Assembly: GCA_964247055.1 (NCBI GenBank)
Contig: OZ176057.1
Location: 124,001 to 188,000 of the forward strand
Origin: Paragordius varius
Taxonomy: Eukaryota; Animalia; Nematomorpha
Direction of reading: 5' to 3'
Length of the DNA: 64,000 nucleotides
The translations under genes and the position numbers were made by a program. The notes under the pieces were generated by a model. The model did no database searches. It saw only the letters and a program-made list of their open reading frames with translations, and was not told the origin of the DNA. This document shows positions 1 to 64,000 of the stretch, one piece after another (within the stretch, counting starts at the first letter, position 1; each line of letters opens with the position of its first letter).

Positions 1-3000
1 GTAATTAATGGACGGAAAGGAACGCCTAAATCTCCACCCGCTATAACGGTCATTAATCGCAAAAATTATTTTGGCGGCGCAAATAAACTGGACAAATCGG
101 GTGATGACGAAGCAAACAACAACTGTCAAGACGACATCCCATGGGTTCGAATAATTAGCAATGGGTTTCTTTCATGTCCCATACAAGCACATTTAGAGGG
201 ACACAGGTAGGTTGTTGTTTAATTTATTATAAAGAAAACTTTACGTTTGTCAAAGATTACTTGTAGTAATCGAATATTCACTATAAATTCATATAATTTT
301 AGCTGAATTATAATTGCAATATAATAATAACGAGATGATTTAGTTTAAAATAAAAAATTAGTATGATACAGACGCCAAATAATTAACTTACACGGTGTAT
401 CTAATATTTATTTCATCATTCATTAATGTTTTTTGACAATTTTTGCAGTTTGGGTACGCTAATTTTTTTCTGATCAAATATAGGCTCAAATTAATTGCTT
501 TGGATGGGATTGAGTTGAAGGATTCTCCAATATTTGATATATTAACCATATTCCCGGGTGAGCGATTAGATGTCCAACTGATTCAAACTGATTTCCCTGC
601 CAGAGAACAACGACCGCCAAGCGTAGAATGGGAAAGTTTTGCATTGCATTGGATTTCTCATGGCGATTGCCTTGTTAAAGGTATTCATGCAAATGCAACA
701 TCATACATCGTTTATCGAAACCAGGATATCACAAATAGCCTTAGTAAACAAGTAGTAGATGATGACTATGAGGATTGTAATGGAGAAATCATGACAGCAA
801 CAGCAACAAGTCCACAAAACAATTTTGATCAACTTTTACAGAGTGTTATGGAAATGAATTTGAACCCGTCCAACATACCCAATAAGGCGTTTGATTGGCA
901 AGTTGCGCTGAATACATCAATAGTATATATATACAATTTACAATTAAAATTCACCCACAAATTCAAATTCACCCTTGAACAATTCAAATTCACCCTATTT
1001 CAGGCTAATATACCTTAATATTAAATATATCTTAATGGCATATTTCATTTTTTTTTCAGTATTATTTTATCTAAACAAAATTTTATTTTTAAAAAATATA
1101 TAAAATATAAGTAATTTTTATTTTAAAAAACAATTCGAATTGTTCGAGGGTGGAATTTTTGGAGGGTGAAATTGAATTGTTTAAGGGTGAATTGGACCTG
1201 CAAATGGCAACTTATTTTATCTATAGTAATTACTTTACATTACATCTTTTGTAGATTTTTAACCCAACACATATGGAAGATTTTAATCAAAATGACCGAT
1301 ATATCCGATTAAATGACATACAGCCTCTCGAAAAAACGAAAATAATTTATGATAATATAGGGTCTCTTTCAAATTTGGCGCAAGATACGCTTGTGGTGGA
1401 CCATAAAATATTTTTGTTTGTGGATAGTCCAATCATATATGAGAGTAAGATTGTATCTTGACATATTAATATTTCTTATGAATGATAATCATTCATTTTA
1501 TAGTAATATCGCTTTTATTTTAATTAACACAGACATGCCGATTTTCAATAACATTTCATATCGGGCTCCAAGTCACCCGCTCTTGACACAATTTTCCCAA
1601 ATCGATAAAGAGCAATTCTGTAATTACGAGACTCACCCGCATTGCAAATATGAATTCTGCGCCTGTACTCACCTGTACAACATACCGCTAGGGTCAGTTA
1701 TTGAGCTCATATTAATAGACGAAGGTAAAACCATCATTTAAAGGCATTGATTATTTTCTGTTTATGGCTACATATATAAAGGCGTATTTGTATATCTTTT
1801 AGGGCTAAATGGTGAATATGATATCCATTCAGTGCATTTACATGGCAGCTATTTCATCGTTTTGGCTCAACAAAAAATGGGTCCCAATGTCACTATTGAA
1901 AGGGTTACTTATTTATTTTCAATCATTCAATCATAATCAAAATAAAAATAATCTTTTAATGATTCTCAATATATTTCAGGGCTGGGAGCCGGTTCTAAAT
2001 GTTAAGGGCCGGTTCCGGAACAACTAAATTTTTAGAGAACCAACGGGGTTCCGGTTCCAATTGTTCAAGAATCACCCCGGTTCCGGTTAAAAACCAACGC
2101 TGTTCTAGGTTCCACTTGCTCAGGAACCGACCCGGTTCCAGTTCCACTTTTTTTGAACCGGTTTCAAGCCCTGATATATTTTGCGGATTTCACGGGGCTT
2201 GCGAGTCGCAGAATAGGCTTTAAACTAATCTAATCAATATATTTATCTATCTTAATACTCTAATTTAAAATATATTGGGTAAAATAATACGCTCTTGGTG
2301 AGAATGAAACAAATTTTTGTTTTCATGACTGTTTAATCACAGAATACCGATAATGACGTACCATTTGAGGACGTCTAAATAGGTGTTTCATTTTAACTTT
2401 GAAATTAATAAATTTTTTTTTCCACAGATAAAGTTGTTGGATGAGAATGGGAAACTAAGGCGCAACTATAGGCATTACAGTGTGAAGGATTCAGTTTCAA
2501 TCCCAGAAGGTGGCTACACTATTGTGCGCTTTAGGGCCGACAATCCAGGTTTCTTTTTTCTTTTATGCAACATTTATAACAATGTGAATTTTGCTGTATT
2601 ACAAATAAACTTTGTAAAATTTGACTAAATGGTTTTAATTCAAAAAAATAATTTAAATATAAAATTGAGTGTATATCCGATTCTCTTTTTATTATTTAGC
2701 AATTCAAAACGATAGGTTTAATTAAATCAAGTATAAAAGTGTGGGTGCTTTATAAAAAATGTTTGTCATTTAGCTTTTATGTTTTGTCTTTATGATTTCT
2801 ATTTTTCCTGTATCTCCTACAAAGACCTGTTTGAAAACTTGCATAATTATAAATCATTACAGGGTGGGGTTGAACACAGAAACTAATTCAATTAATGGGT
2901 GCATTTATAAGTCCCTAAAAAATATCGTATTTTAAATATAGGCTGAGAATTCTCAGGAAATTGTTTTCAAGCTGATATCATAATAAATAACTATTATCGT

Positions 3001-3202
3001 AATTTTAATAGGAAAATTCGGAATTTGTTATATTTATGTTTTTGATTTAGGCTTTTGGATGTTTCACTGTCATTTGCACTTTCATTTGTTCCAAGGAATG
3101 GCTGTCGTTTTCCAAATAGGAAATATCACTCAAATGAGACCAACGCCCTCTAATTTTCCTCAATGTGGTCCCTGGCTTTCATCTTATCCAACTCATCTTT
3201 AA
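1..3202 (+). CDS. Multicopper oxidase (laccase-like) copy A1, 3' part; exons 1-206, 484-922, 1255-1444, 1533-1724, 1803-1903, 2428-2548, 3051-3202; 5' exons lie upstream of the window
   Basis: GT-AG introns with consistent phases give an uninterrupted frame. Motifs: CACTHLYNIPLGSVIELILIDE, HSVHLHG (Cu motif III), KDSVSIPEGGYTIVRFRADNPG, FWMFHCHLHFHLFQGM (motif IV with axial Met). Stop TAA at 3200-3202. Confidence 0.92.
942..1200. repeat. Foldback-like intronic element: ~21-bp tandem units (AATTCAAATTCACCCTTGAAC) at ~942-996 and inverted units at ~1132-1200; paralogous copy at ~16252-16555 has more units
   Basis: Direct reading; the inverted arm reads GGGTGAAATTGAATTGTTTAAGGGTGAATT. Confidence 0.6.
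1977..2173. mobile_element. Non-autonomous hAT MITE (197 bp) in an MCO A1 intron
   Basis: TIR CAGGGCT...AGCCCTG; perfect 8-bp TSD ATATATTT (1969-1976 and 2174-2181); absent at the paralogous site near 17522-17535. Confidence 0.88.
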
Positions 3203-3747
3203 AATTCTAAAATAACCGTCATAATTTGTAAATTTTGTACAATTGTGAATAAACTTGTGATATATATATATATCTATTATATTTATTTGATTTGTAAGTT
3301 TTGTTTGAGCACTTAAGATTTAAAAATATTTTTAAGTTAATTGGTAAATTAACGTTATAGCTTTTTTGCTTTTATTTGTGTTCCTTAGAAATTCGAAATA
3401 TTATCATTTATTGGTAATGGATGGATTGATTGAGTTATCACATGTCTGATGAGACGGATATTTGTATAACATTGTATGACAAAATATATGGGCTCATTAA
3501 TAAACATAAAATGTGCATATTTTGTGTCTCTTTCAAAATGAGATGACAATGCGACAAAATTAAAAGTAATACTTAATAAATAAAAAACCATTTAGACCAC
3601 ATATGTAATGTAATTAAACCTATTAAATGAAGTATAATTGTTAAATAATATGAGTGTAATTTGTAAACTTTTCTCAAAATAATTAAACAAAAATTATCCA
3701 ATCATGGAGGTAATGTAGGCTTATTCATATAATGTTCTAAGGTCGAA

Positions 3748-4645
3748 AACTCCATCTATCCTAATACTGAAAAGGGTGGTTTCGGTGGCGGATGTATGTA
3801 AACTCAATATACGAATATCCACTAAGACAGTTGCATCAATCAGGTCCAAGTCGTACAAAAAATCGTCCGGCAAAATCTGTTCAAATTGGTTCTCAGCCAA
3901 ATCAACCACCATTCTTAACTCCATCTATCCTAATACTGAAAAGGGGTGGTTTCGGTGGCAAATGGATGTAAACTCAATATACGAATATCCATTAAGACAG
4001 TTGCATCAATCAGGTCCAAGTCTTACAAAAAACCGTCCGGCAAAATCTGTTCAAATTGGTTCTCAACCAAATCAACCAACCTTCTTAACTCCATCTAACC
4101 TAATACTGAAAAGGGGTGGTTTCTGAGACGGATGGATGTAAACTCTATATACGATAATCCATTAACACAGTTACATCCAAATCAGTTGTCAACATTCCTA
4201 ACTCCATCTATCCTAATACTGAAAAGGGGTGGTTTCGGTGGCGGATGGATGCAAACTTAATATACGAATATCCATTAAGACAGTTGCATCAATCAGATCC
4301 AAGTCTTACAAAAAACCGTCCGGCAAATTCTGTTCAAATTGGTCAACCAAATCAACCAACCTTCTTAACTCCATCTAACCTAATACTGAAAAGGGGTGGT
4401 TTCGGAGACGGATGGATATAAACTCTATATACGATAATCCATTAACACAGTTACATCCAAATCAGTTGTCCAACATTCCTAACTCCATCTATCCTAATAC
4501 TGAAAAGGGGTGGTTTCGGTGACGGATGGATGTAAACTTAATATACGATAATCCATTAACACAGTTACATCCAAATCAGTTGTCCAACATTCCTAACTCC
4601 ATCTATCCTAATACTGAAAAGCGGTGGTTTCGGTGACGGATGGAT
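3748..4645 (+). repeat. Small array of the 170-bp satellite, mixing ~168-170-bp and ~114-bp deletion-variant monomers
   Basis: The marker AACTCCATCTA recurs at ~3748, 3917, 4087, 4200, 4367, 4481 and 4595. Confidence 0.95.
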
Positions 4646-5711
4646 CCAAATCATAATAAGATTATCTATGTATACCAACATCAAAAACATCTAATGCTTT
4701 AAGACATTTTCCTTTTCATATAAATCCAATACAGCTCTCTCACTGTAAATACTTATTTACAAAAAAATTTTGTTATAACTATTATTTAATTAATGTTTTA
4801 TTATTTAAACCCCCAAAAATGGGGTCACTATATCATCAAAAAATAAATAATATAATCATATATAATATATTGAGATATGGTGTGGTTATTTTTACAATCT
4901 ATTTTTCGTGTCTTGTCAAAAATCAATTAGAGGAGATAGCGATTCCGTTACCCTTAATTTTTTAAAACACTAATATTTTATACAACCAACATCAAAGTTA
5001 TTGGCAAGATTTAATTTAAAAATTAAAACTAAAACCCTCTTGTGTTGATTACACCTCTACATATTTCTTAAAAATTAAAATATAGACAAAACGGAAAAAC
5101 TTAAATTTTTCAATATAAGAATATCCATATTTGTTACAACAGGGTTGTCCACTCTATTCAGTATTAACCAGCTCTAAAAAATTTTAATACATATAAAATT
5201 GAATTTCAATCAAAATTTAAGGTTTTTTAGATGATATATAATTAAGGTGACCAGATGTCCCGCTTTTTCACGATTATGTAAAAAAAATTTTTTTTTTAAT
5301 ACAACAAATAAATTTTTTTTATCCGTTTAAATTATTTATCATTAAATATCTTTAAAATCTATATAAATTTCAAATTAAAATTTTTTATTTTTAAATTAAA
5401 AATATTTATTTTTTTCGAATTTATATTATATGATTATTTACTTTCCTTCCTAATACTACTGTCATTATTATCAAAAAGCCAAATTAATACCACAAATCTC
5501 TAGATTAAAAGACAAACACAAATCGGTACCTTACACATTTATTCCAGAAAATTAAGGTAATATAATATTTATTATACTAATATTTTAGTTTTATTACTTG
5601 CCAACATTATTAAAAAGCCAAATTAATACCACAAATCGGTAGCTTAAAAGACAAATTGATACCACAAATTGGTACCTTACACGTTTATTTCACTAATAGT
5701 AGTTTTTAAAT

Positions 5712-7552
5712 ATGAGCACAAAAAGAGGTTGTAAATTCAACGATGAATTAATGAAAGATTTTCCTTATATTAAAAAACGAAGAATGAATCATCTGTTAAA
5801 TATCTTATATGCGAGGGGGAATTCCTAGTACATAGCGGCAAGCATGATATTACAAAGCATATGGAAACACAGAAACATAAAAAATGTTTAGATATGGTGG
5901 CAACATCTTACAAAATGAGCGATTTTTTTCGAAAAACCGCTTTTGGAGAGGAAGAAAAGAATTTGGCACTAGCTGAGGGCGTGTTATCTTTTCACGCCGT
6001 TAATCACAATCATTCCTTTAGATCTATGGACTGTACCTCATAGGTTATTCGCACGTTATTCCATAAAAAATTTACATGTGCCCGTACACAGGCTGAAGCC
6101 ATTGTGTGCAATGTCCTTTCGCCACATGCATTTTATGAAATACAAAAAGATTTGCTAAAAATTAATTTCTTATCCCTATACTCTGATGCATCAAATCACC
6201 ATCAAACAAAATTATTTCCCACTTTAATAAGATATTTTGATTCAGAAACCGGAATAAAAATTAAAATTTTAGATTTAATTTCTCTACCCGGTGAAAACTC
6301 CGAAATAATATATACCTCAATAATGAATATTCTAGAAAAAAATAATTTAAAAGACAAAATTATCGCCATATTGCGCTGACAACACCAATACGAACTTTGG
6401 TGGAAAAGCAAGGAGGGGAACAAAAAATATTTTTCATAAATTAACACATAATCTTAATCAAAACATTATTGTCTGTGCAGCGCATATAATACACAACGCT
6501 ATTCAAACAGCTACTGATTTGTTACCCCTAGATGTGGAAAATGTAGTTGTTAAAATATATTCCTATTTTTATATATACATGGTACGTGTTGAAACCCTTA
6601 AAGAATTCTGTGAAAAGGCAGAAGTTCAATATCAAAAAATGCTTGGATATTGCAAAGTTGGTTAGCTTTTATGCCAGCTATCGAATATGATCCTTTAAAA
6701 AAATTTTTTATCACAGGACAAATGTCCTACAACTTTAAAAGAGTTTTTTGAAAGGGATTCTTCAAAAATATGGTTAGAATTCTTACATAATCAAGCTTCT
6801 CTCTTTCAAAATAGTGTTAAAATATAGAGAAGGTGACAAAATTTCGGCAATCGAAGTAGCCAATGAAGTTAGTAACCTAAAATTCCAATGTCAAGAACGG
6901 TTAGAAAATATTTTTATACCATTAACCATCCGTAATATAATAAATAATTTAGAAAAACAAGGCTTAATAAATCCCCAAGATATCGTGTACCATATAAAAA
7001 TGTTATATACAAACAGTAAAGATTATTTGGAAGACTGGACGACGCAATTCAATGAAATTGATCATTTTCATTGGATTACATTAAAATCAGAATTTAATTG
7101 GTGCGATGTTCAAAAATCATTTGATTATATCTGCTCCCAAAAATTCTCAAAAAGTAATCTTTCAGAAAATGACTTTTTTCTGAAGTATCATTGGTTAAAA
7201 GATATATTAATAATGAAAATAAATTATGGACAAAAGAAAAATATACAGTAGAAAAAAATGGTTGGAAATATTTCATCATTTTGAAGCCAACTATATTACA
7301 TACAATAATATTTTAAAAATTGTGGAATTCGCACTATCTTTAGCTGGAACCAACGCTGCTACTGAGCGCGTTTTTTCCACAGTAAATCAGGTGTGGACAT
7401 CGGAAAAATAAATTTAAATGTTGAAACTTTAAACGCCGTTTTATCTGTCAAATATAATTTGACAAATTGTTGTGAAGACTTCTACAATATTTTAAAAATG
7501 ATGACAATCTGCTAAAACGCATTCACTCAAACAAAAAATATACCAAAGAATA
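5712..7552 (+). pseudogene. hAT transposase, fragmented by stops and frameshifts
   Basis: Fragments MSTKRGCKFND, HFRSMDC-like HSFRSMDC, SLYSDASNH, DNTNTNFGG, CAAHIIHN and the dimerisation-domain motif SLAGTNAATERVFS. Confidence 0.9.
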
Positions 7553-7596
7553 AAATATTTTCTTTAAAGTTTTTGTGTTAAAAAATAAACAAAATT

Positions 7597-8420
7597 ACTT
7601 AAAATATTGTATAAGTCTTCATAATTTGTCAAATTATATTTGAACACATAAAATGGCTTTTATTCAACATTTAAATTTGATTCCGTGTCCTTACTTAATT
7701 TACTGTGGAAAAACCCGTTCAATAGGAGTGGTTCAGGTAAAGATAATGCAAATTCTACAATTAAAATATTATTGTATGGAACATAAATTGTTTAAAAATG
7801 ATTATTTTAACTATTTCTATCCTACGTATTTTTTTTGTTGTCCATAATATAAGTTTTCATTCAATATATTTATTTAATAATGAGACTTCATAAAAAAGTG
7901 TCATTGTGCACCGTCTTGTCTTCCAAATAATCGTTTCTGTTTGTATAAAATTTTTTTATAATCTGGCTATTAATTGAGCCTTGTTTTTCTGGATGCTTTA
8001 TAATATTGCGATTAGATTATAAAATTATTTTCTAACCTTTTTTGACTTGGAATTTTGACCATTGTCCTATGATAAAAAATAGGATTCTAGGAGATCACAT
8101 TTTTATAAATATTTCAATCGCTGGCAAAAGAGCTAACCAACAGTTCTACAATATCCGAGCATTTTAACATCTATATTTTCCACATCCAGGGGTAACAAAT
8201 CATTAGCTGTTTGAGTAGCGTTGTGTATCTGCCAATAATGTTTTGATTAGATTATTCGCTAAATTGTTAAAAATATTTTTTGTGTCGCTTCTTGCATCAC
8301 CCAGCGCACTTTGTGATGATTTCGTCTTTATTATTTTTTTCTAGAATATTACAATCACTTCACCCTTTGTTTCTGCACATGTAAATTTATTGAATATGGT
8401 GCAAACAACCTGTGAAGTAC
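7597..8420 (-). pseudogene. Inverted, internally deleted, diverged copy of the same hAT transposase region (homologous to ~6033-7497)
   Basis: The reverse complement matches in blocks, e.g. GATTTGTTACCCCT.GATGTGGAAAAT, GATTATTTGGAAGAC, TTTTTCCACAGTAAAT, CAAATATAATTTGACAAATT. Confidence 0.85.
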
Positions 8421-8816
8421 AAATATTTTTATATTTATAATGTATTTGTGTTAAAAATAAATAAAGTTGCCCCCAATAACCCTCCCTTCTCAGATTTGTC
8501 CCGCTTTTTCCTTCAAAAAATCTGGTCACCTTATATATAATCCAAAATTGAGCTCAAAATCGAACAAAAATTATTATGTAAAGCAGCCGCAATGATATTT
8601 GTGTTGCCCTGTGATAGAGCTTTATTTTGAATTAATATGCTAATATATATATATATATATATATATATGCGTTAGTTATATTATAGTAATTGTGATCATG
8701 CAAATAGTTATATTCATATGTGTAAATTCAATAATATTTGGCTGTATATTAATTATATTTCAAGAGCCTTAAACATTTCAAGTTGGTCCTTATTTTTGTT
8801 TTGTTTTTAACCATTA

Positions 8817-9613
8817 CACTGGACAACAAATCGCCACTAGAGATTTTTGCATATTCTGATATTTACTATCAGTTTAACAATAAATTCGAAATAAAAATAT
8901 AATTTCACCTAAGAATTTTGATTGATTTTTTTCGATGAAGCGTCCTCTTTATCAAAATTTTACTAAAAAATGTTTTCCTTTAAAAACATACAAATGCCCA
9001 ATTTTAATTCATGATTCGAAAGAGTAGTAAAAACTCTATAAAACGCATACTAATATGTTTTACATCGATAGCTAATATTGGACATAGGAAGCTACAAACG
9101 CGCGAAGCGAGAGCGTTTTCCTTAATTATTATATTTTTACTAAGGGATGAAAATAGATACTTGGTATAGATTATAAATGTCCAAAAGATACAACAAGAAT
9201 GTTTTTTTATTAAAACACTTATTTGTTGCTTTTATGTCATTCAAAACTTTAGTTTTTGCGATTTTTAAGACAAGGTAATTTTGATCATTTTAACGATTAT
9301 GTAATAAATTTACAGTTATAAATATGGATTTTAATATCCACTAAGTAAAATAATTTTGATGATAATAATTTAAAAAAGCAAACCAAAAGTTCAAAATTCT
9401 TTTCATAAATTTTGTACTAATGTAACCCTAACAATTTTAATGTCAAAAATATTTATAAGTTTTATGCTATATCGGAGCCAAATCGATAAATCCTAATAAA
9501 TGAAAATTTTTAGGTCTTAAGCCATTTTTTCAGATCTACTCTTTAGGTATTTTAATGAATTGGATTTTAAATTTACAAGAATGGCACTTAAAAAAGTCAA
9601 ATGGTGTCTAGTG
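8817..9613 (+). mobile_element. Chapaev3/CMC-like non-autonomous element, copy A
   Basis: Termini CACTGGACAAC...TGTCTAGTG with TTA on both sides; internally homologous to 50482-51600. Confidence 0.75.
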
Positions 9614-11499
9614 TTATCAATCAAATCGTGTATATTCATCTGTTTTATTAATTTTAATCTATTATTTGATATCAACTTTAGATCGCTATCGACTTTTAAT
9701 TATTCTAATACCATAATTTTATTGATTTCTTCAAAATTTTTTAAATATTTATAGATTTTAACATTTATAAAATATATATGTTGTTTGTATTATTTAATTC
9801 GAAATTTTTATTAAAGACATTTATAAGTTAATAATTTTCTTAAATTGAAAAAAATTAGTTGAATTAAAAAAATTATTTTTTTAAAAAATATATAATAAAA
9901 AAATGAGGTTAAAAAAATAATAAAAAAAACATAAATTGAGGGCCAACTTGAAGGGACTAACTTGAAGTGTTTAAGGACCAAAGTGAAGTGTTTAAGGACA
10001 CTCTTTAAGTTTAAATGGTATATATGCAAATCTGTTTTAACATACAACTTTTATTAGTACCCATAACGGCACATGAATTATTATAATCTTTTATGTTTAG
10101 TTGTTTAAAAATTAACTCTATTGACTTTTTACCTTTATCGTTTGGTTTCTCTAAACGACATTTCTTTAATTATTTTATTTGAAACATTTTAGTGACATTT
10201 GCATAGTTGGATATTATCTTATTTTTAAAAACGTAAATATCGTAAAATAACTTTATTACAATAAATTACTATCATATTAATTCTACTAAATATTAAATCT
10301 AATAATTAACAAATTTTAAAAAATAAAAATTATTTATTACTAATTTTTGTTAGGTATATTATTTGGGTAAATTTTATATTTGAATTAAGTAAGGTGAGAT
10401 GGGCTTAAATGAGTTTTCATGTCTGAGCTTTGAATTTTTTCTTCGTGAAACCCAAAACAATGACATAAAATACAGTAAAATAATGGATAAAGGTCCTAAA
10501 AAGCCTAATTATCTAATTACATGATTGCAATTTGGATATATGAAAACAAAAGGGTAAGAGCAAGAATAATATTAAAGTAATATAGTTACTTGTCTTTATG
10601 AAAACTTTTAATTTTTTATGTTTCTTTATAATTTCATTTTTACTTATAAATATATAGTAAAAATTGGGAATGTACAGAAAAAAAGGTCTTTCAACAAGAC
10701 AAATATCCCATTTAAAAGACTGCAATATTTAGAGTAAAAATTGAATTTATAGGGACATAAAATATAAAGCAAATTTTATTAAAAAGCAACGCCATTCTTT
10801 TTAAACCATAATTTATCCTATAAAAATAGATAATTAATTATGTTACCCATTTACATTTCTATATTATAATTTGTAGTTTAAAACAATGAGTTATATTCAA
10901 AAAATTAAAATTAAAAAAGTATGGTTGTCTTTTAGATAAAAATATTTGTCTTTATATTTGCATTAAAATCAGTTGTCCAAGTCTACCGAATTTTATATAT
11001 TTCTCAAAATTCAAATTATACAGAACACTCAAAAACTAAAATTTAATAAAGATAAACATATTTTTAAAACCATATAACTCACAGTATTGTATTACACGAA
11101 TTAAGATGCAAGTATTAATTATCAACTTGTATATTTAAAAATATTAATTAAATGGTTTATGAGGGCATTATCAAGGTTTAAGAAGGTATAATTTTTTAAT
11201 AAAAAAAATATTTTTTTACAATTTTTATAGGATAAAGAGCGACATCTATAAATTTTATAAAATATTAATGTATATAAAAAAATAAATTTCGTTTATAATT
11301 GTATAAACTGCATCAGATAAAGGCTGAGACAAAAATAAACTAAAAATAATATAAAAGTTAATTTTATTTATAAAGTTTTAATTCCAATTGATTTGTTTAT
11401 ATATATGGTCTTTTGAGGTTTAACGTGATTTATCTCTGTCAGAACTACCGAGTAATCCCTATCACCAATAAACTATATAAACTACTTCTCAAGAAGCTG

Positions 11500-12590
11500 G
11501 TTTTAGATTGAAGCGAAATACTACAGATGATATAGCCAATAGTAATGCTATAATATCGAGATATAACAAAATCGGTAAAAGTTTGTACTTTAATTTTTTG
11601 GACTTCAGTATGGCATTTGACATATTCAACCATGACTCTCTCTGGAAGATTTTTCAATCTTGGAGAATTTCATCCCACAAAATACTTTTGTTGCAAACGG
11701 TGTGTTCTAAGCAAACAGCTGCGATCAAAGCACAATACGGTCCCATCGACTGGTTTCCTATTCTCAGAGGTGTGGGACACGGATGTGTTTTTTCCCCGTC
11801 CTATTCAACTTATACACAGAAACTTTATTCCGAAATTGTGAACTTTGGCAACATATTGGAGTCCGCATCGATGGTCTTACTGCACGCAATCTCCGATACG
11901 CTGATGATACAGTTCTCTTGACTAAATCTCATCCGGACATTATTTATCTCCTAAATAGATTACAGTCGAAGCAAGTTTTATGGGTCTGAATCTTAATCTC
12001 TCCAAATTTTATTCAAAAATACTCAACGTTCCCCAGATACAATATCACTTAATGCATCCTCTCTCGATGTAACCGATTACTGTAAGTATTTGGGTTCAAT
12101 AAGTTCAGATCTCAACATACGAGCAAGGCCTGCATTAGGGGCTACCATAGGCATGCTGTTCAGATATGAACTTTTCGGTTATAAGAGTTTTAACCAAATC
12201 AGCCCTAAAAGCAATGGTTTACACCGTCGATTTTTAAAATTTTAATCATAGGTAAGTAAATCCACCGACAAAGTCCAATTTTTTTCAAATGTGGTGTTCC
12301 CGGAAAATTTTACGTACCTAGAAAGCCCACATCTCTAATTCATATATATATATATATACATAACTTCCTCAAACATCAATCAAATATCTAGGCTACATTC
12401 TTCGATCCGATGCCCTTAAGAAAAAACATTCTCCCTGAGTTAGTCGATGGGACTCGCAAAAGAGGCCGCTCCAAAAAGTGGTTTTTCCATATTATTAAAT
12501 CAATTGCAAACCTTACACTCTCCCAAATAATTTGAAAGTCTCAAGATCGTCTGGAATGGAAAACGCTTATTTATGAGAGAGATAAGAGTC
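11500..12590 (+). mobile_element. Degenerate RTE-clade LINE relic (RT and C-terminal region); boundaries approximate
   Basis: Fragments FLDFSMAFD..HDSLW, RGVGHGCVFSP, LFNLY, NLRYADDTVLL and DGTRKRGRSKKW, with multiple frameshifts. Confidence 0.82.
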
Positions 12591-13541
12591 GTTACGCGAA
12601 TAACTCTTAAACAAACATAAAAAAGAACAAATTTACGATATGACCTGTCCGTGACTATTGAGTCTAGGATTTGACTTCATATAGACTCGCGTATCCGGCG
12701 CTTTGAACTATATTAGTGATTACTTTGCGAGTTAGGGATGCCACTTTTGCTAGTCAAAATTTATCTTATATTTAACCTATTATTATTTTTTAAATCTATT
12801 TATTGGGTATCGTAAGATAATTGAAATAAATGTAAAAATCTTTTACCGTCATTTCTTTATTGTTATTTTTACTCAAAATACTGACTTCTTGGAATTTTGT
12901 AGGTTTTTTAAGAATCTATATTATGACATATTTACGTAGGATTTCATTTATTGTACATATTAATTAATTTATTCCAATAAATGTTCTAGAATGTTTTTTG
13001 ATTCAGGCTAGCAAAAAAAATAAAATAACCTCCTATAGCCCATTTGATATCACTATACTATGAATTTCAGCTTTAAAATCAGAATATAAATATATAGAAA
13101 TATTATTTCAAAAGATTAACATTCATATTATAGCCTAAGGTTATTTAAAATTAAAATGGATAATTTAATCTATGTAATAGATTTCATGGAAAAATGCAAC
13201 GTAAAAAATTGAAATTATTATAAAATTTTGTGATAATGCCAAATTAACAGTTTTTGGACAAAGGATTTTTGAAAGATTTCCAAGATAAAAAATAATTATA
13301 CTTTTGAATCTTTTTATCGAGTGTGTAAATATAAAAAATATTTTGTCACATATTATGTATATTAAATATTATAAAAAAATGTTTTGTAATAATCTAACCA
13401 TATTCGAGGTATTGTTTGGACTCCAGGGTAAATCTATATCAATTTTATATATGTGATGATAATTTTTTCATGAAAACTTTTTAATATAATTTTAAATCTT
13501 TAATTTGTAAATAATGCTTAAATTAAACTCAAATGTTAAAA

Positions 13542-16500
13542 ATGTTTGATGTCTTATCGATTTGTTAGTTTTGTCTGTTGTTTTGTTTTGTGAAAATGTC
13601 TCAAACTCCGAAATGTATTGGAGATCCAGCTTAATAAGCCAACATCATCCTTGTAATCGGCCTTGCCATGCATTTACGAAGTCTTTGGAATGCACGTACA
13701 ATTTTGTGGTCACTGTTGAACACACAAATTATACGTGTGACAAATGTCAACTTAATACCACCAGCTATTTGTAAGCTTTTATTATATAAAAAATAGCATT
13801 ACACCAATTTTACTGTAGGACAGGATTTTAAAAAATAATAATAACTTGTAATAAATATTTAATTTTAGGAAAAGAGCGTCGAAGGAAATGACTTTAAATA
13901 TTGTTATTTACATGTTAAATTACAAACGATTTTAATTTTTAAGCCAATACACATAATCCATGCACTTCGGATTGGGATTTTAACCTTTAAAAATAACCGG
14001 ACGGTTTATAGACACAGATTTTGACGGTCAGAGTCCTTGAAATACAGGCTTAGTTCTTTCGTTAAAAAAAACTAAGCAAACACCAATCATATTGTATTAA
14101 TATTTTCACAATATTAAAAAACGTCATGAATAATTTGATATTAATATATATCATCCAATTATTTAAAAATTATATTTTAAATAGGATAAAAACATATGTT
14201 GAGTTCTTAAATTATTTACAAAAGCAGTCAAAGTCACGGTCATAATGGTAGGCCCAATCTAATTAGTAATTTTATGACAGATCCAAAAATATAAGCCTAT
14301 CGGATTGCCAGGGTCAAGAATGTGTGCTAGGAGATGCCTACCAGCGAGTCGTATATCTTGTCAATCGATTCCCTGGACCTGATATAACGGTTTATTGTGC
14401 GTCTACTCCTCTAATTAACCATAACTTATCGTGAAAGATTTTTTAACGTTTTAGGTTTGCGAAGGCGATAAAATCGTAGTTTATGTTACCAATTCCATTT
14501 TGAATGAAGAAGCTATCACGATTCATTGGCATGGAATGCATCAAATCGGAACGCCTCACATGGATGGAACACCAATGGTTACTCAATGTCCCATTTTAAA
14601 GGGTGGATATTACATTAACTAATTTGTATGGTTTCAAAAATGCTTGATTCTTTTCTTATGTTTTTATTTGTATCTACCGTTTTAGAATCGCTATAACAAT
14701 TTTGCTATTACAATTCAAGTCTCGAAATAATTAATGATTATTGCATGGCTTTTCATTTCAAGCAATAATTATTTTTACGAATGTCAATTAGGAGCTATTT
14801 TCCGTTATGATTTTTCCCCAAACCCAGGAGGTACAGCCTTTTGGCATTCACATACAGCGTTTTTGAGGGCGGATGGTTTAGTTGGTCTGATTGTACGAAA
14901 ACGCATTCAACATATACCTAAATGGTTTGAGGAAAAATTTTATATAAATTTAAAATCTTTTGACAAATTGCCATTGATTCCAACTATAACTCCGATCCAA
15001 AATGAAATATATGATCAGGTTTTTCTCTATGATCAAATAATATTATTAAAATGATTAATATTAAACATTTTTTGTCCATGCAACATTTAGCGCCAATCAT
15101 CCTCAACTTCCCCTATCCCTCCAAACAATAATACGCATTCCAAAATCAAGTATAGAAGTTTGTATCGAAAGAGACAAAAACATCAAGTTTGCTTACGAGA
15201 GTATGCCCAACATTTATTTGCTCAGGATCAGGACAATGTTATTATCGTGCAAGAATGGAAACATGATATAAGCCTAGTGGATTACATGCTGATAGATACA
15301 AAAGCCAAATGCCTCGTAATTAATGGACGAAAAGGAACTCCTAAATCTCCACCTGCTATAACAGTCATTAATCGCAAAAATTATTTTGGCGGCGCAAATA
15401 AATTGGACAAATGTGCTGACGAAGCAAACAACAACTGTCAAGACGACATCCCATGGATTCGAATAATTAGCAACGGGTTTCTTTCATGTCCCATACAAGC
15501 ACATTTAGAGGGACACAGGTAGGTTGTTGTTTAATTTATTATAAAGAAAACTTTACGTTTGTCAAAGATTACTTGTAGTAATCGAATATTCACTATAAAT
15601 TCATATAATTTTAGCTGAATTACAATTGCAATATAATAATAACGAGATGATTTAGTTTAAAATAAAAAATTAGTATGATACAGACGCCAAATAATTAACT
15701 TACACGGTGTATCTAATATTTATTTCATCATTCATTAATGTTTTTTGACAATTTTTGCAGTTTGGGTACGCTAATTTTTTTCTGATCAAATATAGGCTCA
15801 AATTAATTGCTTTGGATGGGATTGAGTTGAAGGATTCTCCAATATTTGATATATTAACCATATTCCCGGGTGAGCGATTAGATGTCCAACTGATTCAAAC
15901 TGATTTCCCTGCCAGAGAACAACGACCGCCAAGCGTAGAATGGGAAAGTTTTGCATTGCATTGGATTTCTCATGGCGATTGCCTTGTTAAAGGTATTCAT
16001 GCAAATGCAACATCATACATCGTTTATCGAAACCAGGATATCACAAATAGCCTTAGTAAACAAGTAGTAGATGATGACTATGAGGATTGTAATGGAGAAA
16101 TCATGACAGCAACAGCAACAAGTCCACAAAACAATTTTGATCAACTTTTACAGAGTGTTATGGAAATGAATTTGAACCCGTCCAACATACCCAATAAGGC
16201 GTTTGATTGGCAAGTTGCGCTGAATACATCAATAGTATATATATACAATTTACAATTAAAATTCACCCACAAATTCAAATTCACCCTTGAACAATTCAAA
16301 TTCACCCTTGAACAATTCAAATTCACCCTTGAACAATTCAAATTTACCCTAAAAATAAATTGTGTTTTCGGGCTAAGATAACTTATTAATATTAAATATA
16401 TCTCAATGACATATTTCATTTTTTTTCAGTATTATTTTAGTTCTAAACAAATTTTTATTATATAAAAATATAAAAAATACCGAATTTATTATAGGGTGAA

Positions 16501-18401
16501 TTCGAATTGTTCGAGGGTGAAATTGAATTGTTTAAGGGTGAATTTGAACTGCAAATGGTATATCTCTCTTGAAATTAAATAAATTAATTATACAACTTAT
16601 TTTATCTATAGTAATTACTTTACATTACATCTTTTGTAGATTTTTAACCCAACACATATGGAAGATTTTAATCAAAATGACCGATATATCCGATTAAATG
16701 ACATACAGCCTCTCGAAAAAACGAAAATAATTTATGATAATATAGGGTCTCTTTCAAATTTGGCGCAAGATACGCTTGTGGTGGACCATAAAATATTTTT
16801 GTTTGTGGATAGTCCAATCATATATGAGAGTAAGATTGTATCTTGACATATTAATATTTCTTATGAATGATAATCATTCATTTTATAGTAATATCGCTTT
16901 TATTTTAATTAACACAGACATGCCGATTTTCAATAACATTTCATATCGGGCTCCAAGTCACCCGCTCTTGACACAATTTTCCCAAATCGATAAAGAGCAA
17001 TTCTGTAATTACGAGACTCACCCGCATTGCAAATATGAATTCTGCGCCTGTACTCACCTGTACAACATACCGCTAGGGTCAGTTATTGAGCTCATATTAG
17101 TAGACGAAGGTAAAACCATCATTTAAAGGCATTGATTATTTTCTGTTTATGGCTACAAATATAAAGGCGTATATATGTATATCTTTTAGGGCTAAATGGT
17201 GAATATGATATCTTCGGTACATTTACATGGCGGCTATTTCATCGTTTTGGCTCAGGAAAAAATGTATTGAGAGGGTTAATTATTTTTTTGATTTGATGGA
17301 ATTCGCATTCTAATACAAAAGCGATTGAATTCATAAATATATAAAAATCATAATTTATTAAAATATTTCGAAAAGAAATATTAACAAAATTGTAATATGG
17401 TAACCTAATAATGAAATATAAGATACAGTCAATAAAAATCATAGTAAAAATTATAGACTATAAAAACGTTTTATCGGCAAGTTAATCCATAATTAACTTA
17501 AATATAATCATAAATTTTTAACATATTTTGCGAATCTCACGGGGCTTGAGAGTCTCAGAATAGGCTTAAACTAATCTATTGTCTATCTCAATACTCTAAT
17601 TTAAAATATATTATATTGGGAAAAATAATACGTTAACTTGATGAGCATGAAACAAATTTTGAATGTTTTCATGACTGTTTAATTTCAGAATACCGATATT
17701 GACGTACCATTTGAAGGCGTCTAAATAGGTGTTTATTTTAACTTTGAAATTAATAAATTTCATTTCCACAGATAAAATTGTTGGATGAGAATGGGAAACT
17801 AAGGCGCAATTATACGCATTATAGTGTGAAGGATTCAGTTTCAATTCCAGAAGGTGGCTATACTATTGTGCGCTTTAGGGCCGATACCAGATTTATCTTT
17901 TCTCTTATGCAACATTTATTACAAAAATGTGAATTTTGCTGTATTACAGATAAACTTTTTAAAAATTTATTGAATGATCTAAAATTGTTTTAATTATAAA
18001 AATAATTTAAATATAAAATTGAGTGTCTATCCGATTCTCTTTTTATTATTTTGCAATTCAGAACAATAGGTTTAATTTAAACAAGTTTTCAAGTGTGGGT
18101 GTATTTATAAAAAATGTTAGTCATTTTCTTTATGATTTCTATTTTTCCTGAATCCTCAGTAAATTGTTTTGAAACTTATATCATAAAAATAACTATTATC
18201 GTAACTTTAATATAGAAAGATTCGGAATATATTTATATTTTTGATTTAGGCTTTTGGATGTTTCACTGTCATTTACACTTTCATTTGTTCCAAGGAATGG
18301 CTGTCGTTTTCCAAATAGGAAATATCACTCAAATGAGACCAACGCCCTTTAACTTTCCTCAATGTGGTCCCTGGCTCTCATCTTATCCTGCTCATCTTTG
18401 A
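13542..18401 (+). pseudogene. Multicopper oxidase copy A2, full exon set but disabled; exons ~13542-13770, 14281-14389, 14455-14602, 14792-15018, 15091-15518, 15796-16234, 16640-16829, 16918-17109, 17190-~17274, 17772-~17890, 18250-18401
   Basis: Signal-peptide-like start; HWHG, WHSH and HCHLHFH..GM motifs. Lesions: 1-nt frameshift in a T-run at ~13561; 2-nt deletion removing the first His of HSVHLHG (~17212); 14-nt deletion (~17265); 1-nt deletion plus GT>AT donor loss (~17886-17892). Confidence 0.88.
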
Positions 18402-18922
18402 AATATTAAAAATACCGTCATACTTTGTAAATTTTGTAAAAAATTGTGATACCCATTATATTTATAGGATTTGGAAAGTATTGTTATTAAAAGGTGTTTC
18501 ATTTTAAGCACATAAGATTTAAAAAAATTTTTTAAGATGATTTTGGTATTTAAAAACAATAGGTTCTTTTGCTTTTATTTGTGCTCCTTAAAAATACTTT
18601 TCTATTAAAATATTATTATCATTTATTGGTAATGGATAGATTGATTGAGTTATCACATGTCTGATGAGACGGATATTTGTATAACATTGTGTGACAAAAT
18701 ATATGCTCATTAAAAAACATAAAATGTACATATTTTGTGTCTCTTTCAAAATGAGATGACATTGCGACAAAATTAAAAGTAATACTTAATAAATAAAAAA
18801 GCCATTTAGACCAGTAATTAAACCAATGACGTATAATTGTTAAATAATATGAGTGTAATTTGTAACTTTTATTGTAATAATTAAACAAAAATTATCCAAT
18901 CATGGAGGTAATGTAGGCTTCT

Positions 18923-21105
18923 TCATATACTAAGGTCGAAAGGTGGCCCATCTAAATTTATGGAGTTTGTGATTGGGTATGTATCGACTTCGTTTGCCGA
19001 GTTCCGGATTGAAAGATGGTCAGTTTCAGCAGGATTCCAAGAACCACATTTAGGGAAATCCTTGGGTAGAGGAGGCATATCTCCCACATGTCCAACTTTG
19101 AAGATCAAAGCCATTCCTTTAATAAAATGGAAATCCAGATGGCAATGGAGCATCCAAAACCCTATATAAATGGATTAAAAATTGGCCAAGTTATGAAAAT
19201 TAGTTGTTACCAGGATTATCGGCTTTCGAACGATGGTGTAACCGCCTTCTGGGATGGCAACAGATCTTTGATTGCATAATGCGTGAAATTCCGCATTAAT
19301 TTCCCAGCTCTGTCACCTACTTTTACCTGTTTTCATAAGAATATCATCCATCCATAGAGATATTTTAACACTCAAAATAATTGTTAACTATTCTAACCAA
19401 TATTTTATAGGCATACCGATTTTGTCGTAATTTTTTTAGCAAGTTTTTCTTGTCCCAAAACAACCATATGATGGCCATGTAAATGGACGGAGTGGATATC
19501 ATATTCTCCATTTAAACCTAAACAACAAATCGCAAACAAAATAAAAGTTTTGCAATACGCGATAATATTTTAAGATATAAATAAATTAATGCGAATAACC
19601 TTCATCAATCAAAACTAATTCGACCACGGATCCAAGCGGAATGTCATATATATGGGTACAAGAGCAAAATTCTACCTTGCATTCCATGTTATTGGAAAAG
19701 TGTTGGGAATTCAATTCGTTTAGGCGAACGTACCGAACATTAGTGTTAAAATCTTCCATGTGCACCGGATTAAACACCTATAATATATGTATAAATTAGA
19801 TAACCAACCAAAACCAACCTTCAAAGTAGATAATGCCGCGTTCCAATTAAACGAATCGGAATTTCGCCTGAGCCAATCGTATTCCGAATCCCAAGAACTG
19901 TTTCATTGTTTTGCGTGAAGATGACATAGGAGATGGCATTGGCATGAACACCGTCTATAATACAATCACCATGAGCAATCCAACGCAAAGCATACGTTAC
20001 AAGTTGAGCAGATTCAGAACTTTCATCCGTTTCTATCAATTCCACGTCAAATCTTTCCCCGCCAAATATGGTAAGAATATCGAATTCTGGTCCGGATTCT
20101 ATCAAGTTTTTATCGGTGGTCAACAACTTGAATCTTTTAAAATATAATTATATATATTTAATATCTCCTCGCTAACTAAAGTATGCCAACAATTATTATT
20201 ATGGAATAGATATACCTATGTCCTTCCAACTGCGCTTGTATGGGACAAAATAAAAAGCCATTGCTCACAATTCGGATCCATGGCCTTTCATGATATCGGT
20301 TAAGAGATGCATTGCTTGAATCATTGTCCGATGCTGGTGGATATTTAATGAAATTTTGTCGGTTAATGACCGTTATAGTTGGCGGAGACAAGGGTGTTTT
20401 TTGACATCCATTTACTAATAAGCTCGGAGCATCTTCCTTATCATAGAGATAGTGGATAGGACTTAATTCATGTTTCCATTCTTGTACCATTAGCACATTA
20501 CTTTGGTCTTGATCCAATGTATGCTGGGCAAAAGCTTTAAGAATTTTTTCGCAAGGCTTAATGAAGTCATTTTTGGAAATCAATGGTGTTGACTTAATTC
20601 TAATTTCAGGTGAAGCAACAATGGTTGAGTTGGTATTCTTTTCTTTAATCAGGTTCCCAGGTAACAATCTTTTATCCTGTTTTTTGATTCGGTTGGTGGC
20701 GATTTTGTGTGATTTATGACTAGGACGGTTTTGTGAATACAGCATATAAATAATAATATGATTCATTATAATTTTAACAAAATATCAATCAATAACTCAT
20801 ACATCTTTATAGTATTGGGCCATTTGAGATGGTTTTTTAGGTGAAGAATTTTTAATCCCAGTTTTTTCATCTTCCACATGTCGTTTATTACATTTGGGCT
20901 TTGGGTACGGGTTCAGTTGGTTTAGGGGCATTTTTTGCCTCATAATCTTCATTGAAAGCATCGGCATATCCCTGAGGCACAAGACTAATCCGCTTTCTCA
21001 CAATCAAGGGTCCGACAACACCTTCAGCTCTAAGAAAGCCAGTATGTGCGTGCCAAAATGTTGTACCAGGTGGATTGGCCATAAAATCATAACAAAAGGT
21101 TGAAC
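18923..21105 (-). pseudogene. Multicopper oxidase B (divergent paralogue, convergent with A2), 5'-truncated and frameshifted; exons 21105-20803, ~20730-20216, 20133-19819, 19777-19600, 19517-19417, 19326-19211, 19161-18923
   Basis: Motifs PGTTFWHAHTG, HSVHLHG and WMLHCHLDFHFIKGM. No HWHG exon or signal peptide. Frameshifts at ~20935, ~19904, ~19267 and ~19237. Confidence 0.88.
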
Positions 21106-21343
21106 CTAATTGTTAATATTTCAGTTTAGATATGATTCCTTGATTATACTGTTACTTAACGGACAATACTCTCATAGTCCTTATACATTTGGATATTTAA
21201 TTTTTTTTAAAAAAATACGACAACAAATAAATCCTTATATTGTTCGAAAAACTCCTTTTCGCTTTAAAAACTAAACTAATATAGTTTTTTAGGTTTAGCA
21301 TATGATTTACTATAAAAAAATCGTCTCCCATGAGATAATTTAA

Positions 21344-24300
21344 ATGCGTTTAAAATTATTTTACTGCATGTCTCAAAAATTTGACACAGGAAGTGTGAAG
21401 AATATATGCACTTTCAAAATAATAGATAAAAATTTAGGTATATCTAAAATTATTGTAGGAATTTATGCTATTGAGTTAAACAGACCAACTGTAAAAAATG
21501 CCTTAAACTTAGAAATGCTCGATTTAGTAATGCTAATTTAATCCATTTTATCTCAAATAAATCTAACTTTTTATAAGTAATTTTATTTAGCTTCAAAATT
21601 AATATAGCTGTCGAATCTCGTTGAAACCGCTTCAAAAGAAACTAATTGTCATGCAATCATCTTACGTAGCCTTGTTCCCGGTGTTTTTTGCTCAGGTCTT
21701 TTCTATTAATTTAAAATATTTAATTCTTAAGAAAAAAGAACCCATTTAATATTGGCTCCATTTTTCAACACCTAGATCCGAGCTTTGTAACGTATTTCCA
21801 TAGTCTTCTTTTTAAGTTTTTCCTGATTTTATTTGGATCAGTAAACCACGAACAAATAATTTAGATGGTGAATTTTGTGAAAATTTGTTTTGATTATTTA
21901 ATGATAGCTGTGGACGAGTATTAACCTTATTTTTTATTTATATTTGTTTTATTCGAATATTACAATGACAATTATTTTTTGGATTAGTTGTAGAGATACT
22001 TGATACTTGATGGCTTTTTGTCTTCAATTTTGAAGGTGTCCGTGAACGGTCTTATTCCAAAGGTCCTTAATCTAGACATTTGGTAATGTCGAGGTTTAGG
22101 GTTTTTATGTCATTTTTAATGTTGTCGCTCCAGGAATGTGTTGGGCGCCCTTTGCGGTTGTTTCCAAAGGGTTGTATGTGCTTAATGGTTTGGAGTGGGT
22201 GGTCGGTTTGTCTTCTTTCAATGTGACCCAAGTATTTAAGCCTGCTTCTTTGTATAAACTTTTTTACTGTGTCATTTTTGTGTTTAATATGAATATTGTA
22301 GTCAGAACAGCAAGCTTTAACTATTTTGTTTTCCGTATTTATCATTTTGTCAAGATTTGTTTTGTTTAGGGGCCATGTTTCGGTGGCGTAAGTAAGAGCT
22401 GATCTGACACCTGCTTTGTATATTAGCCATTTATTATTGATAGATACATTTTTATTTTTAAGGACAAATTTTAGGGAATTGACTTTACTCCATGCTTGTT
22501 GGATACGTTTCCGTATTGCTCCAGTTATATGACCTTTAGAGTCTATGACGTCTCCTAGGTATGTAAACTGGTCTACTTTTTCTATTGAGTTTTCATCGAT
22601 TGTCATATATGTCGAGTGTGTTTGAGTTGTATTATTGTTTATACAGTTGTCACATTTAAAGTTTATTTGTTCGTTGAGTTTGCCGGTGATTTTGGAGCAT
22701 TTTTTGTGAACCCAGAATTTGCATTTGTTGCATTTTATTGAATTTGTTTTGACCTCTTTGTCGCAGATGGCGCATGGATATTTGGGGCGCTGCGTACGAT
22801 CTCCTGATATCATTATTTTTGTTTTATTAATATTTATTTTCAGCCCATGGTTCTCTAAACAGATTTTCCATGTTCTGAATTTGTTTGAGATGTTTTCCAT
22901 TGAAGTATCTGTTAAAACGATATCATCCGCAAAGATTAACTCCCAGGGCGGTTGAGTAGATATGTTTTTTGTTATACTGTCTAATATTATAATGAATAGT
23001 AATGGACTAAGTACAGACCCTTGGTGTAGGCCAGTGTTTGTTTTGAAAGGTTCCGTGTCTCCTATTTGCGTGCGTACCATTGTAGTTGCATTTTCATAAA
23101 GGAGTAATATTATTTCTATTAAATATTCTTCGATGTAATTTTGTCTTAGGGCCCATTTAATTGTTGCCCTAGGGATATTATCAAAAGCTTTCTCCAGGTC
23201 TAGAAATATGTGGAAAAGTTTTTCATTTTTTGAAAGGTATTTTTCCTGTAGTTGCCTGATTATGAAGATGGCATCTGTAGTGCTGTGTTCTTTACGAAAT
23301 GCAAACTGATTATTTGTTAATGTAATGGTTTGTCTTAGGCGATTGTCAATGATGCTTTCAAATATTTTGAATGTGTGTTCTAAAAGTTTTAAGGGGCGGT
23401 ATGAGGAGCAGACGAGACGATCCCCCTTATTTTTATATATAGGGATCGTTATACTTTTATTCCAGTCATGGGCAATTTCACGTTTGGTAAGAATTTCATT
23501 AAAAAAAGTTGTTAGGTAGGATGTTAAGCATGGTATTGGTTTAAGCAGATCGATTGATAGTTCGCTGGCACCTGACGACTTGTTTGGCTTCATTTTTTGT
23601 ATTGCTTTTTATAATTCATTTTCTGTGATTTCGTGGATGGGTCCGCTCGTGGGTGGTTTTAGTGTTAGAGGGATTTTTAAATTGTTGGTTTGGTTCATTG
23701 ATTTTTCTAAGCTTTCTTTCCATATCTTGATTACACTTTCTGGGTTAGTGATTATTTCATTCATATTGTTTTTTATACATTTGGTTTTAATGATGTCTTG
23801 TTTGTTTGAGTTTATATTCTTTATGTATTTAAAGATTTTTTTATTTTTAACCTGGTCCTCTAGTTTACTGGCCAGTTTTAGGCAATTTTCATTCATAGTT
23901 TTTCTAATTTCTTTCTGCGCTTTGTGTTTTGCGATGAGATATGTTTGTCTGTTTTTATTATTGCTATCCCTTTTCCATGCTTTGAAGGCGTCGTTTTTTT
24001 CTTTAGTAACCCCTTTTAATTCCTTTTTCCACCACCAATTTTTCTTTTTTCTATTGTATGGTTTGCATCTCCCACAAATATTATCTGCTGTTTTAACTAT
24101 TGTTTTTAGGTTATCCCATCTTGAACCAATGGATTCATTGTTTTGCTGGAGCTTTTCAGATGCCTGGTTGATGTATTTGTTCCTGATTGTTTGATTTTGG
24201 AGTTTATTGTGGTTGATTTTGGCAGGTCTTTGATATAAGGGTTTATTTTTTAGTTTTTTCAAGACTGCAATCACTATTTTGTGTTGAGTGAAGCTAGTTT

Positions 24301-27300
24301 GATGAGTTTTAATGTTAAGTAATTGTGGCCGTTTTATTTTAGGCAAAAGGATATAATCGATCATGGTAGATGAGTTTGCTGTTTGAAAAGTGGTAAGTTG
24401 ATTGTGTTTTTTTGTGAAGTGGGTGTTGGCTATGATTAGTTGGTTTGTTTGGCAATATTCTAACATCTGTTCTCCCATCTTGTCAGTACTGCCATAGCCG
24501 TTTCCACCATGGACTTCCCTGAAATCGTGTTCATTATTACTAATGTGATTATTGAAGTCACCTCCTAAGAAGATGGATTCCTTGCCTGGTATTGTATTTG
24601 TTAGATCTTGGAGTTCCGTCCAAAATTGTTGTTTAATTTCGTCTTTTAAACCTGGTTGGGGCGCGTATATCGATATATTTAGGATGTAGTCATCGTGCAC
24701 AACCTTAAGCTGTATTATTCTTTCATTGTGTCTCGTTACTTGGATAACGTTTTCGCGAAGACAATTTTTAATCGCTATTGCTACACCCGTCTGACCATTT
24801 TCTTGTCCTTGATAATAGAGTGTGTAATTGTTCGTGGTAATTAAGTTGTCTCCTTTTAATCTGGTTTCTTGTAAGCAGCAGATGTCGACATTCTTAGATT
24901 CGAGAAAATCAATTATCATGTGTAATTTTCCATTTAAAGTACCGATGTTCCAGGTAGCGAATTTAAATGTGTTGAGATTATTCATAATTCAGGTGTCGTG
25001 TTTTTTTATAATTGTTATATCAGTATATTATTATAATTATTCGGTATTGGTATCGTTATGATGAAATAAAAGTATTAAATTAATTGGTAGGAGGATTTTG
25101 TAATAAGATATAATGTTAATAGTAAGAAAAATTAAATAAGTAAATATATTATTGTTATGATAGTAGATAGAAGTTATTAATAATGTAATATCAATTATTA
25201 TTATCGTTTCGTTTGAGAGTAAGTAGTTTTTGAATAAGACGTGTTCATGGTGTATAGGTTGAGGCGAGGTTTTTACTTTTCACATGCCCTTGTGAAAAAA
25301 CTCCTTACGGAGTAGATGTTTTTGCAGAACATCCAAAACTGGCCTCTGCTGTTCGTACACCAAAGGTGATCCGACCAACACCGCGGGGAGGTAGCAGTAG
25401 GACTTTGTTGGTCCTACTGGTTGTAGAGAGGGAATTGTTTTTTTAAGTTTAAGGTGGTGGCTGGCCTTGTTGGAAAGACATGTTGAAAGTTTTTTTTACG
25501 AATTCTTTTAAAATGTTTCCATTTTTATTTGGGAATTTTATTCTAAATATGAGTGGAAAATAAGCAGATAATGTATGTGAGATTTGCAATCTCCACATCT
25601 AATAAGATGTTCATTTAGTTTTATTGTTAGAAAGCTAATTCTTAAACGATATTTTTGTCCGAATAGAAACCAGAATGAGAATATTTGTCAAAAGCCATCA
25701 TTAGAAATTCAAAACTTAATGCTCCAAAAAACAATTTAATTTCATCATTCCCTTCCTATCCGTGATTTTATTGATATGGAAGAACCTAAAGTTGTTAGAT
25801 ATCTAAAATTTACGTTACAATATAATCACACGTTAGGGTGCATATATAAAATAAAGATTATGGTTTTCTTAATAAAATAACAGTATTTTACACATTTAAT
25901 TAAAGGATTTATTTTTGATATTTTTTGATGTGATTATTTCTATATTGATTGTTATTTGTAGCAATCAAATATTTCGATGATTTTTTAGGGGCAGATCTTA
26001 AAGAAAGAATATCTATGCCAATAGAACGGGTCGGAGATCATGTTCAAAAAATGCGCAATCTTTTCCAACGTTTCTATCGACTTCCTCAATTAACCATTGC
26101 GGCTTTAGATGGTTCAGCTTTTGGTGGGGGTTTAGAATTGGCCCTATCAGCTGATATGAGAATAACCAGTATTTAATATACTTTTTATTCGAATTTATAT
26201 ATTGTAAAGACAGAACGTTAAATAATTAGGTAAATATTTATTTAAATATAACGACCATTTTTATCCTTTACTTATAGTTTTTTCAAAAAAGGAAAAACTC
26301 TATCGCATATTATAACATAAATCATAAGGGTTATATTTAATATCTTATATTTAGCACTTTTAATTTTTACTGTATAGAAACTTATACGTATCAATATATA
26401 TGACTTTAGCTGACACTTCTAAGCTTGGTTTAGTTGAAACGAAATTAGGCATCATTCCTGGAGCTGGTATATATTTTAATGAATATATATTAACGATGAA
26501 TTCGATAATTAAATTTATATATAAAGTCTAATAATCTTTTTATTATCATTTAGATTCGTTTTGTTCAAATTTTACTAAATCTTTGCGCTTAATAAAGGCT
26601 TTAGCACAGTGCTTTCCAACGCTAATAATTTAAAGAATTTAATTAAATAATAAAACTTAAAACAAATCGTAGAATTTCTGGTGCGAATTATCATAATTTG
26701 TAAGCAATATGGAAAAAATATTTGAAAAATGCAGATATAGGGATCTCTTGATTGGGCTTATAACATAAAATATTTAGATTTTATCTTGGATTTTTGAGAA
26801 GCAAGAATTTTTAATATGTTGGGCCTCATCAAAAAAAGAGCACTGCTTTAGATTAATATTGTAAGACTGAACGTATAAATATAAACAATAAAATTATTAT
26901 TTTTTATGTTAAGAGCTTTTCCTTTAAGAAAGATTTATTTTCCTTTTTTATAATTGAAGGTGGAACCCAAAGATTAGCAAGACTGATTGGCACTCTTAAA
27001 GCTAAAGAACTCATTTTCTCCGGTTCTATTATTGATGGACAATTAGCCGAACAGCTGGGTTTAGTTAATCAATCCATCAAAATTGACCACACATCTAAGA
27101 CAGATTTTAATTCAAAAACTTAACTTAAACCCTTTTTGGAACCACCAATTATTTTTGACCAAAATTATGTTTAATTTAGAGGCGGTAATGTTCCAATTAC
27201 GATTTAAAAAATATGTTTATTTTAAAAGTTACTTTTTCCAGTTTTTTAACTGATTCTCTATTAATCGAATTCCTTTGTTTTGGTATATGCAGTAAAAGTA

Positions 27301-28241
27301 GAATTTATACGGGCAAAACTTTACAATTTAATGGCAAATATTTTTTTCAAAAGACAACAATACTTTTTTAATCAATTTTTAATTATAACTCATTGTTTAT
27401 TGCATAGGATGAAACCGAGATGTATATGCAAACATAATTAATTAAATATATAACGATTTTGACTAATAAATTATAAAGGAAAATTAGATTTAGAATGGTT
27501 GTCTTTTGAGAAAAATATTTGTTATATTTTTACGTTTTGTCCGCGTAATTTCAGTTTTTACTGTACTTGTTTACCATGATTGGAGTTTCTTGGCATTTAA
27601 ATCATTGGAATATGTCAAACAAATGGTATCACATTTTTAGGTCATAAGTTAATATGTCATATCTGATTAGATTACTAATTTTTTAATGACTTCTTTATAA
27701 ATATAACTCTAGAGAACAATTCAAACGAACATAGAAATGTCATTTTCCCAGCTTACGAGAGATCCTTGGAATTAGCAACTCAAATTTTGCAAAATTGTGT
27801 AAATAATTCAGCTAAATTTATACCCAAATATATTATTTACCTTTATGTAAAATTTAAAAGAGGTTTTTGAATGAGATAATTAAATAAGCTTGTGCTAATC
27901 GATTTTTTTATATTGATTTAGGACAAATCATTAGTTTCAACCTTTGGTTTTCTAAAATTATAACTTGTAAAACTTGTGCTTTATTTTTGATGTAGAGTCC
28001 TTTGAGTATTCGTTGTGCTAAAAAAGCCATTGATGAAGGAATGGACACAACAATAGAAAATGGTTTAGAAATTGAAAGAACTTGTTATGAAACTGTACGT
28101 AAAATTCCAATAGATAATTATGCTCTTAAACAATTTGTCTATAATAAATTTCATAAAATTTAGGTCATTTATTCAAACGACAGATTGGAAGGCTTAAAAG
28201 CATTTACTGAAAAAAGGAAACCAATTTTTAAAGGAAATTAA
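21344..28241 (+). CDS. AUH: AUH-like methylglutaconyl-CoA hydratase (enoyl-CoA hydratase/isomerase family), copy 1; exons 21344-21526 (possible 21-nt intron 21438-21458), 21608-21695, 25989-26168, 26410-26466, 26960-~27103, ~27713-27798, 27996-28094, 28164-28241
   Basis: Motifs [99 protein letters not shown]. The donor after exon 6 is not canonical, so functionality is uncertain. Confidence 0.88.
22067..24985 (-). pseudogene. RTE ORF: APE endonuclease + reverse transcriptase + embedded PHD finger; one in-frame TAA at 23609-23611
   Basis: APE motifs [23 protein letters not shown]; RT motifs [30 protein letters not shown]; C4HC3 finger CAIC..C..C..WVH..C..C..C. The two ORF-track ORFs are in one frame, joined by L*KAIQKM. 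Confidence 0.92.
25346..25413 (-). ncRNA. HDV-like self-cleaving ribozyme at the 5' end of the RTE element
   Basis: Hand-folded nested double pseudoknot: P1 GACCAAC/GUUGGUC, P2 CUGCU/AGCAG, P3 ACC/GGU, L3 UCCCCGC, P1.1 CC/GG, P4 CACC-UUU-GGUG, J4/2 CGAA with the putative catalytic C at 25355. Confidence 0.85.
27290..27563. mobile_element. Small TIR element (Tc1/mariner-like MITE family); related copy at 61162-61438, partial copies near 10650-10990 and 28785-28850
   Basis: Termini CAGTAAAA...TTTTACTG|TA with long imperfect inverted arms (TTATACGG[G/A]CAAAA / TTTTGTCCGC.TAA; ATGGTTGTCTTTT motif). Confidence 0.55.
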
Positions 28242-28965
28242 TTAATTGATCATGTTTTATTTAATAAATTTTATTATATATATAACACATGAAGATATTT
28301 ATCAGTTAATTTTGTTAGATAAAAAACGTGATGATGAATGTCCTTTTTTAATTATTTAATTAGACACAAAGTATACGTTGTTAGCGAAATTTAAATAATT
28401 CCACTTTATGTGGGAATCTATTGTGTTAAATTAAAAAATAATAATACCTCCTTGATGTGTACAAAAACTAATGGAAATTTTCTCGATCACAGACAGCCCT
28501 TATATTGTTGATTTGGATTAACTTTTAGGCCTATAATAATTCTTTATAAAGACATGTATAATCAGTATAATAAATTTCCATTTATTAATATTAAAAATAA
28601 ATAATTTTTTTAAAAAATTTACCATATCTTCTCTTAATTCCTTTTAAATTTATCATCTCTTTATGTGAAAGGGTGATTTATCTCAATTATATGACTTTTG
28701 CAATTATATAATTTATGTAGGAAATATCTTGCAATATGGCGTAACTATACATACGATAGCTAAAACAACGATATCTAGGTTATGAAAAGTATGGTTGTTT
28801 TTTATAAAAAAATCGTCTTTTAGTTTTAACGTTTTGACCGTCAAATGTTTGGTATAATAAGATTTTTGATCTAGTTAACAAATTGTTTTAAGCATGAGCT
28901 TCTTTGACTTGCGCAACAATCATTTTATTAAATTTAATGTTTTTTTAAATTTTAACAATAATTCA

Positions 28966-31900
28966 CCTTCATCCATCCTAATACTGAAACGTCGCGGTTT
29001 CGGTGGCGGATGGATGTAAACCCAATATACGAGAATCCATTAAGACAGTTGCATCAATCAGGTCCAAGTCTTACAAAAAACCGTCCGGCAAAATCTGTTC
29101 AAATTGGTTCACAGCCAAATCAACCAACCTTCCTAACTCCATCTATCCTAATACTGAAAAGGGGTGGCTTCGGTGGCGGATGGATGTTAACACAATATAC
29201 GATATTCCATTAAGACCGTTGCATCAATCAGGTCCAAGTCTTACAAAAAACCTACCGGCAAAATCTGTTCAAATTGGTTCTCAGCCAAATCAACCAACCT
29301 TCCTAACTCCATCTATCCTAATACTGAAAAGGGGTGGTTTCGGTGGCGGATGGATGTAAACTCAATATACGAATTCCATTAAGCCTGTTGCATCAATCAG
29401 GTCCAAGTCTTAAAAAAATCGTTACGGAAAATCTGTTCAAATTGGTTCTCAGCCAAATCAACCAACCTTCCTAACTCCATCTATCCTAATACTGAAAAGG
29501 GGTGGCTTCGGTGGCGGATGGATGTAAACTCAATATACGATATTCCATTAAGACAGTTGCATCAATCAGGTCCAAGTCTTACAAAAAACCGTTACGCAAA
29601 ATCTGTTCAAATTGGTTTTCAGCCAAATCAACCAACCTTCCTAACTCCATCTATCCTAATACTGAAAAGGGGTGGTTTCGGTGGCGGATGGATGTAAACT
29701 CAATATACGAATTCCATTAAGCCTGTTGCATCAATCAGGTCCAAGTCTTACAAAAAACCTACCGGCAAAATCTGTTCAAATTGGTTCTCAGCCAAATCAA
29801 CCAACCTTCCTAACTCCATCTATCCTAATACTGAAAAGGGGTGGTTTCGGTGGCGGATGGATGTAAACTCAATATACGAGAATCCATTAAGACAGTTGCA
29901 TCAATCAGGTCCAAGTCTTACAAAAAACCGTCCGGCAAAATCTGTTCAAATTGGTTCACAGCCAAATCAACCAACCTTCCTAACTCCATCTATCCTAATA
30001 CTGAAAAGGGGTGGCTTCGGTGGCGGATGGATGTTAACACAATATACGATATTCCATTAAGACCGTTGCATCAATCAGGTCCAAGTCTTACAAAAAACCT
30101 ACCGGCAAAATCTGTTCAAATTGGTTCTCAGCCAAATCAACCAACCTTCCTAACTCCATCTATCCTAATACTGAAAAGGGGTGGTTTCGGTGGCGGATGG
30201 ATGTAAACTCAATATACGAATTCCATTAAGCCTGTTGCATCAATCAGGTCCAAGTCTTAAAAAAATCGTTACGGAAAATCTGTTCAAATTGGTTCTCAGC
30301 CAAATCAACCAACCTTCCTAACTCCATCTATCCTAATACTGAAAAGGGGTGGCTTCGGTGGCGGATGGATGTAAACTCAATATACGATATTCCATTAAGA
30401 CAGTTGCATCAATCAGGTCCAAGTCTTACAAAAAACCGTTACGCAAAATCTGTTCAAATTGGTTTTCAGCCAAATCAACCAACCTTCCTAACTCCATCTA
30501 TCCTAATACTGAAAAGGGGTGGTTTCGGTGGCGGATGGATGTAAACTCAATATACGAGAATCCATTAAGACAGTTGCATCAATCAGGTCCAAGTCTTACA
30601 AAAAACCGTCCGGCAAAATCTGTTCAAATTGGTTCACAGCCAAATCAACCAACCTTCCTAACTCCATCTATCCTAATACTGAAAAGGGGTGGCTTCGGTG
30701 GCGGATGGATGTTAACACAATATACGATATTCCATTAAGACCGTTGCATCAATCAGGTCCAAGTCTTACAAAAAACCGTCCGGCAAAATCTCTTCAAATT
30801 GGTTCTCAGCCAAATCAACCAACCTTCCTAACTCCATCTATCCTAATACTGAAATGGGGTGGCTTCGGTGGCGGATGGATGTAAACTCAATATACGATAT
30901 TTCATTAAGACAGTTGCATCAATCAGGTCCAAGTCTTACAAAAAAACGTCCGGCAAAATCTGTTCAAATTGGTTCTCAGCCAAATCAACCTTCCTAACTC
31001 CATCTATCCTAATACTGAAAAGGGGTGGCTTCGATGGCGGATGGATGTAAACTCAATATACGATATTTCATTAAGACAGTTGCATCAATCAGGTCCAAGT
31101 CTTACAAAAAACCGTCCGGCAAAATCTGTTCAAATTGGTTCTCAGCCAAATCAACCAACCTTCCTAACTCCATCTATCCCAATACTGAAAAGGGGTGGCT
31201 TCGGTGGCGGATGGATGTTAACACAATATACGATATTCCATTAAGACCGTTGCATCAATCAGGTCCAAGTCTTACAAAAAACCTACCGGCAAAATCTGTT
31301 CAAATTGGTTTTCAGCCAAATCAACCAACCTTCCTAACTCCATCTATCCTAATACTGAAAAGGGGTGGTTTCGGTGGCGGATGGATGTAAACTCAATATA
31401 CGAATTCCATTAAGCCTGTTGCATCAATCAGGTCCAAGTCTTAAAAAAATCGTTACGGAAAATCTGTTCAAATTGGTTCTCAGCCAAATCAACCAACCTT
31501 CCTAACTCCATCTATCCTAATACTGAAAAGGGGTGGCTTCGGTGGCGGATGGATGTAAACTCAATATACGATATTCCATTAAGACAGTTGCATCAATCAG
31601 GTCCAAGTCTTACAAAAAACCGTTACGCAAAATCTGTTCAAATTGGTTCTCAGCCAAATCAACCAATCCTAACTCCGTCTATCCTAATACTGAAAAGGGG
31701 TGGCTTCGGTGGCGGATGGATGTAAACTCAATATACGATATTTCATTAAGACAGTTGCATCAATCAGGTCTAAGTCTTACAAAAAACCGTCCGGCAAAAT
31801 CTGTTCAAATTGGTTCTCAGCCAAATCAACCAACCTTTCTAACTCCATCTATCCTAATACTGAAAAGGGGTGGCTTCGGTGGCGGATGGATGTAAACTCA

Positions 31901-34900
31901 ATATACGATATTCCATTAAGACCGTTGTATCAATCAGGTCCAAGTCTTACAAAAAACCATCCGGCAAAATCTATTCAAATTGGTGCTCAGCCAAATCAAC
32001 CAACCTTCCTAACTCCATCTATCCTAATACTGAAAAGGGGTGGTTTCGGTGGCGGATGGATGTAAACTCAATATACGAATTCCATTAAGACAGTTGCATC
32101 AATCAGTTCCAAGTCTTACAAAAAACGTCCGGCAAAATCTGTTCAAATTGGTTCTCACCCAAATCAACCAACCTTTCTAACTCCATCTATCCTAATACTG
32201 AAAAGGGGTGGCTTCGGTGGCGGATGGATGTAAACTCAATATACGATATTCCATTAAGACAGTTGCATCAATCAGGTTTAAGTCTTACAAAAAAGCGTCC
32301 GGCAAAATCTGTTCAAATTGGTTCTCAGCCAAATCAACCAACCTTACTAACTCCTACTATCCTAATACTGAAAAGGGGTGGCTTCGGTGGCGGATGGATG
32401 TAAACTCAATATACGATATTCCATTAAGACAGTTGCATCAATCAGGTTTAAGTCTTACAAAAAAGCGTCCGGCAAAATCTGTTCAAATTGGTTCTCAGCC
32501 AAATCAACCAACCTTACTAACTCCTACTATCCTAATACTGAAAAGGGGTGGCTTCGATGGCGGATGGATGTAAACTCAATATACGATATTTCATTAAGAC
32601 AGTTGCATCAATCAGGTCCAAGTCTTACAAAAAACCGTCCGGCAAAATCTGTTCAAATTGGTTCTCAGCCAAATCAACCAACCTTCCTAACTCCATCTAT
32701 CCTAATACTGAAAAGGGGTGGTTTCGGTGGCGGATGGATGTAAACTCAATATACGAATTCCATTACGCAATCAGGTCCAAGTCTTACAAAAAACCGTCCG
32801 GCAAAATCTGTTCAAATTGGTTCTCAGCCAAATCAACCAATCCTAACTGGGTCTATCCTAATACTGAAAAGGGTGGCTTCGGTGGCGGATGGATGTAAAC
32901 TCAATATACGATATTTCATTAAGACAGTTGCATCAATCAGGTCTAAGTCTTACAAAAAACCGTCCGGCAAAATCTGTTCAAATTGGTTCTCAGCCAAATC
33001 AACCAACCTTTCTAACTCCATCTATCCTAATACTGAAAAGGGGTGGCTTCGGTGGCGGATGGATGTAAACTCAATATACGATATTCCATTAAGACAGTTG
33101 CATCAATCAGGTTTAAGTCTTACAAAAAAGCGTCCGGCAAAATCTGTTCAAATTGGTTCTCAGCCAAATCAACCAATCCTAACTCCGTCTATCCTAATAC
33201 TGAAAAGGGGTGGTTTCGGTGGCGGATGGATGTAAACTCAATATACGATATTCCATTAAGACCGTTGTATCAATCAGGTCCAAGTCTTACAAAAAACCAT
33301 CCGGCAAAATCTATTCAAATTGGTGCTCAGCCAAATCAACCAACCTTCCTAACTCCATCTATCCTAATACTGAAAAGGGGTGGTTTCGGTGGCGGATGGA
33401 TGTAAACTCAATATACGAATATCCATTACGCAATCAGGTCCAAGTCTTACAAAAAACCGTCCGGCAAAATCTGTTCAAATTGGTTCTCAGCCAAATCAAC
33501 CAATCCTAACTCCGTCTATCCTAATACTGAAAAGGGGTGGCTTCGGTGGCGGATGGATGTAAACTCAATATACGATATTTCATTAAGACAGTTGCATCAA
33601 TCAGGTCTAAGTCTTACAAAAAACCGTCCGGCAAAATCTGTTCAAATTGGTTCTCAGCCAAATCAACCAACCTTTCTAACTCCATCTATCCTAATACTGA
33701 AAAGGGGTGGCTTCGGTGGCGGATGGATGTAAACTCAATATACGATATTCCATTAAGACAGTTGCATCAATCAGGTTTAAGTCTTACAAAAAAGCGTCCG
33801 GCAAAATCTGTTCAAATTGGTTCTCAGCCAAATCAATCAACCTTACTAACTCCTACTATCCTAATACTGAAAAGGGGTGGCTTCGATGGCGGATGGATGT
33901 AAACTCAATATACGATATTTCATTAAGACAGTTGCATCAATCAGGTCCAAGTCTTACAAAAAACCGTCCGGCAAAATCTGTTCAAATTGGTTCTCAGCCA
34001 AATCAACCAACCTTCCTAACTCCATCTATCCTAATACTGAAAAGGGGTGGTTTCGGTGGCGGATGGATGTAAACTCAATATACGAATTCCATTAAGCCTG
34101 TTGCATCAATCAGGTCCAAGTCTTAAAAAAATCGTTACGGAAATTCTGTTCAAATTGGTTCTCAGCCAAATCAACCAACCTTCCTAACTCCATCTATCCT
34201 AATACTGAAAAGGGGTGGCTTCGGTGGCGGATGGATGTAAACTCAATATACGATATTCCATTAAGACAGTTGCATCAATCAGGTCTAAGTCTTACAAAAA
34301 ACCGTCCGGCAAAATCTGTTCAAATTGGTTCTCAGCCAAATCAACCAACCTTCCCTCCATCTATCCTAATACTGAAAAGGGGTGGCTTCGGTGGCGGATG
34401 GATGTAAACTCAATATACGAGATTCCATTAAGACAGTTGCATCAATCAGGTTTAAGTCTTACAAAAAACCGTCCGGCAAAATCTGTTCAAATTGGTTCTC
34501 AGCCAAATCAACCAACCTTACTAACTCCATCTATCCTAATACTGAAAAGGGGTGGCTTCGGTGGCGGATGGATGTAAACTCAATATACGAATATCCATTA
34601 CGCAATCAGGTCCAAGTCTTACAAAAAACCGTCCGGCAAAATCTGTTCAAATTGGTTGTCAGCCAAATCAACCAATCTTCCTAACTCCGTCTATCCTAAT
34701 ACTGAAAAGGGGTGGCTTCGGTGGCGGATGGATGTAAACTCAATATACGATATTCCATTAAGACAGTTGCATCAATCAGGTCCAAGTCTTACAAAAAACC
34801 GTTACGCAAAATCTGTTCAAATTGGTTCTCAGCCAAATCAACCAACCTTCCTAACTCCATCTATCCTAATACTGAAAGGGGGTGGTTTCGGTGGCGGATG

Positions 34901-37900
34901 GATGTAAACTCAATATACGAATTCCATTAAGACAGTTGCATCAATCAGGTCCAAGTCTTACAAAAAACGTCCGGCAAAATCTGTTCAAATTGGTTCTCAC
35001 CCAAATCAACCAACCTTCCTAACTCCATCTATCCTAATACTGAAAAGGGGTGGTTTCGGTGGCGGATGGATGTAAACTCAATATACGAATTCCATTAAGC
35101 CTGTTGCATCAATCAGGTCCAAGTCTTACAAAAAACCTACCGGCAAAATCTGTTCAAATTGGTTCTCAGCCAAATCAACCAACCTTCCTAACTCCATCTA
35201 TCCTAATACTGAAAAGGGGTGGCTTCGGTGGCGGATGGATGTAAACTCAATATACGATATTCCATTAAGACAGTTGCATCAATCAGGTCCAAGTCTTACA
35301 AAAAACCGTTACGCAAAATCTGTTCAAATTGGTTCTCAGCCAAATCAACCAACCTTCCTAACTCCATCTATCCTAATACTGAAAAGGGGTGGCTTCGGTG
35401 GCGGATGGATGTAAACTCAATATACGATATTCCATTAAGACCGTTGCATCAATCAGGTCCAAGTCTTAAAAAAATCGTTACCCAAAATCTGTTCAAATTG
35501 GTTCTCAGCCAAATCAACCAACCTTCCTAACTCCATCTATCCTAATACTGAAAAGGGGTTCGGTGCGGATGGATGTAAACTCAATATACGATATTCCATT
35601 AAGACAGTTGCATCAATCAGGTCCAAGTCTTACAAAAAACCGTTACGCAAAATCTGTTCAAATTGGTTCTCAGCCAAATCAACCAATCTTCCTAACTCCG
35701 TCTATCCTAATAATGAAAAGGGGTGGCTTCGGTGGCGGATGGATGTAAACTCAATATACGATATTTCATTAAGACAGTTGCATCAATCAGGTCCAAGTCT
35801 TACAAAAAACCGTCCGGCAAAATCTGTTCAAATTGGTTCTCAGCCAAATCAACCAACCTTCCTAACTCCATCTATCCTAATACTGAAATGGGGTGGCTTC
35901 GGTGGCGGATGGATGTAAACTCAATATACGATATTTCATTAAGACAGTTGCATCAATCAGGTCCAAGTCTTACAAAAAACCGTCCGGCAAAATCTGTTCA
36001 AATTGGTTCTCAGCCAAATCAACCAACCTTCCTAACTCCATCTATCCTAATACTGAAAAGGGGTGGCTTCGATGGCGGATGGATGTAAACTCAATATACG
36101 ATATTTCATTAAGACAGTTGCATCAATCAGGTCCAAGTCTTACAAAAAACCGTCCGGCAAAATCTGTTCAAATTGGTTCACAGCCAAATCAACCAACCTT
36201 CCTAACTCCATCTATCCTAATACTGAAAAGGGGTGGCTTCGGTGGCGGATGGATGTAAACTCAATATACGATATTCCATTAAGACAGTTGCATCAATCAG
36301 GTCCAAGTCTTACAAAAAACCTACCGGCAAAATCTGTTCAAATTGGTTCTCAGCCAAATCAACCAACCTTCCTAACTCCATCTATCCTAATACTGAAAAG
36401 GGGTGGCTTCGGTGGCGGATGGATGTAAACTCAATATACGATATTCCATTAAGACAGTTGCATCAATCAGGTCCAAGTCTTACAAAAAACCGTTACGCAA
36501 AATCTGTTCAAATTGGTTCTCAGCCAAATCAACCAACCTTCCTAACTCCATCTATCCTAATACTGAAAAGGGGTGGCTTCGGTGGCGGATGGATGTAAAC
36601 TCAATATACGATATTCCATTAAGACCGTTGCATCAATCAGGTCCAAGTCTTAAAAAAATCGTTACGCAAAATCTGTTCAAATTGGTTCTCAGCCAAATCA
36701 ACCAACCTTCCTAACTCCATCTATCCTAATACTGAAAAGGGGTTCGGTGCGGATGGATGTAAACTCAATATACGATATTCCATTAAGACAGTGGCATCAA
36801 TCAGGTCCAAGTCTTACAAAAAACCGTTACGCAAAATCTGTTCAAATTGGTTCTCAGCCAAATCAACCAATCTTCCTAACTCCGTCTATCCTAATAATGA
36901 AAAGGGGTGGCTTCGGTGGCGGATGGATGTAAACTCAATATACGATATTTCATTAAGACAGTTGCATCAATCAGGTCCAAGTCTTACAAAAAACCGTCCG
37001 GCAAAATCTGTTCAAATTGGTTCTCAGCCAAATCAACCAACCTTCCTAACTCCATCTATCCTAATACTGAAATGGGATGGCTTCGGTGGCGGATGGATGT
37101 AAACTCAATATACGATATTTCATTAAGACAGTTGCATCAATCAGGTCCAAGTCTTACAAAAAACCGTCCGGCAAAATCTGTTCAAATTGGTTCTCAGCCA
37201 AATCAACCAACCTTCCTAACTCCATCTATCCTAATACTGAAAAGGGGTGGCTTCGATGGCGGATGGATGTAAACTCAATATACGATATTTCATTAAGACA
37301 GTTGCATCAATCAGGTCCAAGTCTTACAAAAAACCGTCCGGCAAAATCTGTTCAAATTGGTTCACAGCCAAATCAACCAACCTTCCTAACTCCATCTATC
37401 CTAATACTGAAAAGGGGTGGCTTCGGTGGCGGATGGATGTTAACACAATATACGATATTCCATTAAGACCGTTGCATCAATCAGGTCCAAGTCTTACAAA
37501 AAACCTACCGGCAAAATCTGTTCAAATTGGTTCTCAGCCAAATCAACCAACCTTCCTAACTCCATCTATCCTAATACTGAAAAGGGGTGGTTTCGGTGGC
37601 GGATGGATGTAAACTCAATATACGAATTCCATTAAGCCTGTTGCATCAATCAGGTCCAAGTCTTAAAAAAATCGTTACGGAAAATCTGTTCAAATTGGTT
37701 CTCAGCCAAATCAACCAACCTTCCTAACTCCATCTATCCTAATACTGAAAAGGGGTGGCTTCGGTGGCGGATGGATGTAAACTCAATATACGATATTCCA
37801 TTAAGACAGTTGCATCAATCAGGTCCAAGTCTTACAAAAAACAGTTACGCAAAATCTGTTCAAATTGGTTCTCAGCCAAATCAACCAATCCTAACTCCGT

Positions 37901-40129
37901 CTATCCTAATACTGAAAAGGGGTGGCTTCGGTGGCGGATGGATGTAAACTCAATATACGATATTTCATTAAGACAGTTGCATCAATCAGGTCTAAGTCTT
38001 ACAAAAAACCGTCCGGCAAAATCTGTTCAAATTGGTTCTCAGCCAAATCAACCAACCTTCCCTCCATCTATCCTAATACTGAAAAGGGGTGGCTTCGGTG
38101 GCGGATGGATGTAAACTCAATATACGATATTCCATTAAGACAGTTGCATCAATCAGGTTTAAGTCTTACAAAAAACCGTCCGGCAAAATCTGTTCAAATT
38201 GGTTCTCAGCCAAATCAACCAACCTTACTAACTCCATCTATCCTAATACTGAAAAGGGGTGGCTTCGGTGGCGGATGGATGTAAACTCAATATACGAATA
38301 TCCATTACGCAATCAGGTCCAAGTCTTACAAAAAACCGTCCGGCAAAATCTGTTCAAATTGGTTGTCAGCCAAATCAACCAATCTTCCTAACTCCGTCTA
38401 TCCTAATACTGAAAAGGGGTGGCTTCGGTGGCGGATGGATGTAAACTCAATATACGATATTTCATTAAGACAGTTGCATCAATCAGGTCCAAGTCTTACA
38501 AAAAACCGTCCGGCAAAATCTGTTCAAATTGGTTCTCAGCCAAATCAACCAACCTTCCTAACTCCATCTATCCTAATACTGAAAGGGGGTGGTTTCGGTG
38601 GCGGATGGATGTAAACTCAATATACGATATTCCATTAAGACAGTTGCATCAATCAGGTCCAAGTCTTACAAAAAACCGTTACGCAAAATCTGTTCAAATT
38701 GGTTCTCAGCCAAATCAACCAACCTTCCTAACTCCATCTATCCTAATACTGAAAAGGGGTGGCTTCGGTGGCGGATGGATGTAAGCTCAATATACGATAT
38801 TCCAATAAGACAGTTACATCAATGTTTAAGTCTTACAAAAAACCGTCCGGCAAAATCTATTCAAATTGGATCTTAGCCAAATCAACCAACCTTCCTAACT
38901 CCATCTATCCTAATACTGAAAAGGGGTGGCTTCGGTGGCGGATGGATGTTAACTCAATATACGATATTTTAATAAGACAGTTACATCAATGTTTAAGTCT
39001 TACAAAAAACCGTCCGGCAAAATCTATTCAAATTGGTTCTCAGCCAAATCAACCAACCTTCCTAACTCCATCTATCCTAATACTGAAAAGGGGTGGTTTC
39101 GGTGGCGGATGGATGTAAACTCAATATACGATATTCCATTAAGACAGTTGCATCAATCAGGTTCAAGTCTTACAAAAAACCGTTACGCAAAATCTGTTCA
39201 AATTGGTTAGCCATATCAACCAATCTTCCTAACTCCATCTATCCTAATACTGAAAAGGGGTGGTTTCGGTGGCGGATGGATGTAAGCTCAATATACGATA
39301 TTCCATTAAGACAGTTGCATCAATCAGGTTTAAGTCTTACAAAAAACCGTCCGGCAAAATCTATTCAAATTGGTTCTCAGCCAAATCAACCAACCTTCCT
39401 AACTCCATCTATCCTAATACTGAAAAGGGGTGGTTTCGGTGGCGGATGGATGTAAACTCAATATACGATATTCCATTAAGACAGTTGCATCAATCAGGTC
39501 CAAGTCTTACAAAAAACCGTTACGCAAAATCTGTTCAAATTGGTTCTCAGCCAAATCAACCAACCTTCCTAACTCCATCTATCCTAATACTGAAAAGGGG
39601 TGGCTTCGGTGGCGGATGTATGTAAACTCAATATACGATATTCCATTAAGACTGTTGCATCAATAAGGTCCAAGTCTTACAAAAAACCGTTACGCAAAAT
39701 CTGTTCAAATTGGTTCTCAGCCAAATCAACCAACCTTCCTAACTCCATCTATCCTAATACTGAAAAGGGGTGGCTTCGGTGGCGGATGGATGTAAACTCA
39801 ATATACGATATTCCATTAAGACTGTTGCATCAATAAGGTCCAAGTCTTACAAAAAACCGTTACGCAAAATCTGTTCAAATTGGTTCTCAGCCAAATCAAC
39901 CAACCTTACTAACTCCATCTATCCTAATTGAAAAGGGGTGGTTTCGCTGGTGGATGGATGTAAACTCAATATACGAATGTCCATTAAGACCGTTGCATCA
40001 ATCAGGTCCAAGTCTTACAAAAAACCGTCCGGCAAAATCTGTTCAAATTGGTTCTCAGCCAAATCAACCAACCTTCCTAACTCCATCTATCTTAATACTG
40101 AAAGGTGGTGGTTTTGGTGGCGGATGGAT
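28966..40129 (+). repeat. Tandem satellite array, ~170-bp monomer, ~66 copies, with block duplications
   Basis: Monomer CCATCTATCCTAATACTGAAAAGGGGTGGCTTCGGTGGCGGATGGATGTAAACTCAATATACG...TCAACCAACCTTCCTAACT repeats continuously. Confidence 0.98.
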
Positions 40130-40774
40130 CCAAATAATAATAATAGGATAATCTATGTACACCAGCATCCAAAACATCTAATGCTTTAAGACATTTTCCT
40201 TTTCATATAATTCCAATACAGCTATCTTACTCACATAACTTATTTACAAAAAAATTTGTTATAAGCATTATATTTAATTAAAGTTTTTTATCCATCATTA
40301 ACCCTAAAAATGGGGTAACTATATCTTACAAAAAATAAATAAAACATATAAAATATATTGAGATATGTTGATGTTATTTTTTACAATCTATTTTTTGTGC
40401 CTTGTCAAAGATCAATTAGAGCAGGTAACGATTCCGATACCCTTAATTTTTTAGAACACTAATATTTTTTTACAACCAATATTATAGTTATTAGCAATTT
40501 TTATTTTAAAATCAAAACTAAAACCCTATTGTGTTATCTATACCTCTATATATTTTCTTAAAAATTAAAATTATAGACAAAACGTATAAAATTAAAGCAA
40601 ATATTTTTATATACGAATATCCATATTTGTTAAACCAATGTCCACTTTTTTCGGTATTCAAGAATGCTCTATAAAAATGTTAAAATATATAAAATTGAAT
40701 TTTAATCAAAATGTACGATTATTTAGATGATGTATCATCCAAAATTGAGCTCAAAATAAAACAAAAGTTTTTAT
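40130..40774 (+). repeat. Unique 3' flank F of the satellite, copy 2 (no hAT insertion)
   Basis: Colinear with 4646-5242 plus 8534-8575. Confidence 0.88.
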
Positions 40775-40910
40775 CAGGGCTTGAAACCGGTTTAAAAAAA
40801 GTGAAACCGGGACTGGGTCGGTTCCTAAACAAGTGAAACCAGAACCGCGTTTGCTCCTTAAAAATTTAGCGGTTCCGGAACCGGTTTTTCACATTTAGAA
40901 CCCGTTCCAT
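40775..40910. mobile_element. One terminus of a hAT element related to the 1977-2173 MITE (opposite orientation); other end not found
   Basis: CAGGGCTTGAAACCGGTT...ACATTTAGAACC matches the reverse complement of the MITE but continues into non-MITE sequence. Confidence 0.65.
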
Positions 40911-41756
40911 TTTCGGTTCTGACTTTTAATTAAATTATTAACAAAATTATTATTATAATAATACAACGAAAATTAAATCAAACAATTAATTATAAAATGT
41001 CAAATGTATAGTCAAAGAAATATAGATACCTTTGTACTTATACATTTTCTTATTATATTTATATTTGTTTCATCTACGTACAAAGTATATAGGTATGTTT
41101 TATTTATTGTGATATCCTATTAAACAAATTATGGTAAATATTTTATTTACCTATACATAAAAATCTATATTTAAATGGTTAATTTTTTTTGTTTAATACT
41201 TTTTAACACATTCATTTTTAAGCTAAAATCGAAAGGTAAGAATTTAGTCAACGTGACTTGTATGAAATAGTAAATATGAATAATAATACAAAATATATCA
41301 CTTACCTCGAAGTAGTTTGACATGGAACTTTTTTGAAAAAAAAATTTATTTAGAAATTTTGGCATATTTATATAATTTTTATAAGGAAAGAAGCATAATT
41401 AAATTGGGACCGTTTCTTTCACATAGTTTTTTAAAATTCTAACTCATATTTAGTCTCGGGTATATTAAGATAGCCCAATTTGAATCTAGGTGTTAAATAA
41501 AAATTTCATCAAAAAAAATTAATATATATTTTGCCTAACACAAATATTACCATTCCCCTTTAACAATATTTTTAAGATTTTCATTTTTTACCAAAGATTT
41601 TGGACGCCCTTCACCCACACTTCTTTTTCTCTTTTACTGAATATGATATGGTTAATACCATATAACTCTTGTTTTTCTAATATTTACCAAATATTTATAC
41701 CCATTTAATGAAATAAAGTAAATTTTTGATAAAATAAAGTCCACATGACTGTATTT

Positions 41757-44015
41757 ATTTGCACTTCAATCAACATCTTAAAGAGACCTATTAACATCTC
41801 ATGTTAAACACCAGGTCTTTAAACATTTCATGTTGGGCCTTGAACTTATTATTGCCAAGTATTTTAAACCTTTTAATTATTTATTATTAATATAATCGAA
41901 TTCACTCCAATTATTTTGATATGATTACTTTTTATTATTATTTTTTATTTTTATAAAACAACCTATTAAAAATAATGTATTTAGTTTTGTACCAATTCTA
42001 ACTTTAGTCATTTTAAACAACCATTATTTATAAAGTAATTTTAAAAACTGTATGTATGTATAGCTTATTATTACTGCTGTTAACGTGTATTTGATGATTT
42101 GGAATAGAATATCTAATTATAAACACCTTTAGTTAACATAAGAAACTTAATCAGAAATATTTAATAAACTTTCAAGGACCTTGAAGCCTTAAAGCAGACT
42201 CTTGAAATGCAAACGCGTACATTTTGTTACACATAATTTTTTTAAAAGCTAAATGCTTCATTCAATTTACTTATATTATAAACTACATATAAAAGTAAAA
42301 GAATATTTTGAAAAATTCTTTGAAATAAAAGCTAAATGCAAAATTTCAATCATAAAAATTTTTAAAAAATGCATAGTTTGTTTAAGAATTTAATTTTTAA
42401 AATATGTTGAAACGTACTTTATACTTTTTTGAGCGATGATGGAAACGATAAATTGCCTTAAGATATTACAAATTTTACTAAATAGATTGATGCTAAACAT
42501 TTTTCACCTCATATTCCTTTTTAAAATATCCGCTATTTAAATAAATGTTATATAAAAGCACTCAACTGAAATTTTAATTTTGGGAACATGTAAAAAACAA
42601 ATTATTAATTTTGTGTACATCACAGCTTTGGCCGCATTACACCGTTTTTTACATGGTGGCGCATTTAAAATAATGCTGAGATGGATTTTTTTTGCTTTTA
42701 TACTTGAAATGCCATAACTACTATTAATACATTGTATCATCATAGTTATATAATTGCCTCAAATATTTATTTGTGGAGAAGAGGTTTTGTAAAAAATGTC
42801 TTTTTACCAGGAGAGTTGATAAATACAGAATAAATATGAAAATTGGATAACTATGTTAGGCTTTTTCCCAAATAAGAATAAAACATTATTAAATAATATT
42901 CGCTTAGATATTATTTATAAAGAGTTAATTTAACCTCTGTCACGCTCGAGAAGCCTAAGTTAGAGCTAATTAATTTGGCCTGATTATAGTTAGGAATTAA
43001 ATTCAATAAATTTTACACATTTTTTGGAAAATAATGTTTCAAAACTCAATTAATATTTAAGTAAGGTACAAATCTGGGAAATTCCAAAACATAACATACT
43101 TTGTAAATAGATTTCATACAAGTGAAATAAGTTTGAAGTACAAAAAGATATGGGATACCGTTATGTGTTTTTATAAACAAAGAGTTTGAACTACCAAAAA
43201 ATAGGTAAAAAAATAAGGTTAATTTTTTGAAGTGCTTGTCAATAATTTTCTACTAACATTTTGAACTTCAATATTTTTCAAACTATCAATATATTTTTTT
43301 ATTTTATGATTGAATGTTACTCATAAAAATATTAATATCCCTAAACCTCTGCCATCAGGTATAACTCTAGTCTCTAAAATTAAGAGTAGTAATAGCAAAA
43401 TCGCAATATATAGTATACTTTAAATTTTTAAAAATTACACAACTTATCATTAGATTAAAATTTTTAATAATGTGACCAGATAGGTATTCGCAGTACAGTA
43501 CTGGGTTTTCAGAAAAGAACTGCGACTGTACTGAGCCCACATTTGTATCAATTACCTTTAATTTATTCAAAAAAATTATTTTAGAATTTTGTATAGTATT
43601 CAAAAACTCAAAATTTGTGAGGAAATGGTTCATTTTGCGGTTTTTTATTTGGGATAATATTTTTTTCTGCTCTATTTATACTTAAAATTATGGGTTGCAG
43701 CCTATAGCGCAGTGGAAAAACTATAGATTTTCAAATTAATTTTTTTTCCAATTCTACAAAAATATTACCTTTTAAATGTTTTCAACGAAAAATTGTAGAT
43801 AATACCCCAGAAAACTTATATATTTTCAATTGAGTTAAAATCTTATGAATTTTAAAAAAATTGATGAAGATATAGGATTCTGAAAGATTAAAAGTTGTTA
43901 TTGATATAAAATTCACGTTAAATGGAAAATGGGTTAAAACAATAGATTAATAAAAATTAAAAAAAAGTCAAAGGACCAACTTGAAATGTTAAAGAACCAC
44001 TCTTGAAGTGCAAAT
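41757..44015. repeat. Candidate TIR-bounded relic; related inverted motifs also at ~8762-8790 and ~9940-9990
   Basis: 13-bp inverted repeat ATTTGCACTTCAA / TTGAAGTGCAAAT plus subterminal CCTTAAACA.TTCAAGTTGGTCC-like motifs; no TSD or ORF seen. Confidence 0.35.
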
Positions 44016-44334
44016 GCTAAGTCGTCAAATATTTAGATGCTTGTTATTTTAAATGTTATTATCCAAAAACAAAAGCTTACTGATATACTATGTGTGACAT
44101 TTCATAAATTGTAATACATTATGAATTTTAATGGTTTCTTATTTCACACTATAGTTGGTCAATTCGAACACAGTAGAGAAGGGGAAACAATATCAAAACA
44201 CTGAATTAAATAAACATATTATGTAAAAAAGAAAAAACTGTTTCCTGTGTTGTATGACCAACTATAGTTTGGATAGGCACTAAAATACATACTACTGTTA
44301 CAAATTATAATATTTAATTCATATATATATATAG

Positions 44335-47046
44335 ATACCCATTGTGTGGTCAGACTCCGGTTCTGGTTTTCTTGGCCATAATATTGCATTTGGATCAAAT
44401 GAGAGTAAAACTCATGTGAAATTCTTTGAAGATACCAATTACCGATTACCACGAACAATTAAACCTCTTTCGTACAATTTAACGATTTCACCTAATTGGT
44501 TTAATTTGAATACTACAACTTCGCATCGATGTCATTCATTTAATGGTATCACAAATTATTATGTTTTAATTATTTATATTGTGACAATAATTAAAAATAT
44601 TTGTTAGAGCTAAACAACACTCTGCGATAAAAAATGATGGTCAAATATTCTTTTAAAATCATATATCATTCAATAAAACAAACGCAATAAATAATGTAAT
44701 GATAAATGCGGTTATACTGGACAAGTCATTTTAATTTTTTGCTGTTTACATTAAATAAAAATAATAAAAAATATAAATAATATAAATATTTTTTCTAAAT
44801 ATATGACAAACTTCTGTAAAAGTTTTTAAGGAGATTCAAAAACTGGAATCCAAAGCCAAGATGGCGCCAAATTTATATTACAGAATGCATTTTAATGGTT
44901 GCTTATTTCACACTATTGAAGGGCACTTTACAACATAGGAGTGTATGGAAAAAGGAATTAATTGTTTATTTAACATTTTGTCATTTCCATACACTATTTT
45001 GTTGCAAATCGCCCAATTATAGTGTGAAAATCTAACATCAATGTAATTTATGCTCGCAATTTAAAATGAGTTTCATCTAATAAAATCCACTATAAAAAGT
45101 CTATGTATTTTAAACTATAATCTAACTAAATTTAATTTTGTAGATATAAACAAATTATATTTAAACGACGTGGTTTCCTCTTTTGTCATCATTTAACCTA
45201 ATGTGGGATGAAAAGCGATAATTTCGTTAATAGCATGACTTTTTTCTAGTTAAATAGCATTTATCATTTTGATTTTAATCTATCCAAGCTTGCTACATAT
45301 ATGAATTATAAATTTATTTTTGTTACCCTTTATGTAATGATATATATTTATGCATCTAATACATTAACTTTATTAAATCATAATGGTAAAAACACAATAA
45401 TACCACATTTTGATTTTAGGTCGTCTCGAATTTACATTCCTTGTTTTGCAAAACACTTCTACTATCGTGCTCAATAATAAGGGATTACGTTTTAGTCGTG
45501 TGACACTTGAATCGATATCAAAAAATAATACGGAAAAATCTTTTCCGTTTATTTTAATTCCACCTAAAGACATAGTTTATGAGGACAATGTATTTGAAAT
45601 GGTTCGGATAGATTTGACACATGTTTTAAGGAAATTCAATTTCCACGCTCCACTTTTAGCACACAACCAATATATGTTGACGATCAATTACCATGGTAAC
45701 ATAAGCCCTACTTTGACAGGATTATATTCAAGCCAATATACGGATACTGATAACAACACTCAGTAAACGAAAACACTTTAAAAATATACAATATTGTTAT
45801 TGTTACATAAAAAATTTATGCTCTAAGAATAAAGCGTAATAATATACAAACTGGGTAGTTAGCATTAATGATTAATTTTAAAACATTAATATCTACAATA
45901 AAGGTTTAATGAGGGGGCAAATTGCAGTTTTTTTAAAAACAATCTAACTTTCGCTTTCGTCTAACTTTACTGTATCATAGTTATTTGCTATCTACCCAAT
46001 TTGAACCAAACTTTGCACGCCAAGCCTTCCCTTGTATGGATGAACCAGATCGCAAGGCTATCTTTTTCATAAACTTAGACAGACCCTCAAATCTCATATC
46101 GCTCTCAAACATGCCAAAAGTCAGGACAGTTAAAAGTTCTTCTGCAAACTTAGAAAGGGATATTTTTATGCCATCGCCTTTAATGATTACATATTTGGTG
46201 GCCTGGGTCATTTGTGATTTCAAAGCTGTGACCACAACAAGATATGGTGTAAAAGTATTAAATGCATTCTTATCAAAATTTATTGATGAATCTCTATAAT
46301 CAATGGACTATAAATTTCATATTTGTTCTTTGTATAGATCAGTGTATATGTTCCTCCGCAACAAATCGATCAAGCTGAATTTGCTTTAGATTATGCCGTC
46401 AAATCTTTAAATTTCTACAACGAATATTTCCAGATACTATTCCCGCTCCCGAAAATTGGTAATTATCATTGTGTATTTGGGATCGAAATTAATTAGTATT
46501 TTGGTAATTTTCAACCAAGTTTTCCAGCTTCCAGTATTCTAAATTACCAAATATTTTTAACACCTCAAAATTTTTACTAAAATACTTCTTTAAATTGTCA
46601 TAAATATAAATTGTGTTTCTTACCAAAATTTACCGACTCATCGATTTATATAGAAAAAGTGTTTTTATATTATCTTAAAAAGTTTCTCATACCTTTTATA
46701 TCATGCTTGAAAATAGTAAGTTTCATTAAAAGTTATGTAATAAAATATTTTCAAAAAAGCATGCAATTTTATAAATAATATTAAATTTTAGGATTTACAT
46801 ATATTAAACTTTTATTGCGCAATCTCGGCATTTCTGTTTTTCGCAAACTTGTCCATTTTAGAAGGGCGAAAAAATTTCCTCCAATAATTAAAATTTTTCA
46901 AAATATTATTTGACTTTTATATTTTTTAAGCAAGTTTTACCCAAAAAAATGTTAAGATAGTGTGCGCAAAATTGGCCGTTTCTGATAGGAAGCATTTACT
47001 ACAAAATTGGAAATATTTTTCTTAAAAACAAAAACCCTTGATAATC

Positions 47047-47101
<55 letters not shown>

Positions 47102-50100
47102 ATCAGGACATTTTGTATATTCCCCAATTTGGACTCAGTGTTAAAGGACACTAAGAATATATATTCTCTTTTATAAGAATTAAATTATTTATAAAGCAAT
47201 TTGTTAATTGTGCGTGTGGTGTCAATTAAATATGGATACACATTTTTTAAAAAAAATTATAATTTTACCCCCCACCTAACCATAAAACGTAAAAAGGTGT
47301 TAATTTTCAATACTAAATAATCATATGCCTTATATACATTTGCACTGTTTTGCACTTCAATATCATAAATGAATGATTATTCCAGGCAAATTTTAGTTAA
47401 AAAGATATTTCTGGCTTTCTTATTTTTATAATCTATTGTATATTACAAAAAATTATTTCAGAACTTCGGCTTTTTAACGTTTATATTAAGTTCTAAAATT
47501 TTTATACATTTAAATAAAGATATTTTATAAAAGTATCGTTTTACATTAGAAATTATTATTATAATAATAATAACATTTTATGGAATGCATCTTTCACCTA
47601 AAAATATTTATGGCAAAATATGCGCCTTTTTCGCCTTTTTTGATTGGAGCAATTGCAACAAAATGGTAATAACTTCCTTATTTCATTCTTAAAGCCAAGA
47701 CCAAAAGCACTATTACAATTATCTATCAGAATATACATTTTAACATATTTTTTGCGTTTACTGATTAATGAACAAAAACTTACATTTTGGATCCTACAAT
47801 TCTACGATGCCTTTAAAATTCAAATACAAGACTGATAATAATATATGTTGGCAAGTGCAACATAAATTAATATGATTATGTTTATTTTTTAAATAATAGT
47901 TTTTAGCTATTTTAACAAATAGAAAAAATATTTGAAACGATTTTTACAGTTTTTGATATCTTTGGAGGAATGCGGCTAAAAAGATGCATCTTTAATTTGG
48001 CACAATCATATTTAGAATCTAATCCAAAATATATCACCCCAAAAATAAAATGTGTTAAGAAGATCCTACACTATTAAAAATATTGAAAGTATTCTAGAGG
48101 TTTAGAGGGGTATATATACCAAATAATGAAATAGTTATATCAGTTGAAATTTATTATGTATCCTGGTGAAATATTATAGTTGAAACATTAGCTTCTCCCA
48201 AAATAATATATTTTGCGCGATTTAGGCGATTTTTATTCAAACTATTACAATGATTTTAACCTTTTATACTAGAAATAACAGTTGATACTTATGAATCCAG
48301 TTGAAAATTGCTTATAAAAATTAAAAAATTTTATGTCACTCTGATATAAATGGCAACCAATTTAATTTCCATGCTTGTATTAAACATGTCGCTTTTTTGC
48401 TTCAATGTGCACATTTGAAATAATACATTATCATCCTTATTCATTTCTTTAATTACTATTTAATACATGAAAATTATTTTTTATTTTTATACAATAGATT
48501 TTATAGCTATACCGGATTTTCTTAGCGGTGGCATGGAAAACTGGGGTTTAGTTACTTATCGCATGATTGGATTGCTTTATAAACCAAATGTCAACTCTGA
48601 ATTTCAAAAAGAGTTTGTCGCTCTCATCATTGGTCATGAAATGGCGCATCAAGTTATGATAATATATATTAAAATATTGTTTGAGTTTATAGGTTTTATA
48701 ATGTAAAAGTTTTTTAACAAAAAAGCGTATCACTAAAATCAACATGTTTAGCATTTTATATAGCTTATATTAATATTAACTAAGTATTCGACTACTGATT
48801 CTTAATGTATTCAACCTATAATATCGATAAAAAAAAAAATTTTAAGATTATGGTTGACTTTGTTCAATCTCACCTTTGTAATTGCGACTTTAAAAACAAA
48901 CTAGATTTTTATTTTTAAACTAAATGTCCCAATTTTTTGTCCCTTTTTCAGACCACTAACTTAGCTATTGTGCTGGACAGCTCTGGTAAAGTTGAATTAT
49001 AAAATCAGAACCCTGAACCAATAGGCGTTTCGAATAACTACACTTCTAAACAAATATGATAAAATAATATAAAGAAGGCTACACGTTTATACAGGAAGCC
49101 TTTGATGACCCCAATTCATAAAAAGCGGTCATCATTAAGTTATTTAATAAAGATCATAAAATAATGTTTACGCGTTTTCCGGAAATATGCTTGAAGTTAT
49201 TTTGTGTTGAAAATTAAAATATGTGTAGATAAATTGCACACAAGCTTACCTCAAAGTGACCGGTTATGATAATATATCTAAAATATAAAATTATAACAAT
49301 ATATATGGGGTACGTTTCCATAATATCATAGTTATTTATGGGGCGTGGTTCTAGTCAAGAACTAATTTTAAAATGCCTTAAACTCTTTTCATAAAATTAT
49401 AACCCAAATTTATTTCAAACCATTTTTTGCGCTTAATTTGAAGGTTGTCTTAACCACGATTGGCGCATTCATAATAAAAATATTTTTTTATTATTTTATG
49501 GAGTTATTCGTTTTCAAACTTAAGGACATTTCAATTTTTAGATTTAAAAATTTTAAAAGATTCCTTAAAACAAATTTAAGTTAACCCCTAAGGCTGGACA
49601 TTTATTCTGTCCAAAAAGACCGCCACCTTGATTTTTCCAATTACATATTTAACAAATTTTTTGCGCATTTATAGTGGTTCGGTAATTTAGTGACCATGAG
49701 TTGGTGGGATGATTTGTGGCTTAAAGAAGGTTTCGCAAACTACATGGCCATCATTTGTGCCGATGCAATCTTTCCCCAATGGAGTATCACTTTTATTATT
49801 TATTATATAATTAATCAAAAAACTGTTAGTTTTAGAATCAAAATTGATCACTTAAATATTATAGGCTATTTGATAATTTTGCAAAATCTTGGAGAAAAAG
49901 CCAAAAAAATAAAATTTCTTTTCTATGAAGTTATGGATCGCATTAATGTGCCAAATTTTGGGCCCCAAATCACATTTTATTTTTTATTTCAGGAATGCTA
50001 TTAATTTTAATGCAAAACATGAAAGTCGTTTTTTTTTCACGGACAAAAAATTAAAATCTAAAATTACTTTTGTGTCGATATCTCCATAAAAAAAATCGCA

Positions 50101-52908
50101 AAATTTTCTTCTATATTGTTTAAGAGAATTTATTTGGTAAAAGCTAAATGATTAAATTTAAACACATATTGTTAGTTATTCTCTATATATAAATCCAGCA
50201 ATATCATAATTGTACTTAGGCTCCGAAATTAGCCAATATTAGGATCCTTTAAATGGGCCAATTTTCTAAAATAAAAAGGAAAACGACTTTTACATACGCT
50301 TAATTACGAAATCAAAAAAAAATTTAACTATTTTTATGAACCGCATTTTTTGGCATTATAGAGCATCAAACGGTTATAACAACACTTTTACATACAAAAA
50401 TTTTAAAAATTTGCTTTTTAAAATATAATATTTTTTGGAATAAGCACAAAAAAATGCATTTGCTATAATATCCGCTAATTACACTAGACAACAAATTTTT
50501 CTGCCACTCAAGTTTTTTGCATTTTTTGATATTTAATATCATTTTAACAGTAAATCTGAAATAAAAATTATAACTCGTTGGAAGAATTTTGTATAATTTG
50601 ATATTTTAGATTATGCGCCCTCTTTATCAAAATTTTACTAAAAAATGTTTTTCTTTGAAAATATACAAGTAATGCCCATTTGTAATATATCATTCGAAAG
50701 AGTATTAAAAACTCTATAAAATGTATACTAATATGTATTACATCGACAGTTAATATTGGACACAAAGAGCGACAAACGCGCGAAGCGAGAGCATTTTTTT
50801 TAATTATTATAATTTTAAAACTAATGGATAAAAATAGCTCAAACTTTGTTTAGATGGAGATGAATGTCCAAAAAAGATAACACAAGAAAGTTTTTTTTGA
50901 TTAAAACATTTTTTATTGCTTTTATGTCACTCAAAACAGCCATTTTTAAGTTTTTTGTTTTTAAAAATTACCATCTCATCAATATTAATTATTTTTTATA
51001 CAAGGCTGATAATTTCGAAATTTTAAAGGTAATAACAAAGATTAAGGTCTTTTTGATCCTTTATAGCCATTATGTAATAAATTTACAGTTATAACTATGT
51101 ATTTTAGTATCCACTAGGTAAAATAATTATGATAATAATAATATCTATTAAAAAAGCAAACCAAAAGCTTTTCAAATATTTTTTTAATTAAATACTAATA
51201 TAATCCTAATAATTATATTAAAATAATTTATATGATTTTCAAATTAGTTTGTTTGTGAAAATTCCTGGCTTATTTAAGGATAGAAAATTTCGACTATTTA
51301 AATCCAAATAACTTTTACATCCGATTGATTTAAATGACTTACTACCATTTAAAAGATGCAGTTTTTTGCGCTCTTTCGAATGATATAAAATACATGGCTT
51401 CATATCTAAAACTTTAAATTTATGAAATTTCGAGTTTAATGTTAAATCGGGGCAAAAAATTATCGATAAACTCTAATATAAAAAAATTCTTTCATGTAGG
51501 ACCAATTTTCTTTTCAGATATACTAATTATGTACTTTAATGAAATAAATTTTAAATTTACAAGAATGGCAGTTAAAAAAGTTAAAATTTGTTGTCTAGTG
51601 TTATGGGACTTTTCGATATGAAATCACCATAAAAGTGGAAGAATCTTTGGCTAGTTACTTGCAAGCCCCAAAATCAAAAGCACCAAAAAATCTCATTACA
51701 TTTTATCGTAATACATATCATCATCTCAAAATAACCCCCTAAATAGTACACTGTAATGTGGGACCCATGAGTTACACATAAATCAATATGGGCTTAGGAT
51801 GGTCTACATACAAACAATTTGATTTTTTGGACCAATTATAGTTGGTTAAGAAGCTCGAAAGGGCAACCGAATGATTTCCAGGATAAGACTTATATAATTT
51901 GAATTTTAAAATTGTACGGTCACTTAATATCATGTGTAAAATGCCATGAATCTTAACATATTTGTTTGAAAGGCTCTAATTATTTTAGATGTATTTGATC
52001 GATTTATATCGTTGTTGAGTTCTAAAATCATTCCTTTGGATGTTTTATCGAATTCACGTTTAGTGAGTAATAGTTTGGTAGTCAAACCATCGGATATTCA
52101 ATCTCCCTATGATCTTATATCTTACAACAAAGCAGCGCTATTGATTCGTATGCTTGATGGGCTTATCCTTCCACAGGCTGTTTTTAAAAAAGGTTAACTC
52201 TTGATATTCCTCATTTTTATATTTTGATTAACACTGTACCATAAAAATTAATATAGGTTTCTGGACCTAAAAAGCCTAGATGTCAAACTTTTACACTAAA
52301 ACCCGATAAACTATCATTTACCCTAATTTTTTTATAGTACATATAATAAGGGTTATAAATATGGACTTTAGAATGAATTTTACCCTTATTTTACCACCTT
52401 AAATATAACGGATTATTATAATATTGACATTATTTTGTTGTATGGCTTTTTCATAAGCATATTTCTGTGAAGTTTTAGATTCTGCGGCTTATAAAAAACT
52501 CCAAAATCGTATTTATATAACCTAACTTTTAAAATGCTTTAGGTATGAATGCTTTTTTAGCCAAGTATGCCTATATGAATGCCTGTGGGAATGATTTATG
52601 GAAAGTTCTACAAGAATCCTATGGAAATTTTGGTAAAAATACGCAATAATTTTGCAATAACATTCGAAATGATAGGTCTTAAATATGTATAGTAAAATAT
52701 AAATAAGCCGCATAAAAGGTAAAATAATGGAATTTTTATATTTTTAATTATGGTTATCGAGAATAAGGTTACTAATAAACTAATCATTTGGTTTACAAAT
52801 TTCATATTTTTTAATTTTATTGTATAAATATGGTAAGCAGGGAATTACTCAATTGATAAAGAATTGATGCCTACTATTGAAACTATCATGAATGGATGGA
52901 TTAAACAA
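44335..52908 (+). CDS. M1-family zinc aminopeptidase (aminopeptidase N/ERAP-like), partial; exons 44335-44545, 45420-45762, 45981-46254, 46338-46458, 48498-48652, 49675-49783, 51989-52192, 52543-52632, 52841-52908; first exon and C-terminal domains not found
   Basis: Phase-consistent exons with [41 protein letters not shown]-x18-E (WLKEG), SYNK and IMNGWIKQ. Confidence 0.9.
47051..47096. repeat. (TA)n microsatellite
   Basis: Direct reading; shorter TA runs occur at ~8643-8668 and ~12341-12358. Confidence 0.9.
50482..51600 (+). mobile_element. Chapaev3/CMC-like non-autonomous element, copy B (aminopeptidase intron)
   Basis: TIR CACTAGACAACAAATTTT / AAAATTTGTTGTCTAGTG; TTA TSD (50479-50481 and 51601-51603). 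Confidence 0.82.
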
Positions 52909-53826
52909 GTTTGTTTCTTATATAGTAAGAATTATGGTCTGATAATAAACATTTATTAAACAAATTTCTGGTAATTAGCAATTTACATATACAAAAATTT
53001 AGGAATTTAAAGGCAGATCATTGATATATTTATCAATTCTATTACAGACCTTTAAAACGGTGGACATATTATATGAAATATTATATTTATATTAATATTT
53101 TTCATATCATTTGCATTTCATTTGACAAAGTTTGTTTTATAGAAAAAATTACAATTATAGAAACATAAAAACAAAAAAAATTGAAGACAACCATCGTTTA
53201 CTCAACCTTATTTTCAGCTTTATAACTGATTAATTAAAATTATTAAACATATGATTGATTGTGTTACAAATTTTTATCTCTATTTCCATACTTCTAAATG
53301 GGTTATAATTTAAAAAAGCAACAAGTTTAAAAAGTACAGCAGTCATTTTAAATAAAATATTTGTCAAATATGTTTACCATTTGTCTGTGTAATATGCATT
53401 TTCATTGTTTATCATATTTTACAGACCTAAACTTTTCTTATCTAAACTACTTAATTTATATTGCTTGAGTTACATATTTATTTACCAAAAAATACAATTA
53501 AATAAATTAAGTATTATCGCATGAACGCAAAAATTTGGTTTGGTGTATAATGGAGTTAATGACCTCAAACATTTACTGTTTTCGTAACCTTAGCATCCGA
53601 TTTATGATTCTCATTCAAAGTGAAAATTTGGGGAATAATTTTTTATTATTACACACCACGTGTAATAGAAAAAAGTGTTTTGCCAGAATATTTTTTCATA
53701 TACTTTGTGTGATGAAAAACCTAAATAGATAGTCAAAAGTATATTTGGGTTTATTTAGCAAAATCTATTAAAAATGAATTGTTTTGAAAAATATTTCAAA
53801 ACTTGTTAATCGCAGGTCTATACTTA

Positions 53827-54899
53827 CACTAGACAACAAATTTTAACTTTTTTTAACTGCCATTCTTGTAAATTTAAAATTTATTTCATTAAAGTACATA
53901 ATTAGTATATCTGAAAAGAAAATTGGTCCTGCATGCAAGAATTTTTTTATATTAGAGTTTATCGATAATTTTTGGCCCCGCTTTAACATTAAACTTGAAA
54001 TTTCGAAAATTAAAAGTTTTAGATATGACATGTATTTTATATCATTCGAAAGAGCGCAAAAAACTGCATCTTTTAAATGGTAGTAAGTCATTTAAATCAA
54101 TCGAATGTAAAAGTTATTTGGATTTAAATGGTCGAAATTTTCAATCCTTAAATAAATCAAGATTTTTCACAGACAAACTAATTTGTAAATCATATAAATT
54201 ATTTAAATATAATTATTAGTATTTAATTTAAGAAAAATGTTTGAAAAAGCTTTTGGTTTGCTTTTTTAAAAAAAATTATTATTATCATATTTTACCTAGT
54301 GGATACTAAAATGCATATTTATAACTGTAAATTTATTAAATAATGGCTATAAAAGATCAAAAAGACCTTAAAATTTGTTTTTATCTTTAAAATTTCGAAA
54401 TTATCAGCCCCGTAAAGAAAATAAATTAATATTGATGAGATGGTAATTTTTAAAAAACAAAAAAACTAAAATGGCTGTTATGAGTGACATAAAAGCAATA
54501 AAAAATGTTTTAATCAAAAAAACTTTCTTGTGTTATCTTTTTTGGACATTCATCACCATCTATACAAAGTTTTAGTTATTTTCATCCATAGTTTTAAAAA
54601 TATAATAATAAAAAAAATGCTCTCGCTTCGCGCGTTTGTCGCTCTTTGTGTCCAATATTAACTGTCGATGTAATACATATAAGTATGTATTTTATAGAGT
54701 TTTTATTACTCTTTCGAATGATATATTACAAAACATTTTTTAGTAAAATTTTGATAAAGAGGGCGCATAATCAAAAAAATCAAATTATACAAAATTCTTC
54801 CATCAAGTTATAATTTTTATTTCAGATTTACTGTTAGAATGATACCAAATATCAGAAATTGCAAAAAACTCGAGTGGCAGAAAAATTTGTTTTCCAGTG
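53827..54899 (-). mobile_element. Chapaev3/CMC-like non-autonomous element, copy C (inverted relative to B)
   Basis: Termini CACTAGACAACAAATTTT ... AAATTTGTTTTCCAGTG; flanks TTA/TAA; reverse complement is colinear with copy B. Confidence 0.8.
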
Positions 54900-55007
54900 T
54901 AATCAGTTATTAGAGTGAATATTTAGAATATATTTTGGTGTATAGATGTTAAGACACGGATAATCTAATTTAAGACACGGATAATCTAATTTACTTTATA
55001 TAAAGTA

Positions 55008-55960
55008 AAGTAAATTAGGTGTAGAAAAAATAAAATAATAATTTTTTTATTCATATATTATAATCGCAAATTAAATTTATATTGTTTCGATATGTTTTTT
55101 CGAAGGGTTTTCTAAAAATACCGTTTTGAGAGATGCAATTTTTTGATTAGGGATATCACCTCAGTGCCACTTAATTTATTAGTGTCCTTTATATCTTGAT
55201 GATAAAATCCAAATCAGTATCATCCATCATATCAAATAAATCGATATGAATGGTTGGAGATGAAGGTACGGGAAGGTCAATGGAATGATAAACAGGACGA
55301 ATTGCACAGGAAAAGTTTGTATATTCGAAAGGTTTTTTGCTTTTTTGGTAAGGTTAATAAGAAATGGTTTTCTGAACAAAAGTAACATTCAGAATGAGAT
55401 TTTGGCTCTCGCCATATCAAAGGGATACCCCAAGGGAGTCCAGGTCCGGTTTTGTGTTACCATGCTCCTAAACTAATGCTACATGACCGAGATACGGTGT
55501 TCTGGGCCCAAATCTAGGTTCCCCATAATATAAAAAAATATTTTTTATGTAAGTGGTAATGTTTATACTATAAGTTTTTTTGTGTATTGTCCACATATAT
55601 GGCAAACAATATTTTTATCAATCCTAATATTATAAATATATATACTTGGTTATTAATTATATTTTTTGTACATTTTGGGTATATAATAATATTTCTTGAT
55701 GAAAAAACTGATATGTAGTATATTTAAGTGTGGGAAATATTTAAAAATATCATATGAAATAAAGAATATATTATATGCACTGAGTAAAATTAGCTTTTTT
55801 TACATAAAAAAACAGCAAAAAAGATGTAAAAATTAAATTTATTTTTAAAATAAAAGTTCACAAAGCTATTACAAAGTGATATTTATACTTAAACAAACAT
55901 CATTAACATCCAAGAACATATAATAAAGTTTGTTTTGATTTAATAAATTAATAAAAAATA
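55008..55960 (+). repeat. 953-bp direct repeat, copy 1 (copy 2 at 58782-59734)
   Basis: Same length, offset 3774 bp, no difference seen on manual comparison; the copies directly abut the retroelement on both sides. Confidence 0.95.
55183..55620 (-). pseudogene. Chapaev3-like transposase N-terminal relic (duplicated at 58957-59394); candidate element terminus ...TGTGTCACAGTG|TAA at 60064
   Basis: Minus-strand fragments IVCHICGQY, WAQNTVSRSC..LGAW, LPWGIPLIWREPKSHSECYFC and CAIRPVYHSIDLPVPSSP match recalled Chapaev3 motifs (FCYICGEY, WAPH.C..C, PMVWREP.NH..DCYFC, SAIRPVPH...LPVP). Confidence 0.78.
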
Positions 55961-58675
55961 CCCCCATCACTGGACCAGCCGATCCCCAACAACAGGAGCT
56001 TACTAAAACTTGACTCCAACGCACTAATACAAAAAATCTGCGAAATTCATAACACCCCAGATGAATGGAATAATTTTGAAACAATCTTAGCCGAAATAAC
56101 GATACCATGTCCAGACCCTTCATCACATCCCCGCGGAGATATTCCCCGCAAACCTAACTACATACAGAACGTCTATAAGTTTAACCGCAAGAAAGCCATC
56201 CGACTAATCGTAGAAGGACCCCCCAAATACTGCAATATCGACAGTGAAACGATTGAAAATTATTACATAAACAAAATTGGTAACACCCCGCCACTGGTTT
56301 TAGAACCAGTCACATTTGAGGGAGAAGAATTATTCGAGCTAGAGCCATTTTCTCATTGTGAAATAAAAAAGAAATTATACAAGATGAATAACTCGTCCCC
56401 TGGTAATGATGGTATCACTTACAACACGTGGAAAAGATTAGACCCACACTGCCTCCTCCTGGAGAAAATTTTCAACACGTGCATCAAATTTGGCAAGATC
56501 CCCTCGCATTGGAAAACCACAAAATCTATTCTAATCCCAAAGAAAAATTCTGACCTTTCTATTATCAAAAACTGGCGTCCAATAGCCTTGTGCAACACAA
56601 TATATAAAATATTTACGGCATTATTATCGGATAGAATCAATAATTACGCAAAACTTAACAACATATTTGACCCAGCACAGAAAGGTTTTATGCCATACGA
56701 CGGATGCCTAGAACATAACTTCACAATCAGTTCCCGCATAAGGCATAGTAAAACACATAAAACACCTCTATTTATAACATGGCTGGACATCTCGGCCGCC
56801 TTTGATTCTGTTCCTCACAAATGTATTTCCGACTGCCTCCAGAAAATTGGCCTTAGTAGTAGTTTTACCAACCTTATCAGCGATATCTATAAAAACGCTG
56901 CTACCTCTTTCATGACTGGCAATGGTCACACCAAGCTAATAAATTTCAACTCTGGCATCAAACAAGGGTGCCCACTATCCGGCACCCTGTTCAACCTCGT
57001 CATCAATGACACCCTGAAGTTCCTTAGATTAGACGGCCACGATGCGTTAGCATACGCTGACGACATATGCCTGATATCGATAGAACACCACAATCACCAA
57101 CGCGCCATAAATTCAGTACAACAGTCACTGAGCAAGATTGGACTTCTTCTTAACCCACAAAAGTGTAATTCGCTCATCAGCCACAGCGATCAGACCCCAT
57201 TCATAATAGACAGCTTGCCAATCAACATAATAAATGAAGCCGACACAATCAATTTCCTTGGCAACCCAGTCGGCCTCCACTTTTACAAACAAATCCCTAA
57301 CTGCGATTTAGTCGATAAAATCCAACAATCCAGTCTGAATCCCGCTCAAAAACTTGACGCAATAAAAACATTTTTCTACCCTACCCTTACACACATGCTC
57401 AGGCATAACCAGCTTAATTATAATATTAGCAACACAATCGATTACAAAATATGTAAAGCAGTAAAACAAATCCTCGCAATCCCAAAAAGTGCGGCCAATA
57501 GTTACCTATTTGGTTCTCGCAGCAAAGGAGCATTAGGGCTTCCATTAACAAAAGATGACATGAACATCTTCCGGATTGACTCGGCCTTCAAATTACTAAC
57601 CAGCAACGACGAAGTGGTCCGGAACACCGCTGTTCATGAACTAAGTAAAACCGCAGGTAAGAGATTCAAACTCAACTCTCCGTCACATAGCGAGCTTGCT
57701 TCATTTCTATCAGGGGACAACCCACCCGACTCCATCAACAGAAACAATGGGTTCGACAATGTATGGACCAAAGCCCGAATGGCTTCCAGAAGCCTCAAGG
57801 TCAGTTGGTCACTCGACCCAACGCCCTCAGTAGCGTTTAACAACATTACAATCGATATAAAGAATCGACACAATGTAGTATCGCTCCTGCGCAAGTGGAA
57901 AAGAGATCATATCGACCGTGATCTTGAACACACGGCCTCGCAAGGAAAGGTAATGCAGTGTGTCGCACAACACAAAGCATCACATTTCTTCCTATACAAC
58001 TTCCGAAACCTAAGATACAGGGACTGGAAGTTCATACACAAAGCAAGGCTTAACCTCCTACCCACAAAAAGCCAAAGGTTTGCCAATTCATATGATCGAA
58101 ACTGCCGGAGATGCAACGAGCCCAACGAATCCACAGGCCATATTCTTGGGTTCTGTGCCAACAGCAGCCGCTTAATTAACTTGCGGCACGATAATATAGT
58201 ACGTCACATCAAAGAAAACCTCCCATCCAATGCACGACTCATAGCCGAAAATCAAGCACTGGACTCGTCAAGACTTCGACCCGACCTCGTAGTGGCAGTT
58301 GGCAACAAGTGCATCATCATCGATCCAACTGTTACCTACGAGAACGGGCCTAACGCCCTAGACGAAGCACACAATATTAAGATAGAGAAGTATCGTCACC
58401 TCACAGTCTCACTTTCCGGCCAATTTGACGAGGTGTACATCATCCCAATCGTCGTGGGCGCACTTGGGTCATGGCATTACAAAAATGAACGACTATTTGA
58501 AAATATAAACATGAAAAATAAGTCCGAGATGAGAAAGGATATAGTTATCGACACTATTAAATTCTCCTCTGACATATTCTTTGAATTCACTAGTGGGAGA
58601 AACTATATCCCCTCTCTCTCGGAGACACCTACCTCCAACTTCATCCGGTCCAACAGCGAACCCGAAACACAATAA
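55961..58675 (+). CDS. RT + CCHC zinc knuckle + restriction-like endonuclease; frame open from 55961 (first Met at 56384)
   Basis: Motifs SSPGNDGI, WRPIAL, QKGF..DGC.EH, WLDISAAFDSV, GIKQGCPLS, YADD, KLDAIKTFFYP, IDSAFKLLTS, CRRC..NESTGHILGFC, RHD, RPDLV..IIDPTV..K..KY and VGALGSW. Confidence 0.93.
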   Translation, partial: PPSLDQPIPNNRSLLKLDSNALIQKICEIHNTPDEWNNFETILAEITIPCPDPSSHPRGDIPRKPNYIQNVYKFNRKKAIRLIVEGPPKYCNIDSETIENYYINKIGNTPPLVLEPVTFEGEELFELEPFSHCEIKKKLYKMNNSSPGNDGITYNTWKRLDPHCLLLEKIFNTCIKFGKIPSHWKTTKSILIPKKNSDLSIIKNWRPIALCNTIYKIFTALLSDRINNYAKLNNIFDPAQKGFMPYDGCLEHNFTISSRIRHSKTHKTPLFITWLDISAAFDSVPHKCISDCLQKIGLSSSFTNLISDIYKNAATSFMTGNGHTKLINFNSGIKQGCPLSGTLFNLVINDTLKFLRLDGHDALAYADDICLISIEHHNHQRAINSVQQSLSKIGLLLNPQKCNSLISHSDQTPFIIDSLPINIINEADTINFLGNPVGLHFYKQIPNCDLVDKIQQSSLNPAQKLDAIKTFFYPTLTHMLRHNQLNYNISNTIDYKICKAVKQILAIPKSAANSYLFGSRSKGALGLPLTKDDMNIFRIDSAFKLLTSNDEVVRNTAVHELSKTAGKRFKLNSPSHSELASFLSGDNPPDSINRNNGFDNVWTKARMASRSLKVSWSLDPTPSVAFNNITIDIKNRHNVVSLLRKWKRDHIDRDLEHTASQGKVMQCVAQHKASHFFLYNFRNLRYRDWKFIHKARLNLLPTKSQRFANSYDRNCRRCNEPNESTGHILGFCANSSRLINLRHDNIVRHIKENLPSNARLIAENQALDSSRLRPDLVVAVGNKCIIIDPTVTYENGPNALDEAHNIKIEKYRHLTVSLSGQFDEVYIIPIVVGALGSWHYKNERLFENINMKNKSEMRKDIVIDTIKFSSDIFFEFTSGRNYIPSLSETPTSNFIRSNSEPETQ

Positions 58676-58781
58676 TTGTCAATATTCCTATTTCTATATT
58701 TAATTCTAATGTGATCCTATATTTATATTTTTTTCAGCATTGTTTTTCTATATCCATTACATATATTTTTTTTACTAAAAT
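55961..58781 (+). mobile_element. 5'-truncated RLE-type non-LTR retrotransposon (R2 group, NeSL/Utopia-like)
   Basis: C-rich segment with one long ORF and a ~100-bp AT-rich 3' UTR; the frame is open right up to the 5' junction. Confidence 0.9.
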
Positions 58782-59734
58782 AAGTAAATTAGGTGTAGAA
58801 AAAATAAAATAATAATTTTTTTATTCATATATTATAATCGCAAATTAAATTTATATTGTTTCGATATGTTTTTTCGAAGGGTTTTCTAAAAATACCGTTT
58901 TGAGAGATGCAATTTTTTGATTAGGGATATCACCTCAGTGCCACTTAATTTATTAGTGTCCTTTATATCTTGATGATAAAATCCAAATCAGTATCATCCA
59001 TCATATCAAATAAATCGATATGAATGGTTGGAGATGAAGGTACGGGAAGGTCAATGGAATGATAAACAGGACGAATTGCACAGGAAAAGTTTGTATATTC
59101 GAAAGGTTTTTTGCTTTTTTGGTAAGGTTAATAAGAAATGGTTTTCTGAACAAAAGTAACATTCAGAATGAGATTTTGGCTCTCGCCATATCAAAGGGAT
59201 ACCCCAAGGGAGTCCAGGTCCGGTTTTGTGTTACCATGCTCCTAAACTAATGCTACATGACCGAGATACGGTGTTCTGGGCCCAAATCTAGGTTCCCCAT
59301 AATATAAAAAAATATTTTTTATGTAAGTGGTAATGTTTATACTATAAGTTTTTTTGTGTATTGTCCACATATATGGCAAACAATATTTTTATCAATCCTA
59401 ATATTATAAATATATATACTTGGTTATTAATTATATTTTTTGTACATTTTGGGTATATAATAATATTTCTTGATGAAAAAACTGATATGTAGTATATTTA
59501 AGTGTGGGAAATATTTAAAAATATCATATGAAATAAAGAATATATTATATGCACTGAGTAAAATTAGCTTTTTTTACATAAAAAAACAGCAAAAAAGATG
59601 TAAAAATTAAATTTATTTTTAAAATAAAAGTTCACAAAGCTATTACAAAGTGATATTTATACTTAAACAAACATCATTAACATCCAAGAACATATAATAA
59701 AGTTTGTTTTGATTTAATAAATTAATAAAAAATA
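58782..59734 (+). repeat. 953-bp direct repeat, copy 2
   Basis: Starts AAGTAAATTAGGTGTAG and ends AATTAATAAAAAATA, as does copy 1. Confidence 0.95.
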
Positions 59735-60806
59735 GTGTGAAAAAATGTTAAGTTACCCAATTTTTGAGGGTTTTTGCCCCCTAAAACTAAATGTATTAGA
59801 TATTTTGAGTAAATTTTTTTTTATTTTAAAGATAAATTGGTAATTTCTTGTAAAAATACTTATGTAAGCCACATATTATTTGTTTACATAGCGAAAAATA
59901 TTTACAAACAAGAAAATTTTGGATATGTCCAAATATGGAAAAAGTCCCATATCTCGAAAACGAGCTGGGTAAGTAAAAAAAATTTTACGCAAATCTGATC
60001 ACAATACTATAAGGAATCAGAAAATATTTAGAAAATCTAGTCCAGAAAAAGCTGTGTCACAGTGTAATTACTATAGGCTAAATAAAGAGTATTAAATACA
60101 GATATTATTAAAATATATTAAAATGATTAAATTGTTAATTAAAAAATTTGTCTGGATAATTACATATTTTACTGTAATTTCATAATTAAAACAAATTATA
60201 TTATTGATTTGAGATAACCCCGTCCTAAGAACCAATTTTTTTTAAAAACGACCTTAAATTTGTTAAGTGGATGTTGCCCACAAAAGGGTTATCGTGCAGT
60301 TAAAGTTATCGGTGAGTTTTATTATTACCTTTGTTTTCTTATTTATATGATGAGGAATACAACCGTCATGATAATAGAAATTCGGATGAAGACAGGAAAT
60401 CTGAATCAGATCTAACTATAAACGATGAAAATGTTGCCGAATTCGATGATGTTCGTGAAAGAGATATACGAAATAAAAAAGATATTTAAAAATATATGCA
60501 AACCTATGTTCTGTCATACCATTAATAAATATTTTAATTTACTTGATTGTAAATAATATTTAATAAAAATTTTGCTTCGAACTTGGATTCTTATGTTAAA
60601 TTTTTCAGTATATAAAACTATTAAATCATTCCTGCTCTTCATATTGCCACTCATACCATTCACAAAATTAGTGATAAAGAAAAAAATTCTGATAAAATAT
60701 AGATTATCACAGATTTTTTATTAAGAATGATTTGTGAAACAATATTTATAAAAAGCGTATTAAATAACAACATCTGCATAAATGACAATTATGATTTAAT
60801 ACACAG

Positions 60807-61698
60807 AACGAGATATTACTAACGGGGTCAACATATTTGAATAAGGCGTGTAAAAAGTAATGAATATATATGTGTGTATGTATGTACAAAGTAGGTTTAA
60901 GTATGAAATGTATAATCATTGTAAAGATACCTTTCAAAGTATGGTGGTCGATATTAAGGAATGGTGTAAATAAGGGGATAGGTTTTAGGAAAATGTGGTA
61001 CATTCAATAATTGTTTTTGAAAACAGAAAGCATAAATTTATTTAAACTTAAATTCTGAAAATGTAATTGGACCCTCTAAATTGGGCTAATTTATTTAAAG
61101 CCGAGGAAAAAAGCCGGCCATAAGAATGTTTATACAATATTATAACAATATTAAAAACATACAGTGAAAACCTAAATTATACGGACAAAAGTGAAAATAA
61201 AACAATTATTTTTTTCTACAACCATACTTTTTAAATCTTGACTTATTTCAATATAACTCATTGTTTTAAATGGCAAAGTATGAAATAGAGATATATATTA
61301 CTAACACAATCAATACAATTACATTATTTAAATAGCTTATATGGGAAACATTAAGGTTGTAAAAAGCATGGTTGTCTTTTAGAAAAAAATATTTGTCTTT
61401 ATATTTTTACGTTTTGTCCGCATAATTTCATTTTTCACAAAATGAAAATTAAATAACCTCACGATCAGCATCATTCATATATTAGAGTATTTTTATCAAA
61501 AAGTTTTATACCGATTCCATCATGCCGAAATATAGTAGAAAATACGCTTGCAATTTTGCTAAAAGTATGTATTTTTTTATAATTTTTTTTATAGAATATT
61601 TTACTTCAATATTTTATGGCGCAATCCCGGGGATTTGGCGTCTAGAAGCACTAGCTTATTTTAGAAGAAAGAAAAAATGGGACGCAGTCAACATCTAA
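60807..61698 (+). CDS. Putative last three exons of an unidentified gene (60807-60856, 61488-61564, 61595-61698)
   Basis: AG/GT-bounded, phase-compatible segments give NEILLTGSTYLNKACKNIFIKKFYTDSIMPKYSRKYACNFAKKYFTSIFYGAIPGIWRLEALAYFRRKKKWDAVNI*; no family recognised. Confidence 0.4.
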
Positions 61699-62205
61699 AA
61701 AATTATTATAAATATATAGTTTTGCCTTTATAGGTAGTTTATGATATATTTAATGTTTTTTTGGAATAAGCAAATCAGTATTCATTAAAAGTCTCATTAC
61801 AAATTAATTGCTTAAATTTTGCCATTTCCACCACAAAAATATAAATAACTTTCTTATATCACTCATAAGGTCAAAACCATAAGCACATTATAATGATACC
61901 TCTTTCTATCAGAATAAATTATTCTTTGTACTTTATTACAATCGTAAAATATTTATTTTAAATATGTTTAATGATGAGTTTAAAAAGTATAGCAGCCTTA
62001 TATTAAATTTATTTGTATTTTGTCATAATTTTAACTGTTACTTGGACAATACTACCTTATAGTCCCTATACATAAGGATCATCTTAAAAAAAATACGACA
62101 ATAATAGAACTTTATTTTGTTCGAAAAACTCATTTTTGCTTTAAAAACTAGGCTATTTTAATTTTTAGTTTTAGCATATGATTTACTATAAAAAATTCGT
62201 TTCGA

Positions 62206-63682
62206 ATGTGTTTAAAATTATTTTACTGCATGTCTCAAAAATTTAACACGGGAGGTATGAAGAATGTCTGCACTTTTAACATAATCGATAAAAATTTAGG
62301 TATATCTAAAATTATTGTAGGAATTTATGCAATTGAATTAAACAGACCAACTGTAAAAAATGCCTTAAACTTAGAAATGCTCGATTTAGTACTGCTAATT
62401 TAATCCATTTCATCTCAAATAAAGCTAATATTAAATATGTAGTTTTATTAGTTTGAAGATATATTATATAATATAGCTGTCGAATCACGTTGAAACCGCT
62501 TCAAAGGAAACTAATTGTCATGCAATCATCTTACGTAGCCTTGTTCCCGGTGTTTTTTGCTCAGGTCTTTTTCCCATTAATAAAATTTAATTTTTAAGAA
62601 AAAAGAACTTATTTAATATTGGCTCTACTTTTTCTACCTAGTAGACTTCTTTTTAAGCTTTTGCAGATTTTATTTGGATCAGTAAACCACGAACAAGGAA
62701 TAATTTTAGATGATGAATTTTGTGAAAATTTGTTTTGATTATTTAATGATAGCTGTGGACGAGTATTAACCTTATTTTTTATTTAAATTTGTTTTATTTG
62801 AATATTACAATGACAATTATTTTTTGGATTAGTTGTAGATAGGGAATTGTTTTTTAAGTTCAAGGTGCTGGCTGGCCTTGTTGGAAACACATGTTGAAAA
62901 TTTCTTACGAATTATTTTTAAATTTTTCCATTTTTATCTGGGAATTTTATTCTAAATATAAGTGTAACATAATCAGATACTGTGAATGATTTGCAATCTC
63001 CACATCTAATAAGATGTTCATTTACTTTTATTGTTAGAAAGCTGATTCTTAAACGATATTTTTGTCTTAATAGAAACCAGAATGAGGATATTCGTAGCCA
63101 TCATTAAAAATTCAAATTTACTGGTTATATAAATATTATGCTTTTGTTAATAAAATATTGATTTTTTTCAACTTGGTTATTTCTATATTGATTGTTATTT
63201 GTAGCAATATAATATTTTGATTACTTTTTAGGGGCAGATCTTAAAGAAAGAATATCTATGCCAATAGAACGGGTCGGAGATCATGTTCAAAAAATGCGCA
63301 ATCTTTTCCAACGTTTCTATCGACTTCCTCAATTAACCATTGCGGCTTTAGATGGTTCAGCTTTTGGTGGGGGTTTAGAATTGGCCCTATCAGCTGATAT
63401 GAGAATAACCAGTATTTAATATACTTTTTATTTATTGTAAAGAGAGAATGTTAAATAAATCGGTTAAAAAACGACCATTTTTATCCTTTACTTATAGTTT
63501 TTGCAAAAAAGAAAAACTCTATCGCATATTTTAACATAAATCATAAAGGTTATCTTTAATATCTTATTAGAATTTTTAATTTTTACAGTATAGAAACTTA
63601 AACGTTTTAATATATATCACTTTAGCTGACACTTCTAAGCTTGGTTTAGTTGAAACGAAATTAGGCATCATTCCTGGAGCTG
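62206..63682 (+). CDS. AUH: AUH-like enoyl-CoA hydratase copy 2, 5' part (exons 62206-~62388, 62477-62564, 63232-63411, 63626-63682); continues beyond the window
   Basis: Exons nearly identical to copy 1; introns homologous but lacking the RTE insertion; paralogy begins at 62034 (equivalent to 21148). Confidence 0.88.
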
Positions 63683-64000
63683 GTATAGAACGAAGAATTT
63701 AATAATTAAATTTATATATAAATTTTAATATTATCATTTAGGTTCATTTAGTTCAAATGTTACTAAATTTTTGCGCTTAGTAAAGCCTTTAGCAGAGTGC
63801 TTTTCAACGCGAATAATTTGGAGAATTTAATTAAATAATAAAACTTAAAACAAATCGTAGAATTTCTGGTGCGAATTATCATAATTTGAATATGGAAAAA
63901 ATATTTTAAAAATGGAGAAAGGATCTCATTGATTGAAAGTATAATATAAAATATTTTACATTTCATCTTGGATTTTTTTGAGGGGCGCAACAATTTTAAT

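Follow-up and report, generated by a model that had tools for sequence, protein, structure and literature searches.

A 953-bp target duplication probably made by an off-target U1-lineage retrotransposon in Paragordius varius

How does a non-LTR retrotransposon come to lie between two identical direct repeats of 953 bp? The question arises from a locus in Paragordius varius (Nematomorpha), within a 64,000-nucleotide stretch of contig OZ176057.1 (positions 124,001 to 188,000; hereafter "the window"), in which all features described here are read on the forward strand. A base-by-base comparison at an offset of 3774 showed that positions 55008–55960 and 58782–59734 agree at 953 of 953 bases, with mismatch beginning immediately outside the pair (55007/58781 and 55961/59735). 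The intervening element, a 5'-truncated restriction-like-endonuclease (RLE) non-LTR retrotransposon of 2821 bp (55961–58781), adjoins both repeats without filler, as the initial annotation had described. A plain tandem duplication was rejected, as the order of repeat, element and repeat does not constitute a doubled segment.

Classification of the element as an RLE non-LTR retrotransposon is based on its predicted protein and on that of a full-length relative. The reading frame is open from 55955 to a stop at 58675 (907 codons; ATG-initiated ORF 56384–58675), and contains a reverse transcriptase domain (Pfam RVT_1, 1.3e-38) with a YADD active site, followed by a C-terminal CCHC knuckle and a PD..D..E..K nuclease motif. 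The translation also aligns residue by residue to the R2 structures 9nl3 and 9dou (1e-18), with the knuckle and the PD/D/E/K columns conserved. The full-length copy on contig 6 (locus L063) encodes a single ORF of 1280 codons, the N-terminal part of which includes a C2H2 motif at residues 248–270 (Pfam) and two more Cys/His motifs recognized by eye; a sequence-profile search of this ORF against Pfam returned no Myb domain at E values up to 0.1. The window copy begins at codon 377, and hence all of the N-terminal zinc fingers are missing. Overall, approximately 1265 bp is missing from its 5' end, and its 3' tail falls short by the final 7–9 nt, with the 3' UTR (58676–58781) ending within an A/T-rich, (AAAT)n-like tract.

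This architecture (single ORF, N-terminal zinc fingers, reverse transcriptase, C-terminal zinc knuckle and RLE) is shared with the site-specific elements of the R2 clade and with Utopia of the NeSL clade (PMC4640811, PMC5035012), as are the use of one insertion spot in a multicopy small RNA gene and a template that reads into the downstream target. In this comparison of architecture and insertion site, the lineage described here differs in targeting U1, not U2 or 28S. Membership of the strict R2 clade, as defined by insertion into 28S rDNA, was rejected because it is a U1 snRNA gene that the full-length copy interrupts, and assignment to Utopia, as defined by a U2 snRNA site, was rejected on the same grounds.

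Three young copies of the element are present in the 110.6-Mb assembly: the window copy, the full-length copy on contig 6, and a further copy designated C4. The window copy differs from the contig 6 copy by 4 substitutions in 2821 bp (99.9% identity), and from C4 by 3 substitutions and one 6-bp insertion. On contig 6, the 5' part of the U1 gene lies on one side of the element and the 3' part on the other, and this canonical U1 insertion of the family has no such duplication. Judged by this insertion site, the element belongs to a lineage specific for U1 snRNA genes and is off target at the window locus. Neither this off-target placement nor the outer-junction indels described below featured in the initial annotation. 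No U1-like sequence was seen at this ectopic site, so attribution of either break to the element's own endonuclease cannot be shown.

The flanks of the contig 6 and C4 copies differ from those of the window copy, and neither end of either copy carries the 953-bp sequence, nor was a copy of the 953-bp repeat found beside any other match to the element. A screen of 33 element-related loci (L031–L063) for flanking direct repeats of at least 80 bp found none around an element copy other than the pair in the window. The giant duplication is a singular event among these loci, and as a single case it allows no rate or rule to be derived.

The duplicated DNA belongs to an interspersed repeat family of at least 20 copies sharing 90–95% identity. 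This host repeat is at least 2.8 kb long, has long terminal inverted repeats, and extends beyond the duplicated segment by 108 bp on the left (54900–55007) and 315 bp on the right (59735–60049). Approximately 27 substitutions and 13 indels are private to the window copy. The initial annotation regarded the segment as an old Chapaev3 relic; its age is supported by this divergence, whereas the Chapaev3 label is not, as Pfam searches of 12 ORF pieces, taken from the window copy and from two of its paralogs, and a protein atlas search with the longest paralog ORF, all gave no match. Among the private changes is a deletion-insertion at 54970–54996, where 5 nt present in the paralogs (more than 20 compared) are replaced by 24 nt that recopy the preceding 21 nt plus 3. 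This replacement lies near the left outer junction, and a connection to the insertion event is only possible.

In all paralogs, the left flank runs directly into the 953-bp segment, and the reconstructed empty-site join aligns as one block to loci L003–L020. Moreover, for at least 12 paralogs a single alignment block takes in the left flank, one copy of the segment and the right flank, crossing both repeat edges. These paralogs are approximately 5% diverged from the window locus, and indicate that the ancestral site probably held the 953 bp once. This bears on whether the 953 bp could be part of the element, as an LTR-like terminal repeat (the alternative to a giant target-site duplication (TSD) raised in the initial annotation), a pseudo-LTR arising from tandem insertion, or a 3' transduction. 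The direct-repeat layout is the sole feature consistent with such an origin, and we accord it almost no probability, as an unrelated family of repeats contains the 953 bp internally, and neither the full-length contig 6 copy nor C4 has it at either end. With the repeat single in all paralogs and absent from other element copies, LTR-like and transduction readings are ruled out. A giant TSD is the best supported reading in the original proposal: the repeat is target DNA, and the 3' junction looks target-primed (see below).

The closest paralog of the 953-bp segment elsewhere in the assembly is only 95% identical, indicating that the duplication is local and young. Over its 2821 bp, the window element carries 2 private substitutions, a density at which approximately 1.3 differences would be expected between the repeat copies. 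None was observed, and the ages of the element copy and of the duplication are therefore consistent with one another. Gene conversion could alternatively have kept the two 953-bp copies identical.

Perfect identity would likewise be expected of a false duplication, whether a misresolved copy number, derived from an empty site plus a circular or tandem molecule of repeat and element, or another threading of the assembly through the repeat. We consider an artefact of this kind quite unlikely. Both inner junctions are unique in the 110.6-Mb assembly and so must derive from reads, the inner and outer junctions together fit one linear molecule, and the 3.8-kb unit is within easy span of long reads. 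In addition, the window contains no N or gap, and the assembly includes no contig representing an empty allele. The observed series of flank, repeat, element, repeat and flank would also be produced by homologous integration of a circle comprising the element and one repeat, or by unequal crossing-over between two insertions at the edges of the 953-bp segment. Both routes appear very improbable. The repeat on a circle must match the locus at 100%, but the best paralog reaches 95%, such that the circle would have to arise from the finished structure at the window locus itself, making its integration less parsimonious than a giant TSD. The two-insertion route requires two hits within 1 kb of a 110-Mb genome that holds three young copies.

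The junctions provide further indications of how the structure arose. At the 3' junction, the window copy switches to target sequence 7–9 nt short of the element end, at a point where the contig 6 and C4 copies both read through 9 further nucleotides of tail before entering U1 sequence. The switch coincides with microhomology between tail and target (a 2-nt perfect match, or an imperfect match of 7/8), such that the first 2 nt of the second repeat copy are equally attributable to the element tail. In sequence terms, this junction looks target-primed. The joint of the element 5' end to the first repeat copy is blunt. The outer junctions are altered relative to the empty site, both in ways private to the window copy. 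On the left, an extra 5 nt (AAGTA/TAAAG, of ambiguous phase) spans the edge of the first repeat copy (55003–55012), a unit that is single in all paralogs and doubled in the window. On the right, a TTT present in 12 of 12 aligned paralogs is absent exactly at 59734/59735. These footprints (+5 bp and −3 bp) are not predicted by a simple two-nick model. The private indels at both outer junctions suggest breakage of both strands, followed by end joining, at each of the two sites, rather than the filling-in of a pair of simple nicks.

Taken together, the locus probably represents a real and recent retrotransposition that duplicated 953 bp of target, in which off-target target-primed reverse transcription (TPRT) drew on a top-strand end lying 953 bp downstream for its completion. 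This structure is known from one assembly and a single locus. In this sequence of events, an RNA closely matching the full-length contig 6 copy was reverse-transcribed at an ectopic A/T-rich site in the old interspersed repeat. The 3' end of the first (bottom) strand at the left edge of the 953-bp segment, with 55003–55012 as the putative break and priming site, would have primed cDNA synthesis by annealing a few nucleotides inside the (AAAT)n-like tail. Reverse transcription ended after 2821 nt, giving the 5' truncation. The cDNA would then have formed a blunt joint with a top-strand end 953 bp downstream, instead of with one cut beside the first nick as at the normal target. Repair synthesis would have copied the intervening target twice. 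The orientation of the 953-bp duplication is as predicted if the top-strand end lay downstream of the priming site.

The origin of the lesion is a separate consideration, and the cDNA may instead have been captured, independently of the endonuclease, at the junction of a 953-bp tandem duplication that was already being made at a pre-existing lesion, for instance a stalled fork or a double-strand break undergoing repair. Endonuclease-independent L1 insertions often have a microhomology-bearing 3' junction and a missing 3' end. The window copy resembles these in its microhomology and in the absence of its last 7–9 nt, and the site bears no resemblance to the U1 target. Private indels and the templated-looking 24-nt insertion at or near the outer junctions are also in keeping with capture, as is the odd placement of the C4 copy, in the centre of a 1.3-kb inverted repeat. 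However, capture would yield the same topology as retrotransposition completed from a distant top-strand end, rendering the two inseparable by sequence, and reverse transcriptase and element RNA would be needed at the lesion regardless. Kilobase duplications have, moreover, been documented when R2-initiated insertion proceeds without a second nick. We regard such capture as unlikely.

The closest parallel comes from R2 itself, in which failure of second-strand nicking leads to target duplications of approximately 1 kb (Aderounmu et al., PNAS 2026, PMC13486585). By analogy with that system, the likely cause here is off-target failure of the element's own second-strand nick, with a distant break, either host-made or a second one made by the element, being used instead. 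As interpreted here, both cases involve an R2-type RT/RLE protein, priming at the first-strand nick, a 5' junction joined to the second strand approximately 1 kb downstream, and duplicated target DNA of the order of 1,000 bp. The blunt 5' joint in the window also resembles the "Join" type described there. The reported system consists of engineered avian R2 protein variants acting with transgene templates on human rDNA in cultured cells. In contrast, the window holds a natural U1-lineage element at a non-canonical site, with motifs that look wild-type, and the insertion is fixed in a genome assembly, presumably through germline inheritance.

Tandem duplications of 1–10 kb, "regarded as large TSDs", are also reported for L1 (bioRxiv 10.1101/2024.12.14.628481), as are larger L1-bridged duplications in tumours (PMC7058536). 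These share with the window a tandemly duplicated target with a 5'-truncated retroelement at the joint. They differ in involving an APE-type endonuclease, poly(A) priming, and somatic or experimental human cells, and the models proposed for them are break-induced replication or sister-chromatid bridging. R9 of bdelloid rotifers is likewise an RLE element related to R2, and its TSD is also unusually long, at 126 bp (Gladyshev and Arkhipova 2009, cited in PMC5035012 and PMC13486585). That duplication is described as regular and site-specific in every 28S copy, whereas the 953 bp in the window is a one-off at an ectopic site. The earlier view of ~126 bp as the exceptional extreme is outdated, given the values of approximately 1 kb for R2 (PMC13486585) and 1–10 kb for L1 (bioRxiv 10.1101/2024.12.14.628481). 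A kilobase target duplication around an R2-type insertion is hence not unprecedented, although such duplications, reported in August 2026, come only from engineered proteins in cultured human cells (PMC13486585).

The window locus suggests that this outcome also arises naturally, in an inherited genome, from an apparently wild-type element away from U1. It also offers detail beyond that of bulk junction profiling, namely microhomology priming at the 3' end, blunt joining at the 5' end, and small indels at both outer junctions. It is possible, albeit tentatively, that the locus is a natural inherited record of an R2-type insertion completed without its own second nick. Both sites would have been cut on both strands, with a 5-nt stagger filled in where priming occurred and a loss of 3 nt at the other site, 953 bp away, and the strands of the released 953-bp segment would each have been recopied with the cDNA between them, possibly via template jumping of the reverse transcriptase onto target DNA, before being end-joined. 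Events of this type create perfect direct repeats, which bear on the reshaping of genomes by retrotransposons as well as on the side products of R2-based gene insertion. If the interpretation is true, recombination between the repeat copies could later remove the element and leave one copy, or a segmental duplication may be seeded. If it is both true and general, animal germlines would acquire kilobase tandem duplications from off-target RLE retrotransposition.

The 953-bp duplication around element E, a 5'-truncated retrotransposon, is real. Its two copies, A1 (55008-55960) and A2 (58782-59734), agree at 953/953 positions with an offset of 3774 bp in a base-by-base comparison (a repeat search returned the same pair), and identity drops to background level directly beyond them (55007/58781 and 55961/59735), so that the identical, directly adjoining repeats described in the initial annotation are borne out. 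An assembly artefact behind the repeat-element-repeat structure is improbable, as both inner junctions are unique within the assembly and must derive from reads, the repeat-plus-element unit is just 3.8 kb, and the window contains neither gaps nor Ns. The G+C content is 39-47% across 56000-58500 and 21-32% in the surrounding DNA.

Element E (55961-58781, 2821 bp) carries a frame that is open from 55955 to a stop at 58675 (907 codons; first ATG at 56384). Its translation matches RVT_1 (Pfam, 1.3e-38) and contains YADD, and over its last 230 residues it aligns with two R2 proteins of known structure (9nl3 and 9dou, 1e-18); the positions of the CCHC knuckle and of the PD..D..E..K nuclease are conserved in this alignment. 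These domains place element E among the restriction-like-endonuclease (RLE) non-LTR retrotransposons. Positions 1040 and 1052 of chain 9nl3_A stand opposite E and R in element E; if E1040/K1052 of a 2026 R2 study (PMC13486585) follow 9nl3_A numbering, nothing here would point to an intrinsic defect in nicking.

A search of the 110.6-Mb assembly (44 contigs), in which the window is contig 8, 124001-188000, with the 2821-bp element E recovered only two other near-identical copies. The match on contig 6 (C6 copy, 3726413-3729233) is part of a full-length twin that, together with a split U1 gene, occupies L063 3122-7389 (contig 6, 3725121-3729388). The twin's ORF (L063 3286-7128, 1280 aa) has a C2H2 finger at residues 248-270 (Pfam) and two further Cys/His motifs upstream. 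Element E begins at codon 377 of this ORF and lacks ~1265 bp and every N-terminal finger, in line with the earlier description of a 5'-truncated element. The C6 copy splits a U1 snRNA variant gene, with the U1 5' end, ATACTTACCTGGC..., on its left from L063 3122 on and the remaining U1 from about position 20 on its right (Rfam U1, 74 bits); for this copy only, the U1 snRNA gene is confirmed as the insertion site. A second U1-like gene (L036 29-195), 4 kb from the C6 insertion, is broken off at the identical U1 position. An intact U1 snRNA gene (L061 2141-2305; contig 6, 3718553-3718717, minus strand; Rfam, 114 bits) starts with ACTTACTTGG, not ACTTACCTGG.

The C4 copy (contig 4, 7793805-7796391) is 5'-truncated at element position 241, and its tail is followed by 10 nt of U1 downstream flank. 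Hence, the template RNA extends into target sequence, a read-through that has also been reported for R1 (PMC2718515). This copy (L033; contig 4, 7792305-7797891) lies between the arms (96.8% identical) of a 1311-bp inverted repeat, in its ~150-bp centre, and no flanking direct repeat was found around it. 3' fragments of a related element (element positions 2170-2821, ~83% identity) recur every ~20-25 kb over 220 kb of contig 7 (8515524-8735512; L034, L040-L049), which suggests a large tandemly repeated segment; an Rfam scan of five of these loci showed no U1 in them. Screening of 33 element-related loci revealed no similar flanking duplication at other element copies.

The duplicated DNA belongs to a host repeat family (window 54900-60049; L003-L030) that is at least 2.8 kb long and bounded by long terminal inverted repeats (~380-550 bp); the window carries only its right-hand 1376 bp, and internally deleted subfamilies (~88% identity) also occur. 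Its initial labelling as Chapaev3 was unsupported: neither Pfam (12 ORF pieces from the window and two paralogs) nor the protein atlas (longest paralog ORF) gave a protein-family match. At least 20 paralogs of the 953 bp were found genome-wide at 90-95% identity, and none above 95%. An in silico join of a single repeat copy to both of its outer flanks aligned to paralogs as a single block, which took in 108 bp of left flank (from 54900) and 315 bp of right flank (to 60049). Because the paralogs are uninterrupted across both repeat edges in a multiple alignment, the ancestral state was probably flank, single repeat copy, flank, and, judged from these alignments, the second copy arose locally, with or after element insertion. 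The 953-bp sequence is absent near C6 and near C4. The repeat is target DNA, which rules out the LTR and 3' transduction readings raised initially as well as a pseudo-LTR.

The element E, C6 and C4 sequences carry 2, 2 and 1 private substitutions over 2821 bp, respectively (plus a 6-bp insertion in C4). At this rate for element E, ~1.3 differences between A1 and A2 are expected, with which the observed 0 is compatible. The host repeat copy has ~27 private substitutions and ~13 private indels; the duplicated DNA is therefore far older than its duplication, as previously proposed.

The 5' junction (55960/55961) is blunt, with neither filler nor microhomology. At the 3' end, both C6 and C4 have ...ACTAAAAT AAATAAATA, then U1, whereas element E (58781/58782) reads ...ACTAAAAT AA, then target GTAAATTAGG..., and thus ends 7-9 nt short. 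Target and tail share 2 nt of perfect (7/8 imperfect) microhomology, as a target 3' end annealed just within the A/T-rich template tail would give. The primer may have been the 3' end of the bottom strand at the left edge, and the top-strand 3' end 953 bp downstream may have been joined to the cDNA; geometrically, this arrangement is that of a target-site duplication (TSD). No U1 similarity was seen at this ectopic site, and we infer that the second nick failed here, the element proteins not having placed it, and that insertion was finished from a distant break. Endonuclease-independent capture of the element at a lesion is unlikely, if slightly less so than an artefact; its topology is that of the TSD reading, from which sequence does not separate it. 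Circle integration, or two insertions with unequal crossing-over, is very improbable, as each route requires unlikely intermediates.

The outer junctions, which the initial annotation did not mention, were compared with 12 to >20 host-repeat paralogs. Five extra nt (AAGTA/TAAAG, phase ambiguous) lie exactly over the left edge of A1, and the TTT of the paralogs is missing exactly at the right edge of A2; A1 likewise ends just ahead of the expected TTT position. In addition, a 24-nt replacement 12-35 nt left of A1 duplicates the preceding 21 nt. With ~0.7% private indels per base in the rest of the relic, the chance of two falling exactly on both junctions is ~5e-4 (a post-hoc estimate). Two nicks with fill-in would leave outer junctions unaltered, unlike those seen, and breakage of both strands at both sites fits the pattern better. 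A 5-nt stagger would then have been filled in at the left site and 3 nt lost at the right, with each strand of the 953-bp segment re-copied, the cDNA between them, before end-joining. Alternatively, the outer indels are older than the insertion, and the doubled TAAAG merely created the match to the element tail.

Taken together, repeats consisting of target DNA and a 3' junction of target-primed appearance make a giant TSD, as first suggested, the best-supported reading of the locus. Tandem duplications of 1-10 kb at L1 insertions have been "regarded as large TSDs" (bioRxiv 10.1101/2024.12.14.628481), and L1 is associated with megabase duplications in tumours (PMC7058536). For R2, target duplications of ~1 kb arise experimentally when second-strand nicking fails, and the authors speculate that downstream host-derived single-strand breaks are then used (PMC13486585). 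The locus seems to represent this experimental outcome in nature rather than a new kind of mechanism.
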